Origin: Oceanispirochaeta sp.
Lineage (GTDB): Bacteria > Spirochaetota > Spirochaetia > DSM-2461
DNA: 64,000 bases
Assembly: GCA_963663385.2 (NCBI GenBank)
Contig: CAXXXD010000004.1
Location: 96,001-160,000 of the forward strand
Direction: 5' to 3'
Part shown: piece after piece, positions 1 through 64,000 of the stretch
How positions within the stretch are numbered: position 1 is the first letter of the stretch
Layout of the letters: each line of letters opens with the position of its first letter
Position numbers and translations under genes: made by a program
The notes under the pieces: model-generated
Told to the model about the DNA's origin: nothing
Seen by the model: the letters and a program-made list of their open reading frames with translations, nothing else
Database searches by the model: none

Positions 1-314
1 GCGTTGCTTATTGCCGGAACTATACCGGGAAAAACTATGATCCAGTCTTTTTCAATTTCCCATTCATGCCGTGTTCTCATCCACTGGCAAACTGATTCAT
101 AAAACTTGTCTGAAGGATCTGTATAGCCAAATATAAGTTTTTCCATAAATTCCGATAATTGTGAAATCAACTCCTGAGGATGTTTCAGTTCCATATCGGC
201 TACAGATAATGGAACTATATTGTCAGCTATACCGGGGCTTCGACGTTTCATGCTTTCCCACTTTGAGGAAGACATTTCGGATCTGTTAATTACTGTTTTA
301 AAATCATGATTCAC
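1..314 (-). CDS. MalY/PatB-family PLP-dependent C-S lyase/aminotransferase (N-terminal part; runs off the window edge)
   Basis: Not in the ORF track; translated by hand from GTG at 314 with SD GGAGG: MNHDFKTVINRSEMSSSKWE...IVPLSVADMELKHP...FGYT...WMRTRHEWEIEKDWIIVFPGIVPAI, matching PatB motifs (ADM, GY, W..RH.W, PG.VPA). Confidence 0.85.
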   Translation of the reverse strand, partial: MNHDFKTVINRSEMSSSKWESMKRRSPGIADNIVPLSVADMELKHPQELISQLSEFMEKLIFGYTDPSDKFYESVCQWMRTRHEWEIEKDWIIVFPGIVPAISN

Positions 315-325
315 AGTTTATCCTC

Positions 326-721
326 CTAAATTTCTTTTATGTTTGAATGAACAGGAATAATGGCATCAATTTCAATTCCGGCATTCAATGGCAATACAGC
401 AACCTGAAATGTGACTCTGGCGGGAAAGGGTTCTTTAAAATAAGTGGAATAAACTTTATTCATTGCTTCGAAATCATTTATGTCCTTTAAATAAATAGAG
501 ATCTTCACGGCATCTGAAAGTTTTACGCCACATTCAAAGGCAATTCCCTCCAGATTATTCAAACATTGTCTTGCCTGATCTTCAATATTATCGGGAAAAC
601 CCCCTGTATCGGGATTCATTGGCAACTGCCCGGAAGTAAAAATAAATCCGTTTGATCTAATAGCTTGGGAATATGGTCCTATTGCAGGTGGAGCCTTGTC
701 GCTTGTAATTTGCTGTCTCAT
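326..721 (-). CDS. RidA family (YjgF/YER057c/UK114) enamine/imine deaminase
   Basis: APPAIGPYSQAI, SGQLP, N..Y..YF..PFPAR, LP...IEIDAI motifs; start taken at ATG 721. Confidence 0.9.
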   Translation of the reverse strand: MRQQITSDKAPPAIGPYSQAIRSNGFIFTSGQLPMNPDTGGFPDNIEDQARQCLNNLEGIAFECGVKLSDAVKISIYLKDINDFEAMNKVYSTYFKEPFPARVTFQVAVLPLNAGIEIDAIIPVHSNIKEI

Positions 722-748
722 GCATTTATCCTTTTTCAATTACTGTTA

Positions 749-1594
749 TTAACCTTTGACACTTCCCTGGGTTAAACCAGCAACCAGATATTTCTGACCA
801 AGGGCAAAAATAATCATAGTGGGAAGAAGTGCTATGATTATCCCGGCACTCATTATGTCCCAACTCACTCCTGCTTTAGATATAAAAGAGTTCAGAGCTA
901 CCGGTATTGTTAAATATTTATCACTTGAAATAAGCATTACTGCCAGGAAAAGCTCATTCCAGATATTTACGAATGAAAAACTGAATATGGCTACCAACCC
1001 TGGGATACTGGTAGGAAGAATAATTCTGAACAATGCTGTAATGGGGTTACAGCCATCAATGAGCGCCGCTTCTTCCAAAGCTTTCGGTATTTTGTCAAAA
1101 AAAGCTTTCGACATTATTGTGCCGAAGGCCAGAGACAGAGCGATATATACCAGAGATAGGGCTACTAAATTATCAGTTAACCCTAAGAAGGATAGCATCA
1201 GGAATACTGGTATCATAAGAATAAATCCAGGAATCATCTGGGTGAAATATAAAAACATGATATATCCGAACTTTCTTTTTCCGTTATTGCTTCGGGATAA
1301 TGCAAAACCTGAAAATGTACAGATGATCAAACTACCCAAAGATGAAAGTACGGCAACAATGAGAGAGTTCATGAAATACAGTTTGAAGTTTGCAAAACTG
1401 AATAATCTCTCATAACTCTCAAGTGATATCTTTGAAGGGAAATAAATCAGTGGATTCGAATAGATCTCATTCATCGGTTTAAGAGATGTAATAAAAATCC
1501 AGTATAAAGGAGCAATGGCAAAAAGAAGGAAGAGAGACAAGGTCGCAAAACGGAATATTTTACCAACCATGATCTTAAAACTTTTTGTTTTCAT
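749..1594 (-). CDS. Carbohydrate ABC transporter permease (MalG-like)
   Basis: EAA motif LEEAALIDGC, about 6 TM segments, C-terminal GLTQGSVKG. Confidence 0.9.
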   Translation of the reverse strand: MKTKSFKIMVGKIFRFATLSLFLLFAIAPLYWIFITSLKPMNEIYSNPLIYFPSKISLESYERLFSFANFKLYFMNSLIVAVLSSLGSLIICTFSGFALSRSNNGKRKFGYIMFLYFTQMIPGFILMIPVFLMLSFLGLTDNLVALSLVYIALSLAFGTIMSKAFFDKIPKALEEAALIDGCNPITALFRIILPTSIPGLVAIFSFSFVNIWNELFLAVMLISSDKYLTIPVALNSFISKAGVSWDIMSAGIIIALLPTMIIFALGQKYLVAGLTQGSVKG

Positions 1595-2484
1595 AATGTT
1601 AGTTCCTCTTTTGATGTGTGCTTGATATAGAAGAATGAAAAAACAAAGAGAATGGATATTATCATCACACCGATTGCTGCACCCTGACCAAAGTTGTATT
1701 CCTTTATTATCTTATTTATCATCTCCGTAGCCAGAATATTTGTTGAGTTGGCAGGACCGCCACCGGTCATTCCGAATATTAAGTCAGGATAATTCATTAT
1801 CCATATACATCTGAGTAAAATTGTGCTTGAAATAGTTGAGCTTATATAGGGGATGGTTACATACAGTAATTGCCCTAGTTTTCCTGCTCCATCTATCTGG
1901 GCGGATTCATAAAGTTCTTTCGGTACCGACTGTAGGGCTGCCAATAGCATGACAGAGAAGTAGGGCACCCCGTACCAAATATTAGCAATTATAACAGCGA
2001 TCATAGCGTAATGTGGATTTGATAGAAAATTAACGGGTTTGGATATTATTCCGGATTTTAAAAGTAGATCGTTAATCATACCGAACTGCCCGTTAAACAG
2101 CCAGGCCCAAATGATACCAATGGCAAATCCGGATAAAGCCCAGGTGTAGAACACCAAACTCGTATACAAACCCCTTCCCCAAAAAGCTTCTTTTAAAAGA
2201 AGCGCCAGTAGAAACCCAAGTGAAAACTGGAAAATTACCGATAACAAAACCCATAACAATGAATTCAGTACGATCTGTATAAAGCTGATTGTCGGATTAA
2301 AAATAACAGTTTTAAAATTCTCAAAACCGTTAAAGTACAAATCATTCAGATTCAGCATTGAATAATTCATGAATGCGATAGAAAATATCTTTAGCACGGG
2401 AATGATTATAAGAATTAAAACTATCAATAGAGTAGGCAGTAACATCCATGAATATTTCTCATGCTTCCCGATAGGATTAGTCAA
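1591..2484 (-). CDS. Carbohydrate ABC transporter permease (MalF-like)
   Basis: LYESAQIDGA EAA motif, MTGGGP. Confidence 0.9.
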   Translation of the reverse strand: MTNPIGKHEKYSWMLLPTLLIVLILIIIPVLKIFSIAFMNYSMLNLNDLYFNGFENFKTVIFNPTISFIQIVLNSLLWVLLSVIFQFSLGFLLALLLKEAFWGRGLYTSLVFYTWALSGFAIGIIWAWLFNGQFGMINDLLLKSGIISKPVNFLSNPHYAMIAVIIANIWYGVPYFSVMLLAALQSVPKELYESAQIDGAGKLGQLLYVTIPYISSTISSTILLRCIWIMNYPDLIFGMTGGGPANSTNILATEMINKIIKEYNFGQGAAIGVMIISILFVFSFFYIKHTSKEELTL

Positions 2485-2544
2485 AATCTCTTCTCCTTAT
2501 AAAATACCCCCGGGAACAATTTCTCCCGGGAGGAAATAAAATAA

Positions 2545-3819
2545 TCAGTCCCAGTATGAAGCCCAATCTTTAGCAGCACTTTCAGGAGTGATCTGCCCCA
2601 GCAGTACTTTCTGCATAAGTTGTTCCTGAATCTGACTCCAACCCGGATATTTATCAGATGAATACGGGTATTTGACAAATTTAAACTTTACTGGAGTATT
2701 CATGGAAGTAGCCCATGCTTTATATACTCCTGTACTGAAGTATGGATCATCTGTAAAGGAAGTTGTATGGATAGGTAAAGTTCCATACTGTTTACAGAAT
2801 TCCGAGTTTTTCTCGGAAGAAGACATGAAGGATATAAAGTCCCATGATTCTTTCTGATGTTTGGAATAGCTGGGAATACCCAAGCCTGCGTATCCGTAAT
2901 CAAGATAAGTATATCCTGATTTTCCGGAAGGAATGGGAATTACAGTATACTGATCCCGGCTCAGCTGTTTATCAACAAGAGGAACGGTATCCGGGTCCTG
3001 TATCAGAAAGGGGGTTGTCCCTGAAACAAAAGCATTGATCTGTTCGTTGAAACCCCAGTTTACAGCATCAGATGGAGCCGCCTCTGAGAAGAGATCAGCG
3101 TATTCTTTTAATCCCTTTATAAAATCCGGGTTACTGAAGACACTTTCTCCATCCGATGTTTCATACAGGTTCTCGGTATTGATCTCGTCAATATCTGAAA
3201 GAATCATTATATCGGAAGTCTTAAAGGCATTCCCTTTCCCTCTGAAATCAAAACCGAACTGAGCATCCTGTTCTACTGTTATTTGTTTGGCAATCTTGTA
3301 GAGATCTTCTAGAGTTTCCGGCATTTCAGTTACCCCTAGCTGTTTCAGAATATCAGTTCTTACAAAAAGAGCCTTGATGTAGAAAAACTGTGGTATCAGA
3401 TAGGGATGACCACCAACATCAGAGGCAGCCTCTTTTGTTATGGACAACATAGTATTTGCTTCCGACCAATCTGAAATCATTGAACTTAGATCCTGAAGTT
3501 TATCATTGTTTACAAACTGAGAGACTGTCATATCTCTTATTTCAACAATATCGAGAGCTTGATTTGTATTCAGCATCATGGTCAATTTATTATCAGCCTG
3601 TTCATAGGGTGGTGAAATCAAATTAATTGTGATCTCAGGATGCAATGCCTCATACTCGGCAATGAAGCCTTTTATAACTTTTGTCCTGTCAGGATTTGTC
3701 ATAACTTCAAGGAAATTGAGTTCAACCTTCTTGCTTGCCTCACTTTCCTGGCTTCCATTTGCATAAGTATTAAAACCAAGAATCAGTACTCCAAGAATAA
3801 ATACGAAAAATCTTTTCAT
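2545..3819 (-). CDS. Sugar ABC transporter substrate-binding protein
   Basis: Signal peptide (YANGSQE), family-1 SBP length and composition, upstream of permeases. Confidence 0.85.
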   Translation of the reverse strand: MKRFFVFILGVLILGFNTYANGSQESEASKKVELNFLEVMTNPDRTKVIKGFIAEYEALHPEITINLISPPYEQADNKLTMMLNTNQALDIVEIRDMTVSQFVNNDKLQDLSSMISDWSEANTMLSITKEAASDVGGHPYLIPQFFYIKALFVRTDILKQLGVTEMPETLEDLYKIAKQITVEQDAQFGFDFRGKGNAFKTSDIMILSDIDEINTENLYETSDGESVFSNPDFIKGLKEYADLFSEAAPSDAVNWGFNEQINAFVSGTTPFLIQDPDTVPLVDKQLSRDQYTVIPIPSGKSGYTYLDYGYAGLGIPSYSKHQKESWDFISFMSSSEKNSEFCKQYGTLPIHTTSFTDDPYFSTGVYKAWATSMNTPVKFKFVKYPYSSDKYPGWSQIQEQLMQKVLLGQITPESAAKDWASYWD

Positions 3820-3955
3820 TTTCTTTTCCTCCTAATCAACATTAAACTCTTGAGACTCAAGATAATCAAATCACCTCCTTTTTTACTTGAGTATCAAAAA
3901 CATATCAAATAACGGATACTGAATTTTTTATTCATTTGTAATCCATTAAATACCA

Positions 3956-3973
3956 TTTGTTAACGTAAACAAA
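3956..3973. promoter_or_regulatory. Putative LacI-family operator upstream of the ABC operon
   Basis: TTTGTTAACGTAAACAAA, palindrome with central CG; resembles the sites at 11625-11811. Confidence 0.55.
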
Positions 3974-4081
3974 ATCTATTCAATTAAACCAGGCAAAGAT
4001 AAAATGATTCATTCAGTGCCTGGATTCATACATCTTTATTTCGCTGTATTCAAGACATCGCTGTTCTTGAATACAGCAGGA

Positions 4082-4720
4082 TCAACATCGTTCAGAAAAA
4101 AGAATATCTCCTTTCAATAGCGTCAGGGCGCCCTCTTCTGGGTTTGCCGCTTCCGGATGAGTCATTATCCATTTGTTATTACTTACAAGCAGATGGTCTT
4201 CTTCTGACAGAATTGTCTTTTTGACTTTAATTGATGTACAAGTGCCTTTTGTCAAGGCTACCGCTACCTGAAATCCCTGACCGTTATGGCCATCACAAGG
4301 GGCATAATGAAGTGTATAAGGATAGATCTCCATCATGCTGTTTGAAGGAACAAAAAAAGCTTCCATCTTTCCTGTATCATAGGTTCCACCTTTCATATCA
4401 TGATATGAACCTAGAACAAAGACAGTCTCTTTTGCTGTTATACAGATCTCACTGCATTTGTGATATTCGACACTATCCAGTTTTGTATTAAAGCCATTAC
4501 AGTAACCAAGCTGTATATACTGGCCTCCAAAAAAATTGTTTTGAAGATCATTAAAAACAGGATGTCCTTCAAGTTCCTCAATAGATGGAAAATATTCAAA
4601 TCCTGATTCAGGTACACGGGTCACTGATGTGAAGTGAGTAATAAAATTGTCAATATCATATCCACTAATGAGACGTGCATATCTGCCAAAATTACTGCTT
4701 TTACAAGATTGGATGTTCAT
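4082..4720 (-). CDS. DUF4867-family protein (cupin-like, unknown function)
   Basis: GGQYIQLGYCNGFNTKLDSVEYHKCSEI and TLHYAPC resemble DUF4867 as recalled; SD AGGAG before ATG 4720. Confidence 0.7.
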   Translation of the reverse strand: MNIQSCKSSNFGRYARLISGYDIDNFITHFTSVTRVPESGFEYFPSIEELEGHPVFNDLQNNFFGGQYIQLGYCNGFNTKLDSVEYHKCSEICITAKETVFVLGSYHDMKGGTYDTGKMEAFFVPSNSMMEIYPYTLHYAPCDGHNGQGFQVAVALTKGTCTSIKVKKTILSEEDHLLVSNNKWIMTHPEAANPEEGALTLLKGDILFSERC

Positions 4721-4767
4721 ACTCACTCCTTTTTATAATTGGTGCGCTAATACGATACCTGGGTATA

Positions 4768-6060
4768 TCAAACTTCAAGTCCCAGCAAGCGCGGAAGCCA
4801 CAGGGTTAGATCAGGAATAAAGCCTACACCAAGAACAACAATCAGATTAAAAAGCAGAAAGGGTAGAATCTCTTTGCTCACCCTGAATAAATCGACCTTG
4901 GCCATATCTGTTATGGCAAAAAGGACATTTCCCACCGGAGGTGTGCATAAACCGATATTGGTATTGATAATCAGCATTATCCCAAACTGTATGGCATTCA
5001 GTCCCAGGTTTTCTGCAATCGGCCACAGGATTGGTGCAAAAAGAATGATTGATACTCCGGGATCCATCCAGGTTCCCATAAAGAGAAAAAATACATTAAC
5101 TAGCAGTATTAATACGACTTTATTACTAGTTATTGAAAGAAAGAAGTGTTCGGCAACAGTGGGGACATGTTCTGCACCAAATACCCATGTAATAACAGAG
5201 GCGCCGGCTATAATCAGATATAGTTTGGCAGAACTGCGGACAGCGCCTTTAAGGGAAACAAGCAAATCTTTGATATTGAGTGATCTGTAAATAATAAATC
5301 CCACAAGAATGGAGTACATAACTGAAACAGCAGCCGCTTCCGTTGGTGTAAAAACACCGGACAAAAGACCGCCAATTATAATGACCGGCATAAGAAGAGC
5401 AAGAAAAGCATCTTTTAATCCAAAGAAAAATTGCTTGGGAGTCGTTTTTACGACGACTTTGGGATACTGTCTGTGTTTGGAAATAATGGCCACCATAAGC
5501 ATATCGATAATGCCGATCAACAGCCCCGGTATGATAGCTCCCAGGAACATCCCTCCGACGGAAACCTCCATAACAGCCGCATATAATACGATAACCGTAC
5601 TGGGAGGGATTATTGGTCCGACAAGAGATGACGCCGCTGTTATCCCGGCACTGAATTCACGGTCATAGCCCTGTTTTTCCATAGAGGGAATAAAAATAGT
5701 GCCCAGTGCTGCAATATCGCCAAGAGCGACACCTGTGATTCCGGCAAAAAGAATACTGGCCAGAACATTAACCTGAGCCAAGCCACCCCGAACACGTCCT
5801 ATTACTATATTGGAAAAATTAATAAGTCGATCAGAGATCCCGACTCTGTTCATAATATCCCCGGCAAGCATAAAAAAAGGAATAGCCGTCAGTACAAATA
5901 CATTAATTCCTCCAAAAACTTTTTCTGGCATCATCATAAGGTTCATGAAATCACCTGAAAACAGTAAATAAAAAAATCCGCTGACCAGCATAGAGAAACC
6001 AACCGGCATACCAAGAAACAGGAACCCCAGAAATACAATAAGAAATAAAGCCAATGTCAT
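4768..6060 (-). CDS. TRAP transporter large permease DctM
   Basis: LTAIPFFMLAG, GGLAQVNV, GPIIPPS, FTPTEAA, TPPVG motifs. Confidence 0.93.
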   Translation of the reverse strand: MTLALFLIVFLGFLFLGMPVGFSMLVSGFFYLLFSGDFMNLMMMPEKVFGGINVFVLTAIPFFMLAGDIMNRVGISDRLINFSNIVIGRVRGGLAQVNVLASILFAGITGVALGDIAALGTIFIPSMEKQGYDREFSAGITAASSLVGPIIPPSTVIVLYAAVMEVSVGGMFLGAIIPGLLIGIIDMLMVAIISKHRQYPKVVVKTTPKQFFFGLKDAFLALLMPVIIIGGLLSGVFTPTEAAAVSVMYSILVGFIIYRSLNIKDLLVSLKGAVRSSAKLYLIIAGASVITWVFGAEHVPTVAEHFFLSITSNKVVLILLVNVFFLFMGTWMDPGVSIILFAPILWPIAENLGLNAIQFGIMLIINTNIGLCTPPVGNVLFAITDMAKVDLFRVSKEILPFLLFNLIVVLGVGFIPDLTLWLPRLLGLEV

Positions 6061-6071
6061 TTTTTCCTCCC

Positions 6072-6602
6072 TTATTCTGAAATCGGGGACTTCCCTGCAT
6101 CTCTATCAGGATGAGTAAGATCCTGAATAAAATTTTTAATTATGAAAATTCCTAATAATATTCCGCTTAACGGAATGGCCATATAAGGCCACATCATCGA
6201 AATCCCCAATCCGCCGGACATCATAAACTTCATGAAAATAGCGGTATCAAAACCAACAGTTACCCAGACAACCATTGTTCCAAAGATACAAATGTCAAAG
6301 AATAATCTGATAGAATATCTCATAAGTGAAGGAAGATGATCGAAGAAATAGTTTACCCTGATATGATCATTGTCATGGGTTACGGATGCACATGTAAAAA
6401 GGGCCATGTATACAATAATGTAACGAGTCAATTCTTCAGCCCAGGGAAATGAATATTTAAAGGTATATCTGGAAAAGACCAGAGCAACCATTATGAGTAC
6501 AGAAGACATCAGTAAATAACTGGATACTTGTACAAGAATCTCAGATAAAGAACTCAAAAACTTTTTTGTTTTTTCCGAGATATGCTGATGAGATGATTTC
6601 AT
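6072..6602 (-). CDS. TRAP transporter small permease DctQ
   Basis: WAEELTRY, HIRV, 4 TM segments. Confidence 0.9.
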   Translation of the reverse strand: MKSSHQHISEKTKKFLSSLSEILVQVSSYLLMSSVLIMVALVFSRYTFKYSFPWAEELTRYIIVYMALFTCASVTHDNDHIRVNYFFDHLPSLMRYSIRLFFDICIFGTMVVWVTVGFDTAIFMKFMMSGGLGISMMWPYMAIPLSGILLGIFIIKNFIQDLTHPDRDAGKSPISE

Positions 6603-6647
6603 TTTTAATCCTTAATATTCTCAACTTTTACTAAAAAATAAAAAACA

Positions 6648-6682
6648 GCCTTTTCATATTACCGATGCCAATATGAAAAGGC
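6648..6682 (-). terminator. Intercistronic hairpin/terminator between dctP and dctQ
   Basis: 13-bp stem GCCTTTTCATATT/AATATGAAAAGGC followed by a U-rich tract on the minus strand. Confidence 0.7.
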
Positions 6683-6706
6683 ATGATTTACTGAAACTCC
6701 TGGATA

Positions 6707-7735
6707 TTATCTATACCCCAGTTCCTTTTCTACATTCTCAACAGCAGAAAGAGCTTCATTGACCCACCTTGGTCCTATGTTCCTGTTTTCTTTAAGATAG
6801 TTTATGGCCGAAGGCTGAGTTGCTCTTCTGAATTGATTCTTTTCAGCAATGGACGGTTTATATACTTTAACTCCATAGTCTTTTAGCTTTTGAAGTCCAA
6901 TGAACTCCTCAACCACAGATGTGCCTCTCTCCGCTACAGTCGCGACTTCTATAGAGTTCTGTATTACAGTCTTCAAATCATCGGGAAGTTTATTATACCA
7001 TTCTTCATTAAAGACCAGTTGCAAGGTTGAATAAACATGGCCATCCAGAACCATATATTTCTGAACTTCTTCCAGTTTGGGAACGAGAAAGGTGGAAACA
7101 GAGTTTTCCTGTCCGTCAACAACACCTGTCTGCAAGGAAGTATACAGTTCGCTCCATGAGATCGGAGTGGGAGAAGCTCCAAGATCTTTGACAATTTGCA
7201 TATGAAGAGGGACATTCATTGTTCTTATTTTCAAGCCTTTCATATCAGAAGGGCTATGAATCTCCTTTTTGTCATTCGAGAAATTCCTGAACCCTCCGCT
7301 TTCTGTCCATCTAAAAACACGAAGTCCTGTCTTTTTCGCCATGTCATCAGATAGTTTTTGACCCAAAGGTCCATCCAATACCTGCCATGCAACTTCTCTG
7401 TCTGCAAAAAGGTAGGGAATAGATAGAACTTGCAGAGGAGCATAAATAGAACCTATTACTCCATCATTCTGCAGAGAGACCTGGATAATACCCCTTCTGG
7501 TTTGGGCCAGCATGGATTCCCCGTTTCCCAACTGACGATTTGGATAGTATTCTACCTGGATTCTTCCATTGGATCGGGCCTCAACCTCTCTGATAAATGT
7601 TTCAACCATTACCCCGCCGTGATGGTTCCAGCTATTAGCTGGATCCTCTGTCCCCACTTTCATTGTGTAGGTTTCGGAAAAAGCCATAACAGAGACCAGC
7701 ATAAATACTGCTGCAAACAATACAAATCTTTTCAT
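6707..7735 (-). CDS. TRAP transporter substrate-binding protein DctP
   Basis: DMKGLKIRTM, ELYTSLQTGVVDGQEN. Confidence 0.93.
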   Translation of the reverse strand: MKRFVLFAAVFMLVSVMAFSETYTMKVGTEDPANSWNHHGGVMVETFIREVEARSNGRIQVEYYPNRQLGNGESMLAQTRRGIIQVSLQNDGVIGSIYAPLQVLSIPYLFADREVAWQVLDGPLGQKLSDDMAKKTGLRVFRWTESGGFRNFSNDKKEIHSPSDMKGLKIRTMNVPLHMQIVKDLGASPTPISWSELYTSLQTGVVDGQENSVSTFLVPKLEEVQKYMVLDGHVYSTLQLVFNEEWYNKLPDDLKTVIQNSIEVATVAERGTSVVEEFIGLQKLKDYGVKVYKPSIAEKNQFRRATQPSAINYLKENRNIGPRWVNEALSAVENVEKELGYR

Positions 7736-7788
7736 AATATTCTCCTTTATCTCAATTTGATACGGTTATTTATTAATCCTCCGGGAAA

Positions 7789-8964
7789 TTATTCCACTGA
7801 GGTCTTAATACAATTTGTCAGGGCATAATCCGAGAATTCATTGCCAAGACCCGGCAGATCAGGTATTTGTATACATCCATTCTCAGGTTGATAATCATAA
7901 ATACAAAGGCGTTTGTTGTGTTCTGTCAGACATATCTGATGATGTTCATGAATGACAAAATTGGGAATGACTGCCTCCAGATGGAGGGCTGCCGCAGTTG
8001 ACAACGGGCTGGCACAAACATGGGCCTGGACATTTACGTCGTACACATAAGCCATATCACAGATCTTCTTCCCTTCTGTAATACCGCCGCAATTTCCAAG
8101 ATCAGGCTGAATTACCTGGACCGACATATTCTCGAAATAGGGTGCGAACTGCCATCGGCTGTAGATTCTTTCTCCATGTGCAATGGGAATATTTACCTTG
8201 TTGCAGATGAATTCGGCCATTTTAGGCGTTGGAGTATTGGGCTCTTCAAAATAGAAGATCTGATACTTCTCTGCCATTTGTCCAAGCTGTACGGCTGTTT
8301 GGGCATCGAGGAACGAGTGATTTTCCATAATAATATCAACGTCAGGCCCAATGGCTTCCCGAACAGCGGCCAATCTTTCTTCTACCAGCATGACGGTATT
8401 GGGAGCCAGCAATCTTGTTGTATGTTCTTCATTCAGGAGTGAACAATCACGGGCAAAAGTGAAGAAATCGATCTTAATGGCATCATACCCTTCTGCAACA
8501 GCTTTTTTGGCTGCAGTAGCATAGTCTTCTTTTTTTCCCAGGTTTAACTTAACAGGCCCCCAGCCGAATTGAAGCTGACTTGCGTAGCAGCGAAGAGAAT
8601 CACGACGTTTTCCGCCCAGCAGGCTGTGCACGGGAACATTGAAATATTTTCCTTTAATATCCCAGAGTGCGATATCAAGGGCGCTGATTCCAGCAAAAAC
8701 GACGGGCCCTCCGTTCTGACCCCAAAAAGATCTTTTATACATTTTATCCCAGATAACTTCATTATCGAGGGGGTTCATTCCAATTATCATGGAAGCCAGA
8801 TCTTTCACCATACCGAATGCGGCCGGAGCTCCGATCCCGTATGCCATGGCCGCTTCTCCATCACCATAAATACCTTCATCTGTAAAAATCCGACAGATGA
8901 CAGGTCGCCAGGTCAGATCCTCTGGACACTCTACCTGCATTACATCAATTTTAGTAATCTTCAT
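7789..8964 (-). CDS. Mandelate racemase/muconate lactonizing family enzyme (acid-sugar dehydratase-like)
   Basis: ISALDIALWDIKGK, FEEP, HGER, QPDLGNCGGITE. Confidence 0.88.
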   Translation of the reverse strand: MKITKIDVMQVECPEDLTWRPVICRIFTDEGIYGDGEAAMAYGIGAPAAFGMVKDLASMIIGMNPLDNEVIWDKMYKRSFWGQNGGPVVFAGISALDIALWDIKGKYFNVPVHSLLGGKRRDSLRCYASQLQFGWGPVKLNLGKKEDYATAAKKAVAEGYDAIKIDFFTFARDCSLLNEEHTTRLLAPNTVMLVEERLAAVREAIGPDVDIIMENHSFLDAQTAVQLGQMAEKYQIFYFEEPNTPTPKMAEFICNKVNIPIAHGERIYSRWQFAPYFENMSVQVIQPDLGNCGGITEGKKICDMAYVYDVNVQAHVCASPLSTAAALHLEAVIPNFVIHEHHQICLTEHNKRLCIYDYQPENGCIQIPDLPGLGNEFSDYALTNCIKTSVE

Positions 8965-9001
8965 AATTTCTCCTCAAAGAAAATAAAGCCCCTATCATTT
9001 T

Positions 9002-10177
9002 TCATTTCATTAAAAAACCAAAATCCCCCGCTTTGCCTACTTCTGCCCGGGATGAAAATTCGCTTAAAGTCTCAACCAGGCCGGTTACTTTATTCTTGCC
9101 TTCAATAATTTCAACAGCATGACGGAATTTTACTTCGCTGTAAGGCAAAATTGTCGACACTCTTCCTTGTGTTCGTTCAAAAGCTCTGTTATTGGGCAAG
9201 TCTGTGCAGGGATTCAAACCGGCTACATAACCGTCCGTTTCCGATGCCGTTCTTTTCCACAAAATAGAATACGGCAGTGTGGAAGGATCAAAAGTCACAT
9301 GAACTGCCAGATCCTGACTGGCGTTAGTTAACAGCTGATGGGCGTTGCCTTCTTCATCTGCCAGGGCTTTGCATAGATAAACCTGTTCGATGAATCCGGC
9401 AGAAGGCCCCTGAAGCACGGCGATTTTTTCCGGATCGGTTGTTCCGAATTCGTCTCTGGGGACAAGTCGGGAATAACTGCCGTAGTACCGTGAACCCTCT
9501 TCAAGAAAAGGTTTTCCGAAATTGGTGTGATACAGTATTTCATATTCCCCCGATTCGGAACCCAGGTTGCAAAGGGTGTCTTCAATTGAAAATGAAGCGG
9601 AATCGGATGGAAGTGTTAAGCGGGTCTTCAGGATATAATTGACACCGAACACATTCTGTTCCGGTATTTCTCCCTCCAGTGTCATTTGTCCTTCATCATC
9701 AATCCGAAGAACAACCCTGGAGGCCGGTGTCCATCCAACCTTGCCGTGAAGAGGTAAAAAAACTTTACTTTTCCGGCCTTTATTGTCTGTAAGAACATCG
9801 TCACCCATCGCTCCAGACCACTCAATCCCGCAGCGGTTCAGCATTTCATTAAAACCATAATGACAGCCCCGGCCGCCCAGATCATAAAGGTTTATATATT
9901 GAGGATGGACAATTTCCTTTACAGGAGAGTTCCATCCCAGAAAGTGATGGCCTGCTTTCCCGTCAATAATGCCCATACCCCGGGTAGGGCAAACCCGCAG
10001 ACTGATCAAGCCATTTGAAATCTCTACTATTTCGACACCGGTCTGACGACCTGCTGTCAATGTTGTTTTTCTGCAGTATGCGGCATCACTTATTCCCAGA
10101 GATTTTCCGGATATTGAAAAATCTGATGTTGAAAATGAAGAAGCGCTATCGCTTATTATCCAGGTTGTTTCCATCAT
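9002..10177 (-). CDS. Aldose-1-epimerase-like protein (DUF4432 family)
   Basis: PTRGMGI, GWNSPVKEIVHP, PLHG, ILYHTNFG.PFL. Confidence 0.75.
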   Translation of the reverse strand: MMETTWIISDSASSFSTSDFSISGKSLGISDAAYCRKTTLTAGRQTGVEIVEISNGLISLRVCPTRGMGIIDGKAGHHFLGWNSPVKEIVHPQYINLYDLGGRGCHYGFNEMLNRCGIEWSGAMGDDVLTDNKGRKSKVFLPLHGKVGWTPASRVVLRIDDEGQMTLEGEIPEQNVFGVNYILKTRLTLPSDSASFSIEDTLCNLGSESGEYEILYHTNFGKPFLEEGSRYYGSYSRLVPRDEFGTTDPEKIAVLQGPSAGFIEQVYLCKALADEEGNAHQLLTNASQDLAVHVTFDPSTLPYSILWKRTASETDGYVAGLNPCTDLPNNRAFERTQGRVSTILPYSEVKFRHAVEIIEGKNKVTGLVETLSEFSSRAEVGKAGDFGFLMK

Positions 10178-10187
10178 TTATTCCCTG

Positions 10188-11564
10188 TTATTTCAGGTAA
10201 CCCAGATATTCAGACTGAAGTGACATCATGACGTTAAGCGTCTTTTCTGCGGCAGAGACATTATCAATAACCGGATCAACGAGTAGGGCCTGAAGGGCCA
10301 AGCCTTTTGACCGGTTGAGGATGGCTTCTACTGTCAGTTCCGATACATAAACCTGATTATTCAGCAAACCGGCAAACCCGGTTGGGATCTTACCCAGTTT
10401 GTTTCCGTGAATCCCCCCGGCATCAATTGTTGCCGGAACCTCGACAACGGCATGAGACGGCATATTCTCGATAAAACCGTCATTCAGCATATTGACAGCC
10501 ATTTCAGAGTGCCCGGAATTTGTGACAATACCTTCAATAATAGGGATGTCCCGCCAGTACTCAATTTCCATGGGTCCTTTAATGCGGGATTCTGGCACTT
10601 GTTCCAGACACCATTTGCGGTAAAAAGTGTAAAAATCCAGAATGCCTTCGTGGTCGACCACCGAATAGGCCCAACTTATATACTCACCGAGATGGCTGTC
10701 CGTCGTTATGGGAAAAAGGCCGAACTTATCAAGAATGACTTTGAACAGCTCTCGTTCGGGCCATATTTTAATACGATCGTCTCTTCTTTCGTCGGTAGCG
10801 CCTTTTTCTGTCAGGGCTGACCTGAGCAGTTCTTTTGTAGCACCCAGATTTTCATAGGAACCTTCCGGAAGGGATTCAAAGTAGGCGGCAGCTTTCTCTC
10901 TGATCTCAGGATAGGCATCTTTTCCTGTATCTTTGTAGACGGCCTCAAGCAGTACGCTGAAATGATTTAAACCGCCTGCTTTCACAGATAGGTTATCCCA
11001 GGTTGTATTCAGTATTTCAGGTAGATGTTCCATAAGGGAAACCACTTCGTGGCAAAGCCCGATAGCCTTTAAATCAGGGAATTTTGTATTAATGGCCTTT
11101 GTAATACGAGTCATCGGATTGCTGAGATTGAATACCCAGGCATCAGGACAAATCCGGCTGATATCTTCGCAAATATCAAGAATGGGAGGAATGATTCTGA
11201 GTGAGTGGAAGAGTCCGCCGGCACCTCCGTTTTCCCCGTACACCTGATGAATGCCGTGCTGCTGTGGTATGTGCCAGTCCTGTTCCCACAATTCATAGCG
11301 GTTTCCCACTTCAATGGCAATTATACAGAAGTCGGCATTTTGCAAAGCTTCTTTTCTGGATGTTGTGGCTTCCAGAGTATATTTGAGAGAATTGTCATTC
11401 ATATAGCGTCTGGCTACATTTTCAACTTTTGATAATGCAGTTTCATTGATGTCATGCAGCATGATAGTAGAGCCTTCCAATGCTCTGCTCTTGAATATAT
11501 TTCCGACAGAACCAAGGCCGAACATGGCGCTGCCGGCTCCTATAAGAACGATTTTATTCGACAT
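10188..11564 (-). CDS. Family 4 glycoside hydrolase (NAD+/Mn2+-dependent alpha-glycosidase)
   Basis: IVLIGAGS Rossmann motif, GENGGAGG, SNPM, GLCHE, GLNHF; SD AGGAG before ATG 11564. Confidence 0.9.
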   Translation of the reverse strand: MSNKIVLIGAGSAMFGLGSVGNIFKSRALEGSTIMLHDINETALSKVENVARRYMNDNSLKYTLEATTSRKEALQNADFCIIAIEVGNRYELWEQDWHIPQQHGIHQVYGENGGAGGLFHSLRIIPPILDICEDISRICPDAWVFNLSNPMTRITKAINTKFPDLKAIGLCHEVVSLMEHLPEILNTTWDNLSVKAGGLNHFSVLLEAVYKDTGKDAYPEIREKAAAYFESLPEGSYENLGATKELLRSALTEKGATDERRDDRIKIWPERELFKVILDKFGLFPITTDSHLGEYISWAYSVVDHEGILDFYTFYRKWCLEQVPESRIKGPMEIEYWRDIPIIEGIVTNSGHSEMAVNMLNDGFIENMPSHAVVEVPATIDAGGIHGNKLGKIPTGFAGLLNNQVYVSELTVEAILNRSKGLALQALLVDPVIDNVSAAEKTLNVMMSLQSEYLGYLK

Positions 11565-11624
11565 ATGAACTCCTGAAATACACATAGATAGTAATATCTA
11601 CTCGATTAAATATAAGGTTTATAC

Positions 11625-11644
11625 AGATGTTAGCGTTAACATCT
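11625..11644. promoter_or_regulatory. LacI-family operator
   Basis: Near-perfect palindrome AGATGTTAGCGTTAACATCT in the divergent intergenic region. Confidence 0.75.
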
Positions 11645-11780
11645 ATAATGTTAATAGTGGTTTGTTTAATTTGTCAATAGGGAATATAAAATTAAATAAA
11701 GCGGAATGGATTTATTTAATTTCTTTATATAAATAAGATAAAAGATATAATAAAAAAGTAAAAAGTGTTTTTCTAAAAAA

Positions 11781-11811
11781 TGTTAGCCTTAACAATGTGT
11801 TAGCCTTAACA
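11781..11811. promoter_or_regulatory. Tandem LacI-family operators (likely autoregulatory)
   Basis: TGTTAGCCTTAACA twice (11781-11794 and 11798-11811) just upstream of the LacI-type gene. Confidence 0.7.
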
Positions 11812-11872
11812 TTTGATTATCCTTTCAGTATAGGTTATTATGTATACAATGCAGGAAAGGAGAGTAAGAGAA

Positions 11873-12874
11873 GTGTCCTCTCAACAAGATGTAGCAATTT
11901 TAGCCAATGTTTCTTTAATGACAGTATCAAGAGTTATTAATAATTCTCCCAGTGTGAAAGCATCTACAAGAAAAAAAGTATTAAAGGCAATAGATAAACT
12001 GGATTATGTTCCCAATGCTACGGCGAGAGCGTTAAACACAGGTAAAACTAGAAATATAGGTGTGATATTTCCTCATACAGAATATATTTTTTCACACCCG
12101 TTTTTTGTCGAACTGTCAATTGCTCTTGAAGAACAGTTAGGCAGAAGGGGGTATCATCTGTTTCTTGGAATGAACAGAACAGGTGAAGATAGTAAGCAAT
12201 CAACCAATCTACTCTCTGAGAAGAAAGTCGATGGTATTATTCTGATAGCTCCTGTTATGGAAGAACCTGTCATAGAGAAGCTGAAAAAAGCCAAACTGCC
12301 CTTTCTTTTATTAAATGGAAGAGGTGAAGATAATGAAGTCTTCGTCGATACGGATAATATTGAAGGCACTAAGCTTTTAATGAACCATCTTTTTAAACTC
12401 GGTCACAGGAAAATAGGTTTTGTAACAGGAAATATGTCTGAAAGAAATGCCAATGACAGATATTATACTTATATCAATGAGTTAAAAAACAGGGGTATCC
12501 CCTTTGATAATAAACTAATCTACCGGGGCGATTGGACAATTGAGTCAGGCTACAATGCCTTCAACACAATCATAGAAAGAAACAGCGATCCTACAGCTAT
12601 TCTTTTTTCCAATGACCAGATGGCTATAGGCGGTATCAGAGCCGCTTTTGAAAAAAATATATTTATTCCTGAAGATATATCGATCTGCGGGTATGATAAT
12701 ACGAAATATTCCCGGTTTTCCGTGCCCTCTCTGACAACAATACATCAACCTCTTACTACTCTGACAGAAAAAGCAACAGAACTGATAATAAAGCAAATTG
12801 AGGGTAACGTTTCTGAGGGGAATGTAATAATTTCTCCCGAATTGAAAATCAGACAGTCTACAAGGCAGTTGTAA
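11873..12874 (+). CDS. LacI-family transcriptional regulator
   Basis: DVA..ANVS..TVSRVIN HTH, YVPN..ARAL hinge, LTTIHQP; likely GTG start at 11873 (ORF open from 11840). Confidence 0.93.
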   Translation: MSSQQDVAILANVSLMTVSRVINNSPSVKASTRKKVLKAIDKLDYVPNATARALNTGKTRNIGVIFPHTEYIFSHPFFVELSIALEEQLGRRGYHLFLGMNRTGEDSKQSTNLLSEKKVDGIILIAPVMEEPVIEKLKKAKLPFLLLNGRGEDNEVFVDTDNIEGTKLLMNHLFKLGHRKIGFVTGNMSERNANDRYYTYINELKNRGIPFDNKLIYRGDWTIESGYNAFNTIIERNSDPTAILFSNDQMAIGGIRAAFEKNIFIPEDISICGYDNTKYSRFSVPSLTTIHQPLTTLTEKATELIIKQIEGNVSEGNVIISPELKIRQSTRQL

Positions 12875-12954
12875 TCATTACTATAATGAATTGTTTCTAT
12901 TAAGAGGGAGCTTTTGTTGAACGGAGCAGCATATTTGCTCCGCAATATTGGCTT

Positions 12955-13248
12955 TATTGAAATCCCCCTGTATTTTATGAATATTTTAGAAAAATGATGG
13001 CGGTCGCCGAATTCCAATGATTCGGCGATTGTCTCAATGGAATCTTCCCCGTGATCCAGGCGGATGCATGCGTCTTCAATACGGCGGTAGTTAATATACC
13101 GGCCCGGACTCTGTCCCGGTTTTCCTGTAAAGAATTTTTCAGTACGGCTCAGGGACAGGTTGGCTATTTCCGACAGGCTTTCGTTTCTGTGAGTGAAACG
13201 GGAGACCTTCTTCGATGGTATCCGGTACAATGGCAATTCTGTTCTCAT
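12955..13248 (-). pseudogene. Remnant of an AraC-family regulator (C-terminal HTH only)
   Basis: SLSEIANLSLSR...GQSPGRYINYRRIEDACIRL...SIETIAESLEFGDRHHFSKIF; no N-terminal domain; frame runs into non-homologous sequence antisense to the LacI gene; ends approximate. Confidence 0.6.
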
Positions 13249-13286
13249 TTATGAAAAAAGTCTCTGTTTAAGAGCCCCGAAATATA

Positions 13287-13314
13287 TTGACACTCTCGGA
13301 TTTTCAGTTATATT
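13287..13314 (+). promoter_or_regulatory. sigma70-like promoter of leader copy 1
   Basis: TTGACA-N16-TATATT; very similar to the promoter at 55595-55622. Confidence 0.7.
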
Positions 13315-13332
13315 GGGAGCTAATATTTAACT

Positions 13333-13483
13333 GGCAGACTAAGGACCCTTAATGCTAACGGTGTCTGCTTATATCTTGATTTAATGAGGTGTAGGTAGTA
13401 AATGCAAGGTGTCCGGACTGCAGGGAATTCCCTCACCGGGACGTACTGGAATTCTGCCTTACCTTCTGTAAAAGGCAGAGTTT
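13333..13483 (+). ncRNA. Conserved structured 5' leader, copy 1 (candidate riboswitch/translational attenuator)
   Basis: GCAGAC-TAAGGACCCTTAATGCTAACGGT-GTCTGC core repeated at 55640 and 60052; alternative helix and SD-sequestering hairpin downstream. Confidence 0.75.
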
Positions 13484-14509
13484 ATGAAAAAAGTAGAAAA
13501 AGGTTTTATCTTTACCAGTTCCGCGTATGTTCTGAAGAACAGTCAGGTCAGATATTACGATTCCATAGAGAAAAATCCGGTTGTAGGAGATGTGGTTTAT
13601 GGAGAAATCTGTCATATAGGCCAGCATTCCAGTCTGGAGAATAAATCCGGTCGAATCCATCAAATCCATAATGGCAGCCGGGCTCTTTTTGTCTTCGGTA
13701 ATCGATACGCTCCGGACTATTATGAGGCTTTTGTACCCGACAGTTTTGAGCCGGAAGTGGATCTTCATGCCCGCAGCGGATTAATCGGTACCGTAAAAAC
13801 AAAAAACTCCCTGATCAAGGATCCATCGAGGGTTAGAATCCTGGGGTATCTCTGTGACGAAAGCGGTAAGGTTATCAACACAAGAGATTATCCTCTGATT
13901 GTGCCCAGAAAAAAGGAAAAGGTGTTCCCCCGGTCAAAGATGATTCTTGTCTGCGGAACTGCCATGAATTCCGGAAAAAGCGTATCCGCCGCTTCTATCT
14001 GCTGGGCCCTGTCCAGGATGGGCCATACGGTCAAAGGATCCAAAATCACGGGAACCGCAAGCCTGAAAGATATTCTGCACATGAATGATGCGGGAGCCGA
14101 TTCATTTTCCGACTTCACATACCTTGGATATCCCACAACCTATATGCTTGATGAAAAAGAGATTGTGGAGGTGTTCAATCATATAGATCTTAAATACGCA
14201 AACAATCCGCAGAATTACTGGGTTGTGGAATTTGCCGACGGAATCAACCAGAGGGAAACGGAAATGCTGTTAATGCATCCCGATGTCAGGAAGAGAATAC
14301 ACAAGCTGGTTTTCTGTGCCAACGATGCTTTCGGTGCAATAGGAGGCGTAAAGTATCTAAAGGAAAAGATAGATCTTACGCCTGATCTGATTTCCGGAGT
14401 CTGTACAAGTTCACCTCTGCATATGCGGGAGCTGAGCAAAGTTACAGATATTCCTATTTTTGATAATATGAATATTAACATTGAAGAGATTAGAGAGAAA
14501 ATAGTCTGA
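13484..14509 (+). CDS. DUF1611-related P-loop-like protein
   Basis: GNRYAPD, VCGTAMNSGKS, KITGT, VVEFADGINQRET; family assignment from recalled motifs. Confidence 0.65.
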   Translation: MKKVEKGFIFTSSAYVLKNSQVRYYDSIEKNPVVGDVVYGEICHIGQHSSLENKSGRIHQIHNGSRALFVFGNRYAPDYYEAFVPDSFEPEVDLHARSGLIGTVKTKNSLIKDPSRVRILGYLCDESGKVINTRDYPLIVPRKKEKVFPRSKMILVCGTAMNSGKSVSAASICWALSRMGHTVKGSKITGTASLKDILHMNDAGADSFSDFTYLGYPTTYMLDEKEIVEVFNHIDLKYANNPQNYWVVEFADGINQRETEMLLMHPDVRKRIHKLVFCANDAFGAIGGVKYLKEKIDLTPDLISGVCTSSPLHMRELSKVTDIPIFDNMNINIEEIREKIV

Positions 14510-14511
14510 AA

Positions 14512-14997
14512 ATGGACACGATGCTGAAAGCGCCTGCTCTTTGCAGCAACCTTGAGCTTGAGCAGTTTAAAAAACTGCTATGTTTGCGTCCCGAGATTGA
14601 TTCCAGAACCATTGAAAGGAGAATCCTGAAGGCTCATACACTGGCTTTTGCTTATGTGGAATCCGTTCTTGTCGGCATCGGGGCTGTTAAATTCGCTAAA
14701 CCGGGTTTCCGTCGCAGAGTTCTGGAGGGACAGAAAGTCCGTCTTCTGGAGGAACTCCCCGACAGGGAACTGGGCTGGCTTTATGTAAAAGAGGATTTCA
14801 GGGGAAGGGGGATCGGATCGGTTCTTTCCTCCGATCTGATTGGAGTTCTGAAGAATAGTCAGGCATATGCATTGACGGATTCTGAAAATCCTGTGACGGG
14901 AAAAATGCTCAGTTCCGGAGGTTTTTTTCAATGCGGCGAGATTCTTCTGGCGAATCACCCGTCCTATTTCCTCTATTTAAAAGACAGCACCCCCTAA
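14512..14997 (+). CDS. GNAT-family N-acetyltransferase
   Basis: ELGWLYVKEDFRGRGIGS acetyl-CoA-binding motif A. Confidence 0.8.
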   Translation: MDTMLKAPALCSNLELEQFKKLLCLRPEIDSRTIERRILKAHTLAFAYVESVLVGIGAVKFAKPGFRRRVLEGQKVRLLEELPDRELGWLYVKEDFRGRGIGSVLSSDLIGVLKNSQAYALTDSENPVTGKMLSSGGFFQCGEILLANHPSYFLYLKDSTP

Positions 14998-15208
14998 TAG
15001 AAACAAGGATATTCAGGATTGTGGGCTATTCCGGAAATGTACTTCCTGCAGGGATGCATAACGGATGTTTGAACTGCCCCTGGTTTTCCGGCCTGAAAAG
15101 CGGATCCACAGGCATTTCAGGAGTAATAAGCAGTTAGCTGAATAAAAAACGACCCCATAAAAAAAAATGCCTCTTTTCAATTCAGCAGAAGTGATTTGAA
15201 ATTGTTTC

Positions 15209-16156
15209 ATGCACAATATTCAAATGACAAAGAGCCGAACAGCGTCGTCTTTCACCACCTGCAAGAGGCATATTAAACGGCAATGGCAGTTTTATTTAAT
15301 CATACTGATGCCTTTTGCCTATATAGTTGTCTTTCATTACCTTCCCATGGCCGGTCTTCAGCTGGCTTTTAAAAGATACAGCCTTTCCGAGGGGATCTGG
15401 GGAAGCAAATGGGTCGGGCTGCGATACTTCAAGCAGTTTTTCTCGTCTCCCTCCAGTCTTCAGATTATCTGGAACACATTCAGTTTGAGCTTGTATTCCA
15501 TTATCGCCGGGTTCCCCTTTCCCATCATCCTGGCTGTTCTTCTGAATGAACAGAGAAATGCCAGGGTGAAGAAGTTTTCGCAAATGGTGACCTATGCTCC
15601 CTACTTTATTTCAACAGTCATTATGGTGGGGATCCTCTTTCAGGTTCTGGACCCGAGGATGGGGATTTTCAACAAAGTCCTTACGACTATGGGGCATGAA
15701 CCTGTGGACTTTCTGGCTAATCCCAATTGGTTCAAATCCCTGTATGTGTGGTCTGGTGTCTGGCAGTTAACCGGATACGGATCGATTATTTACCTGGCAG
15801 CCCTTGCCGGGGTAAGCCCGGAGCTGCATGAAGCCTGCCGAATCGACGGAGGCAATCTTTTCCATAAAATCTGGCATATAGACCTTCCTTCCATCAAACC
15901 TACTATAATCATCCTGCTGATTATGAATATGGGGCAGGTCATGAGCGTCGGGTTTGAAAAAGTATTCCTCATGCAGAACCCTGTCAATCTGGAGCAGAGT
16001 GAAATCCTGTCGACCTATGTCTATAAAACCGGTCTGGTCAATGCAAACTTCGGTCTTTCCACAGCCATCGGTCTATTTAACTCCCTGGTCAATCTGGTCC
16101 TGATTCTCACTTTCAACAAACTGGCTAAAAAATGCGGAGAAGTAAGTTTATGGTAG
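15209..16156 (+). CDS. Oligosaccharide ABC permease (LplB-like)
   Basis: WVGLRYF, PYFISTV, ELHEACRIDG. Confidence 0.9.
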   Translation: MHNIQMTKSRTASSFTTCKRHIKRQWQFYLIILMPFAYIVVFHYLPMAGLQLAFKRYSLSEGIWGSKWVGLRYFKQFFSSPSSLQIIWNTFSLSLYSIIAGFPFPIILAVLLNEQRNARVKKFSQMVTYAPYFISTVIMVGILFQVLDPRMGIFNKVLTTMGHEPVDFLANPNWFKSLYVWSGVWQLTGYGSIIYLAALAGVSPELHEACRIDGGNLFHKIWHIDLPSIKPTIIILLIMNMGQVMSVGFEKVFLMQNPVNLEQSEILSTYVYKTGLVNANFGLSTAIGLFNSLVNLVLILTFNKLAKKCGEVSLW

Positions 16157-17046
16157 GCAGCTCAATTAAACAGAGCCGGCAGAGCCGGATAATCAACATT
16201 GTTTTAACGTCTTTACTGCTTGCAGGCACTGTTATAGTCCTCTGGCCTCTTATTTACATTATCAGTGCGTCATTTTCGAGTCCCCGGGCTGTGATCTCCG
16301 GAAAAGTCTGGCTGTATCCCATAGAACCCACTCTGAGGGGATACGCGGCGGTTTTTAAAAATCAGAATATCATGTCGGGTTTTGCCAACTCCTTTTTCTA
16401 TCTTTCCGTGGGAACTGCGGTCAATATCGCATTTACCATTCTGGCGTCCTATCCCCTTAGCCGTAAGGAATTTAAAGCCCGCGGTATTTTTACCGCCCTG
16501 TTTGTATTCACAATGCTTTTTTCCGGCGGATTGATTCCCCTGTATCTGGTGGTTAAAAACCTGGGGCTCCTCAATACAAGAGCCTCCCTGATTCTCCCCT
16601 CGGCATTATCGGTCTGGAACCTGATTATTACACGGACCTATATGCAGATGACCATCCCGAGTGAAATGTATGAAGCCGCCATGATTGATGGCAGTGATGA
16701 TTTTACATTCCTCTGGAAAATGGTTATCCCCCTGTCCGGCCCCATTCTGGCTGTCATGACACTCTATTACGGGGTCAGCCACTGGAACCGGTATTTTGAG
16801 GCTCTTATCTTTCTGAAAACAAAATCATTGTACCCGCTGCAGCTCGTTTTGCGCAGTATTCTGGTTTCAAACGAAATCGATCCGATGATGATTGCCGATG
16901 TGGATGAAATGATCCGTAAGCAGGGGTTGGTCGACCTGTTGAAATACTCGACCATTGTCGTAGCCAGCGTGCCAGTGTTATGTATTTACCCTTTTGTCCA
17001 GAAATATTTTGTAAAAGGCGTAATGATCGGTTCGCTGAAAGGTTGA
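16150..17046 (+). CDS. Oligosaccharide ABC permease (LplC-like)
   Basis: FSGGLIPLY, EAAMIDG, YPFVQKYFVKGVMIGSLKG. Confidence 0.9.
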   Translation: MVGSSIKQSRQSRIINIVLTSLLLAGTVIVLWPLIYIISASFSSPRAVISGKVWLYPIEPTLRGYAAVFKNQNIMSGFANSFFYLSVGTAVNIAFTILASYPLSRKEFKARGIFTALFVFTMLFSGGLIPLYLVVKNLGLLNTRASLILPSALSVWNLIITRTYMQMTIPSEMYEAAMIDGSDDFTFLWKMVIPLSGPILAVMTLYYGVSHWNRYFEALIFLKTKSLYPLQLVLRSILVSNEIDPMMIADVDEMIRKQGLVDLLKYSTIVVASVPVLCIYPFVQKYFVKGVMIGSLKG

Positions 17047-17095
17047 TGTTTATCCCGGTATTTCCGGGGAAAAATATAACGATTAGGAGAGAAAA

Positions 17096-18763
17096 ATGAA
17101 AAAACTGGCTTTATCTTTTGGGTTGTGCCTGCTGTCCGCGGCTCTGTTTGCCGGTGGCTCACAGGACACATCATCAGCACTAAAGGCTGAGTTGACACCA
17201 AGAGGAACCTATCCGATTGTTACAGAAAAGATTGAACTTTCTGTATTCACCCCGGCCGATGGCGCTGTTATCGATTTTGAGACCAATGAGTTTACCAGAT
17301 GGCTCGAAGACAAGACAAATATCCATATCAATTTCGAAGTCAGCCCTGAGGATGCTGTTAAAGAGAAGATCACTCTGCTCCTGGCAAGCGGGGATTATCC
17401 GGATATCTTTATGAGAACCTATATTAATATGACGCCCGATCTGGAGGCCCGTTACGGCATTGAAGAGAAAATCTTCCTTCCCTTGAACGACCTGATCGAA
17501 TCCAGTGCTCCCAACCTGAAAAAACAGTTTGATATAAATCCCGATCTTAAGGGAATGATTACCCACATTGACGGGAACATATACAGCCTCCCCAGAATCA
17601 ATGACTGTTTTCACTGCAGAATGCCTATCAAAATGTGGGTTAATAAGACCTGGCTTGATAAAGCCGACATGGATATTCCGGAAACAACTGATGAGTTTTA
17701 TGCCATGCTCAAGTACTTTAAAGAGCATGATATGAACGGGAACGGCGACCCTGATGACGAGATCCCCTTTGCCGGCGCCAGAGAACGGGAAGGCTGGTAC
17801 GAAACACTGGACTCATTTGTCATGAATTCATTTATTCAGGACAATGGCGATAATCTGAGACTCCTGGAGCATGATGGTAAAATCTTCAGTATAGCCAATA
17901 CGAATGAGTACAGGAACGGCCTTGAGTACCTGACCAGACTGTATGACGAAGGCTTGATTTACGGCCCCTCCTTTACCCAGAAGCATGAACAGCTGAGGCA
18001 GCTCGCCAACCTTCCCGATGTTCTGATAGGCGCTTTCCAGGCCGGCCATAACCAGATGCTTCTCAATGCGGCTTCCGATATGGACCGGTATGTCCAGTAT
18101 GTGCCTATCGCTCCCCTTGAAGGTCCTGCCGGAGTCAGACAGCCCGCCTATTTTCCCGACAGTGCCTACAGAACCGGACAATTTGTCATAACAGATAAGT
18201 GCGAGTCTCCCGAAGCCGCCATGCGCTGGATTGATACATTCTACAGCATCGATACGGCGATCCGGGAATCCGAAAGGGGAGGAATTGAGGGAATCCACTT
18301 CCGCTGGGCTGAATCTGGTGAAATAGGTATGAATGGGGAACAGGCTCTCTATGAAACCCTGGTTCCGCCGTCTATTGAGCCCCAGAATTACAACTGGCAG
18401 AACGGATCGTTTTACCCAAGTGAATTCCGTCTCGGTATGGTAACCGACCAGTCCATCGATCCCTACTCTGAATACGGGCTTGAAAAGCTGCTGTTCCAGA
18501 CCACGAAAGACCTGTACGAACCTTACATCAATCCTGATACCCGGATTGCTCCGACTCTCAAACTGACAACGGATGAAGCGGAACAAATCAGCACAATCAA
18601 AGTCGAGCTGCAGAATTATATCGAATCTTCCAAAACCAACTTTATCATGGGCAGAAACAGCCTTGATAATGAATGGGCGCAGTATCTGGCCGGATTAAAC
18701 AGAATCGGGCTGAATGATTACATCGAAATCATGCAGAAGGCTTATGACAGACAGTTTAAATAA
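17096..18763 (+). CDS. Oligosaccharide ABC substrate-binding protein
   Basis: Signal peptide LFAGGSQD; LLASGDYPD; DMNGNGDPDDEIP. Confidence 0.88.
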   Translation: MKKLALSFGLCLLSAALFAGGSQDTSSALKAELTPRGTYPIVTEKIELSVFTPADGAVIDFETNEFTRWLEDKTNIHINFEVSPEDAVKEKITLLLASGDYPDIFMRTYINMTPDLEARYGIEEKIFLPLNDLIESSAPNLKKQFDINPDLKGMITHIDGNIYSLPRINDCFHCRMPIKMWVNKTWLDKADMDIPETTDEFYAMLKYFKEHDMNGNGDPDDEIPFAGAREREGWYETLDSFVMNSFIQDNGDNLRLLEHDGKIFSIANTNEYRNGLEYLTRLYDEGLIYGPSFTQKHEQLRQLANLPDVLIGAFQAGHNQMLLNAASDMDRYVQYVPIAPLEGPAGVRQPAYFPDSAYRTGQFVITDKCESPEAAMRWIDTFYSIDTAIRESERGGIEGIHFRWAESGEIGMNGEQALYETLVPPSIEPQNYNWQNGSFYPSEFRLGMVTDQSIDPYSEYGLEKLLFQTTKDLYEPYINPDTRIAPTLKLTTDEAEQISTIKVELQNYIESSKTNFIMGRNSLDNEWAQYLAGLNRIGLNDYIEIMQKAYDRQFK

Positions 18764-18791
18764 CAGAGATCACAAATAATACGGATTTTCT

Positions 18792-18817
18792 GCGGCGGTT
18801 TCTATTAAAACCGCCGC
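18792..18817 (+). terminator. Hairpin downstream of the SBP gene
   Basis: 10-bp stem GCGGCGGTTT/AAACCGCCGC. Confidence 0.6.
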
Positions 18818-18842
18818 TGTCTTGTTCCGGAATGGAGGAATT

Positions 18843-20162
18843 ATGGTTACAGAGATACTGGATGCGGATAAACAATGGTATCAGCAGGCGAGATTCGGGC
18901 TCTTCATTCACTGGGGATTATACTCTCTTGCCGCCAGGCATGAGTGGGTAAGAACCTATGAAGAGATTCCCGAAAAAGAATACGACAGAAAATACCGGGA
19001 TCATTTTGATCCTGATCTTTATAATCCGGAGGAATGGGCGGATGCTGCCGAAAAAGCAGGAATGAAGTATGTTGTTCTTACTGTGAAGCACCATGACGGA
19101 TTCTGTCTGTGGGACAGCAGGTTCTCTGACTATAATTCCTGCAACTGTCCTGCGGAAAAGGACCTGTTGAAACCCTTTCTTGACGCCTTCAGAAAGCGGG
19201 GCCTCAGGGTAGGCTTGTACTATTCTTTGATAGACTGGCATCATCCTGATTTTGTAATTGATCAGCATCACCCTTTAAGAAACAGTTCAGACGCGCTTCA
19301 GAAGAAAAGGGATCAGAAGAAATACAGTGAATATCTGTATAATCAGGTTGAAGAACTCCTTACAGATTATGGAAAAATCGATATCCTCTGGTTTGATTTT
19401 TCCTATGGAGATCCGGACTCTCCCCTGGATTTTTCCAAAGGGAAGGGAAAAGAGGCGTGGGAGAGTGAAAAACTGGTTGCCATGGTAAGGCGGAAGCAGC
19501 CCCATATTCTTCTGAATGACAGACATGGCCTGGATGACGACGATTCCTGGGATTTCAAGACTCCAGAGCAGTTTATGCCAAGGGAATGGTACCGGTATAA
19601 AGGGGAAAAAACTGTTTGGGAAGCCTGTCAGACTTTTTCCGGTTCCTGGGGATACTTTCGGGATGAGCACGACTGGAGGAGCAGCCGGCAGATACTAGCC
19701 ACTTTAATCCAATGTGTTTCTTCCGGAGGAAATCTTCTAATGAATATAGGCCCTGACGGGAGGGGAAAGATTGATGAAAGAGCCTTGTCCAGAATGGACA
19801 GTATCGGGAAATGGATGAGATTGAACGGAAGATCCGTATATGGATGCACGGCTCCTCCCGAAAAATACTCTGTTCCTTCAAATTGCATGATGACCTATAA
19901 TCCTGAGAGGCGCAGTCTGTATATTCATATTTTTAACTGGCCCTATAAGCATCTGCATCTTGACGGACAGGTATATCCGGAGGACGCCGTCTATGCCCAG
20001 TTTCTCCATGACGGATCGGAGGTTCAGTTCAAAGGTTTGGAAGAGTGGCAGGAACATGCGGCTCTGGATGCCGGATTTGATCCGAAAAAATCCCTGACCC
20101 TGCTCCTTCCACAGAAGGAACCTGATGTAATAATCCCGGTTATTGAGCTCTTTCTGGGATAA
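18843..20162 (+). CDS. Alpha-L-fucosidase (GH29)
   Basis: ARFGLFIHWG, TVKHHDGFCLW, GLYYSLIDWHHP, LWFD nucleophile, GGNLLMNIGP. Confidence 0.93.
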   Translation: MVTEILDADKQWYQQARFGLFIHWGLYSLAARHEWVRTYEEIPEKEYDRKYRDHFDPDLYNPEEWADAAEKAGMKYVVLTVKHHDGFCLWDSRFSDYNSCNCPAEKDLLKPFLDAFRKRGLRVGLYYSLIDWHHPDFVIDQHHPLRNSSDALQKKRDQKKYSEYLYNQVEELLTDYGKIDILWFDFSYGDPDSPLDFSKGKGKEAWESEKLVAMVRRKQPHILLNDRHGLDDDDSWDFKTPEQFMPREWYRYKGEKTVWEACQTFSGSWGYFRDEHDWRSSRQILATLIQCVSSGGNLLMNIGPDGRGKIDERALSRMDSIGKWMRLNGRSVYGCTAPPEKYSVPSNCMMTYNPERRSLYIHIFNWPYKHLHLDGQVYPEDAVYAQFLHDGSEVQFKGLEEWQEHAALDAGFDPKKSLTLLLPQKEPDVIIPVIELFLG

Positions 20163-20203
20163 ATAGACTGGGATGCTGAATGCCGCGAAAAAGGAATGGC
20201 CTC

Positions 20204-22351
20204 ATGAAAAAAAAGCATAGTCAGATGTTCTTCTCTCCGATACTGATATCGATTCTTGCTATTATCACTCCCAGTATTTTTTTTCTGATTCTGCTGATGA
20301 ACTTTTCTCTGAAGAACTCGATTTCCATGGCGGAAAAGGTAAATAAGCACATGCTGGATCAGATCCGGGACCAGATTGAGAGTGTTTTTGAAGAGATGGA
20401 AATGGTGTCCCTCTCCTTTATAATGAATCCTTCGGTCAACAGTATATTCAGGATTCTGGGCAGTGGCGAGTCGCTCGATTACTCCCGGGTATACGAAATC
20501 CAGAAACAGCTCCCCAGATATGATCTCTCCAACAGCTATATCAGAGGGGTTGATATTATCTATAAAGCCAATAATCTGATACTGAATCCCTCCGGGTCAA
20601 TCATTGATTTTTATGGCTCTCTCGGACAGAAAATCTTTCCGGATCAGGATAATATCCAATATGATAAGCAGCTATGGGGGGAAAAGTACCATAATCAGAT
20701 TCTCTCGACAGAGGGGGGCGTATGGTTTCTTAATACCTTTCCCCTCGAATCCCAGACCCCTGCGGCTTTGATTCTGATAGAACTGAATAAGTTTTCATTT
20801 TATGATCTGCTGTCTTTTTTCGATATCGGGGAGGATGGGCAGATCGGTATCTATTCAGACGGCCGGGAGATCCTCAGATACCCGGAAAACAGGCAGGTAA
20901 CAGGACGCGGTAGGCTGCTGACAAATACGCTCTCTTCTTCCGATAAAAGCTGGAAGATACAATATGCGGTTCCCTATACCCATATCCTCGACTCAGTTCG
21001 CAGTATACGCCGTATACAGGTCGGGATCACACTCATCAGTATTGTCACTACAATGATTCTGGGATTCATCCTGGTCAAATGGAATTCCAAGCCCCTGTTG
21101 AGGCTGATAGGGAAATTGTCCTCCGATTCCGATTTTGCGCATCTGGACGGAATCAATAAGTATGAACTCATCAATTCAAGGGTTGATTCCGTTCTGGAAG
21201 AACGGAAGAATCTGAAAAATCAGATCCAGCTTCAGAAGAAAATACTGCAGCACAGTTATATCGGAAATCTTATCAGGGGAGATTTCGGCGATACAGAGGA
21301 ATCCCAGGAACTGGCCCGGATCGCAGGGGTTACATCATCCATGTTCCCTATGGCTGTCTTTATCACAAAACCTGTAAAGCCGCTGGAAAGAGGTCTTGAT
21401 TCTTTTGTCAGTCAGAATGAAATCGGAATGGCAATTATCAGGTTTACACGCGAGATATTCAATTATAGTGTTACAAACTACCCACTTGAGAGGGGCGATC
21501 TGCTGACCCTGCTCAGTGTTCCGGCTGAAAAGGATCCTCGTCATTTTCTGGAATTTCAATTGATTCCGTACCTGAAGGATAACGGGTTCAGGTCCATCTC
21601 GGTATTTTATGGAGGAATCGTTGATGATGCGGAAGGAATCCATAACGCCGCTGCCGATGCGGAACTTATGCTTCTGGCCTCTTCCGCGGGACAGGTCGGA
21701 TTTTTCGATACCGTTCCATCCATTCAGAAAATCGAAACCTTCATATACCCCCTGGAATGGGAAGTGAAGTTATCCACGTTTATCCGGGCGGGAAACAGGG
21801 AGCGTGTTCTGAAGCTTCTGAATGAGATTGAACGGGTGAATTTTGTAGAAAACCATTTCAGTATCTATTCTATCCATCAGCTGTTGGGCCAGCTGGCAGG
21901 CACCCTGGCCAGATGTATGAACGGGATATTCCATCCGTATCCTGAAACGACAGACCCCCATGCCGTCTTTCTGGAGATAAAAGACCGATTTCTGTCCATA
22001 ACGGCCAGGAATGCACGGCAGAGGGAAAACGAAGATGATATTCTGAAAGATCGTATTTCCGGCTATCTTATGAAGCACTATCAGAATCCCGGTTTTACGA
22101 TCCATCATCTTGCAGAGTACACCGGGTTATCTGAAACTGTGTTCTATAATACGTTCAGAAGGCTTTTCGGAGTTACATTAGCCAGCTATCTTGAAGACCT
22201 GAGAATCAGGAAGGGAACGGAACTGCTGGAATCGGGAATGAAAATTTCGGATGTCGCTTATCAGTCCGGTTATGCCAATTCACAAACGTTCAGAAGGGTT
22301 TTTAAAAAAATCACCGGTGTAACGCCGTCAGACTTCGCCAGATCGGGTTGA
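20204..22351 (+). CDS. Membrane-anchored AraC-family regulator with extracytoplasmic sensor domain
   Basis: Two TM segments flanking a periplasmic region; C-terminal DVAYQSGYANSQTFRRVFKKITGVTP. Confidence 0.85.
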   Translation: MKKKHSQMFFSPILISILAIITPSIFFLILLMNFSLKNSISMAEKVNKHMLDQIRDQIESVFEEMEMVSLSFIMNPSVNSIFRILGSGESLDYSRVYEIQKQLPRYDLSNSYIRGVDIIYKANNLILNPSGSIIDFYGSLGQKIFPDQDNIQYDKQLWGEKYHNQILSTEGGVWFLNTFPLESQTPAALILIELNKFSFYDLLSFFDIGEDGQIGIYSDGREILRYPENRQVTGRGRLLTNTLSSSDKSWKIQYAVPYTHILDSVRSIRRIQVGITLISIVTTMILGFILVKWNSKPLLRLIGKLSSDSDFAHLDGINKYELINSRVDSVLEERKNLKNQIQLQKKILQHSYIGNLIRGDFGDTEESQELARIAGVTSSMFPMAVFITKPVKPLERGLDSFVSQNEIGMAIIRFTREIFNYSVTNYPLERGDLLTLLSVPAEKDPRHFLEFQLIPYLKDNGFRSISVFYGGIVDDAEGIHNAAADAELMLLASSAGQVGFFDTVPSIQKIETFIYPLEWEVKLSTFIRAGNRERVLKLLNEIERVNFVENHFSIYSIHQLLGQLAGTLARCMNGIFHPYPETTDPHAVFLEIKDRFLSITARNARQRENEDDILKDRISGYLMKHYQNPGFTIHHLAEYTGLSETVFYNTFRRLFGVTLASYLEDLRIRKGTELLESGMKISDVAYQSGYANSQTFRRVFKKITGVTPSDFARSG

Positions 22352-22377
22352 TTCCCCCGCATCTGGTTCATTCCCGG

Positions 22378-23043
22378 CTATTCATTCTCCTTGAACAGAT
22401 CGAACCGGTTATGAATTCCCAGTTTCGAGTAGACCTTGGTAATGTGATTCTTGGCTGTCTGTTCGGCAATAAAGAGATGATCGGCAATCTCCCGGTTGTT
22501 CATACCCCTGGTCAGAAGTTTATAGATTTCCATCTCCCTGGGAGTCAGCTCTTCAAGAAATTCCAGCTGTCTCTCTTTCTGTTTCTTATGCTGGGAAATA
22601 TGGGCCGCCGTTTCATGCATCTGCTTCTGGAAGAGTTGTTTCGCCACATCCGGCGCCAGAAGGACAGAGCCTTTGTTGACCGTTCGGATAAAGGATACGA
22701 GTTCTTCCGGTGCAATGTCTTTCAGCAGGTAGCCGGCGGCGCCGAAGCGTAAGGCTTCCCTGACATCCTCATCATCGCTGAATGTGGTGAGCATTATAAC
22801 TCTGACGTACGGAAAGAACCGCAGAATCTGCCGTGTTGCTTTTACCCCGTCCATAAGGGGCATTCGCACATCCATAAGTATGACATCCGGGGGAGTCTTT
22901 TCAACAAGTTCGATGGCTTCTTTTCCGTTGTTGGCTGTTCCGATAACTTCAATATCCCCGTTGCTGAGGGTTTCAATAACTATCTTCATACTTTCTATGA
23001 AGAGGACCTTATCATCCGCCAGTATTACCCTGATCTTTTCCAT
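22378..23043 (-). CDS. NarL/LuxR-family response regulator
   Basis: LADD, DVILMDVRMP, LTPREMEI...NREIA HTH. Confidence 0.93.
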   Translation of the reverse strand: MEKIRVILADDKVLFIESMKIVIETLSNGDIEVIGTANNGKEAIELVEKTPPDVILMDVRMPLMDGVKATRQILRFFPYVRVIMLTTFSDDEDVREALRFGAAGYLLKDIAPEELVSFIRTVNKGSVLLAPDVAKQLFQKQMHETAAHISQHKKQKERQLEFLEELTPREMEIYKLLTRGMNNREIADHLFIAEQTAKNHITKVYSKLGIHNRFDLFKENE

Positions 23044-23046
23044 TTT

Positions 23047-24252
23047 CTATCCTTTGTAGGGGAGATTGATTCGGATCTCAAATCCTCTGGAAAGGTTTCT
23101 GTACGAGAATCTTCCCCTATATTTCTTCATCCTTTCTTCTATGCCGTAGAAACCCAGCCCTTTTTCCGCATTTTCACAGCCCCGGCCGTTATCCATGATC
23201 AGGGCGGACAGTTCCTCATCCATTATCCACAGATAGATGGAAACCTCTGTTGCCCTGCCGTGCTTGAAAGCGTTAGTCAGGCCTTCCTGAATGAAGAGGA
23301 ACAGTATATGAAAAACATCCTTTCCCAGGAAATTCGGCAGGTTTCCCAACTCTATCCTGATCCGGATTCCTGTGATTTTTTCAAAGCGGTTGGTCATTTC
23401 CTTCAGGCTTAACAGATCACAGTTGGAGGCGCTGCTTCTATTATGCAGTCCTCTGAGGATAACTCTCAATTCTCTAAGGGAGATCTTGGCCTGTTCTTTG
23501 GCTTTGGTCAGCAGTTGGGGAATCGAGGGATTGTTTCCGTCCCGGGTATTCAGGACTGTTACCGCTTCCAGCAGGGCAATAATGTTCACCAGAGAGTAGC
23601 TTACGGTATCGTGGATTTCATGTATGAATATTTTTCGCTCTTCCTCGTATACCAGATGAGATTCCGATTGAGAGCTGCCTTGAAGAACCGTTCCCGAAGA
23701 TGAGTAATTTTTTATGATGTTCTTCATATTGGCGTTGATTTCCAGGGTTTCATTCAGCCTGGACTGCAAAACCCGTATATGCCTGAATAGAAGGGCTTCT
23801 CCCCAGAAAATAATATTGATCAGCAGAATCGATTCGACGGGAGGAGCATTTACTGTTGTCCACCAGAGGATGGTCTCTCTCTGCAGGATACTGAATCCTG
23901 CGGAAGTAAGACCCAGAAGGATAAAAAGAGAGCTCCCTCTGATATGGAAACACAGATCGGTTGCAATGACGGACATCAGGATCAGTTCCAGAATCAAGTC
24001 TTCTCCCTCGGCATTTCCGATGGTGAAACAGATCAGAAAGTGGAGAAATGCTGCTGCATAGGGGGCCCAGGTTTTCTGTCCGCCCGGCAAAGAGAGAAAC
24101 AGGGATACCAGATAGCTGATAATCAGCAAAACGCAGATCTGCCCCTGCCAGTAAACGGGAATGAAGTCCGGGCGCTTTCTGAAAACGACAAAGAGGATAG
24201 CTGTGGTGTGGGCGACTGATGTAATATACAAACGGCTAATAGAATTTTTCAT
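23047..24252 (-). CDS. Sensor histidine kinase (HisKA_3/NarX type)
   Basis: HEIHDTV, QEGLTNAFKHG, DNGRG, GLGFYGIEER. Confidence 0.9.
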   Translation of the reverse strand: MKNSISRLYITSVAHTTAILFVVFRKRPDFIPVYWQGQICVLLIISYLVSLFLSLPGGQKTWAPYAAAFLHFLICFTIGNAEGEDLILELILMSVIATDLCFHIRGSSLFILLGLTSAGFSILQRETILWWTTVNAPPVESILLINIIFWGEALLFRHIRVLQSRLNETLEINANMKNIIKNYSSSGTVLQGSSQSESHLVYEEERKIFIHEIHDTVSYSLVNIIALLEAVTVLNTRDGNNPSIPQLLTKAKEQAKISLRELRVILRGLHNRSSASNCDLLSLKEMTNRFEKITGIRIRIELGNLPNFLGKDVFHILFLFIQEGLTNAFKHGRATEVSIYLWIMDEELSALIMDNGRGCENAEKGLGFYGIEERMKKYRGRFSYRNLSRGFEIRINLPYKG

Positions 24253-24386
24253 AATCTGTTTGAAACTTTGATCAGTATAGTCCTAGTACAGGAGTACTAC
24301 AATCAAAATCAAAAGAGTACAGTGGTAACTTTTCCGGAGTTCTATCCCGCTGTATGGTTATGAAAAATCAATAAAGGAGATTGAAT

Positions 24387-25703
24387 ATGAAGAAATTGGT
24401 TACCTTGTGTCTGGCCGCGCTGCTGATGGCAGGCGGGCTGTTTGCTTCCGGAAGTCAGGACGAGGCTGTTCCTGTAGATGAGAATGGAAGGACCAAAGTT
24501 GTGTTCTGGACCAGTCATACCATGAGTGACTTTGATGCTATGGAAAAAGTCGTCAAGGATTTCAATGCATCACAGGATGAAATCACTGTAGAAATCGTTC
24601 AGGTGGTCGGTTCCGAAACGGATACTACAAAGCTAATGACAGCCGTTGTCGGCGGTGTCGGCCCGGATGTGTACCTTCTGGACAGGTTTACAGTTGCCCA
24701 GAGAGCTTCCGAAGGACTTCTGGTAGATCTTACACCCTATATGGAGGAAGAGGGTGATCTGGGCAGCAACTATGTTGATTATGCCTGGGAGGAAGTCAAT
24801 TTTCAGAACCACCTTTACGGACTTCCCTATGATACGGATGCCCGGGTGGTGTACTACAATAAAAACCTGATCAGAGAAGCCGGATTGAATGTCGCTGAAT
24901 GGGATGCCGCAAATGGCCCTATGGATATAGAGTCATTCAAGAAAGCCTGTTTTGCCATGAACAAAACAGATGGAACCGGAGCCTATACGCAAATCGGGTT
25001 TAATCCTTTTATCGATCAGGCCTGGCATTATACCTGGGCATTTGCTTTTGATGCTGATATCTACGATGCTTCAGCCAACAGGATTATCATGGCGGATGAT
25101 CCCGGTATGAGTGAGGCTTTTCAGTTCCTTTATGACTGGTCAAAAGATATGAACCCCCAGAAAAATGTAACCTGGGAATCCACTTACTTTCCTCCCAATA
25201 CGCCCCCTTCAAACCATCCTTTTATTACAGGAAAGACCGCTGCCGTTGTTACGGGTGACTGGTTTCTCAGAACTCTTGAGGATTACGGTAAGGATATCGA
25301 CTGGGGTATAACCTATATCCCCACTCCCGACAAATCCAAATCCTCCTGGTCCGGTGGCTGGAGTCTGGTAATACCCGAAGGTTCCAAGGTTGTTGAGGCG
25401 GCCTATAAGTTTATGCGCTATTTTGCCGGAGAAGAGGGGCAGATGATCTATGTGAGAGATACCCATCATCTTCCCACATGGAAATCCCTCTATGACAATG
25501 AATCTCTTTACAGTGCAAATCATACATTCTTTAAAAACCTGCTTCCTTATTCCAACTCCAGACCTGCCGTTCCCGTTGGTGCGCTTCTCTGGGACCAGCT
25601 GACTGTTGTGCAGGATAAAATGGAACTGGCCAGTGAAGAACCCGTAAAGGCTCTTGTCGAGGCTCAGGAACTTGTTAACAACCGTCTGAAACAGATCCGG
25701 TAA
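24387..25703 (+). CDS. Sugar ABC substrate-binding protein
   Basis: Signal peptide LFASGSQD; LYGLPYDTD; GGWSLVIP. Confidence 0.88.
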   Translation: MKKLVTLCLAALLMAGGLFASGSQDEAVPVDENGRTKVVFWTSHTMSDFDAMEKVVKDFNASQDEITVEIVQVVGSETDTTKLMTAVVGGVGPDVYLLDRFTVAQRASEGLLVDLTPYMEEEGDLGSNYVDYAWEEVNFQNHLYGLPYDTDARVVYYNKNLIREAGLNVAEWDAANGPMDIESFKKACFAMNKTDGTGAYTQIGFNPFIDQAWHYTWAFAFDADIYDASANRIIMADDPGMSEAFQFLYDWSKDMNPQKNVTWESTYFPPNTPPSNHPFITGKTAAVVTGDWFLRTLEDYGKDIDWGITYIPTPDKSKSSWSGGWSLVIPEGSKVVEAAYKFMRYFAGEEGQMIYVRDTHHLPTWKSLYDNESLYSANHTFFKNLLPYSNSRPAVPVGALLWDQLTVVQDKMELASEEPVKALVEAQELVNNRLKQIR

Positions 25704-25718
25704 GGAATAAGGATTTAT

Positions 25719-26609
25719 ATGGTACGGTTAATGGAAAAGAAAAACAGGCGCCTATTGACTGCAGGGCTGCTACTTATAAGCCCCTGGCTTCTAAATATGC
25801 TGGTTATGATCGTTTACCCCATGGGATTTAATTTCTACGCCGGGTTTACCATGTTCAGCGGATTGAAACCGCCGGTCTGGATCGGATTTGATAATTATTC
25901 CATGATCTTCGAAGATAAGCTCTATTGGCACTCTCTGTACAATACCCTGTACTTTACCCTGTTAGCCGTACCCATCGGCGTTGTAACAGCCATGCTTCTG
26001 GCTCTGGCCATGAACCAGAAGTTCAAGGAAATCCCGGTTTATCGGGCTATCCTGGCTCTGCCTTCGGTACTGCCGATTTTTGCCATTTCCCTTGTTTTCA
26101 TGTGGGTGATGAATCCCCGTTATGGTGTGATAAATATCATCCTGGGGCTTCTGGGAATCCATATTGACTGGCTGGGAGATCCGGCATGGTCCAAGTTCTC
26201 CCTGGTAATGATGGCACAGCTGGGGGCAGGACAGTACGGATTGATTTTTCTGGCTTCCATGCAGGGAATAGACCCGTCTCTCTATGATGCGGCATCCATA
26301 GACGGAGCCAACTCATTTCAAAGATTCTTCAGGGTTACCCTGCCGTTGATGACACCCATTATTCTCTATGATTTGATTGTTGGGATTGGAGGCGGACTTC
26401 AGGTCTTTACCCAGGCGTACATTATGACTGAAGGCGGTCCGGCAAATTCCACTATGTTCAATGCCCTGTATATTTACAATAATGCTTTTAAATACGGAAA
26501 TTCCGTAGGATATGCATCGGCTATGTCCAATCTGCTTTTCCTGATCAATATCGTTTTAGCTATCATAATTTTCAGAACATCCCGCTACTGGGTTTACGAA
26601 GGGGAGTAA
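25719..26609 (+). CDS. Sugar ABC permease
   Basis: LYDAASIDGA, MTEGGP. Confidence 0.9.
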   Translation: MVRLMEKKNRRLLTAGLLLISPWLLNMLVMIVYPMGFNFYAGFTMFSGLKPPVWIGFDNYSMIFEDKLYWHSLYNTLYFTLLAVPIGVVTAMLLALAMNQKFKEIPVYRAILALPSVLPIFAISLVFMWVMNPRYGVINIILGLLGIHIDWLGDPAWSKFSLVMMAQLGAGQYGLIFLASMQGIDPSLYDAASIDGANSFQRFFRVTLPLMTPIILYDLIVGIGGGLQVFTQAYIMTEGGPANSTMFNALYIYNNAFKYGNSVGYASAMSNLLFLINIVLAIIIFRTSRYWVYEGE

Positions 26610-26612
26610 GCT

Positions 26613-27464
26613 GTGACAACCATTAATAAAAGACAACTGACGAGATTTGTATCCCGGTTCTTTCTCATGCTTATCTGTATCTGTTTCATTCTGCCACTGT
26701 ACTGGATGATCATCTCTGCACTGAAAAGTCCCGAGGAACTGGTGCAGTTTCCGCCGACACTGGTTGTGAAGAATCCGGTCTGGTTCAACTACATTGAGGC
26801 CGTGAGGTTTATCCCCTTTTTCCGGTATTTCTGGAATACAACACTCATAGCCCTGCTGACCTGCACAGGTGCCATTGTATCCAACTATGTAGTCGCCTAC
26901 GGTTTCTCCCGGATCAAGTGGCCCGGACGGGATCAGGTTTTTTATACGGTGCTGATCTCCATTTTTATTTTCATCTCATTCCCGGTCAATATCATGACCA
27001 TGCTGCCTCTGTTCAAACTGTTTGCCCGAATGGGGTGGGTGAATTCCTATCTGCCCCTTATACTGCCGGCTTTTTTCGGCAACCCCTTTTTCATTTTTCT
27101 GATGAGACAGTTCCTCTCCCAGATTCCCCACTCCATTTCGGAGGCGGCGACCATAGACGGAGCCGGGGTTGTCACAACCATGGTGAGGATTATACTGCCC
27201 CTGGCCAAACCTGCTCTCGGTGTTACGGCAATTCTGACCCTGGTCGGTTCCTGGAACGACTTTATGGGACCACTCATATACCTTCATGATGAAGTGAAAT
27301 ATACCCTCTCCATCGGACTGACCCAGTATACCACCGCCCATGATGTGGAGTGGAATCTTCTGATGGCGGCTTCCGCCCTGGTCATCCTGCCGGAGATTCT
27401 CATCTTTCTATTCTTCCAGCGTTATTTTATCGAAGGGATCAACCTCGGCAGTGTAAAAAGCTGA
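26613..27464 (+). CDS. Sugar ABC permease
   Basis: EAATIDGA, WNDFMGPLIYL, FQRYFIEGI. Confidence 0.9.
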   Translation: MTTINKRQLTRFVSRFFLMLICICFILPLYWMIISALKSPEELVQFPPTLVVKNPVWFNYIEAVRFIPFFRYFWNTTLIALLTCTGAIVSNYVVAYGFSRIKWPGRDQVFYTVLISIFIFISFPVNIMTMLPLFKLFARMGWVNSYLPLILPAFFGNPFFIFLMRQFLSQIPHSISEAATIDGAGVVTTMVRIILPLAKPALGVTAILTLVGSWNDFMGPLIYLHDEVKYTLSIGLTQYTTAHDVEWNLLMAASALVILPEILIFLFFQRYFIEGINLGSVKS

Positions 27465-27490
27465 AAAGCAATCCCAAAGGAGTACGTATA

Positions 27491-30484
27491 ATGCCTCAGA
27501 AAATTACAGAAAGCCGTATGGAACGGCTGATAAAAGAGCTCTACGACCGCCGATACAGCGATGCGGTTCCCCTGGAAGTTACTGTCACGACTTCCGGAGA
27601 CCCTATTCCAGTGGACGAACTGGCCCATCGGGAGTTCAGGTCTCTCAAGCTGAATGAATCCTGGGGTCAGCTCTGGGACAGTGCCTGGTTCCGTATGAAA
27701 GGACGGATCCCCTCCTCCTGGGACGGGAAGGAGTTTGTGGCTCTGGTGGATATCGGAGGGGAGGGGTGTGTTTTCAAAGACGGTTCTCCCTGGTGCGGCA
27801 TTACCTATAAGAGAACTGATACCATGTTTGAACGGAAGAGACGGATCCCCCTTGAGGAACGTCCCGGTAAAGAGGTTCAACTGCTGATAGAGGGGGCCGC
27901 CAATGGACTGTTCGGCGAAAATGCCCCCTGGAATACGCCCTGGCCCTATTTCAGGCTGAATCAGGCACAGATTGCGGTGTTTAACAGGGATGTATGGAAT
28001 CTGGCCCTTGATCTGGATTTTCTCCTTCAGCTTTACCGCTGCCTGGATCCCCGGACTCCCAGGGCTAAAAAAATTCTAAAGGGGATGAACGATGTTGCCA
28101 ATCTGAATCCCCTGACAGAGCATATTCCCGAAGCTCTCGACATGACCGGCTCACTAATCAAGGTCCCCTCTGCCGCATCGGAGCTGACAGCCTGGTCTGT
28201 TGGGCACGGTCATCTGGATCTGGGCTGGCTCTGGCGTTTCAGGGAAACCAGGCGGAAAGGCGGCCGGACCCTGTCCACCGCTCTCAGATTGATGGATGAG
28301 TACCCCGATTATGTTTTCGGAGCTTCCCAGCCCCAGTTGTTCGAGTGGATAAAAGAGGATTATCCAGAGTTATTCAACCGGATGAAAACAGCTGTATCAG
28401 ACGGGCGGCTGGAGTGTCAGGGGGGTATGTGGGTGGAACCCGATATGAATCTGACCGGCGGGGAATCCCTGGTAAGACAGTGTCTCTACGGGAAAAAATT
28501 CTTCAGAGATGAATTTGATAAAGAAATCAACCACCTCTGGCTGCCCGATGTGTTCGGGTACTCGGCCTCCCTGCCCCAGATTCTGAAACAGGCGGAGATG
28601 GAGTATTTTGTTACTCAGAAAATATCCTGGAACGAAACCAATGAATTTCCCCATCATAGTTTTGAATGGGTGGGGATTGACGGAAGTTCCGTAATTACCC
28701 ATTTTCTGCCCACCAACGATTACAATTTTAATAACGAGCCCCGGCAGCTGACGGATGCGGCCCTTCGTTTTGCCCAGAGTGATATCCATGAAGGGTTTCT
28801 GAACCTGTTCGGAGTAGGGGACGGGGGCGGAGGCCCTTCCAGGCAGCATCTGGAATTTGCCCGGAGGGCGCGGAATTGTGAAGGACTGCCCAGGGTCCGG
28901 TTGGGCGCCGCCGGAGATTTCCTGGAGTATCTGGGATCTCAGGACAGGGAAGCTCTTCCCCGCTGGAAAGGAGAACTCTATCTGGAGCTCCACCGGGGGA
29001 CCTATACGACTCAGGCGGAAATGAAGAAACTGAACCGGCAGGTTGAACAGGCCCTGCGGGATGTCGAGCTTTTTGGCAGCCTGAGCCTGATCACAGGCGG
29101 AAAGGGCCTTTCCCGAAAGAGCATGGATAGAATATGGAAGGAAACTCTGCTTCATCAGTTTCATGATGTTCTGCCGGGCTCCTCCATCCGGGAGGTCTAT
29201 GAGGATGCCTGCGGAGCCGCCCGTAAAACCCTGGTTGAGCTGCAGGAAATGGAAGAGGCGCTGTTGAAAGAACTTCTGCCGGTTGAAGAGGCGGGCTGTA
29301 CGACACTGGTCAATACCCAGTCCTGGGAGCGGAAGGAAATTGTGGCAATTGAGGGAGTCGAGCATGCCGTATGCATCCCCGCTATGAGCGCAGTCCTATT
29401 AACAGAGTGTGTTATTCAGAATCAGCCGGAAAAGCCTGCCGGCCGGGATGGAGAGTCGGGTATCCTGCTGGCTAATGATCGGATTCAGGTCCGTATCGGT
29501 CTGGATGGTGCTGTTGAGTCCCTCATTCATAAAGAGACGGGGGCAGAGATGTTTCAGCCCGGAGGCGCAAAGTTTCTTCTTTATGAGGACAAGCCCTATT
29601 CCTGGGATGCCTGGGACATCAGCTCCTATTACAGGGAGACTGTTCCGGAACAGGCCGTTCTTGTTAGTCAATGCCTGAAGGACGGGGGAGATTTTTCAGT
29701 ACAGCTTGAACAGGAATTCTCTCTGTCGGACAGCCGGATATTTCAGACCCTTGAACTGAGGGCGGGAGAAGAGATGGTACGCAGCCGCTGCCGGGTAGAC
29801 TGGAAAGAGAAGGAAAAGATGCTTCGTCTGAGTGTTTCACCTGCTCTGCAGGCAGCCGAGGGATCCTATGAGATCCAGTACGGAACGGTCAAACGGCCGA
29901 CTCACTCCAATACAAGCTGGGATGCTGCGAAGTTTGAAGTCTGCGGGCATCGTTTTGCCGATTTATCCCAGCCCGATAGGGGGCTCGCCCTGATTAATGA
30001 CTGCAAGTACGGTCACCGCATACAGGACGGTGTGATGGAACTGACCCTTTTAAGGAGTCCGGGTTATCCCGATCCGCAGGCGGACAGGGGTGAGCAGATC
30101 TTCTCTTACGCCTGGCTGCCCCATACGGGTACCCTCGAGCAGAGCCGGGTCCTGCAGCGGGCTCATGATTTCAATTCACCCCTCAAGGTTGTCCCGGGAC
30201 GGAAACCGGAGGCGAAAGGGGTCCCCCGTTTCACCCTTGATACGGAACAGGTAAAGATCGAGGTGATAAAACCGGGCGATTCGGGTAACGGGTTGACCCT
30301 CAGGCTTTATGAGACCCGGGGGGCCGACTGCAGCTGCCGGTTTTTCTCCTCTGTCAAAACAGATACCGCAGCGGAGCTGAATCTGTTGGAGCGGAAAACC
30401 GGAGAACTGCCCATGGACCGGGAGGGGACCCTGAATCTGAAGTTCCGGCCTTTTGAGATAAAGACGATCGGATTGCGCTATTAA
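27491..30484 (+). CDS. Alpha-mannosidase (GH38)
   Basis: GHGHLDLGWLW, WLPDVFGYS, GDGGGGP, GELYLELHRGTYT, QFHDVLPGS; SD AAGGAG before ATG 27491. Confidence 0.93.
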   Translation: MPQKITESRMERLIKELYDRRYSDAVPLEVTVTTSGDPIPVDELAHREFRSLKLNESWGQLWDSAWFRMKGRIPSSWDGKEFVALVDIGGEGCVFKDGSPWCGITYKRTDTMFERKRRIPLEERPGKEVQLLIEGAANGLFGENAPWNTPWPYFRLNQAQIAVFNRDVWNLALDLDFLLQLYRCLDPRTPRAKKILKGMNDVANLNPLTEHIPEALDMTGSLIKVPSAASELTAWSVGHGHLDLGWLWRFRETRRKGGRTLSTALRLMDEYPDYVFGASQPQLFEWIKEDYPELFNRMKTAVSDGRLECQGGMWVEPDMNLTGGESLVRQCLYGKKFFRDEFDKEINHLWLPDVFGYSASLPQILKQAEMEYFVTQKISWNETNEFPHHSFEWVGIDGSSVITHFLPTNDYNFNNEPRQLTDAALRFAQSDIHEGFLNLFGVGDGGGGPSRQHLEFARRARNCEGLPRVRLGAAGDFLEYLGSQDREALPRWKGELYLELHRGTYTTQAEMKKLNRQVEQALRDVELFGSLSLITGGKGLSRKSMDRIWKETLLHQFHDVLPGSSIREVYEDACGAARKTLVELQEMEEALLKELLPVEEAGCTTLVNTQSWERKEIVAIEGVEHAVCIPAMSAVLLTECVIQNQPEKPAGRDGESGILLANDRIQVRIGLDGAVESLIHKETGAEMFQPGGAKFLLYEDKPYSWDAWDISSYYRETVPEQAVLVSQCLKDGGDFSVQLEQEFSLSDSRIFQTLELRAGEEMVRSRCRVDWKEKEKMLRLSVSPALQAAEGSYEIQYGTVKRPTHSNTSWDAAKFEVCGHRFADLSQPDRGLALINDCKYGHRIQDGVMELTLLRSPGYPDPQADRGEQIFSYAWLPHTGTLEQSRVLQRAHDFNSPLKVVPGRKPEAKGVPRFTLDTEQVKIEVIKPGDSGNGLTLRLYETRGADCSCRFFSSVKTDTAAELNLLERKTGELPMDREGTLNLKFRPFEIKTIGLRY

Positions 30485-30703
30485 AGGTTCCTGATCAATT
30501 ACCTGTTTCCCATAGGACTGCGAAGTATCAGCAGTCCTTTGGGAGGCGTTTTCAGGAAGAGAGCCTTTCTCTCCATAACAGGGTATAAGAACCCATGCCA
30601 TTTCCAGCGGATCCGTATTATACGCCGAAGGGATAAACCACTCCCCTGCTATTTCTTTTTGATACGTCCGGATCTTCCGGTTATGCTTAAGGAAGGGGGT
30701 TCC

Positions 30704-30871
30704 GTGAGAGGTGATGACCTCATAGCCGCAATCGTACTTGTCGCGGCCTATTCAGTGACCTGGATTCTCTTTTTCAGGTCCCTTAAAGTCATCAGGATTA
30801 TTCAGAAAGAAAAACTGACCAGCCTGGATCAAATCAAAGAACGCCTCCTGAAAAGGAAGAAACCCAAATGA
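30704..30871 (+). CDS. Small single-TM membrane protein (55 aa)
   Basis: GTG at 30704 after AAGGAAGGGG; MRGDDLIAAIVLVAAYSVTWILFFRSL...; stop overlaps the next ATG (ATGA). Confidence 0.55.
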   Translation: MRGDDLIAAIVLVAAYSVTWILFFRSLKVIRIIQKEKLTSLDQIKERLLKRKKPK

Positions 30872-33123
30872 ACCGGGAAATACGACCGGAACTGTCCCGG
30901 GAGATGTCCCTTTTCCAGATTACAATGATGGGCGTGGGGATGATGATCGGAGCAGGTGTATTTGTCGCAACGGGAATAGGCATCGGAATAGCCGGTCCCG
31001 GGGGGATGATGCTCGCCTTTGCATTAAATGGGCTGCTGGCTTTACTCTCTGTTATGACATATGCGGAGCTCGGATCCGCTCTACCCAAAGCAGGCGGGGG
31101 ATACAGCTATGTCCAGGAAAGTTCCGGAGGGCTGACGGGATTCCTTACCGGCTGGATCTCCTGGTTCGGCCACGCCGTTGCGGGGAGCCTTTATGCCATA
31201 ACCTTTGCCAAATACACTCTCCACTTTCTGATTGAGCTGAATGTCATCACTATCGCAAAGAGCCATTTAGACCTCTATGAAAGAACCGTCGCCATACTGC
31301 TTGCCCTGATTTTTCTTTATATCAATTACAGAGGGGCCAGAGAAACCGGAAAGGCAGGCGCTGCAATCGCCATTGGTCAGACTGTCGTCCTGCTGCTCAT
31401 CGGTGTCGGAGGAGTCATCTTCTCTTTTTTCAGACCCGATAGGTTGTCAAATATGGATCCCTTTCTCATTGACGGATGGGGAAGGGTATTTATTGTTATG
31501 GGTTTCAGCCTGATCGGTTTCGAAGGATATGAAGTAATTTCCAATACGGCAGAGGAAGTGATTGATGCCCGGAAAAATGTCCCGAAGGGAATCTTTCTGG
31601 CCGTTATCATTGTCGTGACCACATACCTTTTAGTGGCATTTGCTGTTATTATGGGAGGATCAGTACAGGATGACTCTCTTGCCCTCTGGTTCTCAGGCAG
31701 AGGCGCAACCGGGTTTGCCGATGCCATAGCCAATATCCTGCCCATGGGCGGATTAGTGGCTGCTCTGGCGGCCATCTTTGCCAGTACTTCTGCCTTGAAT
31801 GCAACAATCTATTCTTCAACCCGTGTCTCATTCGCCCTGGGACGGGACGGCCACCTGCCTTCAGTTTTTGAACATATCTCCGAAAAGACGCGCATTCCCG
31901 ATGTCGCTCTTCTTTTTTCCGGTAGTATAACCATTCTGGTTGCAGCCCTTTTTGATGTGGAAACCGTTATGGCTGGAGCCAGTCTCTTTTTTATTTTCCT
32001 CTTTAACATGGTTACGTATTCGGGGATGAAAATCCGGATTCAAAGAGGGCATGAACTGGAATACGGTTTTATTATCCCCTTTTTTCCGGTTATACCTGTG
32101 ATTTCCATTGCGGGAAGAACTATAATCGGTCTTTTTCTGCTGAATATGTCCCTTAGGGCTTATTTAATAGCTGTAATCTGGCTTTTTCTCGGATTTCTGT
32201 ACTACTTCATCAGACCTGCCGGGGAATTAAGGGCTCAAGCTCAGAGAGAACAGAAATATGGAGAACCGGAGGAGGATCAAGAGGGCCGGCGCCAGGTTCT
32301 GGTTGCCCTGTCCAACAGAGAGACTGCTCCCGTACTTCTGCACTTTGCTTCAATTTTTGCCTCATCAAATAATCTGGGACTGACTCTGTCAACAATCGTT
32401 ACGGTTCCCTGTCAGACTCCGATAAATGAAGCCTCCCGTTTTAAAGAAAAAGCGGAAGAATTATTGATGAGTAATTTCAGGGAACTGAATAATAATATCC
32501 CGGTTAAGCGCCGTCTCCGCTATGCCCATAATTCTGCGGAAGGAATCATTCAGTCGATCCGTTCCAATAATGCGGAAATCCTGGTAATGGGATGGAGCGG
32601 ATCCCGACCCCGTAGAAACTTCCGGATGGGCAGCACCCTTGATCCTGTCATAGAGAAAGGCAGCTGTAATCTTGTTGTGATTAAACCGGGAATCAATAAA
32701 CAGATCCATGAAATAAAGAAAATCCTTTGTCCGACTAAAGGAAATGGTATTCACACAAAACTGGCCTGGGATATAGTACGGAGTATTGCTGCTGAATCGG
32801 ATGCGGATATAACGATATTCCATGTTACCCCTCCTGATAAATCAGGGGGGATCCCTGATCTATTGAAAAATGATCTGTATGCTGAACACGACAAAACCCG
32901 GTATAAGGTGAAATTCTATCAAAGCAGAAATCCTGTAGACAGAATTTGCCGGGAAGCCGGGGATTATGATCTTGTCGTCATCGGTGCTTCAGAAACATCT
33001 CTTTTTCAGAGGATTCTCTTTGGATTGAAGCCAAGGAAGATTGCCGAGGGATGCACCTGTCCCGTTATTATGGTACGGAAAAACAGCGGTATCCGCTCCT
33101 GGTTCAAACGGTGGTTCACCTGA
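30868..33123 (+). CDS. APC-family amino acid permease fused to C-terminal universal stress protein-like domains
   Basis: GMMIGAGVF, YAELGSALPKAGGGYSY, GFEG; C-terminal ILVMGWSG...GSTLDPV and DLVVIGAS...CPVIMVR. Confidence 0.88.
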   Translation: MNREIRPELSREMSLFQITMMGVGMMIGAGVFVATGIGIGIAGPGGMMLAFALNGLLALLSVMTYAELGSALPKAGGGYSYVQESSGGLTGFLTGWISWFGHAVAGSLYAITFAKYTLHFLIELNVITIAKSHLDLYERTVAILLALIFLYINYRGARETGKAGAAIAIGQTVVLLLIGVGGVIFSFFRPDRLSNMDPFLIDGWGRVFIVMGFSLIGFEGYEVISNTAEEVIDARKNVPKGIFLAVIIVVTTYLLVAFAVIMGGSVQDDSLALWFSGRGATGFADAIANILPMGGLVAALAAIFASTSALNATIYSSTRVSFALGRDGHLPSVFEHISEKTRIPDVALLFSGSITILVAALFDVETVMAGASLFFIFLFNMVTYSGMKIRIQRGHELEYGFIIPFFPVIPVISIAGRTIIGLFLLNMSLRAYLIAVIWLFLGFLYYFIRPAGELRAQAQREQKYGEPEEDQEGRRQVLVALSNRETAPVLLHFASIFASSNNLGLTLSTIVTVPCQTPINEASRFKEKAEELLMSNFRELNNNIPVKRRLRYAHNSAEGIIQSIRSNNAEILVMGWSGSRPRRNFRMGSTLDPVIEKGSCNLVVIKPGINKQIHEIKKILCPTKGNGIHTKLAWDIVRSIAAESDADITIFHVTPPDKSGGIPDLLKNDLYAEHDKTRYKVKFYQSRNPVDRICREAGDYDLVVIGASETSLFQRILFGLKPRKIAEGCTCPVIMVRKNSGIRSWFKRWFT

Positions 33124-33935
33124 TTAAACTTCTCTTTCTGTGGTTTCCCAAAGAAGCCAATTTCAATTATTTCTTCTTTATTGTAGCCCCTATCTCATTC
33201 TTCATTTTTGATATTGATCACAAATTCGAGCGTATGGCCCTGATCCTCACGAATCTGATCGCCATTATACTCCTCCTCTCAAGCGAACTTGTAACCCTTG
33301 TGCCTCCCTTTGTAACCCTGTCTTCCAGACTGATAAAACTCTTCTCCATCCTGTCCCTTGCTTCAACGGTAGGCTCAATAATCATTGTGTTCTATTTCTA
33401 TGCAAAAAATCTATCTTTAATAACCAGCGAATTAAAAATCCTTGCGGATACCGATGTCCTTACCAAGGTGCTTAACAGAAGATCCTTTGAGAAAGAAGGT
33501 CATATGCTTTTTGAGTTCTCAGGGAAATATGGAAAGATGTTCGCCTTCATTATTCTTGATGTTGATTATTTTAAGAAGATCAATGATACATACGGACACC
33601 CTGCGGGAGATGCGGTGCTGGTACAGCTTTCGGAAGTGCTGTCTTCAAACATCAGGCAGAATGATATCCTTGCCCGATACGGGGGAGAAGAGTTTGCCCT
33701 ACTGCTGAAGGGATACAATCCGGAAGGTCTCTATAGAGCCGCGGAGCACCTTAGAGGGGCTGTCGAAAATCATGCATTCATTATTCCAGAGGAAAAAACT
33801 GTCAGAATTACAATCAGCCTCGGGGTAGTCACCTTCTCGGAAAAATACGAGAGCTTCGAACAGATGATAAAAGTCGCTGACAGGGCTCTCTACAGGGCAA
33901 AAGAGGACGGCCGAAACAGGTCGGTCACTGGTTGA
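33121..33935 (+). CDS. Membrane-associated diguanylate cyclase (GGDEF), N-terminus uncertain or truncated
   Basis: TDVLTKVLNRR, LDVDYFKKINDTYGHPAGD, ARYGGEEF, ADRALYRAK..GRN; start not resolved. Confidence 0.8.
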
Positions 33936-34119
33936 TCTTACGCAGCAGTCCCTGATGCCCCGGTCGGCATTTTAATTTTTTCCTTGACCCCTCCTCCTGC
34001 GGAAGATATCATTTCTGTGGAAAGTAATCGCAGGTTTTCCGGATTATTGCCTGTTTTCCTACGAAATGCGATCTCCGTCTGCAACAAACTTCGGAAAACC
34101 TTCAAATGGAGGAAATTAA

Positions 34120-35457
34120 ATGAATGCTTTTTTCAAGTGGTATGTGAAGACCTCTCTGCTGCTGCGTATCCTGGTCTGTTTTATTGCCGGTGCGCTTATA
34201 GGCGGTGTCCTCTGGGGTATCTCCAGCGCCACCGTAGGGGAAGGGGCAATTAATCCGGGCGTACAGACAGCCATCAACTATATCGCCCCCTTCGGTACGG
34301 TCTTCGTCGCCATGCTGAAAATGATTGTGATCCCCGTTATCTTTTTCTCTCTGGTTACCGGTGCGGCCAGTCTTCCCATCAGCCGATTCGGCAAGATCGG
34401 TGTTAAGGTTCTCGCCTGGTATTTTCTGACCTCTCTGGCCGCCGCCATTGTTGGTGTTATACTGGCCCTGGCCATCAACCCCGGAGCGGGAACTGGTTTG
34501 AGCGGCTGGGAATCCATGGCTGCCGGTGTGGCTTCTACCGCCGAAGGCGTTGTGGGAGGAGCCAAGTCAGGGGGCGCTGCCTTCAGTGCTCTGCTTATGT
34601 CCATGTTCGAGAATCCCTTCGCTGCTCTGGCCGACGGCCACTTCCTGGCTATCATTGTCTTTGCCGTTTTCTTCGGTCTGGCTATCCGGGTGATGATTGA
34701 GGCGGGAGATGAGAAACAGGGTGCCCGCTTTGAAAGCCTTCTGGATATAATCGATACAGGCAAGGATGTAATTTTCAAGCTGGTAAGCTGGGTTCTGGAA
34801 TACTCACCCATCGGTGTGCTGGCTCTGACTATTAAAAACTTTGGAGAGTTCGGTCCCATTCTGATCGGTCCTTATGTTACCGTTACAGCCGGTGTCGTGG
34901 GAGGTATCCTGATTATGGTTCTGGTGGTCTACCCTGTTTTCCTGGGGCTCTCCACAAAAAAGAATCCCATCAAGGTCATGCGCCGTATGCAGGAGGCTAC
35001 CCTGACAGCCTTTATCACACGTTCTTCTGCAGCCACACTGCCTGTGAGCCTTTCGGTAGCTGAGAAAGACCTCAGGATCAAGAACGAACTGGCTTCCTTC
35101 TCTCTGCCGCTGGGAGCCACCATTAATATGGACGGTGTCTGCGTGCACCTGCCTATGTTCGCCGTTCTCGCAGCCAATATGTTTGGTATCGATCTGTCCT
35201 TCAACAGTCTGCTGCTGATGGTGATTACCACTGTGCTGGCCTCTGTTGGTGCCGGAGGTGTTCCCGGCGGTTCCCTGATGCTTCTTTTTATCATCCTGGA
35301 GCAGATAGGCCTGTCTCCCGATCAGGTAGCCACCGTCGTTGCTCTGGCTCTGGGGATCAACCCCATTCTGGATATGTTCGAAACAGCCAATAATGTGACA
35401 GGAGACCTGGTGTGTACCTATGCCGTAGCCTCCCGTGAGTCCATGGTTGAGGAATAG
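34120..35457 (+). CDS. Dicarboxylate/amino acid:cation symporter (DAACS)
   Basis: TRSSAATLP, LPLGATINMDG, DMFETANNVTGD. Confidence 0.92.
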   Translation: MNAFFKWYVKTSLLLRILVCFIAGALIGGVLWGISSATVGEGAINPGVQTAINYIAPFGTVFVAMLKMIVIPVIFFSLVTGAASLPISRFGKIGVKVLAWYFLTSLAAAIVGVILALAINPGAGTGLSGWESMAAGVASTAEGVVGGAKSGGAAFSALLMSMFENPFAALADGHFLAIIVFAVFFGLAIRVMIEAGDEKQGARFESLLDIIDTGKDVIFKLVSWVLEYSPIGVLALTIKNFGEFGPILIGPYVTVTAGVVGGILIMVLVVYPVFLGLSTKKNPIKVMRRMQEATLTAFITRSSAATLPVSLSVAEKDLRIKNELASFSLPLGATINMDGVCVHLPMFAVLAANMFGIDLSFNSLLLMVITTVLASVGAGGVPGGSLMLLFIILEQIGLSPDQVATVVALALGINPILDMFETANNVTGDLVCTYAVASRESMVEE

Positions 35458-35534
35458 AAAGATCTGCCGGTTTCCACTTATGGGGGGGCCGGGCAGCTTT
35501 CACTTTGTTATTTACGATTGGGACCCGGCGCGTG

Positions 35535-38240
35535 TCAGATGACTTTAGACACAGCAATACTCAGGGATGATCTGTCATATGGTTTTTTTATGAAACCGGC
35601 CAGTCCCATATTTTTGATTTCATCTGTTTCAATATCTGTATACCCGGATGCCATAATCACTTTTACATCCGGGTTGAGTCTCTTCAATTCACCTAAACAC
35701 TCTTTTCCGTTCATTACCGGCATGATCATGTCCATTAATACAAGATCAATTTTTTCCTGTTCTGATTTATATATTTCTATACCCTTCTGACCGTCTTCTG
35801 CCAGAAGTGCTGTATAGCCCAGTTTTTCCAGTATGGCTTTTGTTGTCTTCCTGATTATCTGGTTATCTTCTATTACCAGAATTTGTCCTGTTCCGCCTAT
35901 ATGCTGAATCCCTTTCTCATTTTCCTGTGACGGCCCTTTATAGAGAGGAAGAAACAGAGTGAATGTTGTTCCCTTCTGTAATACGCTATCTACAGAAACC
36001 GCTCCCCGGTGGTGTTTTACGGCGCCATAAACCACAGACAAGCCGAGTCCTGTTCCGGCGCCCTGGTCTTTTGTCGTGAAAAAAGGTTCAAATATGCGTT
36101 CCATATGATCCTGGTCAATTCCTGTTCCGGAATCCCGGACTTCGATCCTGATATACTGGCCCGGCAATATTTCAAAAGAACTCTCCCTGCAGAACTCTTC
36201 TGACAGTACTACGTTCCTGCTGGCGAAAATCAGTTCTCCGCCGTTGGGCATGGCATGCTCCGCATTGATACCAAGGTTTATAAAAACATTTTGCAGCTGC
36301 ACAAAGTCTCCAAGTACTACTGCAGATTCCGCTTTCAGGGAATTCAGTATCCTGACTTTTTTATCCAGACTGTGCTCCAGGAGGGTAATGGCGCTGTTTA
36401 AGGCGGAGTGAACATCAACAGGAACGGATTCCTTAACGCCTTTTCTTGAAAACAACAATAATTTATTTGTGAGTTCCGCTGCGTTTCTGGTCGAATTGAT
36501 GATCATATTAAGGTAATTCTCTGCTTGCTCCGGGTCGTCCAGGGACATTTTCATCAGTTCGGAACTGCCCAGAATCCCTCCCAGCATATTGTTGAAATCA
36601 TGAGCTACTCCACCAGCCAGCTGACCTATGGCATCAAGCTTCTGACTCTGTCTCAGCGATTCTTCCATTACAACCCTGTCGGTGACGTCATCGATCCGGA
36701 TAACAGCCCCTTCAACACCATTTGCAATTAAAGGATATACCGTTACATCGTCAAAAAAGGTTTTGTTGGAAACAATCCGCATGCGATTTGTTTCATGGCG
36801 TTCCGTTCTGGTCTTCAGGGCTTTATTGATGTTCTCCATCTCATCAGCCAACAGGGGGACGGCATCGCAGATTCTCTTTCCTATAGCTTGCTCCCTTCCC
36901 AGTCCTGTCAGGGTTTCGGCCTTATTGTTCCAATGGGTAATGATACCTTCCGGGGTGACTCCAATCAGGACCGATGGCATGGAATTTATGATATTATCAA
37001 TATAATTGTGGGCTTTTCTTAATTGAACAGTTCTTTCGGTGACAATCTCTTCTAATCTGTCTTTTGTACTCTGGAGGGATAGATTGGTTTCATTCAGCTC
37101 CTCGACTGTCTGTTCAAGTTCTTCATTTGTTCTCTTCAGTTCCATCGTCCTGTCTTCGACAATCCGTTCCAGCTCCTCCCGATTTTTATTCAGTTCCTTT
37201 ACCATGGAATTGATGGAGCCCGACAGTATCCCTATCTCAGAGCTGTCATCGATTACTGTGCAGATAGTCGTATCTCCCTCCTGGATCTCCCTGGTCTTTT
37301 CTGTAAGGATTTCAACAGGACGGACTACGGAATGGACAGCATGGTAGAGTATGATTGAACCCAGAAGCAGGCCGACAAGCAGTATGGTGAAATTGGTCAG
37401 AGTAAGAGTCCTGACTTCTCTTGTAATATCCTGATAGCTGCCCAGAACAGCCAGGGACCAGTTGCTGGACGGGATAGGAGAAAACGAAATGTACTTCCTG
37501 CTTTCTCTGTCGGAATAACTGGCGAATCCTGTCTTCTGATCAACCATTGAGTTCGATAGATCATCAAGAGGTTTCAGTGGTTCGAGAGCGTCCAGTCCCC
37601 AGGAAAGGATAAGTGACGGATCTTTGTGAAACAGGAATCTCCCCTGATTATCCAGGATAAACAGAGACCCCGATTCGCCTACTTTAACAGTACTGATGCT
37701 TTTAAACAGTTCCTCCAGAGGGAGAACCATGCCGACCAGACCTTCCATTACCGGTTCCTGATGTTTAACGTATCTAATCAGAACAGGGGAGTAGAAGATG
37801 ACCGACATCTGACCATAAAAAGTTTCCGGTGTTCCTAATACGGGACTCATATGGACAGATGCTTTTTTCCATGATTGCAGGGAGTGGAGGTCGGATCCGA
37901 TAAATGCTTTCCTGTAGGGAGCCATATCCCGTACAATGCCATTTGTCTGAGTGTAGAATATATGGGAGAACTCAGGATATCTGCTCTTATATTCCTTCAG
38001 AATGCTTTCTATATTAATGGCTGTAACGACGGCGCTGCTCAGGTTCTGAGCGGTATTCAAATACTGGCTTATTGTTCCGTCCAGCTGTTCGGAATAGGTT
38101 CGGCTTAATAATAGAGCCTGTTCCTGCGCCTGCTTTCTAAGAGATGAGGCTGTATATATACCTGAAACGCTTGCTGTAATGCTATGTACAAGAATATAAA
38201 TGGGTAAAATAGCAATCATCAAACGGATTTGAATCTTCAA
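35535..38240 (-). CDS. Hybrid sensor histidine kinase (Cache-HAMP-PAS-HisKA-HATPase-REC)
   Basis: GQLAGGVAHDFNNML, FEPFFTTK..GTGLGL, DLVLMDMIMP. Confidence 0.92.
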   Translation of the reverse strand: MKIQIRLMIAILPIYILVHSITASVSGIYTASSLRKQAQEQALLLSRTYSEQLDGTISQYLNTAQNLSSAVVTAINIESILKEYKSRYPEFSHIFYTQTNGIVRDMAPYRKAFIGSDLHSLQSWKKASVHMSPVLGTPETFYGQMSVIFYSPVLIRYVKHQEPVMEGLVGMVLPLEELFKSISTVKVGESGSLFILDNQGRFLFHKDPSLILSWGLDALEPLKPLDDLSNSMVDQKTGFASYSDRESRKYISFSPIPSSNWSLAVLGSYQDITREVRTLTLTNFTILLVGLLLGSIILYHAVHSVVRPVEILTEKTREIQEGDTTICTVIDDSSEIGILSGSINSMVKELNKNREELERIVEDRTMELKRTNEELEQTVEELNETNLSLQSTKDRLEEIVTERTVQLRKAHNYIDNIINSMPSVLIGVTPEGIITHWNNKAETLTGLGREQAIGKRICDAVPLLADEMENINKALKTRTERHETNRMRIVSNKTFFDDVTVYPLIANGVEGAVIRIDDVTDRVVMEESLRQSQKLDAIGQLAGGVAHDFNNMLGGILGSSELMKMSLDDPEQAENYLNMIINSTRNAAELTNKLLLFSRKGVKESVPVDVHSALNSAITLLEHSLDKKVRILNSLKAESAVVLGDFVQLQNVFINLGINAEHAMPNGGELIFASRNVVLSEEFCRESSFEILPGQYIRIEVRDSGTGIDQDHMERIFEPFFTTKDQGAGTGLGLSVVYGAVKHHRGAVSVDSVLQKGTTFTLFLPLYKGPSQENEKGIQHIGGTGQILVIEDNQIIRKTTKAILEKLGYTALLAEDGQKGIEIYKSEQEKIDLVLMDMIMPVMNGKECLGELKRLNPDVKVIMASGYTDIETDEIKNMGLAGFIKKPYDRSSLSIAVSKVI

Positions 38241-38344
38241 TATCTGTATCCTGTTCTCTGCATAAAAAATAATGCAAAGTTTTTATCCGCTTATTATAAT
38301 ATAAAAAACAATGTAATGAAATATTCATTACCGTTCTGTACAGA

Positions 38345-39256
38345 ATGAAGGAGTATGAGAGTTATCCTATGTTATATTGTAGAAAAATGGTACTTGTTTC
38401 AGTTTCTGTTCTGTTATTATTTGGCTGCCGGAAGAAAAATGAGCTTGTCATCAGGGATTCTCCCTCTGATGAACCGTCTGCTGTCAATGAAGAGTTGCCG
38501 GAGAGTGACCGGATGGAAATGGAGAAGCCTCTTATTGCACTTTCCGACTCTGATACTCTGCTGATTATGGTCCGGCAGGACGGAGCTCCGGGGATGTATC
38601 TGGGAGAAGATGACAAACTGCACGGTTTCTATGTGGATCTTGAAAAAATGATAATGGACGAAATGGGGCAGGCTTACCGTCTGATTCCCTATAGTGATGT
38701 GGGGCCTATCATTCTGAAGCTGAAATCGGGCGAAGTTCATAGTGCACTGGCGGCTCCCGATCTGGCAGATTACAGAAGCTTTCTCAACCTGTCCGTGCCG
38801 TATGAGATTTTAAACTATGTCACTTTTATCAGAAAGGGCGATTCGCGGTTTGACGATTCCTCACGGGATGCGGTTATTCAAAGCCTGGAAGGAAAGAAAG
38901 TCGGAGTCCAGGCTCAGGGTCATATTTATCAGCTCTTACGGGACAATCGGAATATAGAGCTGGTTGAATATCCGACTACCACAATGGCATTGGAAGATCT
39001 GAACAAAGGTCTTCTGGATGCCGTTCCGGATGTTAAGAGAATCGGTGAATATTATGCGGGGCTGAAGGGTTGGGAGATAACCCCTGTCGGCGGTGTCATT
39101 TTCAGCCATAAAATTACCACGGCTTTTTCTCAAATGCTCGCGCCTGCTCTGCTTGAGAAGTACAACACAGCATTAACGGCACTAATGGATCAGGGAAAAG
39201 TCCGGGAGCTGTATGAAAGTTACTTTGCGCCTGAAAACTTATATACCAGACCCTGA
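38345..39256 (+). CDS. Family-3 (amino acid-type) substrate-binding lipoprotein
   Basis: Lipobox LLFGC; GFYVDL, LEGKKVGVQ, ALEDL..G.LDA; true start may be downstream. Confidence 0.75.
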   Translation: MKEYESYPMLYCRKMVLVSVSVLLLFGCRKKNELVIRDSPSDEPSAVNEELPESDRMEMEKPLIALSDSDTLLIMVRQDGAPGMYLGEDDKLHGFYVDLEKMIMDEMGQAYRLIPYSDVGPIILKLKSGEVHSALAAPDLADYRSFLNLSVPYEILNYVTFIRKGDSRFDDSSRDAVIQSLEGKKVGVQAQGHIYQLLRDNRNIELVEYPTTTMALEDLNKGLLDAVPDVKRIGEYYAGLKGWEITPVGGVIFSHKITTAFSQMLAPALLEKYNTALTALMDQGKVRELYESYFAPENLYTRP

Positions 39257-39382
39257 GATTTCGTAAAAGGCAGGCGGTCAAACTCTACCGGGGGAGTGTG
39301 ATAATAGAAGAATCCCGGCGCAAACCCGGAAACAAGTCTTCCGGATTTGACAAAATCGGGTTCCGGCTGAATACTGTTTGCC

Positions 39383-41062
39383 ATGATCAGTCGGAACCTG
39401 ACTCTGAAAAAACGGTTTTTCATTTTCTTTTTTCTCCTTATTGTCCTGCCAATTTTTCTTTTTATGACTCTCGTATTCGAGCGGTACTACTCCGCTCTGT
39501 TCGACGCAAGGCTCAGGGAGTCGGAAAACCTGATCCGCAGTTACGGCGAATCGATAGAGGAAGAAATCAAAACCATGTCCCTGAAAACATCGGCTCTGGC
39601 TTTCAACCGTGAATTTATCGATCTGGCTGAAAAGTACAGCCAGGCGGAGAACCAGAAGGATGCCTTTCTACAGGGGAAATCCATGGAAAATATTCTGAAT
39701 ATCTATTTTGACTACTCTGATGACATCATTACTCTGTGTCTTCTTTTCCGGGGTGACCGCTCCTATATCTACAAGAATCCTCTGCCCGAACCGCCCAACC
39801 TCATGCGGAACGACGACTGGTTCAGGCAGATCTCAAATGAAAAAGGGAAAATATTCCTGATCAATGATTTGACTTACAAGAAAGCTCACGGTACGCCGAA
39901 CCTGCGTTTCGGGGCGGCTATACGGCCTGATGCGGGCCTGCGGACATCCCTCGAGGCGATTCTGGTTCTCTACCAGTCCAGAACCCTTAACAGCATCGCG
40001 GCAAACAGCCCCGAATCGGGACGATTCACCGTTTTAGACGGCATGGGTGCCAAATTGTTTGCCGAAGGATCCCTGAACAGCAGGGGAAAAATAATAAAAC
40101 GAAGCTATCCTATCGGCAATACTTCCTGGTCTCTGGAAAATACAATGTCCCTGAGCGAGATAAGACAGCCCGTGCTGGACAGCTTTTTCATCTTTCTTAT
40201 TTTTATGCTCATCATAACCGCATTGTTTTTTCTCTTTGTCATGTCCCAGTTCAGACTGATCATCGGCCCTATCAATTACTCTATCGGAACCATGGCCAGA
40301 CTGGAAAAGGGGGATTTTTCCGTTCGTCTCAAAGCCTCCCCCATCCCCGAGCTGAATCATATGGCCGACTCCTTTAACAGCATGGTCAGGGAGATTGAAA
40401 ATCTGACAGAGGAGATCCGTAAGACCGAAGGAGAGAAGAGAAAGGTGGAAGTCCGGGCGCTGCAGTACCAGATCAATCCTCATTTCCTCTCAAACACGCT
40501 CAATTCCATCAAGATCATGGCCAGAATGATACAAGCCGATACAATCCGGGAAACCACAACGAGTCTTATGCGTATCCTTTCCGACACATTCCGCCATCCG
40601 GGACGGCTTAATACGGTAGAACAGGAACTGGCGATCCTCAGGGATTACATTCAGATTATGAAGATCCGCTTTAATAATTCCTTTACCGTAGCGTTCCGTC
40701 TTTCTGAAGAAGCCAAACCGGTGGGCATAATGAAACTGCTCATTCAGCCTATCGTGGAAAATGCGGTTGTCCACGGACTTCGGGAAAAAGAAGCAGGTGG
40801 ACGACTGTTTATAAAAGCATTCATCCGGGAGGAAAAACTGGTCGTTCAGGTGGTAGACAATGGCGAAGGAATGGAAAGCCTTCCTGAAAATATACCTGAC
40901 GAGGATTCCCATAACGGAATGTATAACATCGGTCTGCAGAATGTGATGGATAGAATTCGCCTCAATTACGGAGATCCCTACGGGATAGAAATTACAGGCA
41001 GGAAAAACTGCTACACTAAAGTCGAAATCCTGCTGCCTGTCTGTGGAGTGCATGATGATTAA
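39383..41062 (+). CDS. Sensor histidine kinase (YesM/LytS type)
   Basis: HAMP domain; ALQYQINPHFLSNTL; QPIVENAVVHG. Confidence 0.92.
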   Translation: MISRNLTLKKRFFIFFFLLIVLPIFLFMTLVFERYYSALFDARLRESENLIRSYGESIEEEIKTMSLKTSALAFNREFIDLAEKYSQAENQKDAFLQGKSMENILNIYFDYSDDIITLCLLFRGDRSYIYKNPLPEPPNLMRNDDWFRQISNEKGKIFLINDLTYKKAHGTPNLRFGAAIRPDAGLRTSLEAILVLYQSRTLNSIAANSPESGRFTVLDGMGAKLFAEGSLNSRGKIIKRSYPIGNTSWSLENTMSLSEIRQPVLDSFFIFLIFMLIITALFFLFVMSQFRLIIGPINYSIGTMARLEKGDFSVRLKASPIPELNHMADSFNSMVREIENLTEEIRKTEGEKRKVEVRALQYQINPHFLSNTLNSIKIMARMIQADTIRETTTSLMRILSDTFRHPGRLNTVEQELAILRDYIQIMKIRFNNSFTVAFRLSEEAKPVGIMKLLIQPIVENAVVHGLREKEAGGRLFIKAFIREEKLVVQVVDNGEGMESLPENIPDEDSHNGMYNIGLQNVMDRIRLNYGDPYGIEITGRKNCYTKVEILLPVCGVHDD

Positions 41063-42209
41063 CGTTGTTATTGCCGATGATGAACCCCTGGCGCTGATAG
41101 AGCTCAGAAGCCTGATCCCCTGGGAGGAGAACGGCTTCCGCATCATCGGGGAATTCCGGAACGGAAAAAGCGCTCTGGATTTTCTGACTGAGCATGAGGA
41201 AGCAGATCTTGCCATCCTGGACATCAATATGCCGGCAATGTCCGGCTTGAAAGTCATCGAGGAGAGAAACAGGATCGACAGACCCGTCGAGTATCTGGTG
41301 GTGAGCGCCTACAGCGATTACCCTCTTGTGAGAAAAGCCTTTAAAATGGGGATCTCCGACTATATCATCAAGGAAGAGCTGGAGCCGGAAAATCTCCTGC
41401 CGGTCCTGCAGAAGATTGCCGCCCGTATAGAAAGACGGCGGATTAACAGTACGGCCGGAAGGACCGGGCTCCAAAAGGAAGAGCGGGAAGCTCTCATTCG
41501 CTTTTTAACAGCAGGAGGTTCGGTTCCCGATATCGCTCCCTTGAACTGCAGCGGGAAAGCATTCCGTCCTGTAAAGATTGAACAGCTGACCTGCAGGGAA
41601 GGTGAATCCTCTGCCGATGGCAAAGCTCTTCTCTCCCTGATCGAAGAAGCTGCGGAAAAGGTCTGTCCGGGGGCTTTCTGTCTGGAAGATGAAAAATGCT
41701 GTTATCTGATTCTCCCTTTTGATAATGATGATAAAAACGCGGCTGAAAAATGCCGACGCTTTAGCGGGGAGATAAAGCAGAGGGTAAAGCTGTATTTCAA
41801 CAAGCTGCTGATTCTCTCATGGGAGGAGAGCGGTGCGCCGGAAGAGCTGCCTTCCTGTTTCGGGAAACTGAAATTGCTCCGCAGATTCAGAAGCCGGGGT
41901 ATCCGTCTCTCCATGGAATACATACAGGAGCATTACAGTGAAAGCGAGCTCAGCTTTGAAGATCTCTGTTCACTTACAGGTTCGAGCCGCAGTTATCTCA
42001 GTTCCCTGTTCAAGCAGGAAACGGGAGTCGGCTATAAGGATTATCTGAATGAAGTGCGCATCTCCCATGCGCTGTCTCTCCTCGACAAATCGGATATAAA
42101 AGTCCAGGAGGTTTCCGATCATGTAGGATTCTCCAATGTGGAGCATTTCAGCCGGACCTTTAAAAGCCGTACGGGAATTTCGCCGAGTCAGTATTCCCGC
42201 CGGAAATAA
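41052..42209 (+). CDS. Response regulator with AraC output (YesN type)
   Basis: IADDE, LDINMP, YLSSLFKQETG, HFSRTFK. Confidence 0.9.
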   Translation: MMINVVIADDEPLALIELRSLIPWEENGFRIIGEFRNGKSALDFLTEHEEADLAILDINMPAMSGLKVIEERNRIDRPVEYLVVSAYSDYPLVRKAFKMGISDYIIKEELEPENLLPVLQKIAARIERRRINSTAGRTGLQKEEREALIRFLTAGGSVPDIAPLNCSGKAFRPVKIEQLTCREGESSADGKALLSLIEEAAEKVCPGAFCLEDEKCCYLILPFDNDDKNAAEKCRRFSGEIKQRVKLYFNKLLILSWEESGAPEELPSCFGKLKLLRRFRSRGIRLSMEYIQEHYSESELSFEDLCSLTGSSRSYLSSLFKQETGVGYKDYLNEVRISHALSLLDKSDIKVQEVSDHVGFSNVEHFSRTFKSRTGISPSQYSRRK

Positions 42210-42296
42210 GACAAAAGATCAAATCCCCAAAAACAGGATCATTCACAGATCCGGAATTGCCCCTGAAAATGAGGAAAGCTTAATAAGGAGTTACAA

Positions 42297-43562
42297 ATGA
42301 AAAAGATTTTAATGGTTTTAACGGCTTTCCTTTTTGCGGGAGCAATGGTCGCTGCAAACGGACAGAAAGATGGAGCTGATGGACAGACCAAACTGAAATT
42401 CGTTACCTGGGATGATGTTATGTTCGAATATATTGTCAATGTGCAGCCGATTGGAGAACTCTACAGAGAGTCTCACCCCAATATTACTATCGAAATCGAA
42501 AAATCCGAAGATTCGGAGAGTTACGAACAGACCATGCAGATCCGCGCCGCGGCAGGGGAACTGCCCGATATCATGCCTCTCAAACCCTATATGCTCGATA
42601 AATATAAAGATTATATGTCACCTCTGAACAATCATCCCTCTGCCGATAAGAATAAATTCGCCTCCATGTATTCGATCGATGGCAATATCATCGGGCTTCC
42701 CATAGCGAGTTTCAATGAATTTGTCTATTACAGAAAGAGTCTGTTTGCGGAACTGGGGCTTGAAATTCCCGCCACCTGGGGTGAATTCCTGAATATTCTG
42801 GAAACCGTTAAGGACGACGGCCGATACATACCCCTGGCAGTAGGGCTCAAAGATGCCTGGCCGGACTATCCGTTTAATGAGTTCATGCCGCTCCTGGAAG
42901 CCGGAAACGGCAACTATTACAATGATATTGCACAGATCGAAAAGCCTTTTACCAAAGGACAGCCTTTTTACGATTCCTACAGAAAGATACAGGATCTGAT
43001 GGATAAAGATGTTATGGGCAAAGATCCATTGGGGATGGGCTGGGACGAGGTCAAGTACCAGTTCTCTTCAGGCAAAGCGGTTATGCTGGCGGCCGGACAG
43101 TGGTATATCGCCGATTATGTCGAGAACCTGGGCGGTGATATAGACGATCTGGGCATCTTCTTTCTTCCCGTCCGGGACAAGGTTTCCGAACCCTTCTACG
43201 CAACTGTTATGGCCGATACTTTTCTGGGAATTCCCAAAGACAGTAAAAATGGCGAAGCGGCATCTGAGTTTATCCGCTGGTTCTTCGATGAATACTACCG
43301 GGACTTTCTGCCTTTCTACGGCGTTTCATCCACTGTGAACGGTATTGAAGTTTCGGGTAATCCCGTTCTGGAGCAGATTCCCAGTCTCGAACAGCCGGAA
43401 TTCATTCTTGTCGAAGCGGAGAGCGCCGCCTTTGCCGAAATCAAAAATGCGATTCAGTTCGATGTTAAGAGGATCGGTCAGGAAATGGCCGCCGGTTACT
43501 ACGACTCCTTTGATGCCCTGATGATGTCCCTCAACGAAGACTGGTCGGAAGCCCTGCAGTAA
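42297..43562 (+). CDS. Sugar ABC substrate-binding protein
   Basis: Signal peptide VAANGQKD; AAGELPDI; GKAVMLAAGQW. Confidence 0.88.
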   Translation: MKKILMVLTAFLFAGAMVAANGQKDGADGQTKLKFVTWDDVMFEYIVNVQPIGELYRESHPNITIEIEKSEDSESYEQTMQIRAAAGELPDIMPLKPYMLDKYKDYMSPLNNHPSADKNKFASMYSIDGNIIGLPIASFNEFVYYRKSLFAELGLEIPATWGEFLNILETVKDDGRYIPLAVGLKDAWPDYPFNEFMPLLEAGNGNYYNDIAQIEKPFTKGQPFYDSYRKIQDLMDKDVMGKDPLGMGWDEVKYQFSSGKAVMLAAGQWYIADYVENLGGDIDDLGIFFLPVRDKVSEPFYATVMADTFLGIPKDSKNGEAASEFIRWFFDEYYRDFLPFYGVSSTVNGIEVSGNPVLEQIPSLEQPEFILVEAESAAFAEIKNAIQFDVKRIGQEMAAGYYDSFDALMMSLNEDWSEALQ

Positions 43563-43650
43563 ATAAACAGGTAACCGATATCAATGCATCCCGCAGGAAC
43601 GGGAGTCTGTTTTCTGCGGGATCTCTTTACCATACTCTCAGGATTTTTAA

Positions 43651-44544
43651 ATGAAATACAATACTTTTGAAAGGGACAAGAATATCACCCTTTTTCTCTA
43701 TCTCACAGTTCCTGTCATTTTGACGGGGCTTCTTATTGTCTATCCGATGATTCGGCTTGTTCTATACAGCTTTTCCGACTGGAACGGGTTAAGCCTTTAC
43801 AGCAATATCGTTGGGGCGGATAACTACAGAAAAATCTTTACAAAGATGCCGGAGGTCTGGTTAAGCCTTAAAAACAACGCGGTCTACTTCTTAGGTCATC
43901 TTTTTTTTATACCCGTTGAAATGCTTATAGCCTACTATCTGGACCGGCAGAGAAGGTTCGGGGAATTTTACAAGACTATGGTTCTTCTCCCCTTTATTGT
44001 AAACGGTGTGGCCGTATCCTATATGTTCAGTTTTTTCTTCTCTCCCAACAACGGCACGATGGATGCTATTCTGGCTCTTCTGGGAATCGGCGAACAGTTC
44101 CGGTGGCTGAGCAGTCCCGACCTGGTCAATCTTACGCTGACTGCCGTCTCGATCTGGCGTTTTGCCGGGTTCCATATTGTCCTGTTTCTGGCCGGGGTCA
44201 TCTCCATTCCCCGGGAACTGTTTGAAGCCGCCCAGATTGACGGGGCCGGAGAAGGTCTTATATTCCGGAAAATTGTACTCCCCAATATCATCATCATTCT
44301 TGAAATCGTTCTCTTCCTCAATGTTCGGGGGGCCCTTCAGGTATTCGATATCCCCTTTGTTATAACCGGTGGCGGTCCGGGATTCGCCAGCAGCACATTC
44401 ACCCTGCTCACCATAAAAACAGCCTTCAATTTCAGCAGTTTCGGACTGGCCTGTGCCATGGCCGTGATCCTTTTCATCCTGATCATTATCTTTTCTGTCA
44501 TTCAGAATCTTCTGCTGAAAAGGGGGAAAAATGATTATCGATAA
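43651..44544 (+). CDS. Sugar ABC permease
   Basis: LFEAAQIDGA, TGGGPG. Confidence 0.9.
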   Translation: MKYNTFERDKNITLFLYLTVPVILTGLLIVYPMIRLVLYSFSDWNGLSLYSNIVGADNYRKIFTKMPEVWLSLKNNAVYFLGHLFFIPVEMLIAYYLDRQRRFGEFYKTMVLLPFIVNGVAVSYMFSFFFSPNNGTMDAILALLGIGEQFRWLSSPDLVNLTLTAVSIWRFAGFHIVLFLAGVISIPRELFEAAQIDGAGEGLIFRKIVLPNIIIILEIVLFLNVRGALQVFDIPFVITGGGPGFASSTFTLLTIKTAFNFSSFGLACAMAVILFILIIIFSVIQNLLLKRGKNDYR

Positions 44545-45367
44545 ATCTAAAAGCGGAGACTGTCTCAGAGCCGGAATCCTGACATTCATGGTTGTTCTTA
44601 TCGTTACGCCTCTTCTTATAACCCTCCTGGCGTCTTTTAAAACAGCCGGAGAAATAGGATCATCCTCTCCTCTGGCTCTGCCTGCCTCCTTATCTGTAGA
44701 GAATTATCTCAACGTCTTCAGAATCGGGCATATCGGACAGGCATTTTTCAACAGCCTATTTCAGGTTTTCGTCAGCCTTTTAATCAATACCCTGCTGGCT
44801 TCGACCGTTTCCTACTGCCTTTCCCGTTTCGATTTTCCCATGAAGAAGTTCATTTTTCTCCTCTTTTTAATGGGGATGATTGTTCCGGTTTATGTAACGG
44901 AAATTTCCCGGTTCGGTATCATAAAGATGCTCGGTCTCTACAATACAAGATGGGCGGGAATTCTTATCTATGCCGGTGCCGATATGATGCAGATCTATGT
45001 GTATCTCCAGTTCATCTCCCAGATCCCCAAAAGCCTTGATGAAAGTGCCATGATTGACGGATTACCCTTATGGAGGATCTACTGGATCATTATCCTGCCT
45101 CTCATTATGCCTGCTGTTGCCACATTGGGCATCCTGAAAATGGTGGATATAATGAACGATATGTATATTCCTTTTCTCTATATGCCTTCATTGAGGCTCA
45201 GAACTCTGACGACAAATCTTATGGCGGCTTTTGCCAATGACCGGCTGGGGTCCTGGCAGAACTTAAGTGCCGCTATCATCATCGTTATGCTGCCCGTAAC
45301 TGTTATCTATCTTCTGTTTCAGAAGCAGGTTATGCGCGGTATAATGGCCGGCGCCGTAAAAGGGTAG
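44531..45367 (+). CDS. Sugar ABC permease
   Basis: LDESAMIDG, GIMAGAVKG. Confidence 0.9.
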   Translation: MIIDKSKSGDCLRAGILTFMVVLIVTPLLITLLASFKTAGEIGSSSPLALPASLSVENYLNVFRIGHIGQAFFNSLFQVFVSLLINTLLASTVSYCLSRFDFPMKKFIFLLFLMGMIVPVYVTEISRFGIIKMLGLYNTRWAGILIYAGADMMQIYVYLQFISQIPKSLDESAMIDGLPLWRIYWIIILPLIMPAVATLGILKMVDIMNDMYIPFLYMPSLRLRTLTTNLMAAFANDRLGSWQNLSAAIIIVMLPVTVIYLLFQKQVMRGIMAGAVKG

Positions 45368-45392
45368 GGACCCGGCATCTGTGGGATTTCTG

Positions 45393-45420
45393 CATCAGGG
45401 GGCTTGCTGATCCCCTGATG
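45393..45420 (+). terminator. Terminator-like hairpin after the ABC operon
   Basis: CATCAGGGG/CCCCTGATG stem. Confidence 0.55.
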
Positions 45421-45441
45421 TATCCTCTGTTATTTCTATCG

Positions 45442-45487
45442 GGTTCATTATTTTAAACCAAAAAACAGTATATTCAGTTTCTTCCGG
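45442..45487 (+). promoter_or_regulatory. Shared 46-bp upstream element, copy A
   Basis: 39/46 identical (manual count) to 47318-47363. Confidence 0.7.
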
Positions 45488-45611
45488 TCTTCTCGAAATA
45501 TATAATTTTTTCTGATTTCCGCAGGTCTGTGTTAATCGGGATTTTCATTTATGAAGCCCGAAATCGCGTCCCTGATAATGATAAAAATATTCAAATTTTG
45601 AGAGGCTGAAA

Positions 45612-47258
45612 ATGAGTACCTGGAATCTTTTTTCGCTGGTCGGTGGATTGGCGATATTTTTATTCGGTATGATGGAGATGAACAAACATCTCACGTCCAT
45701 AGCCGGAAGCAGGATGAAGTCTATCATGCTCACCCTGACAAAAGGAAGGCTGAGAGGATATTTAACCGGACTCGGGATAACGATTGTCAATCAGTCCTCT
45801 TCCGCAACCACAGTCCTTGAAGCTGCTCTTGTAGGGGCGGGACTTATGACTTTTCAGCAGAGCCTCGCCGTAACCCTCGGGGCTGAGCTCGGTTCTACAT
45901 TTCTGCCGCAGCTTGTTGCCTTCCCTTCGATCACAAAGCTTTCCACTCTTATTGTCTTTATCGGTTTTGTAATGCTCCTATCTGTAAAGACCAGGAAAAG
46001 AAAGTATATTGCCATGACCATATTTTCGTTCGGCCTGCTTTTTCTGGGAATGGATATGATGTCTGTTTCTTTAAAACCGCTTCGTTCCTATGAACCCTTT
46101 ATTGAACTGATGAAAAATGTGGAAACCCCGATTCTTGGAATCCTCCTGGGGTTGATTTTTACTATGGTTATTCAATCCTCCGGGGCGACAACAGGTATTA
46201 CCATTGCCATGGCTCTGTCCGGGACCATCTCTCTGGAGCAGGCCATTCCCATTAATCTTGGAGCCGCTGTCGGGACCTGTATCACTGCCGTGCTCGGAAG
46301 CATTTCGCTGAACTGGGAGGCAAAAAGATCGGCCTATATACATATCATGTTTCAGCTGATCGGCGCTGTCTGGGTTTTTATCCTGCTGGTAGTTCCTTTT
46401 CAGGGGGAACGGCTGTATATCTGGTGGATCAAATGGTTTACCCTCCATGTTCTGGGTACCGAGAGTCTGGCCCGCCAGATTGCCATGGGATTTACTTTCA
46501 TGCCGGTCATTAACCATCTGATTGTCTTTCCCAATCTTAGAATAGTTGTGAATCTGTTTAATAAAGTGTTTCCCGAAAGAGAGGTTTCCCAGCCATTCGG
46601 TGCAAAGTATATTCATGACAAACTGATCGATAAAAGCGTTGAGCTGTCTCTGATGATGACAAAAAAGGAGATCCTGCGGGTTACCGGCTATATTCAGGAA
46701 ATGATACAGGATGTGAAAACGGCCTTCAGAAGCAAAGACCCTGAGATCCTGATGAAAGTCAGCGAACTGGATTCAAAAGTGGATACTCTTCACAAAGTTA
46801 TCATTACTTTTCTGGCAAAACTGTCCCAGGAAGAATTAACCAAAAAAGAATCGGAACTGTGCATGAATTATATGTATATACAAAATGAGCTTGAATCCAT
46901 AGGAGATGTTATCGACAAAAATATAATGAGCCTGGCCGCAAAGAAGATTGAGAATAACCTCATATTTTCTGATGAAGGGTTTCATGAACTGGAACACCTC
47001 ATCTATAAGGTGAACAGAAATTTTGAAAATCTGACGGAAGCCCTGAAAAATGATGATCCCCTCAAGATCGGGGTGGTGCTTGATTCCTATAAGAAAAAGG
47101 AAGAGGAAAAATATAAAGAGAAGCATATCGAACGATTATATAAAGGGCAGGCCGAGTCAATTGCAACATCTTCAGTACACCTGGATCTTATTTCCTATTT
47201 TTCCAGAATAAACGCCCATATCGCCTACATCGCGAAAAGGATGCGTCTGGTTTATTAA
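45612..47258 (+). CDS. Na+/phosphate cotransporter family protein with C-terminal PhoU-like domains
   Basis: QSSSATT and QSSGATT repeats, LGA..GT; C-terminal ELDSKVD.LH, ELESIGD. Confidence 0.88.
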   Translation: MSTWNLFSLVGGLAIFLFGMMEMNKHLTSIAGSRMKSIMLTLTKGRLRGYLTGLGITIVNQSSSATTVLEAALVGAGLMTFQQSLAVTLGAELGSTFLPQLVAFPSITKLSTLIVFIGFVMLLSVKTRKRKYIAMTIFSFGLLFLGMDMMSVSLKPLRSYEPFIELMKNVETPILGILLGLIFTMVIQSSGATTGITIAMALSGTISLEQAIPINLGAAVGTCITAVLGSISLNWEAKRSAYIHIMFQLIGAVWVFILLVVPFQGERLYIWWIKWFTLHVLGTESLARQIAMGFTFMPVINHLIVFPNLRIVVNLFNKVFPEREVSQPFGAKYIHDKLIDKSVELSLMMTKKEILRVTGYIQEMIQDVKTAFRSKDPEILMKVSELDSKVDTLHKVIITFLAKLSQEELTKKESELCMNYMYIQNELESIGDVIDKNIMSLAAKKIENNLIFSDEGFHELEHLIYKVNRNFENLTEALKNDDPLKIGVVLDSYKKKEEEKYKEKHIERLYKGQAESIATSSVHLDLISYFSRINAHIAYIAKRMRLVY

Positions 47259-47317
47259 ACTCTCACGTTTCAAATCCGGGGCAGAAATCGCCGTTGACGG
47301 CACCTGATATTCAGTCC

Positions 47318-47363
47318 GGTTCATAAATTTAAACTAAATAACAGTATATTCTGTTTTTTCTGG
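47318..47363 (+). promoter_or_regulatory. Shared 46-bp upstream element, copy B
   Basis: 39/46 identical (manual count) to 45442-45487. Confidence 0.7.
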
Positions 47364-47451
47364 ACGCCCCGGAGTTTATAGTTTTCTAGTGCCGATACCT
47401 TCACCGCTTCGGTAAAGGTAAAGGTGAAAAGTATTTTTCAAGGAGGAATAG

Positions 47452-48504
47452 ATGAAAAAAATATTTTCACAGATTCTGATTATCACCGCGATTCTGGCTC
47501 TGGCATCATGTGGTAACGGAAAAGCAAAAGGGGTCGGCGGCGATTCAGCAGCTGAAAAAGCTGAAAAAATGGTAGCTCAGAAAAAGGTAATCAACATCAG
47601 TACGAAATTTGTTGATGATGAACAGACTGCCATGTCATTGAAGAAAGTTGTCGAACAGGTTAATGAAAGAAGCGGAGGTTCTCTGGAACTGCAGCTCTTC
47701 TCAAGCGGGGTTCTGCCTATCGGTAAAGACGGTATGGAACAGATTGTAGCCGGTTCCGACTGGATCCTTGTTGACGGAGTCAACTTCCTCGGGGATTATG
47801 TTCCCGATTATAATGCGATTACCGGTCCTTTCCTTTACAGTTCCTTTGATGAATATTTCGCCATGACACAGACTGACCTGGTAAAAGGGCTGAACCGGAA
47901 AATTGAAAGCGAATACGGTGTTAAAGTTCTGTCTCTCGACTGGGTCTTCGGATTCAGGAGCATGATGACAAACAAGCCGATTCTGACACCTGCCGATATG
48001 GATGGTCTGAATATCCGTGTACCAACCAGCCAGCTTTACACCTATACTATAGAAGCCATGGGCGGAAATCCCGTTGCCATGCCTTACCCCGATACCTATG
48101 CCGCCCTGCAGCAGGGAGTTATCGATGGTGTTGAGGGATCAATCATGACCTACTACGGAACCCAGCAGTACGAGAATGTCAAGGAATACTCATTGACCAA
48201 CCATCTGCTTGGCGTTTCTGCCGTTACCATTTCTACCAAACTTTGGGACAGACTGACGGAAGAAGAGCAGGCTATCATTCTGGATGCTTTTGAAATGGGA
48301 AGAGAGGACAACCTGAAAGAAACTCTCAAAGCGGAAGGCGAGTTTGTTGATCTTCTTAAAGCGGAAGGTGTTCACTTCAACAAGGTGGACAGCGAAGCAT
48401 TCCTCAAAGCAGCGGCTCCCGTTTATACAAAATTCCCTCAGTGGACTCCCGGTATTTATGACAGGATTCTGGCTGAGCTGGAAAAAATCAAAGCAGCTCA
48501 ATAG
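47452..48504 (+). CDS. TRAP substrate-binding lipoprotein DctP
   Basis: Lipobox LASC; DMDGLNIRVP; TYAALQQGVIDG. Confidence 0.9.
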   Translation: MKKIFSQILIITAILALASCGNGKAKGVGGDSAAEKAEKMVAQKKVINISTKFVDDEQTAMSLKKVVEQVNERSGGSLELQLFSSGVLPIGKDGMEQIVAGSDWILVDGVNFLGDYVPDYNAITGPFLYSSFDEYFAMTQTDLVKGLNRKIESEYGVKVLSLDWVFGFRSMMTNKPILTPADMDGLNIRVPTSQLYTYTIEAMGGNPVAMPYPDTYAALQQGVIDGVEGSIMTYYGTQQYENVKEYSLTNHLLGVSAVTISTKLWDRLTEEEQAIILDAFEMGREDNLKETLKAEGEFVDLLKAEGVHFNKVDSEAFLKAAAPVYTKFPQWTPGIYDRILAELEKIKAAQ

Positions 48505-48518
48505 ATCTGATAATTGCG

Positions 48519-48560
48519 AAAGGATCCCGTTCTTTCTTCAGAGGGAGAACGGGATCCTTT
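48519..48560 (+). terminator. Long intercistronic hairpin between dctP and dctQ
   Basis: 15-bp stem AAAGGATCCCGTTCT/AGAACGGGATCCTTT. Confidence 0.65.
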
Positions 48561-48583
48561 GCTGATTAAAAAAAGGGATTCTT

Positions 48584-49147
48584 ATGAAAACAAATTTGAA
48601 AAAATGGGGCGTCCATTTTGAATTGTACATAGGGGCAGTTTTTCTGTCTGTTACAACAATTATTGTCATTATGAATGTCATCACACGATATTTCCTGCAT
48701 TTTACTTTCACCTGGGCAGAAGAGATTGCTGTCGGCTGTTTTGTCTGGACCATCTTTCTCGGGCTTGCCAATGCCTATAAAACCAGAGGGCTTATAGGTG
48801 TGGAGCTTCTGACGAATATGGTTCCGGAAAAGGGACGACCGGTTGTCGTGTTCATTACATCTCTTATCGTATCTGTCCTTGCGGGTACAATGTTTATTTT
48901 CAGTTTCAAGTATGTAATGAACTCAACAAAGATTACAGCCGCTCTGGAATTGTCCTACAAGTATATATACAGTTCCATGGTATTTTCATTCGCATTGATT
49001 ACACTCTATTCCCTGTATTTTCTGGAACAGAGTTTTAAAAAAATGGTTACAGGCGCTGATGTGAACCTTGAAATCGAAGATGACCTTGAAAAACAGCTTC
49101 TGAACAGCGAGCTGGAGATGATGAAAATCAGGATGGAGGTTGAGTAA
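48584..49147 (+). CDS. TRAP small permease DctQ
   Basis: WAEEIA, 4 TM segments. Confidence 0.88.
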   Translation: MKTNLKKWGVHFELYIGAVFLSVTTIIVIMNVITRYFLHFTFTWAEEIAVGCFVWTIFLGLANAYKTRGLIGVELLTNMVPEKGRPVVVFITSLIVSVLAGTMFIFSFKYVMNSTKITAALELSYKYIYSSMVFSFALITLYSLYFLEQSFKKMVTGADVNLEIEDDLEKQLLNSELEMMKIRMEVE

Positions 49148-50430
49148 TGGTATTGATTCCTGTAGCAGTCCTTTTCATTCTGTTTTTTCTTAATATTCCA
49201 ATTGCTTTCGCCCTGATGGGAGCGTCTCTCACATATTTTATCTTCATAAACACATTTATGCCTATGGAGATGATCATTCAGCAGTTTGTTACAGCCGTTG
49301 AATCCTTTCCCTACCTGGCGGTTCCGTTTTTTATCATGGTAGGTTCGGTCATGAACCATTCGGGGATCAGCAAGGCTTTAATGGATTTTTCAGATGTCCT
49401 GGTCGGGCATACGAAAGGCGGTCTTGCACAAGTCAATGTACTGCTTAGCGCCATGATGGGGGGAATCTCCGGTTCAGCTAACGCCGATGCGGCCATGCAG
49501 TCAAAAATCCTTGTGCCCGAAATGGAGAGGAAAGGTTTCTCAAAAGAATTTTCCGGAGCGATTACAGCAGCCTCATCGGCAATCAGCCCTGTCATCCCGC
49601 CGGGAACAAATCTGATTCTTTATGCTCTGATTGCCAATGTTTCGGTCGGCAGCATGTTTCTGGCAGCCTATATGCCGGGAATCCTGATGGCTTTCGCCCT
49701 GATGGTTACGGTTCATATTATTGCGGTCATACGAAAATACCAGCCCAGCCGCGATACGATGGCATCACCGTCGGTTATCTTTAAACAGTTTACAAAATCA
49801 ATATGGGCCCTTTTTATTCCCTTTGCCATCATTATGGGAATGCGCTTCGGTATTTTCACTCCCACCGAAGCCGGGGGTATCGCGGTTGCCTTTGCTGCAG
49901 TTGTCGGTTTATTTGTCTATAAGGAACTTAAGATAGAGCATATCCCTCTGATCCTTATGGATACGGTAAAAGGTACAGGCGCGGTGATGGCTATCATTGC
50001 CAGTGCCAAGGTTTTCGGTTACTATCTGACTCTGGAACGGATTCCCCAGATGATTACCGAGTTTCTGGTGAATATGACAGGCAGCCCCTTTGTTCTGCTG
50101 ATATTTATCAATGTTCTGCTGCTTTTTATCGGAATGTTTATTGAAGGCGGGGCCGCTCTGGTTATTCTTGCACCTCTGCTGGTCCCCGCTGTGAAAATGT
50201 TCGGAATTGATCCATTGCATTTCGGCATCATCTTTATTGTTAACATAATGATCGGAGGCTTGACTCCTCCCTTCGGATCGATGATGTTTACAGTGTGTTC
50301 CATCGTGGACATCAAACTGGAGAAATTTGTCAAAGAAGTATGGCCCTTTATTTTAGCCTTACTGCTTGTGCTGTTACTCTTGACCTATTCCGAGTCAGTT
50401 GCCCTGTTTACGTTGAGACTGTTCAGCTGA
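49147..50430 (+). CDS. TRAP large permease DctM
   Basis: LAVPFFI, GGLAQVNV, PVIPPG, FTPTEAG, TPPFG. Confidence 0.93.
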   Translation: MVLIPVAVLFILFFLNIPIAFALMGASLTYFIFINTFMPMEMIIQQFVTAVESFPYLAVPFFIMVGSVMNHSGISKALMDFSDVLVGHTKGGLAQVNVLLSAMMGGISGSANADAAMQSKILVPEMERKGFSKEFSGAITAASSAISPVIPPGTNLILYALIANVSVGSMFLAAYMPGILMAFALMVTVHIIAVIRKYQPSRDTMASPSVIFKQFTKSIWALFIPFAIIMGMRFGIFTPTEAGGIAVAFAAVVGLFVYKELKIEHIPLILMDTVKGTGAVMAIIASAKVFGYYLTLERIPQMITEFLVNMTGSPFVLLIFINVLLLFIGMFIEGGAALVILAPLLVPAVKMFGIDPLHFGIIFIVNIMIGGLTPPFGSMMFTVCSIVDIKLEKFVKEVWPFILALLLVLLLLTYSESVALFTLRLFS

Positions 50431-50497
50431 CGTTCTCTGTGTGTGCTCCCTCCCGCTGAAGGGGGGGCGTAACCCCGGGGAATGATTGGGAAGGATA

Positions 50498-51517
50498 ATG
50501 TTAGGAAAGACAAAGAAACGGATTGCAGGATTAATTTTTGTGCCGGTAGCTGTAACTGTCCTCTTTTTATCAATCAAACTGCCGGAATGGGGTTTGTTTA
50601 TTCATAATGAACCCGAAAATCAGATACTGAAAATACATAGCCCCCTGAATGAGAGAATAATAATCCCCATTGTCAAAGAGTTTCAGGAAAGTACAGGTAT
50701 CCAGGTTGAATATACATCCGCCGGAACTCTGGATCTTTTAGATGCTCTGCATGATAAGGGCGATGAATATCTGATGGATATTATGTGGGGCGGCAGTAAA
50801 GAGTACCTGAATATCTATAACGACCTGTTTGAACCTCTTACCTACGGCGGCGAATATACCTTAGGCTATAACCAGCTGCCAATTGTTTTGATTTATAACA
50901 AAAAGCTCGTTTCGGAAGATGAAGTCTGCCGCAGCTGGCTGGATCTGATTGATCCCAAATGGAAAGGGCGTCTGGCCATGGCGGATCCTGAAGGTTCGGG
51001 TTCCGCTTATATTGCTCTGTCTTTTCTTCTGGAACTGGATATGAAAGAGGAGTACAACTGGGAATATGCCGCCAAACTGCTTCACAATGTGAATGGTAAA
51101 ATGCTTGCCAAATCCTCGGAAGTCTACGAAGGAGTTGCCGACGGAGACTTTGCCATAGGTATAACCATGGAGGAAGCAGCCATCAACTTTATTCATCAGG
51201 GCAAAGACATCGAAATTGTATACCTTGAGGAAGGCACACCGGTTATCAACGATTCCATCGCCCTTATGAAGGATGCCAGAAACAAAGAGCAGGCCAAAAC
51301 ATTTATTGAGTTTGTCCTCAGCAGGAAGGTACAGACTTATATGGTTGACCGTTTCTATTTAAGATCCGTAAGAGGGGATGTCAAAATCCCCATAGGTCTG
51401 TCATCCATGGATACGCTGAATATCTTTGACAGCTCAAATCTGTCTACTTTTGAACGACAGGATGAAATCCTGAAAAAATGGCGGCAGATGGTAGCCGATG
51501 CAGAGTTCAGGAAATAA
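50498..51517 (+). CDS. Periplasmic binding protein (AfuA/FbpA-like), probable sensory partner of the adjacent two-component system
   Basis: DIMWGG, SWLDLIDPKWKG, DPEGSGSA; no cognate permease; 3 nt from the kinase gene. Confidence 0.75.
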   Translation: MLGKTKKRIAGLIFVPVAVTVLFLSIKLPEWGLFIHNEPENQILKIHSPLNERIIIPIVKEFQESTGIQVEYTSAGTLDLLDALHDKGDEYLMDIMWGGSKEYLNIYNDLFEPLTYGGEYTLGYNQLPIVLIYNKKLVSEDEVCRSWLDLIDPKWKGRLAMADPEGSGSAYIALSFLLELDMKEEYNWEYAAKLLHNVNGKMLAKSSEVYEGVADGDFAIGITMEEAAINFIHQGKDIEIVYLEEGTPVINDSIALMKDARNKEQAKTFIEFVLSRKVQTYMVDRFYLRSVRGDVKIPIGLSSMDTLNIFDSSNLSTFERQDEILKKWRQMVADAEFRK

Positions 51518-51520
51518 CGG

Positions 51521-53293
51521 ATGAGTCGGATACGTATTTCTGTTTTTCAAAGGCTTTTTATCTCTTATATTCTCTGCAGCATTCTGCCCCTGGTTATAAT
51601 AGGGGGGCTGATGTACGGTCTGTCTCTGAATTTCCTTAACAGAACTCTTGAAGAGCAGACATCGAACAGCATCAATGCTTTTCATGAAGGGCTTCATGAA
51701 CGGGTCTCTGCCTATGAGAGTATGATTCTCAAGATACAGAAAAGTCTGAAGATCAGTAATTCCCTGGCCTCACTTCCCGGAGAGGTCACCGACAGTAATG
51801 AGATTTATGAAATTCTGTACGATTCCATGGCTGGGGAAGCCATAAAACCGGTTGTACATATCTGTAATCTGGACGGAAGCCGGGGGTTCTCCACCGCTGT
51901 TTTCCCGGAAAGCTACAGAGCCGGATTAATGAACAACTGGGGGATCTTCCGGGAAGTTGACAATTTGACGAAAGGCCCAGTTATCTATACCCAGGAGATG
52001 GATGATTCTCCACTGGAGAGGACTCTCATCAGTGTGGGGGACAGAATATACGATTACTCCGGGGAGCATACCGGGTACGTGCTTGTTGAGATGCCCAGAC
52101 AGGTTGTCTCTGAAGAAGCCAGGGTATTCAACTCAGGGGTATCAATGCACATGGTTATGCTTGATGAAAACGGATACACCCTGTTTGATATGATTAACAG
52201 TGAAATGGAAGGGAAATTTCAGCAGGCCTCGTATCTGGACAGTGAAAAAATCCGGAATCACAAGCCCGTAGAGAGTCTGATTGAAGATAATACATTCCTT
52301 TATCTCAAACACAGGGACGAGACGCTCAATACAGTTACAGTTGTTAATGTTTCCTCAAATATTTTTCACGCTTTCAGCCGTATCCTGTCATTGATAATGC
52401 TGATAGGAAGCCTGTTCAGTCTACTTGTATCGGTTGTTCTTGCGGTTGTACAGGCCCGATCTATATCCAGTCCGATTAAAGAGCTTATCAGTGTTATGGG
52501 AGAAGTGGAAAAAGGGGCTATGGAAATACGGGCCGACCTCGGGAGCCGGGATGAAATCGGAGATCTGGGGAAATATTTCAATCAGATGCTTGACCGGCTG
52601 AATATTTACATGGAAAAAGTGATTGAAAAGCAGAAACAGCTCCGCACAACGGAAATCAAAATGCTGCAGGCTCAGATCAAACCCCATTTTATCTACAATA
52701 CACTGGATGTTATAAAGTGGAGTGTGAAACTGGGGCAGAACGAGGAGACCATTAGCGTTGTTACCAATCTGGCCCGGCTGCTGCGGTTTTCCATAGACAG
52801 TGTTGAGGAGTTCCTGACCATACGCAGCAATATTGAGTTTATCAACAGCTATCTGGCCATTCAGAGAATTAAATACAACAACAGTTTTAAGGTCATAACT
52901 GATATTGACGAGACCCTGATGGATTGCATGATTCCCAGGCTGATTCTTCAGCCTTTTATTGAAAACTCGATTATTCACGGATTCGGCAAGACGAATCAAA
53001 ACGATGGGATTATTACAATCTCAGGTCATTTCAGCGATTGCAACTCCTCCGAGAGAGAGGGTAACTGCAGGGTTATTGAATTCAGGATTTCCGATAATGG
53101 CATCGGCATGACAGAGCAGGAAATAAAGGAGCTGACTTTTGAAAGACCTGAAAACCATATCGGGATCTACAACGTTGATAAGCGCATCAAGATGTATTTC
53201 GGCAGGGATTTCGGTGTCAGTATCAAAAGCAGGGAGCATGGGACTGAGGTAATCATCAGAATGCCGAGTTCTATGAAAGGAGATCCCCAATGA
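51521..53293 (+). CDS. Sensor histidine kinase (YesM type)
   Basis: HAMP domain; LQAQIKPHFIYNTL; QPFIENSIIHG. Confidence 0.92.
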   Translation: MSRIRISVFQRLFISYILCSILPLVIIGGLMYGLSLNFLNRTLEEQTSNSINAFHEGLHERVSAYESMILKIQKSLKISNSLASLPGEVTDSNEIYEILYDSMAGEAIKPVVHICNLDGSRGFSTAVFPESYRAGLMNNWGIFREVDNLTKGPVIYTQEMDDSPLERTLISVGDRIYDYSGEHTGYVLVEMPRQVVSEEARVFNSGVSMHMVMLDENGYTLFDMINSEMEGKFQQASYLDSEKIRNHKPVESLIEDNTFLYLKHRDETLNTVTVVNVSSNIFHAFSRILSLIMLIGSLFSLLVSVVLAVVQARSISSPIKELISVMGEVEKGAMEIRADLGSRDEIGDLGKYFNQMLDRLNIYMEKVIEKQKQLRTTEIKMLQAQIKPHFIYNTLDVIKWSVKLGQNEETISVVTNLARLLRFSIDSVEEFLTIRSNIEFINSYLAIQRIKYNNSFKVITDIDETLMDCMIPRLILQPFIENSIIHGFGKTNQNDGIITISGHFSDCNSSEREGNCRVIEFRISDNGIGMTEQEIKELTFERPENHIGIYNVDKRIKMYFGRDFGVSIKSREHGTEVIIRMPSSMKGDPQ

Positions 53294-54090
53294 TCGGTGT
53301 TGTAATTGTCGAGGATGAATCCTACATCAGAAAAGGCATGGTAATGACAACACCCTGGGAGGAGTTCGGTTGCAAAGTGATAGGGGAAGCCGGCGATGGA
53401 CAGGAAGGTTATGAACTGATCAGAAAACTGAACCCGGACATTGTTATTACCGATGTCAATATGCCTGTTATGGACGGTATTGAAATGCTTAGAAAACTGG
53501 ATGGCGAATCCAGTGCGGCGTGTATCATCGTATCGGGGTACAATGATTTCAGCTATGCTCAGCAAGCTATCAAACTGGGCGTCCGGGACTATCTGCTAAA
53601 GCCGATTGATGATGACGATTTCTACAGGACTCTTAAACGGGTGATCCTGCACATAGAAAAGGAACACATCATAGCAAAGGAGAAGGAACGGAATCTGTTG
53701 ATTCAGGAAGGAAAGGAACTCCTGGCTAATGAAGAGGGTTTCGATGCACATTATGACAGCAGGCAGGTGTATGTGTTAAAGGCTGTGGAATGGATTGAAG
53801 CTCACTACAGCGAGAATATCGGTATCAGTGATGCTGCTCTTAACCTTGAGATCAGTGAAAGCTATTTGAGCCGGTTGTTTAAAAGCTATATGGGATATAC
53901 CTTTGTTGAGTACCTAACCGACTACCGGATCAAGATGGCCATTCAGCTTTTAAAGGATCACCATATTAAGATCTATGAGGTATCGGAGAGAGTCGGATAC
54001 AATGATCCGAAGTATTTTGGAATTTTATTCAAGAAGAAAGTCGGAGTAACACCGATGACATTTAAAAACAGATACATGTCAAATGAGTGA
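53290..54090 (+). CDS. Response regulator with AraC output (YesN type)
   Basis: VEDE, TDVNMP, ISESYLSRLFK, VGYNDPKYF. Confidence 0.92.
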   Translation: MIGVVIVEDESYIRKGMVMTTPWEEFGCKVIGEAGDGQEGYELIRKLNPDIVITDVNMPVMDGIEMLRKLDGESSAACIIVSGYNDFSYAQQAIKLGVRDYLLKPIDDDDFYRTLKRVILHIEKEHIIAKEKERNLLIQEGKELLANEEGFDAHYDSRQVYVLKAVEWIEAHYSENIGISDAALNLEISESYLSRLFKSYMGYTFVEYLTDYRIKMAIQLLKDHHIKIYEVSERVGYNDPKYFGILFKKKVGVTPMTFKNRYMSNE

Positions 54091-54327
54091 TCTGATCCGG
54101 GATATTGGAGACCTGATAGTTCGCATTTCTAGAAGTGAAACATGAAGCCGGGAGTTCTATCTCTGCTGAACATGCGGGAACCCACTATATGGATGACCGT
54201 ATTGCTTCGACAGAGAAGTCTCCCGGATACCTGAATACAGAGATGACTGATGAATCTGTGGAAAAATTTATGTAACAGGGAGCCGACCTTTGCAGATCAG
54301 TCCCTGTATTTTAATATATGTATTCCT

Positions 54328-55485
54328 TCAGGCAGCACAGGGCCGCAGGTTTTTCTCCTCTTTTTGTTTTTTACACAGGATCTGCCGTGTAATGATGACA
54401 GCATACAGAAAGACGGAAACCGCGGCTGAGAGAAGTATCAGGGAATAGAGGCCTGTATTGGGGATAAATATCTTATACAGAAAGGTTCCAAGTACCGCAA
54501 AGGCGACAAAGGGACAGATAAGGCTCCACGTTTCTATATAAAACTTTCCGGTATTCAATTCTCTGGAAAAATACTCCTTCATGACAGAAAGACCGAATCC
54601 CAGGTACCAGAACTCAAAAACAAATCCGCCCAGTACAATCAGGACTGCAAGCCAGTGCATATGGAACTCAAACTGTTTTTCAAAGTAGTGAACAAGTCGG
54701 AATCCGCTGATGGACAGGAGGGTTGTAATGGGAACAGGAGAGAGCAGGGCGGGCATCCCTTTGGGGGCAGGCAGAGATTCTGAATTGAACTGATTTTTCA
54801 GGGCATGGTAGAAGAACAGCCCAAAGAGGAAGACGGTCTGTGATCCGGAAAGAAAAGATAAAAAGGCGGCGATCCCGCTTATGACAGGAGAGTTGGCCAT
54901 CGCAGCCAGTCCCGTACCAGTTACAGTCGTCATTGCCAGAGCAAACGGATGAAGAAGCCAGCTGAAATTTATCTTATCCAAAGAAAAATTTCGGGAAAAA
55001 AGTGACATGAGCATACCTGTCTCTTTTACTATAATGGCTGCCCACAGGATACTCCATAGAGTCAGGGCCGGTGCCATCAGTAACTGAAAATGGTTATGGA
55101 AAAGGGGAACAAAAAACCGGACTACCGCAATAAACACATTAAAAGTCATACCAATTGAAATAAACGGGGTGACAAGAGTGGTGTTATGAAGGGAATCTTT
55201 CTTAAGCTGATAGTATGCGGGAGATCTCATCCATCTGAAAAGACGGGTGAAAAGCTGAGCCGAAAGGATTAAATGAACCGTCCCGAATAGCAGCATTATG
55301 CCCATTAGCAGGGGAAAAAGAACAGACTGAAAGGGGGATAAACCGTCAAATTGAATCCCGTTAAAAGATATAAGACCAGGTCCGCTGTAATAAGTATACT
55401 GAAGAAAGGCAAACGGGATAATTGAGATGCCGCCCGCACCTACAGCTGAAAGAAACTGAAGAGGATAAAACTCTTTCTTTTCCAT
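54328..55485 (-). CDS. Multi-pass membrane protein, TsoY-like (tentative)
   Basis: About 10 hydrophobic segments; N-terminal PLQFLSAVGAGGISIIPF resembles the TsoY family as recalled. Confidence 0.5.
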   Translation of the reverse strand: MEKKEFYPLQFLSAVGAGGISIIPFAFLQYTYYSGPGLISFNGIQFDGLSPFQSVLFPLLMGIMLLFGTVHLILSAQLFTRLFRWMRSPAYYQLKKDSLHNTTLVTPFISIGMTFNVFIAVVRFFVPLFHNHFQLLMAPALTLWSILWAAIIVKETGMLMSLFSRNFSLDKINFSWLLHPFALAMTTVTGTGLAAMANSPVISGIAAFLSFLSGSQTVFLFGLFFYHALKNQFNSESLPAPKGMPALLSPVPITTLLSISGFRLVHYFEKQFEFHMHWLAVLIVLGGFVFEFWYLGFGLSVMKEYFSRELNTGKFYIETWSLICPFVAFAVLGTFLYKIFIPNTGLYSLILLSAAVSVFLYAVIITRQILCKKQKEEKNLRPCAA

Positions 55486-55594
55486 TATTGAGAACTCCTA
55501 AAGTTAAATAAGTGTATATAGTAAATATTGCATATTGTAAAAGTAGTCAATAGAATCATGGAAAAACTTCTATTTAAAAACGTTAAACTCTATA

Positions 55595-55622
55595 TTGACA
55601 AGCATCGAATTTCAGCTATATT
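55595..55622 (+). promoter_or_regulatory. sigma70-like promoter of leader copy 2
   Basis: TTGACA-N16-TATATT. Confidence 0.7.
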
Positions 55623-55638
55623 TGAACATAACATTCAT

Positions 55639-55817
55639 AGCAGACAAAGGACCCTTAATGCTAACAATGTCTGCTTATATCTTTTTTATTCGAAGGAATT
55701 TTCCTGAAAGGGAAATCGTTGAAGGTATAAGTAGTTTCGTTGTAGGTATATAGGGGGGGAGGTCTCGGTCTCCCTGAACAGCGCAGCTCCTCTCTTCGCC
55801 TTCGAAAAGGAGTCATT
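55639..55817 (+). ncRNA. Conserved structured 5' leader, copy 2
   Basis: AGCAGACA-AAGGACCCTTAATGCTAACAA-TGTCTGCT; alternative helix and SD-sequestering hairpin. Confidence 0.75.
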
Positions 55818-56021
55818 ATGAGTTCCAAATTATGGTTTGTTACAAACGGTGTACAGCTGATTCATGTCTTCGAAAAAAGGTCCCTGGCCGAGCAGGAGTT
55901 GAAGAAGTATCAGGACGATCCTGATTACGGTTACTATGATTGCTACGGTCTGGATATCGACGATCTGGAAGACTATCCGGAAGAATATGATATTGCTCTG
56001 GACGAAGGATTCCTTGATTAA
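55818..56021 (+). CDS. Small acidic protein (67 aa), unknown function
   Basis: Strong SD AAGGAG; first ORF after leader copy 2; D/E/Y-rich C-terminal half. Confidence 0.75.
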   Translation: MSSKLWFVTNGVQLIHVFEKRSLAEQELKKYQDDPDYGYYDCYGLDIDDLEDYPEEYDIALDEGFLD

Positions 56022-56070
56022 TGCCGGGATGGATTATTTCCCGGGCGATTGAATGGGAAGGTGTTACTGA

Positions 56071-57279
56071 TTGAAAGATTTTCTTGTCTTCGAAGGGATT
56101 AGTAAATCCTTCGGATCTGTAGAAGTTATCAAAGATCTGAATCTTAACGTCAAAAAGGGAGAGGTCTTCAGTCTGTTGGGACCATCGGGCTGCGGGAAAA
56201 CCACTCTTCTGAAAATATGCGGTGGATTTGAAGAACCCGATGCAGGCAGGATGCTGTTGAATGGCAAGGATATCCTGTCCCTGCCGGGGCATAAGCGTCC
56301 GGTCAATACGGTATTTCAGAATTATGCCCTGTTTCCGCATCTGTCTGTGGGTGAGAATATAGCTTTTGGTCTGAAAGTTTCCCGCAAAGGGTTTTCCAGA
56401 AAAGAGATTTCCAGGGAAGTGGACTGGGCTCTCGATCTTATTCAGATGAATGAATATATCCATAGCAGACCTTCAGAGCTATCAGGAGGTCAGAAGCAGC
56501 GGGTTGCTATTGCAAGAGCGGTTATCAACAAACCGGAGCTCCTGCTTCTGGACGAGCCTTTGGCTGCGCTCGACCTCAAACTCCGTCAGAAAATGCTGCT
56601 GGAACTGGATCAGATTCATGACGAAGTAGGCATAACTTTTCTTTTTGTAACCCATGACCAGGGGGAGGCTATGAGCCTCTCCGACAGAATCGCCATCATG
56701 AACCTGGGGAAAATTGAGCAGGTAGGATCTCCCGCGGAGATCTATGAAAGTCCTGTTTCCAGTTTTACAGCGGCTTTTATTGGTGATACGAATTTTTTTG
56801 ACGGGATTGTCAAATCCCAGAGTGAAGACGGTCAGTATTCAATACTTGATATTGAAGGACTTCCGTCAGCCCGTTGCTACAACGATCAGGCTCATACAGT
56901 GGGGGACCATATCAACCTGTCACTGAGGCCTGAGAAGATCAGGATCAGCAGGAAAGAACCCGAAACTGACAAGTCCCTGAACATTATTAAAGGGGTTGTG
57001 GAAGATAAGGTCTATCTGGGGGCGTATACAAAATACTGGGTTCGCTGCGGAAACTGGCTGATTGTTGTCCTTAATGCTCACAGGCATTTTCTGCTGGACC
57101 GGAATCCTCCGGAATGGGAAGATGAAGTCTGGCTCAGCTGGCATCAGGACGACGGTTTTATATTGCTGAAATACAGGAAAAAGGACGAAGTCCTTTTAAC
57201 GAATCCTGATGAAAAATATGCCGGGATGACCCCTGATCTACAGCCGGGGGCCATACTGCAGTCGGAAGAAGACTCATGA
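56071..57279 (+). CDS. potA: Spermidine/putrescine ABC transporter ATP-binding protein
   Basis: GPSGCGKTT, RPVNTVFQNYALFPH, LSGGQKQRVAIARA, TOBE-like C-terminus. Confidence 0.9.
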   Translation: MKDFLVFEGISKSFGSVEVIKDLNLNVKKGEVFSLLGPSGCGKTTLLKICGGFEEPDAGRMLLNGKDILSLPGHKRPVNTVFQNYALFPHLSVGENIAFGLKVSRKGFSRKEISREVDWALDLIQMNEYIHSRPSELSGGQKQRVAIARAVINKPELLLLDEPLAALDLKLRQKMLLELDQIHDEVGITFLFVTHDQGEAMSLSDRIAIMNLGKIEQVGSPAEIYESPVSSFTAAFIGDTNFFDGIVKSQSEDGQYSILDIEGLPSARCYNDQAHTVGDHINLSLRPEKIRISRKEPETDKSLNIIKGVVEDKVYLGAYTKYWVRCGNWLIVVLNAHRHFLLDRNPPEWEDEVWLSWHQDDGFILLKYRKKDEVLLTNPDEKYAGMTPDLQPGAILQSEEDS

Positions 57280-58133
57280 AGAAACATGAGCTTGTGCTGA
57301 CAACTCCCTCATTCCTCTGGCTCAGTATATTTTTTATTATTCCATCGGCTCTTGTCCTCTTTATCAGCTTCAGGGGAACCGACTCTTATGGCGTCCTTAT
57401 GCCGGTATGGACACTGGATGCGTACAGGTCCCTTTCCGGGATGAATCTGATGCCGGTTATTATCAGGACCCTCAGGCTCAGTCTGTATACCACTTTGATC
57501 TGTCTGATCCTTGCCATTCCGGCCGCCTATGCCATGTCCCGATTGAGCAGGGGGGCGCAGACAATTCTGTTAATGATTCTGGTTGTTCCCTTCTGGACGA
57601 ATTTCCTTATCCGCATCTATGCCTGGAAAGTCCTGCTTCATCCCGATGGATTTATTAAGCAGATTTTTGTCTTTCTAGGGCTGATCGATCAGAATACGAC
57701 CCTTCTCTATACGGAAGGGGCCGTGCTTCTCGTTCTGGTCTATACCTATCTACCTTTTGCCCTGCTCCCCCTATACAGCGCTGCCGACAGCTTTGATATC
57801 ACACTGCTTGATGCCGGCAGGGATTTGGGAAGCAATACACTGCAGCTTATAATCAGGGTTTACCTTCCCGGTATCCGACAGGGGATTATTAATGCGGTCC
57901 TGGTTGTTTTTATCCCGGTCATGGGCAGCTACATCATTCCTGAAATTGTCGGTGGTCCGAATTCGGAAATGCTGGGAAACAAGATTGCCCAGTATGTATT
58001 CACTGACAGGAATATTCCCCGGGCAGGAGCCCTCTCGGGATTTCTGATTCTCATTATCCTCCTTCCATCCCTGATCTCTCTTATAAACAGGGAGAGTCCG
58101 GCCAAAAGCCGGAAGGAGCTGGTGCAGGCATGA
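57276..58133 (+). CDS. potB: Spermidine/putrescine ABC transporter permease
   Basis: PFWTNFLIRIYAW, YTYLPF..LPLY, DAGRDLG. Confidence 0.88.
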   Translation: MKKHELVLTTPSFLWLSIFFIIPSALVLFISFRGTDSYGVLMPVWTLDAYRSLSGMNLMPVIIRTLRLSLYTTLICLILAIPAAYAMSRLSRGAQTILLMILVVPFWTNFLIRIYAWKVLLHPDGFIKQIFVFLGLIDQNTTLLYTEGAVLLVLVYTYLPFALLPLYSAADSFDITLLDAGRDLGSNTLQLIIRVYLPGIRQGIINAVLVVFIPVMGSYIIPEIVGGPNSEMLGNKIAQYVFTDRNIPRAGALSGFLILIILLPSLISLINRESPAKSRKELVQA

Positions 58134-58906
58134 AAAGGAAATCGGCTTTTCCGATGATAATACTCATACTGATTCTTGTTTTCTTCTACCTCCCCCTGTT
58201 TGTACTGGTCATCAATTCATTCAACGCATCCCGGGTCTCTTCAGTATGGGGGGGATTTTCTCTGAAATGGTATAAGAAGCTGCTGGGTGACCAGAATCTG
58301 CTCCGCTCTGTCAAAAATACTGTGATTGTAACAAGTGTCTCGGTATTCTGTTCAACAGTACTGGGGAGTCTGGCGGGTGTGAGCATTGCCCGTTTCAGGA
58401 GCAGGGTGCAAAAAGTGCATTCAGTCTTTATCGCTCTCCCCCTGATCATGCCGGATATCCTGATCGGTATCAGTCTCCTTCTGTTCTTTATCTCATTCAG
58501 GATTCAGCTCTCTCTGCTGACGATTATAATAGGGCATATTACCTTCTGTATCAGTTATGTGGCTTCTACGGTTCAGGCCCGGTTTCAGAATTTTGATTTT
58601 TCCCTGATAGAGGCGGCCCAGGATCTGGGTGCTGACAGATGGCAGGTGTTATGGAAAATATATCTGCCCCTGCTGGCGCCGGGAATCCTCTCCGGTGCCA
58701 TGCTGGCCATGACTCTGTCTCTGGATGATTTTATTATCAGTTTTTTTACGGCGGGGCCGGGTGCTTCAACCCTGCCCATACAAATTTACAGTATGATCCG
58801 TCACGGCTCACCCCCTGTGATTAATGCACTTTCCACGCTTTTTATCGGGTTCACGTTTCTGTTCCTGCTGGTTTATCAGCGGATCTCAAGGAGATTAGAT
58901 CAATGA
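58130..58906 (+). CDS. potC: Spermidine/putrescine ABC transporter permease
   Basis: GFSLKWY, LIEAAQDLGA, SLDDF, TLPIQIYSM. Confidence 0.88.
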   Translation: MKRKSAFPMIILILILVFFYLPLFVLVINSFNASRVSSVWGGFSLKWYKKLLGDQNLLRSVKNTVIVTSVSVFCSTVLGSLAGVSIARFRSRVQKVHSVFIALPLIMPDILIGISLLLFFISFRIQLSLLTIIIGHITFCISYVASTVQARFQNFDFSLIEAAQDLGADRWQVLWKIYLPLLAPGILSGAMLAMTLSLDDFIISFFTAGPGASTLPIQIYSMIRHGSPPVINALSTLFIGFTFLFLLVYQRISRRLDQ

Positions 58907-59949
58907 AAAAAAACTTTTATTACCTGCTGTCGGTTATTGTTTTACTGGCTGTTGTTCTGGGCGGATGTTCCAGAGAGAGCAACCGGAAACTCTATCTGTA
59001 CAACTGGTCCGATTATATCGATGAGGAACTGGTAAAGGCCTTTACAGAAGAAACCGGTATCCAGATTATTATGGACTACTTTGATTCAAACGAGTCCATG
59101 TATGCCAAGTTACGTTCCGGAGCCGATGGTTATGATATTGTATTTCCCACCAGCTATATGGTGGAAATCATGAACGCCGGAGGCATGCTGCAGAAAATCG
59201 ATCATGGAAAGCTGGCGAACCTGAAGAATATTGACCCTAAGTTCACCGTCCTTTCGGTCGATTCCGAAATGGAGTACTCTGTTCCCTATATGGTCAGTAC
59301 TACCGGGATAGGGTATCTGGAATCCGGGCTGGGGGAAGTTGAATCTTTGTCCTGGGATATCTTTGCTTCCCCGGATTATTCATCCAAAATGACAATGCTT
59401 AATGATGTGAGAGAGACGATCGGGGCTGCTTTAAAGTACCTCGGTTACTCCTACAATTCCAGGTCCGGACAGGAGCTGGCGGAAGCCAGAGATCTACTTA
59501 TTTCCTGGAAGAGGAATCTGGCGAAATTTGAGAATGATCAGTATAAGAACGGACTGGTCAGCGGAGAGTTTTCCATATGTCAGGGTTACTCGGGGGATAT
59601 CCTTCAGGTTCAGGAAGAGCGGGATGATCTTCGCTTTATTGTACCAAGAGAGGGCACTTCCATCTCCATTGATAATATGGTGATTCTCAGGAATGCGAAG
59701 AATACGGATGCGGCTTATGAGTTTATTGACTATATGTTAAGGGGTGAAGTTGCTGCCTCCAACATTGAGTATGTGTACTACCTGGCTCCCAATACGGCGG
59801 CATACGGTCTTCTGAGTGATGAAATTCGAAATGATCCGGCTGTCTTCATTTCTGATGATGTACTTGAGAATTCCGAGATTCTTCTGGATCTGGGGGATGA
59901 TAATGAACTGTATAGTCGAACCTGGGATGAAATAAAGTCTGCAAAATGA
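58903..59949 (+). CDS. potD: Spermidine/putrescine-binding lipoprotein
   Basis: Lipobox LGGC; YNWSDYID, FDSNE.MYAKL, YSVPYM, YSGD. Confidence 0.88.
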   Translation: MKKNFYYLLSVIVLLAVVLGGCSRESNRKLYLYNWSDYIDEELVKAFTEETGIQIIMDYFDSNESMYAKLRSGADGYDIVFPTSYMVEIMNAGGMLQKIDHGKLANLKNIDPKFTVLSVDSEMEYSVPYMVSTTGIGYLESGLGEVESLSWDIFASPDYSSKMTMLNDVRETIGAALKYLGYSYNSRSGQELAEARDLLISWKRNLAKFENDQYKNGLVSGEFSICQGYSGDILQVQEERDDLRFIVPREGTSISIDNMVILRNAKNTDAAYEFIDYMLRGEVAASNIEYVYYLAPNTAAYGLLSDEIRNDPAVFISDDVLENSEILLDLGDDNELYSRTWDEIKSAK

Positions 59950-59983
59950 ATATCGAATAAATTAATTTTACATGACCTTTTAC

Positions 59984-60011
59984 TTGACAATCTGTAAATA
60001 TGGATTATTTT
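59984..60011 (+). promoter_or_regulatory. sigma70-like promoter of leader copy 3
   Basis: TTGACA-N16-TATTTT. Confidence 0.5.
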
Positions 60012-60051
60012 TTGTGTTAATTCTGCAAGTTTTTTTAACACTTGTACAGGC

Positions 60052-60197
60052 ACAGACTAAGGACCCTTTATGCTAACAAAAGTCTGTTATCATCTTCATG
60101 TGTGCAGAAAGGTCTTGGAGTTGATTTCAGGAATGTTTCGTAGGGGGGATTCCCCTCTTTTTCCATCATGCCTCTCCTCTCGTGAATAGAGGGATAA
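60052..60197 (+). ncRNA. Conserved structured 5' leader, copy 3
   Basis: ACAGACT-AAGGACCCTTTATGCTAACAAA-AGTCTGT with compensatory changes relative to copies 1 and 2. Confidence 0.72.
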
Positions 60198-60272
60198 ATG
60201 GTATTACAATTATATTTCCTGCTTGTATTGATATTATTGCCGATGTGGATGATGACCGGGATATTGCTGTAG
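60198..60272 (+). CDS. Putative 24-aa hydrophobic peptide MVLQLYFLLVLILLPMWMMTGILL
   Basis: SD-like AGAGGG upstream of the ATG; uncharged, almost wholly hydrophobic sequence; ends 13 nt before the next gene. Confidence 0.45.
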   Translation: MVLQLYFLLVLILLPMWMMTGILL

Positions 60273-60285
60273 ATTGGGGGAAATT

Positions 60286-61356
60286 ATGGATACTGATGAA
60301 TTAGTGGATAACGCTTCAGGTCAGTTGAAATCCGTATTGGAATCTCTAACTGGTTTAAGAGATGAAGTTCTGGATTCCTCAAGGAGTCTGGAGGAGAGGC
60401 TTGAGTCATACCAGGATATTATTGCCTCGGAGGTCGGGGACACCATCCTGAGCAGGATGAGAAATTTAGAGAGAAATGCGGGACTGAAACAGCTCTATAT
60501 CAAATTTGAAGGCAGTAACCCCTCCGGTTCACAGAAAGATCGAATTGCGTTTGCCCAGGTTGATGATGCCATGCGGAGGGGGTATAAAAAGATCGTATTT
60601 GCTACTTGCGGAAATTATGGCGTTGCTATTGCCTTTGCCGCATCTCTGGCCGGGATTGAATGTAAAATCTATATTCCGGAAACCTACCATACAAAGAGAG
60701 AAACTGAAATCCTGAAATTTGGAGTTCAAATTGTCAGAAGAGGCAAGGACTATGAAGAATCTGTTTATCTGTCCAGTCGAGAGGCTGTCGAGTTTGACTG
60801 TTATGATGCAAATCCGGGGGGAGTAAACACAAACCTGCAGATCAAAGCCTATGCAGAGATATCTTATGAAATTTACGATGAGTTGAGAGATGCTCCTGCC
60901 ATAGTGGCTGTTCCAGTATCAAACGGGACTACATTGACCGGGATTTACAGAGGATTTGTCTCTCTGTACAGAAGAGGGAAAACCTCAAGAATTCCCAGAA
61001 TAATAGCAGGTTCAAGTTCAAAGAAGAACCCCATTATTGTCTCTTTCAAACGGGGACTGGATGTTTGTGAAGATCTTGATCCGGCTACTGTGAAAGAATC
61101 GGTAGTCAACGAACCTTTGATTAACTGGCACTCAATAGATGGCAATATGGCATTGAGCGCCCTTAAAGAGTCACAGGGCTGGGCATCGGATGTCAGTGAC
61201 AAGAGCATGATGAAATATGCCAGTCTTCTTAAAAATCAGGAGGGATTGTCTGTTCTGCCGGCTTCAACAGCCGGTTTAATAGCCCTTGTGAAGTATAATG
61301 AAATGCAATCTCTTCCGGGAGATCGTTATGTCGCTGTTATTACAGGAAGGAAATAG
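60286..61356 (+). CDS. Fold-type II PLP-dependent enzyme (threonine synthase-like)
   Basis: KFEGSNPSGSQKDR PLP-lysine motif, ATCGNYG, VPVSNGT; N-terminal helical extension. Confidence 0.85.
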   Translation: MDTDELVDNASGQLKSVLESLTGLRDEVLDSSRSLEERLESYQDIIASEVGDTILSRMRNLERNAGLKQLYIKFEGSNPSGSQKDRIAFAQVDDAMRRGYKKIVFATCGNYGVAIAFAASLAGIECKIYIPETYHTKRETEILKFGVQIVRRGKDYEESVYLSSREAVEFDCYDANPGGVNTNLQIKAYAEISYEIYDELRDAPAIVAVPVSNGTTLTGIYRGFVSLYRRGKTSRIPRIIAGSSSKKNPIIVSFKRGLDVCEDLDPATVKESVVNEPLINWHSIDGNMALSALKESQGWASDVSDKSMMKYASLLKNQEGLSVLPASTAGLIALVKYNEMQSLPGDRYVAVITGRK

Positions 61357-61358
61357 GT

Positions 61359-62429
61359 ATGTATATCGATGGTCATGCTGTTGTATATTGTGAGGGAGCT
61401 TTTGCATCGACATATGGGAAAACGGCTCATGGTCTTGTTCGCTATACGCAAAGGTATAATCTGGTTGCGGTCATTGACAGTAGTCTGGCCGGAAGGGATT
61501 CCGGGGATTTTCTTGATAATGCCCCTAATGGTATACCCATAGTCTCATCCCTTAATGAAGCATTTAAAGTAGCGAACTCTCAAACGGTAGAGTTATCCTA
61601 CTTTGTTCTGGGGATTGCCACTGATGGCGGATATTTAACTCAGGATATCAGGTCTGCTGTTATTGAAGCTCTGGAGTCTGGATTGAATGTTGATTCCGGA
61701 CTTCATGACTTTCTTAATGACGACAGGGAAATCAGACTCCTGGCTGAATCATACGGTCTTGGTATTCGTGATATCAGAAAACTGGACGGGAACAGCAACC
61801 ACATGTTCACTGGCAAGATTGAAGAGGTTAAAGCCATAAGAGTTGCGCTGCTTGGCACGGACTCAGCCATCGGAAAAAGGACGACAGCCTGGATAATTAC
61901 CAATGCCATGGCAGACAGGGGGCTCTCGGCAGAATTCATCGGAACAGGCCAGACGGCATGGCTGCAGGGGGCAGACTACAGTATTGTCATGGATTCATTA
62001 CTGAATGATTATGTCAGCGGTGAACTGGAACATATTGTGTGGAAGGCCTGGACTGAAAAAAAAATGGATTATGCCATAATTGAAGGTCAGGGCAGCCTCA
62101 TGAATCCCGGATATCCCGGTGGCTTTGAGATTTTGGCTGCGTGCAGACCCCACGGGATTATTCTTCAGCATTCTCCCTCCCGGAAGGAGTACGACGGATT
62201 TCCGGGGTATCCTCTGGATAGGATAGAGGACCAGATTCACGCTATTGAATTCCTGTCAAAAAAACCGGTAGTCGCCATTACAATTAATCATGAAGGTATC
62301 CGGCGTGATAAAATTGCTGAGGAGTGTCAGGCCCTGGAAAACAAGCTGGGGATACCAGTCGTTGATCCTCTGGTGGATGGTGCAGAACGGATTATTCCGG
62401 TTATTGAAGAGCTGAAAAATGAAAATTGA
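61359..62429 (+). CDS. DUF1611/DgcN-like protein (putative N-acetyltransferase)
   Basis: GKTAHGLVRY, SGLHDFL, GTDSAIGKRTT, GTGQT, IEGQGSL. Confidence 0.82.
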   Translation: MYIDGHAVVYCEGAFASTYGKTAHGLVRYTQRYNLVAVIDSSLAGRDSGDFLDNAPNGIPIVSSLNEAFKVANSQTVELSYFVLGIATDGGYLTQDIRSAVIEALESGLNVDSGLHDFLNDDREIRLLAESYGLGIRDIRKLDGNSNHMFTGKIEEVKAIRVALLGTDSAIGKRTTAWIITNAMADRGLSAEFIGTGQTAWLQGADYSIVMDSLLNDYVSGELEHIVWKAWTEKKMDYAIIEGQGSLMNPGYPGGFEILAACRPHGIILQHSPSRKEYDGFPGYPLDRIEDQIHAIEFLSKKPVVAITINHEGIRRDKIAEECQALENKLGIPVVDPLVDGAERIIPVIEELKNEN

Positions 62430-63480
62430 TGATTTTGAAGTAGTAAAAGTCTGTTTACAGATGAAGGACCCCTATGAGGTCGCCTATGAAAAGTTTGACA
62501 AAGCAGAAAACCTGCTGATCAGAATCAGCGCCGGGAAACTGCATGGATGGGGGTGTATTGCTCCCGATCCTCATGTCACAGGCGAAAATATTGAAGACGT
62601 TTATAGAAAATCTTTAGAGATCCTTCCGGAAGTTCTTCTTAAAAGAGATCCCTTCAGGAAAGCGCTCATAATGAAATATCTGAAAGCGGCAGCTCCGGGG
62701 TTGTTCAGCCTCTGGGCAGGTGTTGATACGGCTCTCTGGGACCTGCTGGGCAAACAGGCCCATCTGCCAATCTGGAAAATCCTGGGAGGATATCGGAACT
62801 ATATCAGTACCAGTGTTACCATAGGTATCTGTGGAATCGACGAGACCCTGGAAAGGGCCCGGGATTTTGAGCTTCAGGGGTTTCATATTCTCAAGATAAA
62901 GGGCGGGAATGATGTTTCGGAGGATATAGCACGGCTTCAGGGACTCCGCTCGGCTCTGGGAACGGATATGAAAATCCGATTTGACGCAAATCAGGGTTAT
63001 TCTGTTGAAGAAGCTCTTTTCTTTGTCAAAAATATAAAAGAACTCGACATTCAGCTGTTTGAACAGCCGACGATTAAATCCAAACCCGATCAGTTGGGTG
63101 CAATTATAAATAAAACAAATATACCAATTATGGCAGACGAAAGCCTGGTTTCTCTTCTGGATGCTTTTTCTCTGGTAAAAAAAGGCCTGATAGATCTGAT
63201 GAATATTAAACTGATGAAAGTGGGCGGGATCACAGAGGCCATCCAGGTCGATGGTCTTGCAAGGGCCGCCGGAGTGGAGGTTATGGTCGGATGTATGGAC
63301 GAAGCGGCTTTGGGTATTTCAGCAGGTCTGCATTTTGCCCTCAGTCGAAAAAACATCAGGTTTGCAGACCTGGATGGCCATCTGGGATTGATTGATGATC
63401 CGTCAATAGAATGCATTTCATTAAACAGGGGGAAACTTTATCCTTCCGGTTCTCCCGGATTCGGCTGGGCAGGGATGTAG
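62419..63480 (+). CDS. Enolase-superfamily dipeptide epimerase/N-acyl-amino acid racemase (L-Ala-D/L-Glu epimerase/DgcA-like)
   Basis: KIKG, RFDANQGY, EQP, MADES, NIKLMKVGG, DLDG. Confidence 0.88.
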   Translation: MKIDDFEVVKVCLQMKDPYEVAYEKFDKAENLLIRISAGKLHGWGCIAPDPHVTGENIEDVYRKSLEILPEVLLKRDPFRKALIMKYLKAAAPGLFSLWAGVDTALWDLLGKQAHLPIWKILGGYRNYISTSVTIGICGIDETLERARDFELQGFHILKIKGGNDVSEDIARLQGLRSALGTDMKIRFDANQGYSVEEALFFVKNIKELDIQLFEQPTIKSKPDQLGAIINKTNIPIMADESLVSLLDAFSLVKKGLIDLMNIKLMKVGGITEAIQVDGLARAAGVEVMVGCMDEAALGISAGLHFALSRKNIRFADLDGHLGLIDDPSIECISLNRGKLYPSGSPGFGWAGM

Positions 63481-63523
63481 GGTCCCTCTATAATGCCATC
63501 CATTCCGGTAATGACTTACAGGG

Positions 63524-64000
63524 TTAGAACCATTTTTTCCGCTTGAAAATGAAAATCATAACTCCGGCTAAACCAATAAGCAGCAGCCAGAAATAGAGAT
63601 AACCGTATCGCAGGTGCAGTTCCGGTATAAAATCGAAATTTGTCCCGTAAATTCCGGTAATAAGGGTCAATGGTAAGAAAACGACCGAAAATACGGTTAG
63701 AAATTTAATAGTCTCGTTCAGCTTGTCATTCATCAATCCGTTATACCTGGCCAGGTATTCATTGCATATCTCTTTGTACAGGTCTATTGTTTCAATAACC
63801 TGGGTCATATTTGCTATAAGGTCAGAAAAATAGATCCTGTACTTCTCTTCGATTAGTGGTTGAGATTCTTTCAGAAGGATTCGTAATGCTTCTCTGGCTG
63901 GTCTGACAGCTTTCCCTAAATACAATAATTCCTTTTTAGAGGCCTGTATGGATCCAAGGACTTTTTCATCGGCACTAACCGTGAGCATTTCTTCTGTTTT
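63524..64000 (-). CDS. corA: CorA-family Mg2+/Co2+ transporter (C-terminal part; start lies beyond the window)
   Basis: LNETIKFLTVFSVVFLPLTLITGIYGTNF..IPEL...YGY, FKRKKWF. Confidence 0.85.
   Translation of the reverse strand, partial: KTEEMLTVSADEKVLGSIQASKKELLYLGKAVRPAREALRILLKESQPLIEEKYRIYFSDLIANMTQVIETIDLYKEICNEYLARYNGLMNDKLNETIKFLTVFSVVFLPLTLITGIYGTNFDFIPELHLRYGYLYFWLLLIGLAGVMIFIFKRKKWF

Follow-up and report, generated by a model that had tools for sequence, protein, structure and literature searches.

A conserved candidate cis-regulatory leader RNA in Spirochaetia with a probable link to polyamine homeostasis

The window analysed here, a 64-kb stretch of DNA, carries a 19-nt core, AAGGACCCTTAATGCTAAC, three times, and we asked what kind of element this core belongs to. 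The core lies at 13341 (13341-59) in copy 1 and recurs on the + strand at 55647 without a mismatch and at 60059 with one, against a chance expectation in the window of 0 (100 dinucleotide shuffles). Each copy has a near-consensus promoter on its 5' side and same-strand genes on its 3' side (Table 1). The first-pass annotation had read copy 1 as a candidate novel riboswitch with a complete translational ON platform. The coordinates that it gave for the promoter, hairpin P1, the tail, the downstream hairpin and the ATG at 13484 all agree with the sequence, and the recurrence that it described upstream of same-strand genes proved to be that of a real, conserved and strand-specific leader RNA, absent from the shuffles. 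The whole 5.3-Mb genome holds exactly these three copies, which the covariance model R1 recovers with E values of 8.6e-19 to 1.3e-15. Because a reversed control pattern gives 7 matches in the genome when up to three mismatches are allowed, only matches with 0-1 mismatch and model scores were counted.

Table 1. Positions of the promoters, RNA structures and genes of the three leader copies in the window.
Feature	Position	Strand	Basis
Copy 1 promoter-like site, TTGACA-N16-TATATT	13287-13314	+	11/12 consensus positions; consensus match only
Copy 1 hairpin P1, GCAGAC (13334-39)/GUCUGC (13363-68), 23-nt conserved loop UAAGGACCCUUAAUGCUAACGGU	13334-13368	+	Core match, homologue alignment
Copy 1 helix P2, core UUAUAUCUU with GAGGUGUAG	13365-13398	+	RNAduplex
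Copy 1 segment complementary to the P1 5' arm and loop 5' half, GCAAGGUGUCCGGACUGC	13404-13421	+	Unconstrained MFE folds
Copy 1 hairpin AGGG-AAUU-CCCU, AGGGAATTCCCT	13422-13433	+	Letters; stem predicted at the equivalent position in four homologous leaders
Copy 1 SD-region hairpin UCUGCCUU / AAGGCAGA, weak SD before ATG 13484	13453-13479	+	MFE and P1-constrained fold
Copy 1 genes: 341-aa protein of no named family (13484-14509), GNAT acetyltransferase (14512-14997)	13484-14997	+	
Copy 2 promoter-like site, TTGACA-N16-TATATT	55595-55622	+	11/12 consensus positions
Copy 2 hairpin P1	55640-55674	+	R1 76.7 bits, E 8.6e-19
Copy 2 helix P2, tail CUGCUUAUAUCUU with GAAGGUAUAAGUAG, variable hairpin enclosed	55671-55734	+	-16.0 kcal/mol, p 0.005
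Copy 2 SD AAGGAG, 67-aa acidic protein (55818-56021), potA, potB, potC, potD (56071-59949)	55807-59949	+	
Copy 3 promoter-like site, TTGACA-N16-TATTTT	59984-60011	+	10/12 consensus positions
Copy 3 hairpin P1, ACAGAC/GUCUGU, basal A-U replacing G-C	60052-60087	+	Core match, homologue alignment
Copy 3 helix P2, tail CUGUUAUCAUCUUC with GGAGUUGAUUUCAG	60084-60130	+	-12.6 kcal/mol, p 0.005
Copy 3 terminator-like hairpin AGGGGGGAUUCCCCUCU, then UUUUU	60142-60164	+	2 sites vs 0.2 expected (shuffles)
Copy 3 genes: PRK06381 'threonine synthase'-type PLP enzyme, DUF1611 protein, enolase-superfamily epimerase	60274-63480	+	

The search for homologues that had been suggested for this element, by covariance model and exact pattern, yielded 55 distinct leaders, and all 55 come from Spirochaetia. 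At E<=0.001 the motif is present in 19 of the 38 genomes of the family and in five of its six genera. At E<=0.01 it is present in 16 of the 151 sampled genomes of the class, spread over several families; one of these 16 (G073), in which the loop is absent from the alignment, is probably a false match. An exact pattern was found in 27 stretches among 185,579 species genomes, every one with a spirochaete in its title, and the metagenome scan covered one exact pattern only. Searches in the families of G060 and G084 gave no further members. In the remaining families sampled from the class, and in the rest of the sampled phylum, no member was detected; 150 other genomes of the phylum gave 8 uninspected matches (E 0.0096-0.035 per genome) that we treated as chance level.

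The original annotation matched the element to no riboswitch consensus, and the Rfam search bore this out. Against Rfam 15 (4227 covariance models), the whole window gave no match at gathering scores, and nothing meaningful appeared at looser thresholds: leader 1 matched SSRC10 alone at E<=10 (15.6 bits against a threshold of 56), and five homologous loci gave four chance-level matches at E<=5, none of them on the leader. No description of the element was found in a full-text literature search.

Across the homologues, P1 is a stem of 6-8 bp that closes a nearly invariant loop of 23-25 nt with the consensus A[A/C]GGA[C/A]CC-NNN-AnGCUAAC. The helix is 100% paired in 30 distinct homologue rows. 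Two of its six pairs change on both sides and the other four never vary; the basal G-C becomes A-U in seven rows and a C-G becomes U-A in one. G-U pairs also occur (GCAGGC/GUCUGC and GCAGAC/GUCUGU), which fits an RNA and not a DNA palindrome. P2, which abuts P1 directly, is 99.8% paired in 35 type-A leaders. Because its extension reaches 3-4 nt into the 3' arm of P1, the full P1 and the extended P2 are mutually exclusive.

In copy 1, the overlapping extension is CUGC:GUAG, and CTGCTTATATCTT (13365-77) pairs with GAGGTGTAGGTAG (13386-98) at 13 positions, G-U pairs included (RNAduplex -15.1 kcal/mol, z -3.6, p 0.005, 200 shuffles). The tail-to-downstream duplex reaches p<=0.05 in 46 of the 55 leaders, with a mean z of -3.06. 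Each of the four extension pairs is paired in 27 to 35 of the 35 type-A rows, and the extension is retained in divergent members (CUGC:GCAG in L070 and CUGC:GCGG in L075). P2 is itself kept with different letters in L073 (CUAGGAAUU:GGUUUUUAG), L070 (GAACAUCU:AGAGGUGUU) and subtypes B and C, as read by eye. That P1 competes with the extended tail helix, as had been proposed for copy 1, is thus a conserved feature, even in divergent members whose helix sequences differ. The covariation expected among homologues appeared in part: it is seen at the two P1 pairs above and in P2 between subtypes and a few divergent members, but type A shows no two-sided change at any P1 or P2 pair. The changes of this kind stem from a few lineages and partly from a by-eye reading of a model-fitted alignment, and covariation support for the P1/P2 structure is thin.

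Many leaders show complementarity between the 5' half of the P1 loop and the RNA immediately 3' of P2. In 37 leaders, the loop paired with the 55 nt after P2 at a mean of -12.65 kcal/mol; shuffles gave -9.52 and the reversed loop gave -8.9. Individually, 13/37 leaders reached p<=0.05 and 24/37 were non-significant; the loop-complementary segment of copy 1 (13404-13421) gave p 0.215. Because cognate and non-cognate loop-downstream pairs are nearly equal in energy (-12.65 vs -11.88), the complementarity owes more to the conserved loop portion than to co-evolution. In subtype B, the MFE fold pairs the loop with the G-run of the terminator, abolishing the terminator hairpin, in three of the four leaders examined (eight in total). 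In the two speA leaders, by our own reading, GGACC in the P1 loop could base-pair with the SD and spacer that follow immediately. A universal pseudoknot between loop GGACCC and a downstream GG(N)UCC was considered and rejected; it is present in some leaders, such as L045, L051 and copy 1, and missing from many. Mimicry of 16S rRNA was likewise rejected, as the organism's own helix 45, GCCGUACC-GGAA-GGUGCGGC, has just CGGAA in common with the loop.

How the fold is read out is less uniform. In the single-sequence fold of copy 1 with P1 forced, the SD hairpin, whose arms are TCTGCCTT (13453-60) and AAGGCAGA (13472-79), is kept; the complete translational ON platform first claimed for this leader is not supported. 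The relay pairing proposed between 13386-98 and the anti-SD segment CTGCCTTACCTT (13454-65) is not continuous but consists of 5 + 6 bp around a 1x2 internal loop (by eye). RNAalifold predicts for four copy-1-type leaders that the end of the 13386-98 segment, GGUAG, pairs with the anti-SD CUGCC, which is kept in three of four homologues and is CUGCA in the fourth. At the stem equivalent to the AGGG-AAUU-CCCU hairpin, five consensus pairs change on both sides among the four homologous leaders. The tail UCAUCUUC resembles the anti-SD UCACCUCC, as would be expected of any anti-SD-like relay element.

SD-to-AUG ensemble accessibility showed no consistent difference between the P1 state and the alternative state in any subtype (for A2, 0.40 vs 0.41, n=7), and SD modelling was therefore not used for assigning polarity. 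Of the proposed translational ON switch, the competing helices are supported and a consistent opening of the SD is not, and copy 3 has a terminator-like hairpin instead, the only such site among the window copies. Under a strict rule, a terminator was found in three of the eight subtype-B leaders (the subtype of copy 3, at the same position) and in none of the seven subtype-C leaders; hits of the terminator scan in A1 and A2 were SD hairpins or fell at scattered positions and were not read as terminators. For type-A leaders, the P1 state lies 3-15 kcal/mol above the alternative fold in energy, which makes a purely thermodynamic ligand switch implausible. RNA run X1 (metatranscriptome contigs, 0.08 of sampled words) holds contigs identical to parts of potC and potD; none lies on the leaders and, because contigs cannot show starts or ends, they are uninformative about the leader.

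A recognised gene lies downstream of 53 of the 55 leaders, and its orientation is always that of the leader. The first gene encodes a small acidic protein in 39/55 leaders and is followed, within the sequenced flank examined, by potA (six leaders), the PLP enzyme (three), speA (three) or RimK (one). Where the acidic protein does not come first, the direct neighbours are S21 (three), RimK (three), speA (two), the 341-aa protein (four) and the PLP enzyme with DUF1611 (two). One leader, in G009, heads speA, a carboxynorspermidine synthase-like gene, nspC and agmatinase; speA, nspC and agmatinase exceed their curated cut-offs. In copy 2, PotA scores 361.2 bits on TIGR01187 (cut-off 355.6), and PotB, PotC and PotD are each the top match for their protein, yet under the curated cut-offs. 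The leaders are thus coherently associated with one compound class through potABCD, speA, nspC and agmatinase, while S21, RimK, DUF1611, the PLP enzyme and the epimerase are regulon genes without a shown polyamine link.

The gene trio of copy 3 recurs 3' of the motif in G146, and the 341-aa and GNAT pair lies 3' of the motif in three of the four leaders of the copy-1 kind; at the fourth locus (L110) the sequence ends before the GNAT position. A PDB sequence search with the 341-aa protein gave no relative at E<=1, nor is any similarity to the copy 3 DUF1611 protein detectable. For the small acidic protein, the predicted fold, a model of good quality (pLDDT 89.6), gave no PDB match at E<=0.001; the best matches were Tic22 (E 0.71) and acidic anti-CRISPR DNA mimics (E 1.9-3).

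On balance, we lean towards reading the three elements as copies of an undescribed cis-regulatory leader RNA, confined to Spirochaetia, that marks a polyamine-homeostasis regulon and toggles under an effector. The parts of this reading differ in strength. That the element is a conserved cis-regulatory RNA is very probable, and a tie to polyamine homeostasis is likely; that the RNA itself is the sensor, and so a true riboswitch, is a tentative proposal that may well prove wrong. We hypothesize that the leader toggles between the P1 state and an alternative fold in which P2 is extended and the P1 loop is paired downstream. The fold adopted during transcription would depend on an effector stabilising the P1 loop, and the likeliest candidate would be an RNA-bound polyamine such as spermidine. 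The read-out would be set by the downstream platform. For copy 3 and its kin this would be the terminator, where the P1 state would free the G-run and turn the genes off. In copies 1 and 2, to which no polarity is assigned, and in the speA leaders, it would be structures around the ribosome-binding site.

A rather unlikely but substantial alternative, in our judgement, is that P1 serves as the RNA operator of a trans-acting protein (a dedicated regulator, CsrA, or a ribosomal protein such as S21) that senses polyamine or ribosome status and, on binding, stabilises P1 or blocks the adjacent ribosome-binding site. Across families there is hardly any variation in the stem and at about 15 loop positions, as is typical of protein operators, and such a stem-loop could equally well be a protein-binding operator or an aptamer. 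The gene set includes S21 and RimK-family genes, and the two speA leaders have about 8 nt between the end of P1 and the SD, a geometry that suits steric repression. CsrA binds A(N)GGA in hairpin loops, and a short GGA loop suffices (SELEX consensus). The P1 loop has an invariant GGA, the junction and SD contain further GGA/AAGG motifs, the SD is GGAG in 19/19 A1 leaders, and a CsrA gene is present in the genome (95.3 bits). However, CsrA would leave the invariant GCUAAC and the 23-25 nt loop unexplained, no candidate regulator gene is consistently linked to the 55 leaders, and their commonest neighbour, the 67-aa protein, is very acidic and an unlikely RNA binder. The conserved P1/P2 overlap and the loop-complementary segment, moreover, indicate a conformational switch, which would be superfluous for a simple operator. 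We consider it improbable that the leader is a non-specific polycation/Mg2+ sensor, an RNA thermometer or a stability element, with bulk polyamine or Mg2+ shifting the folds and no selective pocket. Subtype B does have two competing folds of similar energy, a pseudoknot-like loop-downstream pairing would be cation-sensitive, ribosome-related S21 and RimK share the leader with polyamine genes, and polyamines are described as broadly altering RNA folding (Salvail et al., PMC10853860); but about 15 invariant loop positions exceed what bulk charge would need.

Two further readings were rejected. A DNA operator, in which the inverted repeat GCAGAC-N23-GTCTGC just 3' of the promoter binds a transcription factor, would account for the perfect 6-bp repeat near the -10 box in copies 1 and 2. 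However, G-T 'pairs' are tolerated (GCAGGC/GTCTGC, GCAGAC/GTCTGT), which is meaningless in duplex DNA, the spacer (23-25 bp) varies in length, lacks symmetry and is strongly conserved, and orientation always matches the downstream gene. On these three grounds we regard a DNA operator as very improbable; its distance from the promoter also varies, from about 20 to 40 nt. Slightly less probable still is a leader-peptide (uORF) attenuator, in which AAGGA of the loop is the SD for the AUG in AAUGCUAAC and ribosome stalling senses polyamine. Polyamine-sensing uORFs are known elsewhere (speFL and mdtJI, cited in PMC10319736), and each of the three window copies has AAGGA 6 nt ahead of an AUG with a short frame, but the peptides of these copies have only MLT in common. 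The decisive points are that AAG, AGG or ACG replaces the start codon in 13/55 leaders and that, with a linker of 3 to 5 nt, the frame across the 3' arm is not kept.

The preferred reading, a leader RNA that toggles under an effector, has partial likenesses among known systems. SAM-II, preQ1-II and fluoride riboswitches are small pseudoknot riboswitches. By our own reading, the two speA leaders would resemble them in an H-type topology with the ribosome-binding site within the fold; they differ in that there is no sequence or model similarity, and the loop-downstream pairing is only partly supported in the leaders.

Among polyamine-responsive RNAs, the spermidine riboswitch is a SAM-I variant (Salvail, Balaji, Roth and Breaker, Cell Rep 2023; PMC10853860). 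This rare variant, tied to biosynthesis genes, is presented there as the sole experimentally established polyamine riboswitch class, and the authors expect further classes. Like it, the new element is a cis-acting leader upstream of polyamine genes, and the OFF switch via transcription termination described for the variant is what we infer for copy 3. That class has a SAM-I aptamer, whereas the new element is a large-loop hairpin with an adjacent helix; the new leaders head potABCD uptake genes too, and their ligand binding is a candidate only. Relaxing the threshold to E<=10 for the leaders or E<=5 for five homologous loci still gave no SAM-clan match, which argues against SAM-I membership.

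The potC RNA motif (RF01751) is comparable as an orphan motif named for its association with a polyamine transporter gene. Its sole cmscan match (L024, 883-929, + strand; 22 bits against a gathering score of 44, E 2.2) is chance-level and away from the leader, which lies near 1500 on the - strand, and membership in that motif was rejected. The potE and odc1 RNAs, located upstream of polyamine-related genes, are reported as candidate regulators (Brewer et al., RNA Biol 2021; PMC8632094). As described there, odc1 forms a large-loop hairpin with a pseudoknot, a likeness to the new element, but potE and odc1 belong to other taxa (Veillonella; alphaproteobacteria) and have other sequences; no match to the families that Rfam 15 holds links them to it. 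In Borrelia burgdorferi, 5' fragments of potB are reported to respond to spermidine (Petroni et al., Nat Commun 2023; PMC10319736). Like ours, this case involves a spirochaete and potABCD, and spermidine is reported there to down-regulate after initiation; however, the effect lies inside the potA/potB coding sequence and is ascribed in that account to translation-coupled events.

It is possible, though in our view doubtful, that the element represents a second polyamine-riboswitch class, structurally unrelated to the known one and compact (a large-loop hairpin plus a helix), with dual platforms and a wider regulon. If so, it would be the first known riboswitch class to govern both potABCD uptake and the arginine decarboxylase/carboxy(nor)spermidine biosynthesis route, wired to OFF platforms (terminator, ribosome-binding-site occlusion) and possibly to ON platforms (the 341-aa/GNAT pair, S21). 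It would then define a polyamine regulon in free-living spirochaetes that spans the acidic protein family, RimK-type ligases and S21, and that would also tie the 341-aa protein and GNAT, as well as the PLP enzyme/DUF1611/epimerase trio, to polyamine control. Even with a protein as the sensor, the element would be a new, widely reused operator that gives functional annotation to these genes.

The positions assigned to copy 1 by the first-pass annotation all agree with the sequence, from the promoter to the start codon (see table), and its claim that the core recurs was borne out by a pattern search of the window, which found three 19-nt copies where 100 shuffles gave an expectation of 0. The rest of the 5.3-Mb genome holds no further copy by pattern or by search with R1, a covariance model of the core built from 19 sequences. 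Because a reversed control pattern with up to 3 mismatches matched the genome seven times, we relied on matches with 0-1 mismatch and on covariance-model scores. Judged by sequence, copies 2 and 3 have promoter-like sites as good as that of copy 1. Copies 1 and 2 have ATTTCAG-N-TATATT in common in their promoter spacers, and the genus-level homologous leaders L009, L010 and L030 have it too. This conservation extends past the -35/-10 hexamers; it may stem from duplication or from an extra DNA site.

Features of the three leaders, their genes and selected homologous loci (window positions unless a locus is named)
Feature	Position	Strand	Detail
Copy 1 promoter	13287-13314		TTGACA-N16-TATATT; 11/12 consensus positions
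Copy 1 P1 arms	13334-39, 13363-68		GCAGAC and GTCTGC flanking AAGGACCCTTAATGCTAAC
Copy 1 tail	13365-77		CTGCTTATATCTT, complementary to GAGGTGTAGGTAG at 13386-98
Copy 1 hairpin	13422-33		AGGGAATTCCCT
Copy 1 anti-SD	13454-65		CTGCCTTACCTT
Copy 1 SD region and start codon	ATG 13484		TCTGCCTT/AAGGCAGA
19-nt core copies	13341, 55647, 60059	+	
Copy 2 promoter-like site	55595-55622	+	11/12 consensus positions
Copy 3 promoter-like site	59984-60011	+	10/12 consensus positions
Shared promoter spacer	13295-13314, 55603-55622		copies 1 and 2
Copy 3 terminator-like site	60142-60158	+	2 sites vs 0.2 expected
Region of second GGUAUA(A/U), copy 2	55700-55760		
341-aa protein gene	13484-14509		copy 1
161-aa GNAT gene	14512-14997		copy 1
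Acidic protein gene	55818-56021; L006:1654-1857, L018:1086-1289 among others		commonest first gene
Parts of potC and potD	58578-59788		identical to X1 contigs
RimK-family ligase genes	L116 (G060:C2) 686-2250; L086, L090, L041		G060: TIGR00768 225.5 bits vs cut-off 143.4
Back-to-back leaders	L112 (G015:C1) 9039, 9200	-, +	different subtypes
RRM-type protein locus	L113 (G002:C1) 9039-9338	-	subtype-B leader

After removal of duplicates and three false regex matches, 55 distinct leaders remained, a non-independent set drawn from related genomes. Their P1 stem is [G/A]CAGAC / GUCUG[C/U], enclosing the loop N-A[A/C]GGA[C/A]CC-NNN-A-N-GCUAAC and a purine-rich linker of 3-5 nt. All six P1 pairs are 100% paired in the 30 distinct rows of the model-fitted alignment; four are invariant, the basal pair varies (G-C in 19 rows, A-U in seven, G-U in four), and at the apical position one row has U-A and the other 29 have C-G. 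The 9-10 nt right after P1 form P2 with a segment that lies 14-80 nt downstream. This tail-to-downstream duplex beats shuffled sequences (p<=0.05) in 46 of 55 leaders (mean z -3.06), the nine exceptions including two speA leaders, which have no P2. In subtype A (35 leaders), P2 is UUAUAUCUU paired with AAGGUAUAA, with 99.8% of cells paired and all changes one-sided, from U-A to U-G. By eye, P2 is kept with other letters in subtype B (UAUCAUCUUC:GGAGUUGGU), subtype C (UGUCAUCUUC:GGAGUUGUG) and the divergent leader L073 (CUAGGAAUU:GGUUUUUAG), and is also kept in L070 and L014.

P2 can extend into the 3' arm of P1, so P1 and extended P2 are mutually exclusive, as the first-pass annotation had proposed in its central structural point. 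The extension pairs are kept across subtypes: the four are standard in 27, 30, 33 and 35 of the 35 subtype-A rows, subtypes B and C have CUG:CAG or UGC:GCA, and divergent leaders have CUGC:GCAG (L070), CUGC:GCGG (L075) or UGC:GUA (L073). For 19 pot-type leaders (subtype A1), RNAalifold predicts P1 (8 bp) and P2 (8 bp) alone, with no conserved structure between P2 and an invariant GGAG. Copy 2, L009 and L010 carry a second GGUAUA(A/U) about 14 nt past the P2 3' strand, followed in genus-level pot leaders by a conserved hairpin with a G-run (GGGAGGUCUCGGUCUCCC in the window), the inner stem of which varies between genomes.

With R1 at E<=0.001, 19 of the family's 38 genomes have the motif (the family here makes up the whole order), including 16 of 23 good-quality genomes and five of six genera, at 1-4 copies per genome. 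At E<=0.01 it was found in 16 of the 151 genomes sampled from the class, and these belong to several families; the match in genome G073, in which the loop is missing, is probably false. A phylum sample of 151 genomes gave, besides the window's genome, eight uninspected matches at E 0.0096-0.035, which we regard as chance level. An exact-pattern scan of one genome per species (185,579 species) retrieved 27 stretches, all with spirochaete titles (Spirochaetia, Spirochaetales, Spirochaetaceae, Salinispira, Oceanispirochaeta, Thalassospirochaeta or Spirochaeta), and searching metagenomes with a stem-free pattern retrieved seven. Parts of the window's potC and potD are identical to contigs of X1, a public rhizosphere metatranscriptome, so the window's organism or a very near relative was in that sample; the X1 transcripts held nothing bearing on the leader.

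The proposal that the element belongs to no known riboswitch family agrees with a cmscan of the window against Rfam 15 (4227 families), which gave 0 matches at gathering scores. With E up to 10, leader 1 had a single match, to a streptococcal sRNA (15.6 bits). Five homologous loci searched with E up to 5 gave four chance-level matches, none on the leader; one was to the potC RNA (22 of 44 bits), in L024 away from the leader. Full-text literature searches, supplements excluded, retrieved no description of the element. In the portions of text available, the nearest papers are Petroni 2023 (PMC10319736), Brewer 2021 (PMC8632094), Narunsky 2024, Salvail 2023 (PMC10853860) and Wang 2026; a term search of Narunsky 2024 gave no match.

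The observed parts of the element are the two competing helices and a loop-complementary segment, and what we infer of the mechanism goes beyond these. The 5' half of the P1 loop is often complementary to RNA within ~55 nt past P2, with a mean duplex energy of -12.65 kcal/mol where shuffles gave -9.52 and the reversed loop -8.9 (p<=0.05 in 13 of 37 leaders). Because non-cognate pairs scarcely differ (-11.88), this is complementarity to conserved loop letters rather than evidence of co-evolution. In the two speA leaders the SD lies within ~8 nt after P1, and the loop GGACC could by its sequence pair with the SD and spacer.

Relative-stability folding covered seven leaders. In subtype A, the unconstrained minimum free energy (MFE) structure is the alternative one: P2 is extended, and RNA further downstream pairs with both the 5' arm and the loop of P1. 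It lies 3-15 kcal/mol below the P1-forced, loop-free fold (copy 1, copy 2, L030, L048). P1 would thus need capturing while the RNA is being transcribed, as happens in kinetically controlled riboswitches. In subtype B, to which copy 3 belongs, the segment complementary to the loop shares bases with the G-run of a hairpin preceding U's, and the strict rule that calls the copy 3 site at 60142-60158 places a terminator-like site at this position in 3/8 leaders. In three of the four subtype-B leaders folded (of eight), loop and G-run are paired in the MFE fold, which lacks the terminator hairpin; that of copy 3 keeps the hairpin. The loop/G-run pairing suggests a simple model in which an effector holding the P1 loop would free the G-run, the terminator would form and the genes would be off. 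In the available part of its description (PMC10853860), the established spermidine riboswitch, a SAM-I variant, terminates transcription of biosynthesis genes, the logic inferred for copy 3; however, its architecture is not that of the leader element, which matches no Rfam model.

The first-pass annotation had proposed a relay from P1 to the SD that acts as a translational ON switch. RNAalifold of the four copy 1 homologues predicts P1, the P2 core and the helix of that relay, GGUAG:CUGCC, joining the 3' strand of P2, at its end, to the anti-SD, but the SD hairpin persisted with P1 forced in the single-sequence fold of copy 1. The ON switch was only partly supported, as ensemble accessibility from SD to AUG did not consistently differ between the P1 and extended-P2 states in any subtype (0.40 and 0.41 in A2, n=7; 0.45 and 0.44 in A1, n=27; 0.46 and 0.45 in B, n=8; 0.51 and 0.45 in C, n=7). 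Because of the persistent hairpin and the similar accessibility, we assign no polarity to copies 1 and 2. Pseudoknots, which lie beyond these folding programs, may matter.

The commonest first gene encodes a very acidic 67-aa protein (39/55 leaders). A 341-aa protein with no named family comes first in four leaders, and a GNAT follows it in three, the fourth locus (L110) being too short. The others are a PLP enzyme followed by DUF1611 (2/55), speA (2/55), ribosomal protein S21 (3/55), a RimK-family ligase (3/55) and none recognised (2/55). Within flanks mostly of 1.5 kb or less, the acidic protein gene is followed by potA in six leaders, speA in three, a PLP enzyme in three and a RimK-family ligase in one. 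The acidic family (66-83 aa) has an N-terminal (K)LWF(V/L/I), a C-terminal EDYPDEYD and a weak DUF7336 match (14-25 bits). AlphaFold models it confidently (pLDDT 89.6), and the PDB holds no match to the modelled fold at E<=0.001; among the weak matches that rank highest are acidic anti-CRISPR DNA mimics. The 341-aa protein has no Pfam/NCBIfam family, a CbiA/P-loop match at 17.4 bits being sub-threshold, and no PDB sequence relative; that it acts with the GNAT on polyamines, for example by acetylation, is a guess.

Copy 2 stands in front of the small-protein gene and potABCD, with PotA above its cut-off (TIGR01187, 361.2 vs 355.6 bits) and PotB, PotC and PotD as best matches below theirs. Larger regions bear out several operons: in genomes G015 and G016 the small protein is followed by potA, potB, potC and potD. 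G009 has speA (827.6 vs 369 bits), a carboxynorspermidine synthase-like gene (407.7 bits, below the cut-off of 800), nspC (454.5 vs 409) and agmatinase (196.6 vs 174), and G146 has a PLP enzyme, a DUF1611 protein and an epimerase. The polyamine tie rests on potABCD uptake and a complete agmatine/carboxy(nor)spermidine route, and not on the other downstream genes.

Several further arrangements were observed. The back-to-back leaders of L112 lie ~160-175 bp apart, one heading the small protein and potABCD and the other a second small-protein paralogue and an RNase D-like gene; L015, L093 and L100 have the same arrangement. In L113, from one genome, a 99-aa RRM-type RNA-binding protein (NF058537, 54 bits, below the cut-off of 100) follows the small-protein gene. 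Genes for RimK-family alpha-L-glutamate ligases immediately follow the motif in three genomes, and a fourth genome has one downstream of the small acidic protein gene; the G060 ligase is followed by a 168-aa protein with no named family.

Other readings of the element were weighed against an RNA sensor. AAGGA in the P1 loop with AUG 6 nt later resembles a small reading frame, but a leader peptide was rejected because the triplet is AAG, AGG or ACG in 13/55 leaders and linker length shifts the frame. A DNA operator was rejected on the G-T 'pairs' in the repeat, a spacer that is both conserved and asymmetric, and an orientation that never changes. Binding of P1 by a trans-acting protein is a serious rival, somewhat less likely than an RNA sensor: the stem scarcely covaries, the loop has an invariant GGA and the window's genome encodes CsrA. 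We tentatively prefer the RNA itself as the sensor because the loop is long, invariant and asymmetric and because differing platforms stand beside an unchanged hairpin. Spermidine binding to GGA-rich small RNAs is reported in Pseudomonas in the available part of PMC13382137, which is a lead and not evidence. The leader element is a new RNA family whose mechanism is of a known kind, that of structured cis-regulatory leaders, and its gene set argues for a polyamine as the signal.

Follow-up and report, generated by a model that had tools for sequence, protein, structure and literature searches.

A lineage-wide leader RNA of Spirochaetia upstream of small acidic protein, polyamine and DUF1611 genes: a candidate orphan riboswitch

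Introduction

Small H-type pseudoknot riboswitches, such as preQ1-I and SAM-II, carry a stem-loop-tail aptamer of about 45 nucleotides (nt) at the 5' end of the transcript. The leader RNA analyzed here has no sequence or Rfam match to these classes and differs from them in that a separate invading strand is predicted to do the switching. The ldcC motif is an orphan element that, in the portion of the report considered here, is presented as a bulged hairpin with a possible invariant pseudoknot, located before genes for arginine, ornithine and SAM decarboxylases, PotA and C39A peptidases, widespread in Firmicutes and also recorded in two Spirochaetes (Weinberg et al., 2017; PMC5737381). The present leader shares with it the hairpin, the possible pseudoknot, the arginine decarboxylase and potA genes downstream and the hosts among Spirochaetes, whereas the predominance of Firmicutes, the bulge and the peptidase genes set ldcC apart, and the module of small acidic protein and DUF1611 genes is not mentioned in the same portion of that report. 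The spermidine riboswitch, a SAM-I variant controlling speE, speB and ldcC, likewise exemplifies RNA control of polyamine synthesis genes but, in the sections of the report that we could consult, is a transcriptional OFF switch with an intrinsic terminator and the large SAM-I architecture (PMC10853860), in contrast to the single stem, the lack of a SAM-I match and the lack of a terminator in copy 2 of the leader. If the guess of a cationic ligand (see below) holds, the closest working analogue would be the Na+-I (DUF1646) riboswitch, which the accessible text presents as a small ON switch of ion-transport and osmotic-stress genes with two extended stems and a terminator, found in other phyla (PMC9337991); the leader, however, has no Rfam match and no Na+ pumps or antiporters were seen in its regulon. 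Other leaders of polyamine genes, as far as the excerpted report describes them, are the alphaproteobacterial odc1 motif, with a stem, a large loop, a pseudoknot formed from the 5' end, the ribosome site inside P1 and a conserved 11-aa upstream reading frame, and the potE motif, which is confined to Veillonella and comes without an expression platform (PMC8632094).

We analyzed a window of 64,000 nt from an Oceanispirochaeta genome. A search of the window with Rfam 15, which includes SAM-I, Na+, Li+, c-di-AMP, guanidine, preQ1, fluoride and potC families, gave no match at the gathering thresholds and only unrelated weak matches at E-values up to 10, and no description of the motif was found in the literature searched, few subscription papers being within its scope. 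On our best reading, the leader belongs to an undescribed class, ldcC being set apart by its verbal description rather than by a consensus sequence.

Results

Leader copies and their layout

Copy 2 of the leader precedes a small acidic protein gene and potABCD, as initially annotated (the first reading frame is conserved and the potA product is recognized by its family model; Table 1). Its promoter is the only promoter-like site on the plus strand within 55400-56200, and transcription would start near 55629. The claim that copy 1 shares this promoter holds: the common pattern occurs at both sites, these being its 2 occurrences in the window, compared to none in 100 shuffles. As read from the sequence, a stem-loop-tail module of about 45 nt begins some 10 nt past the promoter. 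Next comes a strand capable of unzipping it, and after that a hairpin that covers the ribosome site. The GAAA-tetraloop and GGGAG/CTCCC hairpins and the sequestered Shine-Dalgarno (SD) sequence (CTCCTC over AGGAG, 55787/55808) that had been proposed were all found in the minimum free energy (MFE) structure of copy 2, and no terminator-like site was detected in this leader.

Two leader copies had been recognized, but the window contains three, the third located after potD. A covariance model run over the 5.3-Mb genome returned only these three (E-values from 3.4e-19 to 3.6e-14; next match 0.39). The loop is identical between copies 1 and 2 in an 18-nt core, not throughout as had been stated, with 3 of its 23 nt differing elsewhere; similarly, the 8-bp P1 formed by AGCAGACA (55639-46) and TGTCTGCT (55668-75) is complete in copy 2 but reduced to 7 bp with an inner T.T mismatch in copy 1.

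Two neighboring genes were observed along the way. The copy 2 promoter shares its intergenic region with a divergent gene for a TsoY-family membrane protein (54328-55485, minus strand; NF047644 above the cut-off, the selenoprotein model just below), and an AraC-type helix-turn-helix frame (12745-13248, minus strand), possibly a gene fragment, is located shortly before copy 1 on the strand opposite the end of a LacI gene.

Table 1. Coordinates of the leader copies, their elements and the associated genes in the window
Feature	Position	Strand	Remarks
Leader copy 1	13287..13483	+	Upstream of 341-aa protein (13484) and GNAT (14512)
Sigma-70-type promoter, TTGACA-16-TATATT	55595..55622	+	TTGACA 55595-600, 16 nt, TATATT 55617-22; 11/12 consensus match
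P1 stem around 23-nt loop (putative aptamer)	55639..55675	+	Core 6 bp 55640-45/55669-74; paired cells 99.3% over 45 rows
Conserved loop blocks	55649..55665	+	GGACCC (55649-54), GCUAAC (55660-65), 5 nt between; conservation partly circular
AUCUU tail	55679..55683	+	4 variable nt past P1; kept in 53-56/58 per position; absent from search pattern
GAAA-tetraloop spacer hairpin	55700..55715	+	Variable; absent from copy 1; in MFE
Anti-aptamer strand	55721..55758	+	Predicted to pair with tail, P1 3' strand and loop, or alternatively with anti-SD
GGGAG/CUCCC hairpin	55757..55774	+	In MFE; without U run, not a terminator
Anti-SD and Shine-Dalgarno AAGGAG	55787..55812	+	Anti-SD 55787-803, SD 55807-12; paired in free MFE
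Small acidic protein, 67 aa, Spirochaetia family	55818..56021	+	Conserved gene; start covered by the predicted switch
potABCD-type polyamine ABC transporter	56071..59949	+	potA passes TIGR01187, 361 vs cut-off 355.6
Leader copy 3	59984..60197	+	Core 60052-87, extra 5' hairpin, anti-strand 60117-31
Frameshifted, truncated remnant of second small acidic protein gene	60198..60274	+	15-aa tblastx match (60-67%) with intact relatives
PLP enzyme (PRK06381 type), DUF1611 protein, enolase-family epimerase	60274..63480	+	Behind copy 3

After deduplication, 58 copies entered the structural counts and 66 the gene-context count, for which the pattern omitted one degenerate locus (L131); the 66 are distinct and all come from Spirochaetia-type DNA. 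The TTGAC element lies 40-56 nt upstream of the core in 37 of the 58 copies and 66-74 nt upstream in 16 more, often together with an extra 5' hairpin. A promoter-like site at a fixed distance from the core is thus present in 53 copies, with start sites being predicted, and this 5' UTR position suggests that the module is the first part to be transcribed. Several leaders are very short (L047, 2501-2553; L132; L139; L102), with the SD about 6-20 nt past the module; three of these precede speA. There are also divergent back-to-back pairs of leaders of different subtypes, each with its own small acidic protein gene (L054, 2501-2709; L046, 2501-2710; L052, 1708-1920).

The putative aptamer

The module consensus consists of GCAGAC, 3-4 nt, GGA(C/A)CC, 5 nt, GCUAAC, 3-5 nt, GUCUGC, 4 variable nt and AUCUU. 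P1 is the sole stem that RNAalifold predicts from an alignment of 45 rows, in which divergent copies were added and near-duplicates dropped. In this alignment G-C is replaced by A-U in 5 rows and C-G by U-A in 2, four G-U variants affect inner pairs, and the number of cells with two-sided changes (8) was reached by none of 500 shuffles; the copies are kin, so that covariation counts are inflated and the shuffle controls overstate the case. The first, more uniform alignment of 42 distinct rows yielded weak covariation (1 pair, with 113 of 500 shuffles equally high), the stronger signal coming from the 45 rows selected for divergence.

The conservation of the two loop blocks is partly circular because the search patterns required them. 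The tail, which would act as the toehold for the rival helix described below, might also pair with the loop GGA; this 3-bp pseudoknot is plausible from the sequences, with 91% of the cells paired but one two-sided change only and each pair broken in 3-5 of the 45 rows. A mini-hairpin within the loop (A/C-G...C-U/G) was considered and rejected, C-U occurring in 16 of the 58 copies.

Expression platform and predicted direction of switching

The 14-bp alternative helix between CTGCTTATATCTTT (55671-84) and GAAGGTATAAGTAG (55721-34) that had been noticed at the outset was recovered with all 14 pairs, G-U included, and the partner strand of copy 1 indeed keeps pairing, A-to-G changes converting U-A to U-G, a one-sided change only. 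In the MFE structure of copy 2 (-61.5 kcal/mol, z -3.1, with 1 of 200 shuffles as good), this rival helix runs back through the whole loop. In 39 of 58 copies at least 12 of the 14 pairs can form (mean 12.0 vs 10.3 for shuffled sequences), and retention of the helix across spacers of 4-44 nt, together with the covariation of P1, lends good support to the initial proposal of a function at the RNA level. Three subtypes of the downstream strand can be distinguished: in subtypes B and C the same AUCUU tail is invaded by a different strand, GGAGUUG, which pairs in a bulged register, so that the invader appears to vary while its target stays constant. The copy 3 leader additionally contains a terminator-like hairpin (60142-60168) that is retained in its subtype C relatives, and leaders of this subtype may act on transcription as well.

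When copy 2 is folded as a growing transcript, the probability of P1 stays at 0.98-0.99 until about position 55729 and drops to 0.00 once 55730-39 have been made. The unzipped state is lower by approximately 12 kcal/mol in copy 2 and by a median of 5.3 across 50 copies, from which we infer that any control must act kinetically, during transcription. The real middle segment out-competes shuffled segments against the module in 30 of 39 cases. According to these models, the leader is a two-state platform with mutually exclusive folds.

With the module held in place, the SD hexamer opens by more than 0.15 in 27 of 50 copies and closes in 2 (mean gain 0.18 vs 0.03 in shuffled sequences); in copy 2, its open probability rises from 0.05 in the free leader to 0.22-0.24 with P1 held. 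The cost of opening the ribosome footprint depends on the width assumed. For -13..+6, opening becomes cheaper by more than 1 kcal in 29 of 46 copies and dearer in none (12 and 4 for shuffled sequences), for -15..+6 it is cheaper in 23 and dearer in 3, and for -18..+12 it is cheaper in 16 and dearer in 12, so that the ON bias almost vanishes. In copy 2 itself the three footprints change from 8.7 to 6.9, from 9.4 to 11.1 and from 9.9 to 12.2 kcal/mol, that is, ON, OFF and OFF; the direction is ambiguous here because the new helix ends directly before the SD. For the leader family as a whole, the folding models give moderate support to the ON direction.

Phyletic distribution

Within the order, 20 of 38 genomes have matches to the covariance model, as do 9 of 11 genomes in a neighboring order and 17 of a sample of 150 from the class, whereas 149 other genomes of the phylum gave only 8 weak matches (E-values 6.6e-4 to 0.046), all lacking the core. 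An exact-pattern scan of a species-genome collection yielded 28 loci, all 28 in records titled Spirochaetes; a looser pattern gave 11 matches in metagenomes, of which 9 are true copies, all with the same gene families as the other copies. There were no exact-pattern matches in viral contigs and none in two clostridial records, and BLAST searches of plasmids and phages produced chance matches only. Beyond Spirochaetota the search relied on exact patterns, which fix part of the stem, so that variants in other phyla could escape.

Downstream genes

The first gene behind the leader encodes the small acidic protein in 47 of the 66 copies, followed by the 341-aa DUF1611-like protein (4), RimK (4), SpeA (3), a PLP enzyme (2), S21 (2), pyruvoyl arginine decarboxylase (1), a SET protein (1) and others (2). 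Within 900 nt, a range in which some contigs end early, polyamine genes (speA, pyruvoyl arginine decarboxylase, agmatinase or potA) accompany 14 copies, four of them directly preceding speA or the pyruvoyl enzyme, and PLP, DUF1611, RimK, Ddl-like (ATP-grasp) or SET genes accompany 18. The set is mixed, with no dominant class pointing to one ligand, and the appearance of the module before unrelated genes suggests that it has moved, as riboswitches do. Genes of ion transport are few (Trk within 2.2 kb of 1 copy, MscS of 4) and may be chance neighbors of the small acidic protein gene; genes beyond the small acidic protein may in general be mere neighbors.

These contexts bear on the polyamine signal that was suggested initially. 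With the 14 contexts listed above, polyamine genes are genuine members of the regulon, and one leader-controlled speA operon encodes the entire route to spermidine-type polyamines. As the signal itself a polyamine is less well founded: the majority of copies precede the small acidic protein gene or a module unrelated to polyamines, the speA operon of the Oceanispirochaeta genome has no leader, the order has 13 speA loci of which only 3 carry one, and the folding leans toward ON. At copy 2 the predicted switch covers the start of the small acidic protein gene, not that of potA. No promoter-like or terminator-like site was detected on the plus strand between the two genes, and potABCD, judging from the sequence, is probably co-transcribed with the small acidic protein gene. 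A G-C hairpin without a U run directly follows the stop codon of the latter (56024-56044) and may be a processing or stabilizing site ahead of potA.

The 341-aa protein behind copy 1 (13484-14509) has 1439 homologs at E 0.001, many of them more than 60% identical and, by source names, from several phyla; one close homolog is named a DUF1611 domain protein by UniRef, but no Pfam, NCBIfam or PDB sequence match and no pairwise similarity to the DUF1611 protein of the window were found.

The small acidic protein

The family of the small acidic protein is represented by 39 sequences among 1.84 billion and is present in 46 of 401 genomes of the class; 17 of 43 members show a weak match to DUF7336. 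The fold is confidently predicted (pLDDT 87) and no Foldseek match was obtained at E 0.001, the best structural hits being a Tic22-like one with Z 4.8 (rmsd 3.1, 59 residues aligned) and an Atlas hit at 0.84. A deletion that left the gene remnant behind copy 3 seems to have placed the PLP-enzyme operon under that leader. The same genome contains a second intact gene of the family (G000 C3:1187783-1187983), with a short leader without the motif. Leaderless paralogs adjoin proteins that, on inspection of the translations, resemble Ddl-type, PLP and DUF1611 proteins, suggesting that all these may form one module that is controlled by the leader along with polyamine supply.

Discussion

Taken as a comparative record of sequences, the leader is a real, lineage-wide and structurally supported cis-regulatory RNA and a strong candidate for an orphan riboswitch. 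We propose, with a probability of roughly 55%, that it represents an undescribed, kinetically controlled class of translational riboswitches of free-living Spirochaetia. P1 would fold first. In the absence of the ligand, the strand 55721-58 would grip the AUCUU tail and unzip P1 and the loop, and the anti-SD, thus freed, would block ribosome access to the small acidic protein gene. Binding of the ligand would lock the loop and the tail, perhaps as a GGA/UCU pseudoknot, so that the anti-SD is taken up by that same strand and translation is switched ON; downstream genes, such as potABCD, would follow via polarity or mRNA stability. Carriage by a single lineage and a gene set without a dominant class weigh against the proposal.

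A protein could hold or open P1 in place of a small ligand, and this is the rival that survives best, unlikely as it is: the CsrA site consensus resembles the A-N-GGA present in the loop of 53 of 58 copies, the genome has csrA, and genes for RRM proteins, the other candidate binders, lie within 2.2 kb of 8 of the 66 copies (S21 genes near 3), but the loop of 23 nt differs from the usual short hairpin loop of CsrA sites, GCUAAC, the tail and the fixed spacers are left unexplained, and the RRM linkage is almost wholly that of one subtype in one genus. Doubtful to a greater degree is the same fold operating as a polyamine-feedback OFF riboswitch, in which spermidine or putrescine lowers the expression of synthesis and uptake genes. 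The polyamine contexts described above fit this scheme, with potA reached by subtypes A and B and speA by direct and indirect layouts, as do the OFF outcome of the widest footprint in copy 2 and the precedent of the spermidine OFF switch in the consulted part of its report (PMC10853860); against it, two of three accessibility measures favor ON, which suits end-product feedback poorly, in 52 of the 66 copies no polyamine gene lies within 900 nt (a distance that some contigs do not reach), and 10 of 13 speA loci in the order, that of the Oceanispirochaeta genome included, lack the leader.

That the leader is the Spirochaetia form of ldcC, a motif already published, and hence no new class, appears improbable. 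The similar description of hairpin and pseudoknot, the decarboxylase and PotA genes and the two Spirochaetes hosts speak for such kinship, as far as the excerpted account goes, but the same account has ldcC widespread in Firmicutes (PMC5737381), whereas our exact-pattern scans, which may miss other stems, showed no such range, with no match in the two clostridial records; P1 has no bulge, and no Rfam family named ldcC appeared at E-values up to 10 over 20 short loci. Least of all do we expect a DNA operator (the inverted repeat GCAGAC...GTCTGC at a fixed promoter distance) or a leader-peptide attenuator (AAGGA within the loop, 6 nt ahead of an ATG that opens a 31-aa frame in copy 2), given the G-U pairs on the transcribed strand, the arm spacing varying by 0-3 nt and the asymmetric interior in the first case and, in the second, the replacement of ATG by AAG, AGG, ACG, TTG or GTG (T is kept in 45 of 58), a frame of 10 aa in copy 1 against 31 aa in copy 2 and the lack of a conserved start codon or peptide.

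If the leader is indeed a riboswitch, its ligand can be guessed at. An ON switch for polyamine synthesis and import suits a demand signal better than an end product, and the Trk and MscS neighbors together with the hosts, whose habitat we take to be saline from record titles and general knowledge, weakly favor an inorganic cation or salt-stress signal, which is our first, tentative guess. A polyamine is a less likely one, and arginine or agmatine, a nucleotide messenger such as c-di-AMP (the Oceanispirochaeta genome encodes two diadenylate cyclase domains) and any other compound each rank lower still. The fullest form of the proposal, which we regard as speculative and rather unlikely in all its parts, is that the leader contains a new aptamer of the smallest, stem-loop-tail kind for a cation or salt-stress signal without a known RNA sensor (e.g., K+), switching ON polyamine synthesis and uptake together with the module of small acidic protein, DUF1611 protein, PLP enzyme and ATP-grasp ligases.

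The candidate aptamer of 45 nt with its explicit platform is cheap to test, and validated riboswitch classes each reveal a ligand and a regulon. Should a polyamine be bound, this would be a second polyamine aptamer, unrelated to the first. An ON switch for an ion or a messenger would reveal a signal that calls for polyamines and would give a first handle on the small acidic protein family and the DUF1611 and ATP-grasp genes. If true, the cation reading would connect ion balance in spirochaetes of marine and saline habitats with polyamines and an uncharacterized module.

Follow-up and report, generated by a model that had tools for sequence, protein, structure and literature searches.

A conserved 35-nt leader RNA of the Spirochaetia, likely a riboswitch candidate, with links to polyamine genes

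In a 64,000-nt stretch of Oceanispirochaeta sp. DNA (contig CAXXXD010000004.1, positions 96,001 to 160,000; hereafter the window), operons for polyamine uptake and for enzymes of uncertain role begin with the same short leader sequence, which raises the question of what this element is and what it might report. The original prediction placed a leader on two consecutive operons and on a third at 13484-14997, and three exact copies are indeed present: AAGGACCCTTWATGCTAAC occurs with 0 mismatches at 13341, 55647 and 60059, always on the + strand, against 0.03 copies expected in a shuffled window, and the same 3 copies and no others are found in the whole 5.3-Mb genome. A sigma70-like promoter lies upstream of each.

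13287..13314, + strand: sigma70-like promoter of copy 1 (TTGACA-16-TATATT, by reading the sequence)
13334..13368, + strand: motif copy 1 (68 bits by the motif model)
55595..55622, + strand: sigma70-like promoter of copy 2 (TTGACA-16-TATATT, 11/12 consensus matches)
55640..55674, + strand: motif copy 2, candidate aptamer with P1 GCAGAC/GTCTGC closing GGACCC-N5-GCTAAC (78 bits)
59984..60011, + strand: sigma70-like promoter of copy 3 (promoter search)
60052..60087, + strand: motif copy 3, subtype B, ACAGAC/GTCTGT stem (61 bits)

The genes behind these leaders are as follows.

13484..14509, + strand: P-loop NTPase, 341 aa, dethiobiotin-synthetase/MinD-like C-terminal fold and beta-rich N-domain (predicted fold)
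14512..14997, + strand: GNAT acetyltransferase (profile match)
55818..56021, + strand: small acidic protein of 67 aa that opens the pot operon, absent from the ORF list
56071..57279, + strand: PotA-like ATPase (TIGR01187 above cut-off)
57276..58133, + strand: PotB-like permease (profile match)
58130..58906, + strand: PotC-like permease (profile match)
58903..59949, + strand: PotD-like polyamine-binding lipoprotein (profile; best PDB matches spermidine/putrescine-binding proteins, E 1e-65)
60198..60274, + strand: remnant small-acidic-protein gene, frameshifted, with DIIADVDDDRDIAVD and ATG in different frames (comparison with subtype B proteins)
60274..61356, + strand: fold-type II PLP enzyme of the PRK06381 'threonine synthase'-like family (PALP; PRK06381 above cut-off), ATG at 60286 the likely start
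61359..62429, + strand: DUF1611 protein, distant from DgcN (PF07755 and PF17396; DgcN model 163 bits, cut-off 480)
62419..63480, + strand: enolase-superfamily epimerase/racemase, L-Ala-D/L-Glu epimerase-like (profile match)

A scan of 9 proteins from the operons gave no DNA-binding domain match, in keeping with the earlier observation that the three operons hold no transcription-factor gene. The remote gene at 13484 had been called DUF1611, a label carried only by some database homologues; its product has no Pfam or NCBIfam match at E<=1e-3, and so neither PF07755 nor PF17396, its best Pfam match is CbiA (E 0.004), and BLAST detects no similarity to the window's DUF1611 protein (E 1.6). The DUF1611 protein encoded beside an enolase-family racemase/epimerase resembles the DgcN-DgcA D-glutamate pathway (NF041892, NF042940), but the window proteins fall far under the equivalog cut-offs (163/480 and 148/400), and the window operon has a PLP enzyme ahead of the pair and RNA leader control. 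Contigs from one RNA run (0.09 share) are identical to the window over a handful of short stretches of potC/potD but nowhere over the leaders, and are thus uninformative on transcription starts or expression.

The element recurs well beyond this genome. The search pattern first proposed proved too narrow, given GGAACC variants, 5-7-nt loops and 4-nt linkers. In all, 63 distinct copies were found, spread over at least 7 Spirochaetia families, and every copy with a named source is from Spirochaetia. Weak model matches at E 0.015-0.09 were excluded from the 63, as were loci L170 and L171, where core and small gene are retained but the stem is weak. Among 23 metagenome matches, 12 were discarded as chance (inside ORFs or lacking an extended stem), and the 8 of these that were scored reached at most 17.6 bits by the motif model. 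The exact pattern had 0 matches in 400 further Spirochaetota genomes, viral contigs likewise gave 0, and the motif is missing from homologous enzyme loci on 4 plasmids from other phyla; the GTDB scan held the stem letters fixed, and copies with different stems in other phyla would escape it. A TTG-type -35 box with a -10 box lies within 90 nt upstream of 35/63 copies, compared with 4.3% of random genome windows, mostly 45-50 or 67-71 nt from the motif. The copies point in the sense direction and precede a limited, recurring set of genes, unlike the dispersed repeat in random orientation and context that had been named as the refuting case. We therefore read the element as a conserved, structured RNA of the 5' leader, placed behind a promoter.

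Its commonest target is the small acidic protein, the first gene after 42/63 copies, which the original prediction had overlooked. Asp and Glu make up 28% of this protein and Lys and Arg 9%; it yielded nothing significant in a fold search (best Tic22, Z 5.2, and AcrIIC5, Z 4.2) and only a weak Pfam match (DUF7336, E 0.04); a second paralogue in the genome is without the motif. The frameshift in the remnant ahead of the PLP gene is the same in the contigs compared. Polyamine genes follow 13/63 copies (potA 7, speA 5, pyruvoyl arginine decarboxylase 1). These potA genes belong to two potABCD lineages that are 44-47% identical, the speA targets sit in a speA-CASDH-CASDC-speB operon, and the pyruvoyl arginine decarboxylase is non-homologous to speA. 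For the other 50/63 there is no polyamine gene within 1.5 kb, partly owing to short loci, and the genome's own speA operon is without the motif. The PLP-DUF1611-epimerase trio follows the motif in 3/3 intact loci fetched from other genomes, the P-loop gene is first after 5/63 copies, and the P-loop/GNAT pair is among the targets; both window enzyme operons thus stand behind the motif elsewhere too, in agreement with the proposal of an RNA-controlled regulon. RimK and Ddl-M20 genes also occur behind copies. The theme of D-amino-acid metabolism put forward earlier appears weak, the diagnostic associations being polyamine uptake and synthesis.

The motif consists of a 6-bp stem, GCAGAC/GUCUGC, around a near-invariant GGA(C/A)CC/GCUAAC internal loop with predicted pairs G-C, G.A, A.A, M.U, C.C and C-G, followed by a free loop of 5-7 nt. 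Alignment of 59/63 copies (4 near-identical ones omitted) gave pairing in 94.5% of cells, with G-U wobbles in P1. Among these 59 copies, 4/9 pairs change on both sides, including G15-C33 to C-G, a result seen in 1/500 shuffles, though such statistics overstate the covariation because the copies are related and most stem pairs are invariant or vary in one sequence only.

Folding predicts that a second structure competes with this one. A downstream hairpin with at least 12 of 14 pairs is present in 41/63 copies against 7% in shuffles. It averages 3.4 G-U pairs, a strand-specific and RNA-like trait. The alternative fold beats the aptamer fold by 3.0 kcal/mol compared with 0.4 in shuffled leaders, and 44/58 leaders lie above the control. 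The predicted folds are mutually exclusive, as in a riboswitch-type expression platform.

13386..13414, + strand: competing strand of copy 1, GAGGTGTAGGTAG...GCAAGGTGTCC (folding)
13449..13483, + strand: hairpin over the ribosome-binding site of the P-loop gene (folding)
55722..55755, + strand: competing strand (anti-aptamer) of copy 2, pairing with the P1 3' arm and conserved loop (folding)
60142..60163, + strand: terminator-like GC hairpin and T run of copy 3, predicted to form along with the aptamer (folding)

By the same calculations the aptamer would ease Shine-Dalgarno opening by more than 1 kcal in 21/57 leaders and hinder it in 9/57, and in 7/8 subtype B leaders tested a terminator-like hairpin would form together with the aptamer (P 0.70-0.95 versus 0.00-0.50). 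Copy 1 is predicted to be ON and copy 3 OFF, and copy 2 has no clear call. Co-regulation of the operons, as first proposed, is therefore unsupported in the sense of same-direction control. In short speA leaders the aptamer predicts ON, the opposite of what a sensor of the end product would be expected to do.

The motif matches no Rfam family, with the window searched at the gathering threshold and the three leaders at E<=10, where only chance matches appeared. No description of it was found in the literature, and motif lists in the supplements of PMC5737381 and PMC11109978 may bear on novelty; it is likely a riboswitch candidate absent from the Rfam catalogue. Weinberg et al. 2017 (PMC5737381) describe ldcC RNA (RF02440, SpF59_sRNA) as a small orphan hairpin, reported in two spirochaete species, that lies in the 5' UTR of potA and of arginine/ornithine decarboxylase genes, and propose a role in polyamine homeostasis. 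The new motif likewise occupies 5' UTRs of polyamine decarboxylase or potA genes (13/63), but ldcC RNA has a GACC/GGUC stem and a AAGGCCAUACGGACAGCCG bulge. Identity of the two was rejected: the RF02440 model, which gave 56 bits on a spirochaete ldcC locus as positive control, misses the copies, with 0/38 family genomes above cut-off, and the new model has no match on a true ldcC locus. A SAM-I variant (Salvail et al. 2023) is presented in PMC10853860 as the first convincing spermidine riboswitch, with SAM-I four-way architecture, Gram-positive hosts and OFF control by termination. It too lies upstream of polyamine biosynthesis genes; with no SAM-I match in the window or the three leaders, the motif was rejected as this variant.

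We consider it somewhat probable that the 35-nt hairpin, in competition with the longer downstream hairpin, is a riboswitch reporting polyamine or related cation status. The motif's conservation, its position, its covariation and its gene context are observed; ligand binding, ligand identity and switch direction we infer in the following terms. The stem would form first and present the near-invariant, mostly non-canonical loop. As long as no ligand is bound, the 3' arm and loop would be invaded by the downstream strand. Binding of the ligand, probably a polyamine or some other cation, would keep the aptamer intact and set that strand free, which is predicted either to expose the ribosome-binding site (in copy 1 and the short speA leaders) or to allow terminator formation (in copy 3 and subtype B). 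The putative regulon would bring together the small acidic protein, genes for taking up and making polyamines, and enzymes acylating, ligating or epimerising amines and glutamate.

The same loop could instead belong to a minimised relative of the ydaO riboswitch, sensing osmotic or ionic state via c-di-AMP or K+/Na+, which we regard as unlikely. The one ydaO sequence compared, from PMC5393176, has GGACCC and GCUAAC facing in the motif's register and closing the helix beside a 'bubble' that is itself mostly not resolved in the ydaO crystal. Both RNAs have some osmotic gene links, and the genome contains two DAC-domain genes; behind the motif, MscS (3 copies), TrkH/TrkA (1) and a DHH-DHHA1 protein (1) occur, but ion-transport genes are a minority and never the first gene. 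The c-di-AMP riboswitch is moreover 108 nt with two ligand pockets and a pseudoknot, whereas the motif is ~35 nt and lacks the two-pocket architecture. RF00379 was rejected as the motif's identity, with no match in the window, the genome or 61 relatives' genomes (the control matched in 2/14 genomes). A candidate c-di-AMP locus without an Rfam match was also noted, where the motif model's 4.9 bits arise by construction.

More doubtful still is a hairpin that serves as a site for a ribosomal, RNA-binding or small acidic protein and so tips the fold balance. S21 (3), RRM (7) and RNase D-like (2) genes lie behind some copies, proteins commonly bind tandem G.A/A.A internal loops, and the small acidic protein is tied to most copies; its composition is nevertheless unlike that of an RNA binder, and neither the lack of a significant fold match nor the motif-free paralogue favours such a role. 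A two-state leader responding to cold or pressure with no specific ligand is improbable: the two folds lie within ~3 kcal/mol of each other, and in other bacteria RRM, S21 and RimK genes respond to cold, but a near-invariant unpaired core across 7 families exceeds a thermometer's needs. Least credible, and very improbable, is a DNA operator at which an unlinked transcription factor would act. A 6-bp inverted repeat that closely follows the promoter, with constant spacing to the -35 box, would suit one, yet the stem changes are of G-U type, half-site spacing varies, the invariant core is asymmetric with an internal compensatory pair, and the competing hairpin is G-U-rich.

A fuller version of the riboswitch reading is offered only tentatively. 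It would make the motif a new, minimal 35-nt riboswitch class of free-living spirochaetes that shares its internal-loop module with the c-di-AMP riboswitch bubble and senses a polyamine or monovalent cation. Under its control would stand enzymes not linked before (PLP/DUF1611/epimerase, P-loop/GNAT, RimK, Ddl-M20) and a polyamine-buffering, acidic-aromatic protein of 67 aa; jointly these might form an undescribed polyamine-glutamate conjugate pathway.

The range is narrow, copies with a named source coming from Spirochaetia only. Within it, the motif may represent a second, unrelated spermidine-type riboswitch candidate, of 35 nt and with strong polyamine gene links, beside the SAM-I variant described in PMC10853860. 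If its core is common with the bubble of the c-di-AMP riboswitch, a function would follow for that poorly resolved element. The regulon would also provide a guilt-by-association handle on widespread families without assigned function, namely the PRK06381 PLP enzyme, DUF1611, the P-loop family (at least 1439 homologues) and bacterial SET proteins, as well as on the new small protein.

The 19-nt core of the leader motif occurs three times in the window, always on the + strand, where 0.03 occurrences are expected, bearing out the three leader copies of the original prediction; pattern and covariance model searches found no further core copies in the rest of the 5.3-Mb genome. Each copy takes the hairpin form GCAGAC-N3-GGACCC-N5-GCTAAC-N3/4-GTCTGC, and they precede a P-loop/GNAT gene pair (copy 1), the pot operon (copy 2) and a PLP enzyme-DUF1611-epimerase trio (copy 3):

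13334-13368, + strand: motif copy 1, hairpin behind a sigma70-like promoter
55640-55674, + strand: motif copy 2, hairpin behind a sigma70-like promoter
55818-56021, + strand: gene for a 67-aa acidic protein, opening the pot operon
60052-60087, + strand: motif copy 3, hairpin behind a sigma70-like promoter

A TsoY-family (seleno)protein gene (54328-55485, - strand; NF047644 above cut-off) diverges from the copy 2 promoter. A CorA-type Mg2+ transporter gene (63524-64000, - strand) converges with the epimerase gene, and CorA is also found near the motif-led loci L117 and L220.

The motif is present in 18 of 41 relatives, the window's genome counted, and in 19 (by pattern) or 20 (by model) of 38 family genomes; at E<=0.1 the model picks up 21 of 151 class genomes (15 of these at 36 bits or more, 7 families). 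A GTDB-wide pattern scan, covering copies with these fixed stem letters, gave 18 matches, all in Spirochaetia, and none was obtained by fixed-letter scanning of 400 other Spirochaetota genomes. With 11 of 23 metagenome matches retained, the distinct copies total 63. Back-to-back divergent pairs occur in three genomes (G019:C1:1058499-1058737, G023:C248:15250-15489 and G439:C399:1693-1935), every motif heading its own small-acidic-protein gene. A variant at 1500-1780 of loci L170/L171 keeps the GGACCC-N5-GCTAAC core intact; its stem is weaker, and only a very short stretch of leader precedes a divergent small acidic protein.

The motif resembles RNA, and a DNA operator is a very improbable reading: over 59 of 63 copies pairing holds in 94.5% of cells, the stem contains G-U wobbles, and 4 of 9 pairs show both-sided changes (including inner pair G15-C33, C-G in one copy), although such changes are rare and were seen in related sequences. 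Promoters lie within 90 nt upstream of 35 of 63 copies, versus 4.3% of random windows. A symmetric 6x6 segment separates the stem from a free loop of 5-7 nt, which is GNRA-like in several copies. Its strands, GGA(C/A)CC opposite GCUAAC, hardly vary although most of their pairing is non-canonical, as a binding pocket should look; that the motif is instead a protein-binding site appears unlikely. The 3' arm of the stem pairs with a downstream strand in 41 of 63 copies (7% in shuffles), and this strand often reaches into the motif's loop; the competing hairpin averages 3.4 G-U pairs. The aptamer fold is less stable than its competitor by 3.0 kcal/mol (0.4 in shuffled leaders), the gap exceeding control in 44 of 58 leaders, and folding thus predicts a poised two-state element. 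A thermometer is considered improbable.

No Rfam family matches the motif. The ldcC RNA, as described in PMC5737381, shares its gene context; this identity was ruled out, since the consensus differs (RF02440 scores 56 bits on a true spirochaete ldcC locus) and RF02440 has no above-cut-off match in 38 family genomes. A different spirochaete family has a true ldcC RNA (locus L188, 388-447), which sits ahead of a decarboxylase of Firmicutes type. PMC10853860 presents the spermidine riboswitch as a variant of SAM-I; odc1 and potE, two motifs covered in PMC8632094, differ from this one in description and host range, and the main text of PMC11109978 offers no polyamine candidate. In the ydaO sequence of the c-di-AMP riboswitch GGACCC faces GCUAAC in the same register, the hexamer pair adjoining a poorly resolved bubble (PMC5393176). 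This likeness is a lead only, because the full riboswitch is absent from the window genome and from a 61-genome search of relatives, although DAC genes are present in the former; sensing of osmotic state or c-di-AMP is a minor possibility. MscS and TrkH genes follow 3 and 1 of 63 copies. On balance the motif is rather likely an orphan riboswitch, uncatalogued as judged against Rfam and the main text of PMC11109978.

Switch direction was modeled in 57 leaders, 6 without an assigned start being left out. With the aptamer enforced, opening of the ribosome-binding site became more than 1 kcal easier in 21 and harder in 9. In a comparison with shuffled leaders the mean gain was +1.07 versus +0.03, and 38 of 58 leaders exceeded their control; gains were +6.7 for copy 1, -0.3 for copy 2, and +3.6 and +2.0 in two short speA leaders. 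In subtype B, to which copy 3 belongs, a GC hairpin followed by a few U has P 0.70-0.95 with the aptamer and 0.00-0.50 without, since the G run of this hairpin can also pair with CCCU of the aptamer; this linkage appears in 7 of 8 such leaders. From these results copy 1 is predicted to be ON and copy 3 OFF.

Earlier gene calls generally stood, except that the pot operon's first gene had been overlooked and that the remote 341-aa protein (13484-14509) had been called DUF1611. It has no DUF1611 Pfam match, the term being a mere label on some homologues, and its structure model (pLDDT 87) finds its matches among P-loop NTPases of the dethiobiotin-synthetase/MinD type (best E 1e-5). A distant homologue on a Priestia megaterium plasmid (L178, 3724-12412) clusters with two ATP-grasp ligases, an M20 peptidase and a PEP-mutase-family gene, suggesting an amide-ligase role. 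The small acidic protein (28% acidic, 16% aromatic; 41 representatives at E<=0.001) is modeled as a compact beta-beta-alpha-beta-alpha-alpha domain (pLDDT 88) with no significant match in a fold search; from composition, one may guess that it binds polyamine or a cation. Copy 3 is followed, ahead of the PLP gene, by what is left of a paralogue with a frameshift; this stretch is unchanged in two DNA runs that may be the window's own source. A second paralogue (G000:C3:1187774, + strand, in the window's genome) has its own promoter-like site and no motif.

Counting genes within 1.5 kb of the 63 copies, the small acidic protein comes first behind 42; potA follows 7, speA 5 and pyruvoyl arginine decarboxylase 1. 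PLP enzyme, P-loop and RimK genes each follow 5, RRM 7, S21 3, and Ddl-like/M20, SET and RNase D-like genes 2 each. The trio seen behind copy 3 also follows the motif elsewhere: it is complete in 3 of 3 additional loci, and a fourth has it in disrupted form. Membership is fluid, because the window genome's own speA and Ddl-M20 genes are without the motif. At locus L015 a decayed P-loop gene start some 130-290 nt past the motif is followed by rpsU, suggesting the route of rpsU capture. Motif-led speA operons run speA-CASDH-CASDC-agmatinase, and the two lineages of potABCD are no more than 44-47% (PotA) and 36-40% (PotD) identical. In Salmonella, according to PMC9972920, polyamine synthesis is induced by Mg2+ starvation.

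In summary, the proposed RNA-controlled regulon is real in outline; its suggested D-amino acid theme gives way to one centred on the small acidic protein and polyamine supply. The strongest clue to the signal is that the motif leads two pot lineages for uptake and, for synthesis, two decarboxylases unrelated to each other; the three window operons would share this signal but, on the modeled folds, perhaps not respond to it with the same sign.

Follow-up and report, generated by a model that had tools for sequence, protein, structure and literature searches.

A conserved, riboswitch-like leader hairpin with a rival helix in Spirochaetia, upstream of polyamine-linked and uncharacterised genes

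The ldcC motif (RF02440, SpF59/ldcC) is an orphan hairpin of 5′ leaders, rich in conserved bases; it regulates arginine, ornithine and SAM decarboxylases as well as PotA, and is found in spirochaetes (PMC5737381). The spermidine riboswitch (PMC10853860) is a SAM-I variant with several stems that works as an OFF switch by termination. Polyamine genes are also preceded by the potE and odc1 motifs, which PMC8632094 places only in Veillonella and alpha-proteobacteria.

We identified three copies of a different leader hairpin in the window, the whole 64-kb stretch of Oceanispirochaeta sp. DNA analysed here, with cores beginning at 13334, 55640 and 60052 on the forward strand. The aptamer-like core of copy 3 (60052-60087; 63.5 bits with covariance model R1) consists of a stem, P1, that pairs 60052-57 with 60082-87 around a 24-nt loop carrying GGA.CC and GCUAAC. 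Positions 60084-60130 can form a second helix, P2, which shares bases with the 3′ strand of P1. In copy 1 (13334-13397), P1 pairs 13334-39 with 13363-68 and P2 pairs 13366-77 with 13386-97; in copy 2 (55640-55733), the strands are 55640-45 and 55669-74 for P1 and 55672-83 and 55722-33 for P2. Copies 1 and 2 have the leader form that we call type A, and copy 3 is of type B. Re-reading the letters of copy 3 bore out the descriptive content of the sequence-only reading. The arms are ACAGACT (60052-58) and AGTCTGT (60081-87), with an outer A-U pair where copies 1 (13334/13368) and 2 (55640/55674) have G-C, an inner U-A where copy 2 has A-U and copy 1 U·U, and a loop core differing at one base from the other copies. 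Also present as described are the alternative helix of CTGTTATCATCTTC (60084-97) with GGAGTTGATTTCAG (60117-30), which is P2 in its type B form with U·U mismatches (p 0.01), a G-run/C-run hairpin (60142-58), the pairing of TCCTCT (60175-80) with AGAGGG (60188-93), and an 18-codon upstream open reading frame (uORF, 60133-60189) whose stop TAG (60187-89) overlaps the Shine-Dalgarno sequence (SD) at 60188-93.

The three copies are the only ones in their genome, and the matches from a scan by species all come from one class. A search of the 5.3-Mb genome with the 19-base core found three exact occurrences, all in the window, none with one to three mismatches and eight with four. R1, built from 25 sequences, gave three matches at E<1e-13 and two at E>1 in the same genome, and matched in 20 of the 38 genomes of the family. 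A pattern search of 61 related genomes found 25 places in 19 of them (three with the reversed-pattern control), and a fixed-length pattern was found in 24 of 401 genomes of the class, across five families (control 0). A scan of one genome per species yielded 18 matches, all titled Spirochaetia and including Oceanispirochaeta, Salinispira and Thalassospirochaeta. When both P1 arms were left free in a metagenome scan, 20 matches were obtained; the ten real ones have a stem of 6-7 bp and TTGAC upstream, and the remaining ten have at most five pairs and no TTGAC. None of the ten real matches has a P1 of different sequence, all being CAGAC or CAGGC with GTCTG. Seven pattern matches in viral contigs, of three sequence types, were dismissed as chance since none scored when one per type was given to R1. 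Likewise, an R1 search of 151 genomes across the phylum gave four weak matches outside the own genome (22-25 bits) that lack the loop words. The working set comprises 54 loci with 53 distinct cores from several Spirochaetia families, with five further class-level loci left out; its leaders are related, and the counts given below are not independent.

The window has no Rfam match at the gathering score, and searches of copy 3, copy 2 and nine loci at E≤10 returned chance-level matches only. We found no description of the motif in the literature searched, which mostly excluded subscription papers; the supplements of PMC5737381 and PMC11109978 may still list it. The available parts of PMC8632094 and PMC11109978 contain nothing matching by lineage or genes. 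By gene context, ldcC is the nearest known RNA. The motif and ldcC have in common ACGGAC followed by AWGCYRA-like words in the same order. For three ldcC copies, 11, 88 and 99 of 2000 shuffles reach the word-order score (0.6-5%), a likeness that serves as a lead only, because the word blocks were chosen after the consensus had been seen. The two ldcC words stand on either side of the 3′ strand of a stem, 11 nt apart, whereas in the motif both lie in one loop; the motif also lacks two ldcC features, the 20-nt 3′ bulge that contains the invariant core and the GCCGA tail beyond the stem. No motif place matched RF02440 at E≤10 (gathering threshold 37.2 bits), whereas all eight real ldcC RNAs from other spirochaete families, used as a positive control, scored 54-57 bits; conversely, R1 matched none of six ldcC loci. 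Given the lack of an RF02440 match and the different architecture, we conclude from sequence and predicted structure that the motif is not a member of ldcC. One candidate with 26.4 bits to RF02440, situated within a coding frame, was put down to chance. Eight of the 401 spirochaete genomes, from two other families and none from the own family, carry canonical ldcC RNAs (L131-L139) before speD-like and decarboxylase genes.

The spermidine riboswitch and the motif share polyamine-related genes and the pairing of an aptamer with an expression platform, but the motif is a single 36-nt hairpin, predicted to be an ON switch acting mostly on translation, and it has no match to the SAM clan in Rfam. 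The DUF1646 and nhaA-I motifs function as Na+ ON switches. Like the motif, they are small hairpin aptamers before mixed stress and osmotic genes (PMC5737381); the motif differs in having no Rfam match and no sodium transporters among the scanned genes, except one TrkH. The potE and odc1 motifs resemble it as leaders of polyamine genes and differ in the lineages given for them (PMC8632094).

Across the working set, P1 has the consensus RCAGAC/GUCUGY around a loop of 23-26 nt. The loop carries GC.AA in 54/54 loci, GGA.CC in 52/54 and the word ANGGA in 49/54. The sequence-only reading had taken the base changes of copy 3 as compensatory evidence for P1, an argument that the expanded alignment of 53 distinct cores does not sustain, as five of the six pairs barely vary: four are invariant and the fifth has a single change (A-U to G·U). 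Two-sided change is confined to the outer pair (G-C 43, A-U 7, G·U 3). The seven A-U cases all come from type B copies of a single genus, and the change is therefore probably about one event, with G·U as a possible intermediate; G·U is the non-canonical change observed in P1. The inner U-A, also claimed as compensatory, is unique to copy 3, the other seven type B copies having U·C and type C having C·A or A·A. The count of P1 pairs with two-sided change (3) did not exceed that of the shuffle control (3.4; 448/500). The paired cells and the covariation score of P1 both surpass all 500 shuffles, although related sequences can achieve both without structure. As a 61-nt hairpin, copy 3 has no extra stability over shuffles (z +0.89), against z -1.26 for copy 1 and z -2.06 for copy 2. 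The sequence-only reading was right that this is a conserved leader RNA with an alternative helix; judged from the alignment, P1 is conserved rather than covarying, with little covariation because it is almost invariant. Two further candidates were rejected: a pseudoknot between the loop AAGGA and a downstream AUCUU, in which position 18 varies between A and C and its partner does not, and a swap of G-C for C-G at the GG/AAC position, present in a single sequence (L108) and not counted.

Each of the 54 copies is sense to the gene whose start codon follows it, and 52 have a TTGAC word within 86 nt upstream. The distance from this -35 word to the P1 arm is 42-48 nt in type A and 64-69 nt in types B and C, so that, with inferred start sites, P1 would begin about 10 bases into the transcript in type A and about 35 in types B and C. 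In all eight type B leaders TTGAC stands 64-68 nt before P1. The promoter-like site of copy 3 (59984-60011, σ70-type, TTGACA/16 nt/TATTTT), which comes after the potD stop at 59949, is weak evidence alone, with one such site found against 1.7 expected from shuffles. Three divergent promoter pairs (G019, G023, G027) carry two separately oriented copies, one per gene.

Behind P1 the leaders fall into type A (34), type B (8, including copy 3), type C (8) and others (4). Types A, B and C make P2 from different sequences, each overlapping P1 at its 3′ end. Of the 51 leaders tested, all of the 54 but three short speA leaders, 41 have a P2 that surpasses dinucleotide shuffles at p≤0.05. Within type A, 401 of 408 P2 cells pair and all 20 changed cells at nine inner positions are still paired, mostly through U-A to U·G changes, with the caveat that picking the partner windows for their best pairing biases the counts upwards; the loop that separates the two strands ranges from 4 to 44 nt. 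A strand able to pair with the whole of the conserved loop was rejected, reaching p≤0.05 in only 4 of 51 leaders.

Folding models suggest that the two helices exclude each other. When prefixes of all three window copies were folded, P1 had a probability of 0.96-1.0 when first made and about 0 later, and the P1 and P2 states differ by no more than a few kcal/mol in many leaders. Holding P1 and the next bases opens the SD further in 30 of 46 leaders and closes it further in none (mean +0.27), compared with a mean of +0.05, 30% more open and 12.5% less open, for 184 shuffled platforms in the same test; eight of the 54 leaders were left out (four without a P2 type, four with a weak SD), and the p-value is overstated, the leaders being kin. 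Under a looser constraint, 26 of 54 are more open and five less open. The type B response is weak (3 of 6 more open; copy 3 +0.04). By prediction, the motif family carries a mutually exclusive expression platform. Downstream of the match at 1492-1546 of locus L040, a U-tailed hairpin whose 3′ arm can pair with the P2 3′ strand resembles a transcriptional platform, and equilibrium folding keeps this hairpin in both states.

We propose the following mechanism. The first 10-70 bases of the transcript would fold into P1 and present the loop with its near-invariant GGA.CC and GC.AA words, as read from the alignment. Later in transcription, a downstream purine-rich strand is predicted to pair with the 3′ side of P1 and the bases that follow it, forming P2 at the expense of P1. 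With P2 formed, a pyrimidine-rich strand would be free to hide the SD (OFF). A ligand that holds P1 would leave the purine-rich strand to pair with the pyrimidine-rich strand instead, and the ribosome site would open (ON). The leaders share two general features of riboswitches, a 5′ position sense to the gene (54/54) and conserved unpaired bases able to form a pocket. That the element switches at the RNA level is quite probable in our judgement, and we lean, with moderate confidence, towards a cis-acting Spirochaetia RNA, not catalogued in Rfam, whose action resembles that of an ON riboswitch at the level of translation. That its putative ligand is a small molecule or ion has slightly less than an even chance. 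The RNA is best called riboswitch-like, as class membership awaits a ligand. Because uptake and synthesis genes would both be turned ON, a polyamine end product is a less likely signal than a stress or precursor signal, for instance a cation, a nucleotide messenger, or arginine, agmatine, glutamate or another metabolite of the amino-acid type. In its boldest form, which we regard as doubtful, the proposal is of a new riboswitch class: a 36-nt aptamer would sense a stress or polyamine-pathway signal and turn ON polyamine uptake and synthesis together with glutamate and peptide ligases, its two loop words being a minimal binding core common with ldcC.

The same RNA switch might instead be operated by a protein that holds P1: CsrA on ANGGA, an RRM protein, S21 or the acidic protein encoded behind many copies. 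CsrA binds GGA in hairpin loops, ANGGA is present in nearly all loops (49/54), and CsrA is encoded in 5/5 genomes checked, yet the invariant GC.AA word and the invariant P1 would be left unexplained by it. Genes for RRM proteins (4 confirmed) and rpsU (3) also lie downstream, and the acidic gene is first at 38/54 loci. Autoregulation by the acidic protein was rejected, since the motif occurs without the acidic gene in two genomes (G013, 96% complete, and G015, 74%), and a protein with about 28% Asp+Glu also speaks against it. We rate a protein holder as an unlikely alternative. It is distinctly improbable that no ligand is involved and that cold, pressure or ionic strength shifts the folding race between P1 and P2, as in cold-shock leaders: RRM, S21, RNase D, isoaspartate methyltransferase, TrkH and MscS genes downstream would suit a stress regulon, and the closeness in energy of the two states in many leaders would suit such a sensor, but the unpaired loop bases are near-invariant across several families, which argues for specific recognition. 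We give equally little credence to a polyamine-sensing OFF switch, in which holding P1 would mean repression as in the spermidine riboswitch. The potA (7) and speA (3) loci fit it, as does the terminator-like hairpin of copy 3 (60142-58), predicted at 0.99 with P1 held against 0.59; this shift is absent from most other type B leaders, however, most loci are not polyamine-linked, and the predicted SD change is in the opposite direction in 30/46 leaders and never in the OFF direction. Least probable of all is a double-stranded DNA operator, a palindromic CAGAC/GTCTG transcription-factor site just downstream of the promoter, which the invariant inverted arms and near-fixed -35 distances given above favour but which fits poorly, as the arm spacing varies (23-26 nt) where a palindromic operator would have fixed spacing and orientation independence, the motif is inverted in 0/54 loci, divergent promoters carry two oriented copies, and P2, with its wobble-only variation and 4-44 nt loop, would go unexplained; the RNA switch fits the same observations.

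The census of genes behind the motif covers 1.5 kb downstream at most loci. At 38 of 54 loci the first gene encodes an acidic protein of 67-68 aa from no known family, and a remnant of it is found at copy 3. Ten of the 54 loci are polyamine-linked, with potA (7) or speA (3) as first or second gene; at one speA locus, genes for carboxynorspermidine synthase and decarboxylase follow. Other first or second genes encode RimK-family ligases (3), D-Ala-D-Ala-ligase-like proteins (2), the P-loop protein with a GNAT acetyltransferase (4), S21 (rpsU, 3), RRM proteins (4 confirmed) and RNase D-like proteins (2). TrkH, MscS, isoaspartate methyltransferase and SET genes stand behind the motif at single loci, and the PRK06381 PLP enzyme does so in the window, in L040 and L047, and as fragments in L057. 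Of 13 speA genes in the own family, three carry the motif; that of the own genome does not. The promoter region of this gene (L175) resembles those of L179 and L180 without the motif that these two carry, suggesting gain or loss of the element.

Within the window, copy 1 precedes genes for a 341-aa P-loop protein without a Pfam match and a GNAT acetyltransferase (13484-14997, +). The Atlas neighbours of the P-loop protein (0.98-0.99) fall into two clusters, with DUF1611 on 16% and MobB on 14% of members, and BLASTP detected no similarity between it and the window's DUF1611 protein. The first gene behind copy 2 encodes an intact acidic protein of 67 aa (55818-56021, +), rich in Asp, Glu and Tyr (~28% Asp+Glu), with a predicted fold of pLDDT 88 and a family of 39 representatives at E≤0.001. 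A fold search with this protein gave no match at E≤0.001 (best Z 4.8), and the best Atlas neighbour (0.84) is unnamed. We speculate that the protein could bind polyamines or mimic nucleic acid. A paralog (L140, G000:C3:1187783-1187983) has a short leader without the motif. Between copies 2 and 3 lies a potABCD-like polyamine ABC transporter (56071-59949, +), of which the scan covered PotA, which exceeds the TIGR01187 cut-off, and PotD, whose best match is below cut-off. Divergent from the copy 2 promoter is a TsoY-family (seleno)protein gene (54328-55485, -; NF047644 above cut-off). Elsewhere in the window, two 76-nt intergenic copies with 76% identity (45434-45509 and 47310-47385) may be a shared promoter or operator.

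Copy 3 is followed by a gene for a PLP fold-II enzyme of the PRK06381 'threonine synthase' family (60274-61356, +; 418.6 bits, cut-off 266), a DUF1611 protein (61359-62429, +) that is DgcN-like but below the DgcN cut-off, and an enolase-superfamily epimerase (62419-63480, +) resembling Ala-Glu epimerase or DgcA, below cut-offs. Ahead of them, a frameshifted and truncated remnant of the 67-68 aa acidic gene (60198-60304, +) was found by tblastn with type B acidic proteins (best E 1.5e-6). Its SD (60188-93) and ATG (60198) open a 24-codon frame whose stop at 60272 adjoins the ribosome site of the next gene (60274). The acidic gene is intact ahead of the same PLP gene at L047 and L057; the PLP enzyme and epimerase genes of L057 seem fragmented. 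A one-off assembly slip is unlikely because three contig runs, which may be the window's source, carry the same letters. From its letters, copy 3 thus appears to be an element with core and P2 intact whose first gene has decayed.

The SD in the hairpin at 60175-60193 (+) serves the gene remnant, and modelling hides it in both states (~0.15-0.19 unpaired). The uORF ending at the SD has no equivalent in the other seven type B leaders and is probably incidental. A short hairpin like that at 60142-63 (+), which with its tract of five U is terminator-like or pause-like, is predicted in 8/8 type B leaders. The ON pairing of copy 3 would cost ~7.7 kcal/mol. Because the remnant frame stops beside the next ribosome site, translation of the 24-codon remnant could couple copy 3 to the PLP-DUF1611-epimerase operon; alternatively, the hairpin at 60142-63 may control the operon, or copy 3 may be uncoupled from it.

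Copy 3 adds little covariation, and the compensatory changes that headed the sequence-only reading are weak evidence, but it suggests that the element outlives the loss of its first gene, and the motif family behind it is worth testing. We suggest this family as an orphan riboswitch candidate: it is compact, its expression platform can be seen, and the direction of switching is predicted. If the core common with ldcC is real, it bears on an orphan open since 2017, and should both a new class and the shared core prove true, this compact RNA would offer a tractable route to the ldcC ligand. The putative regulon ties the acidic 67-aa protein, the PLP-DUF1611-epimerase cassette, the P-loop/GNAT pair and the RimK- and Ddl-like ligases to polyamine supply, and discovery of the ligand would therefore give these uncharacterised genes a physiological context.
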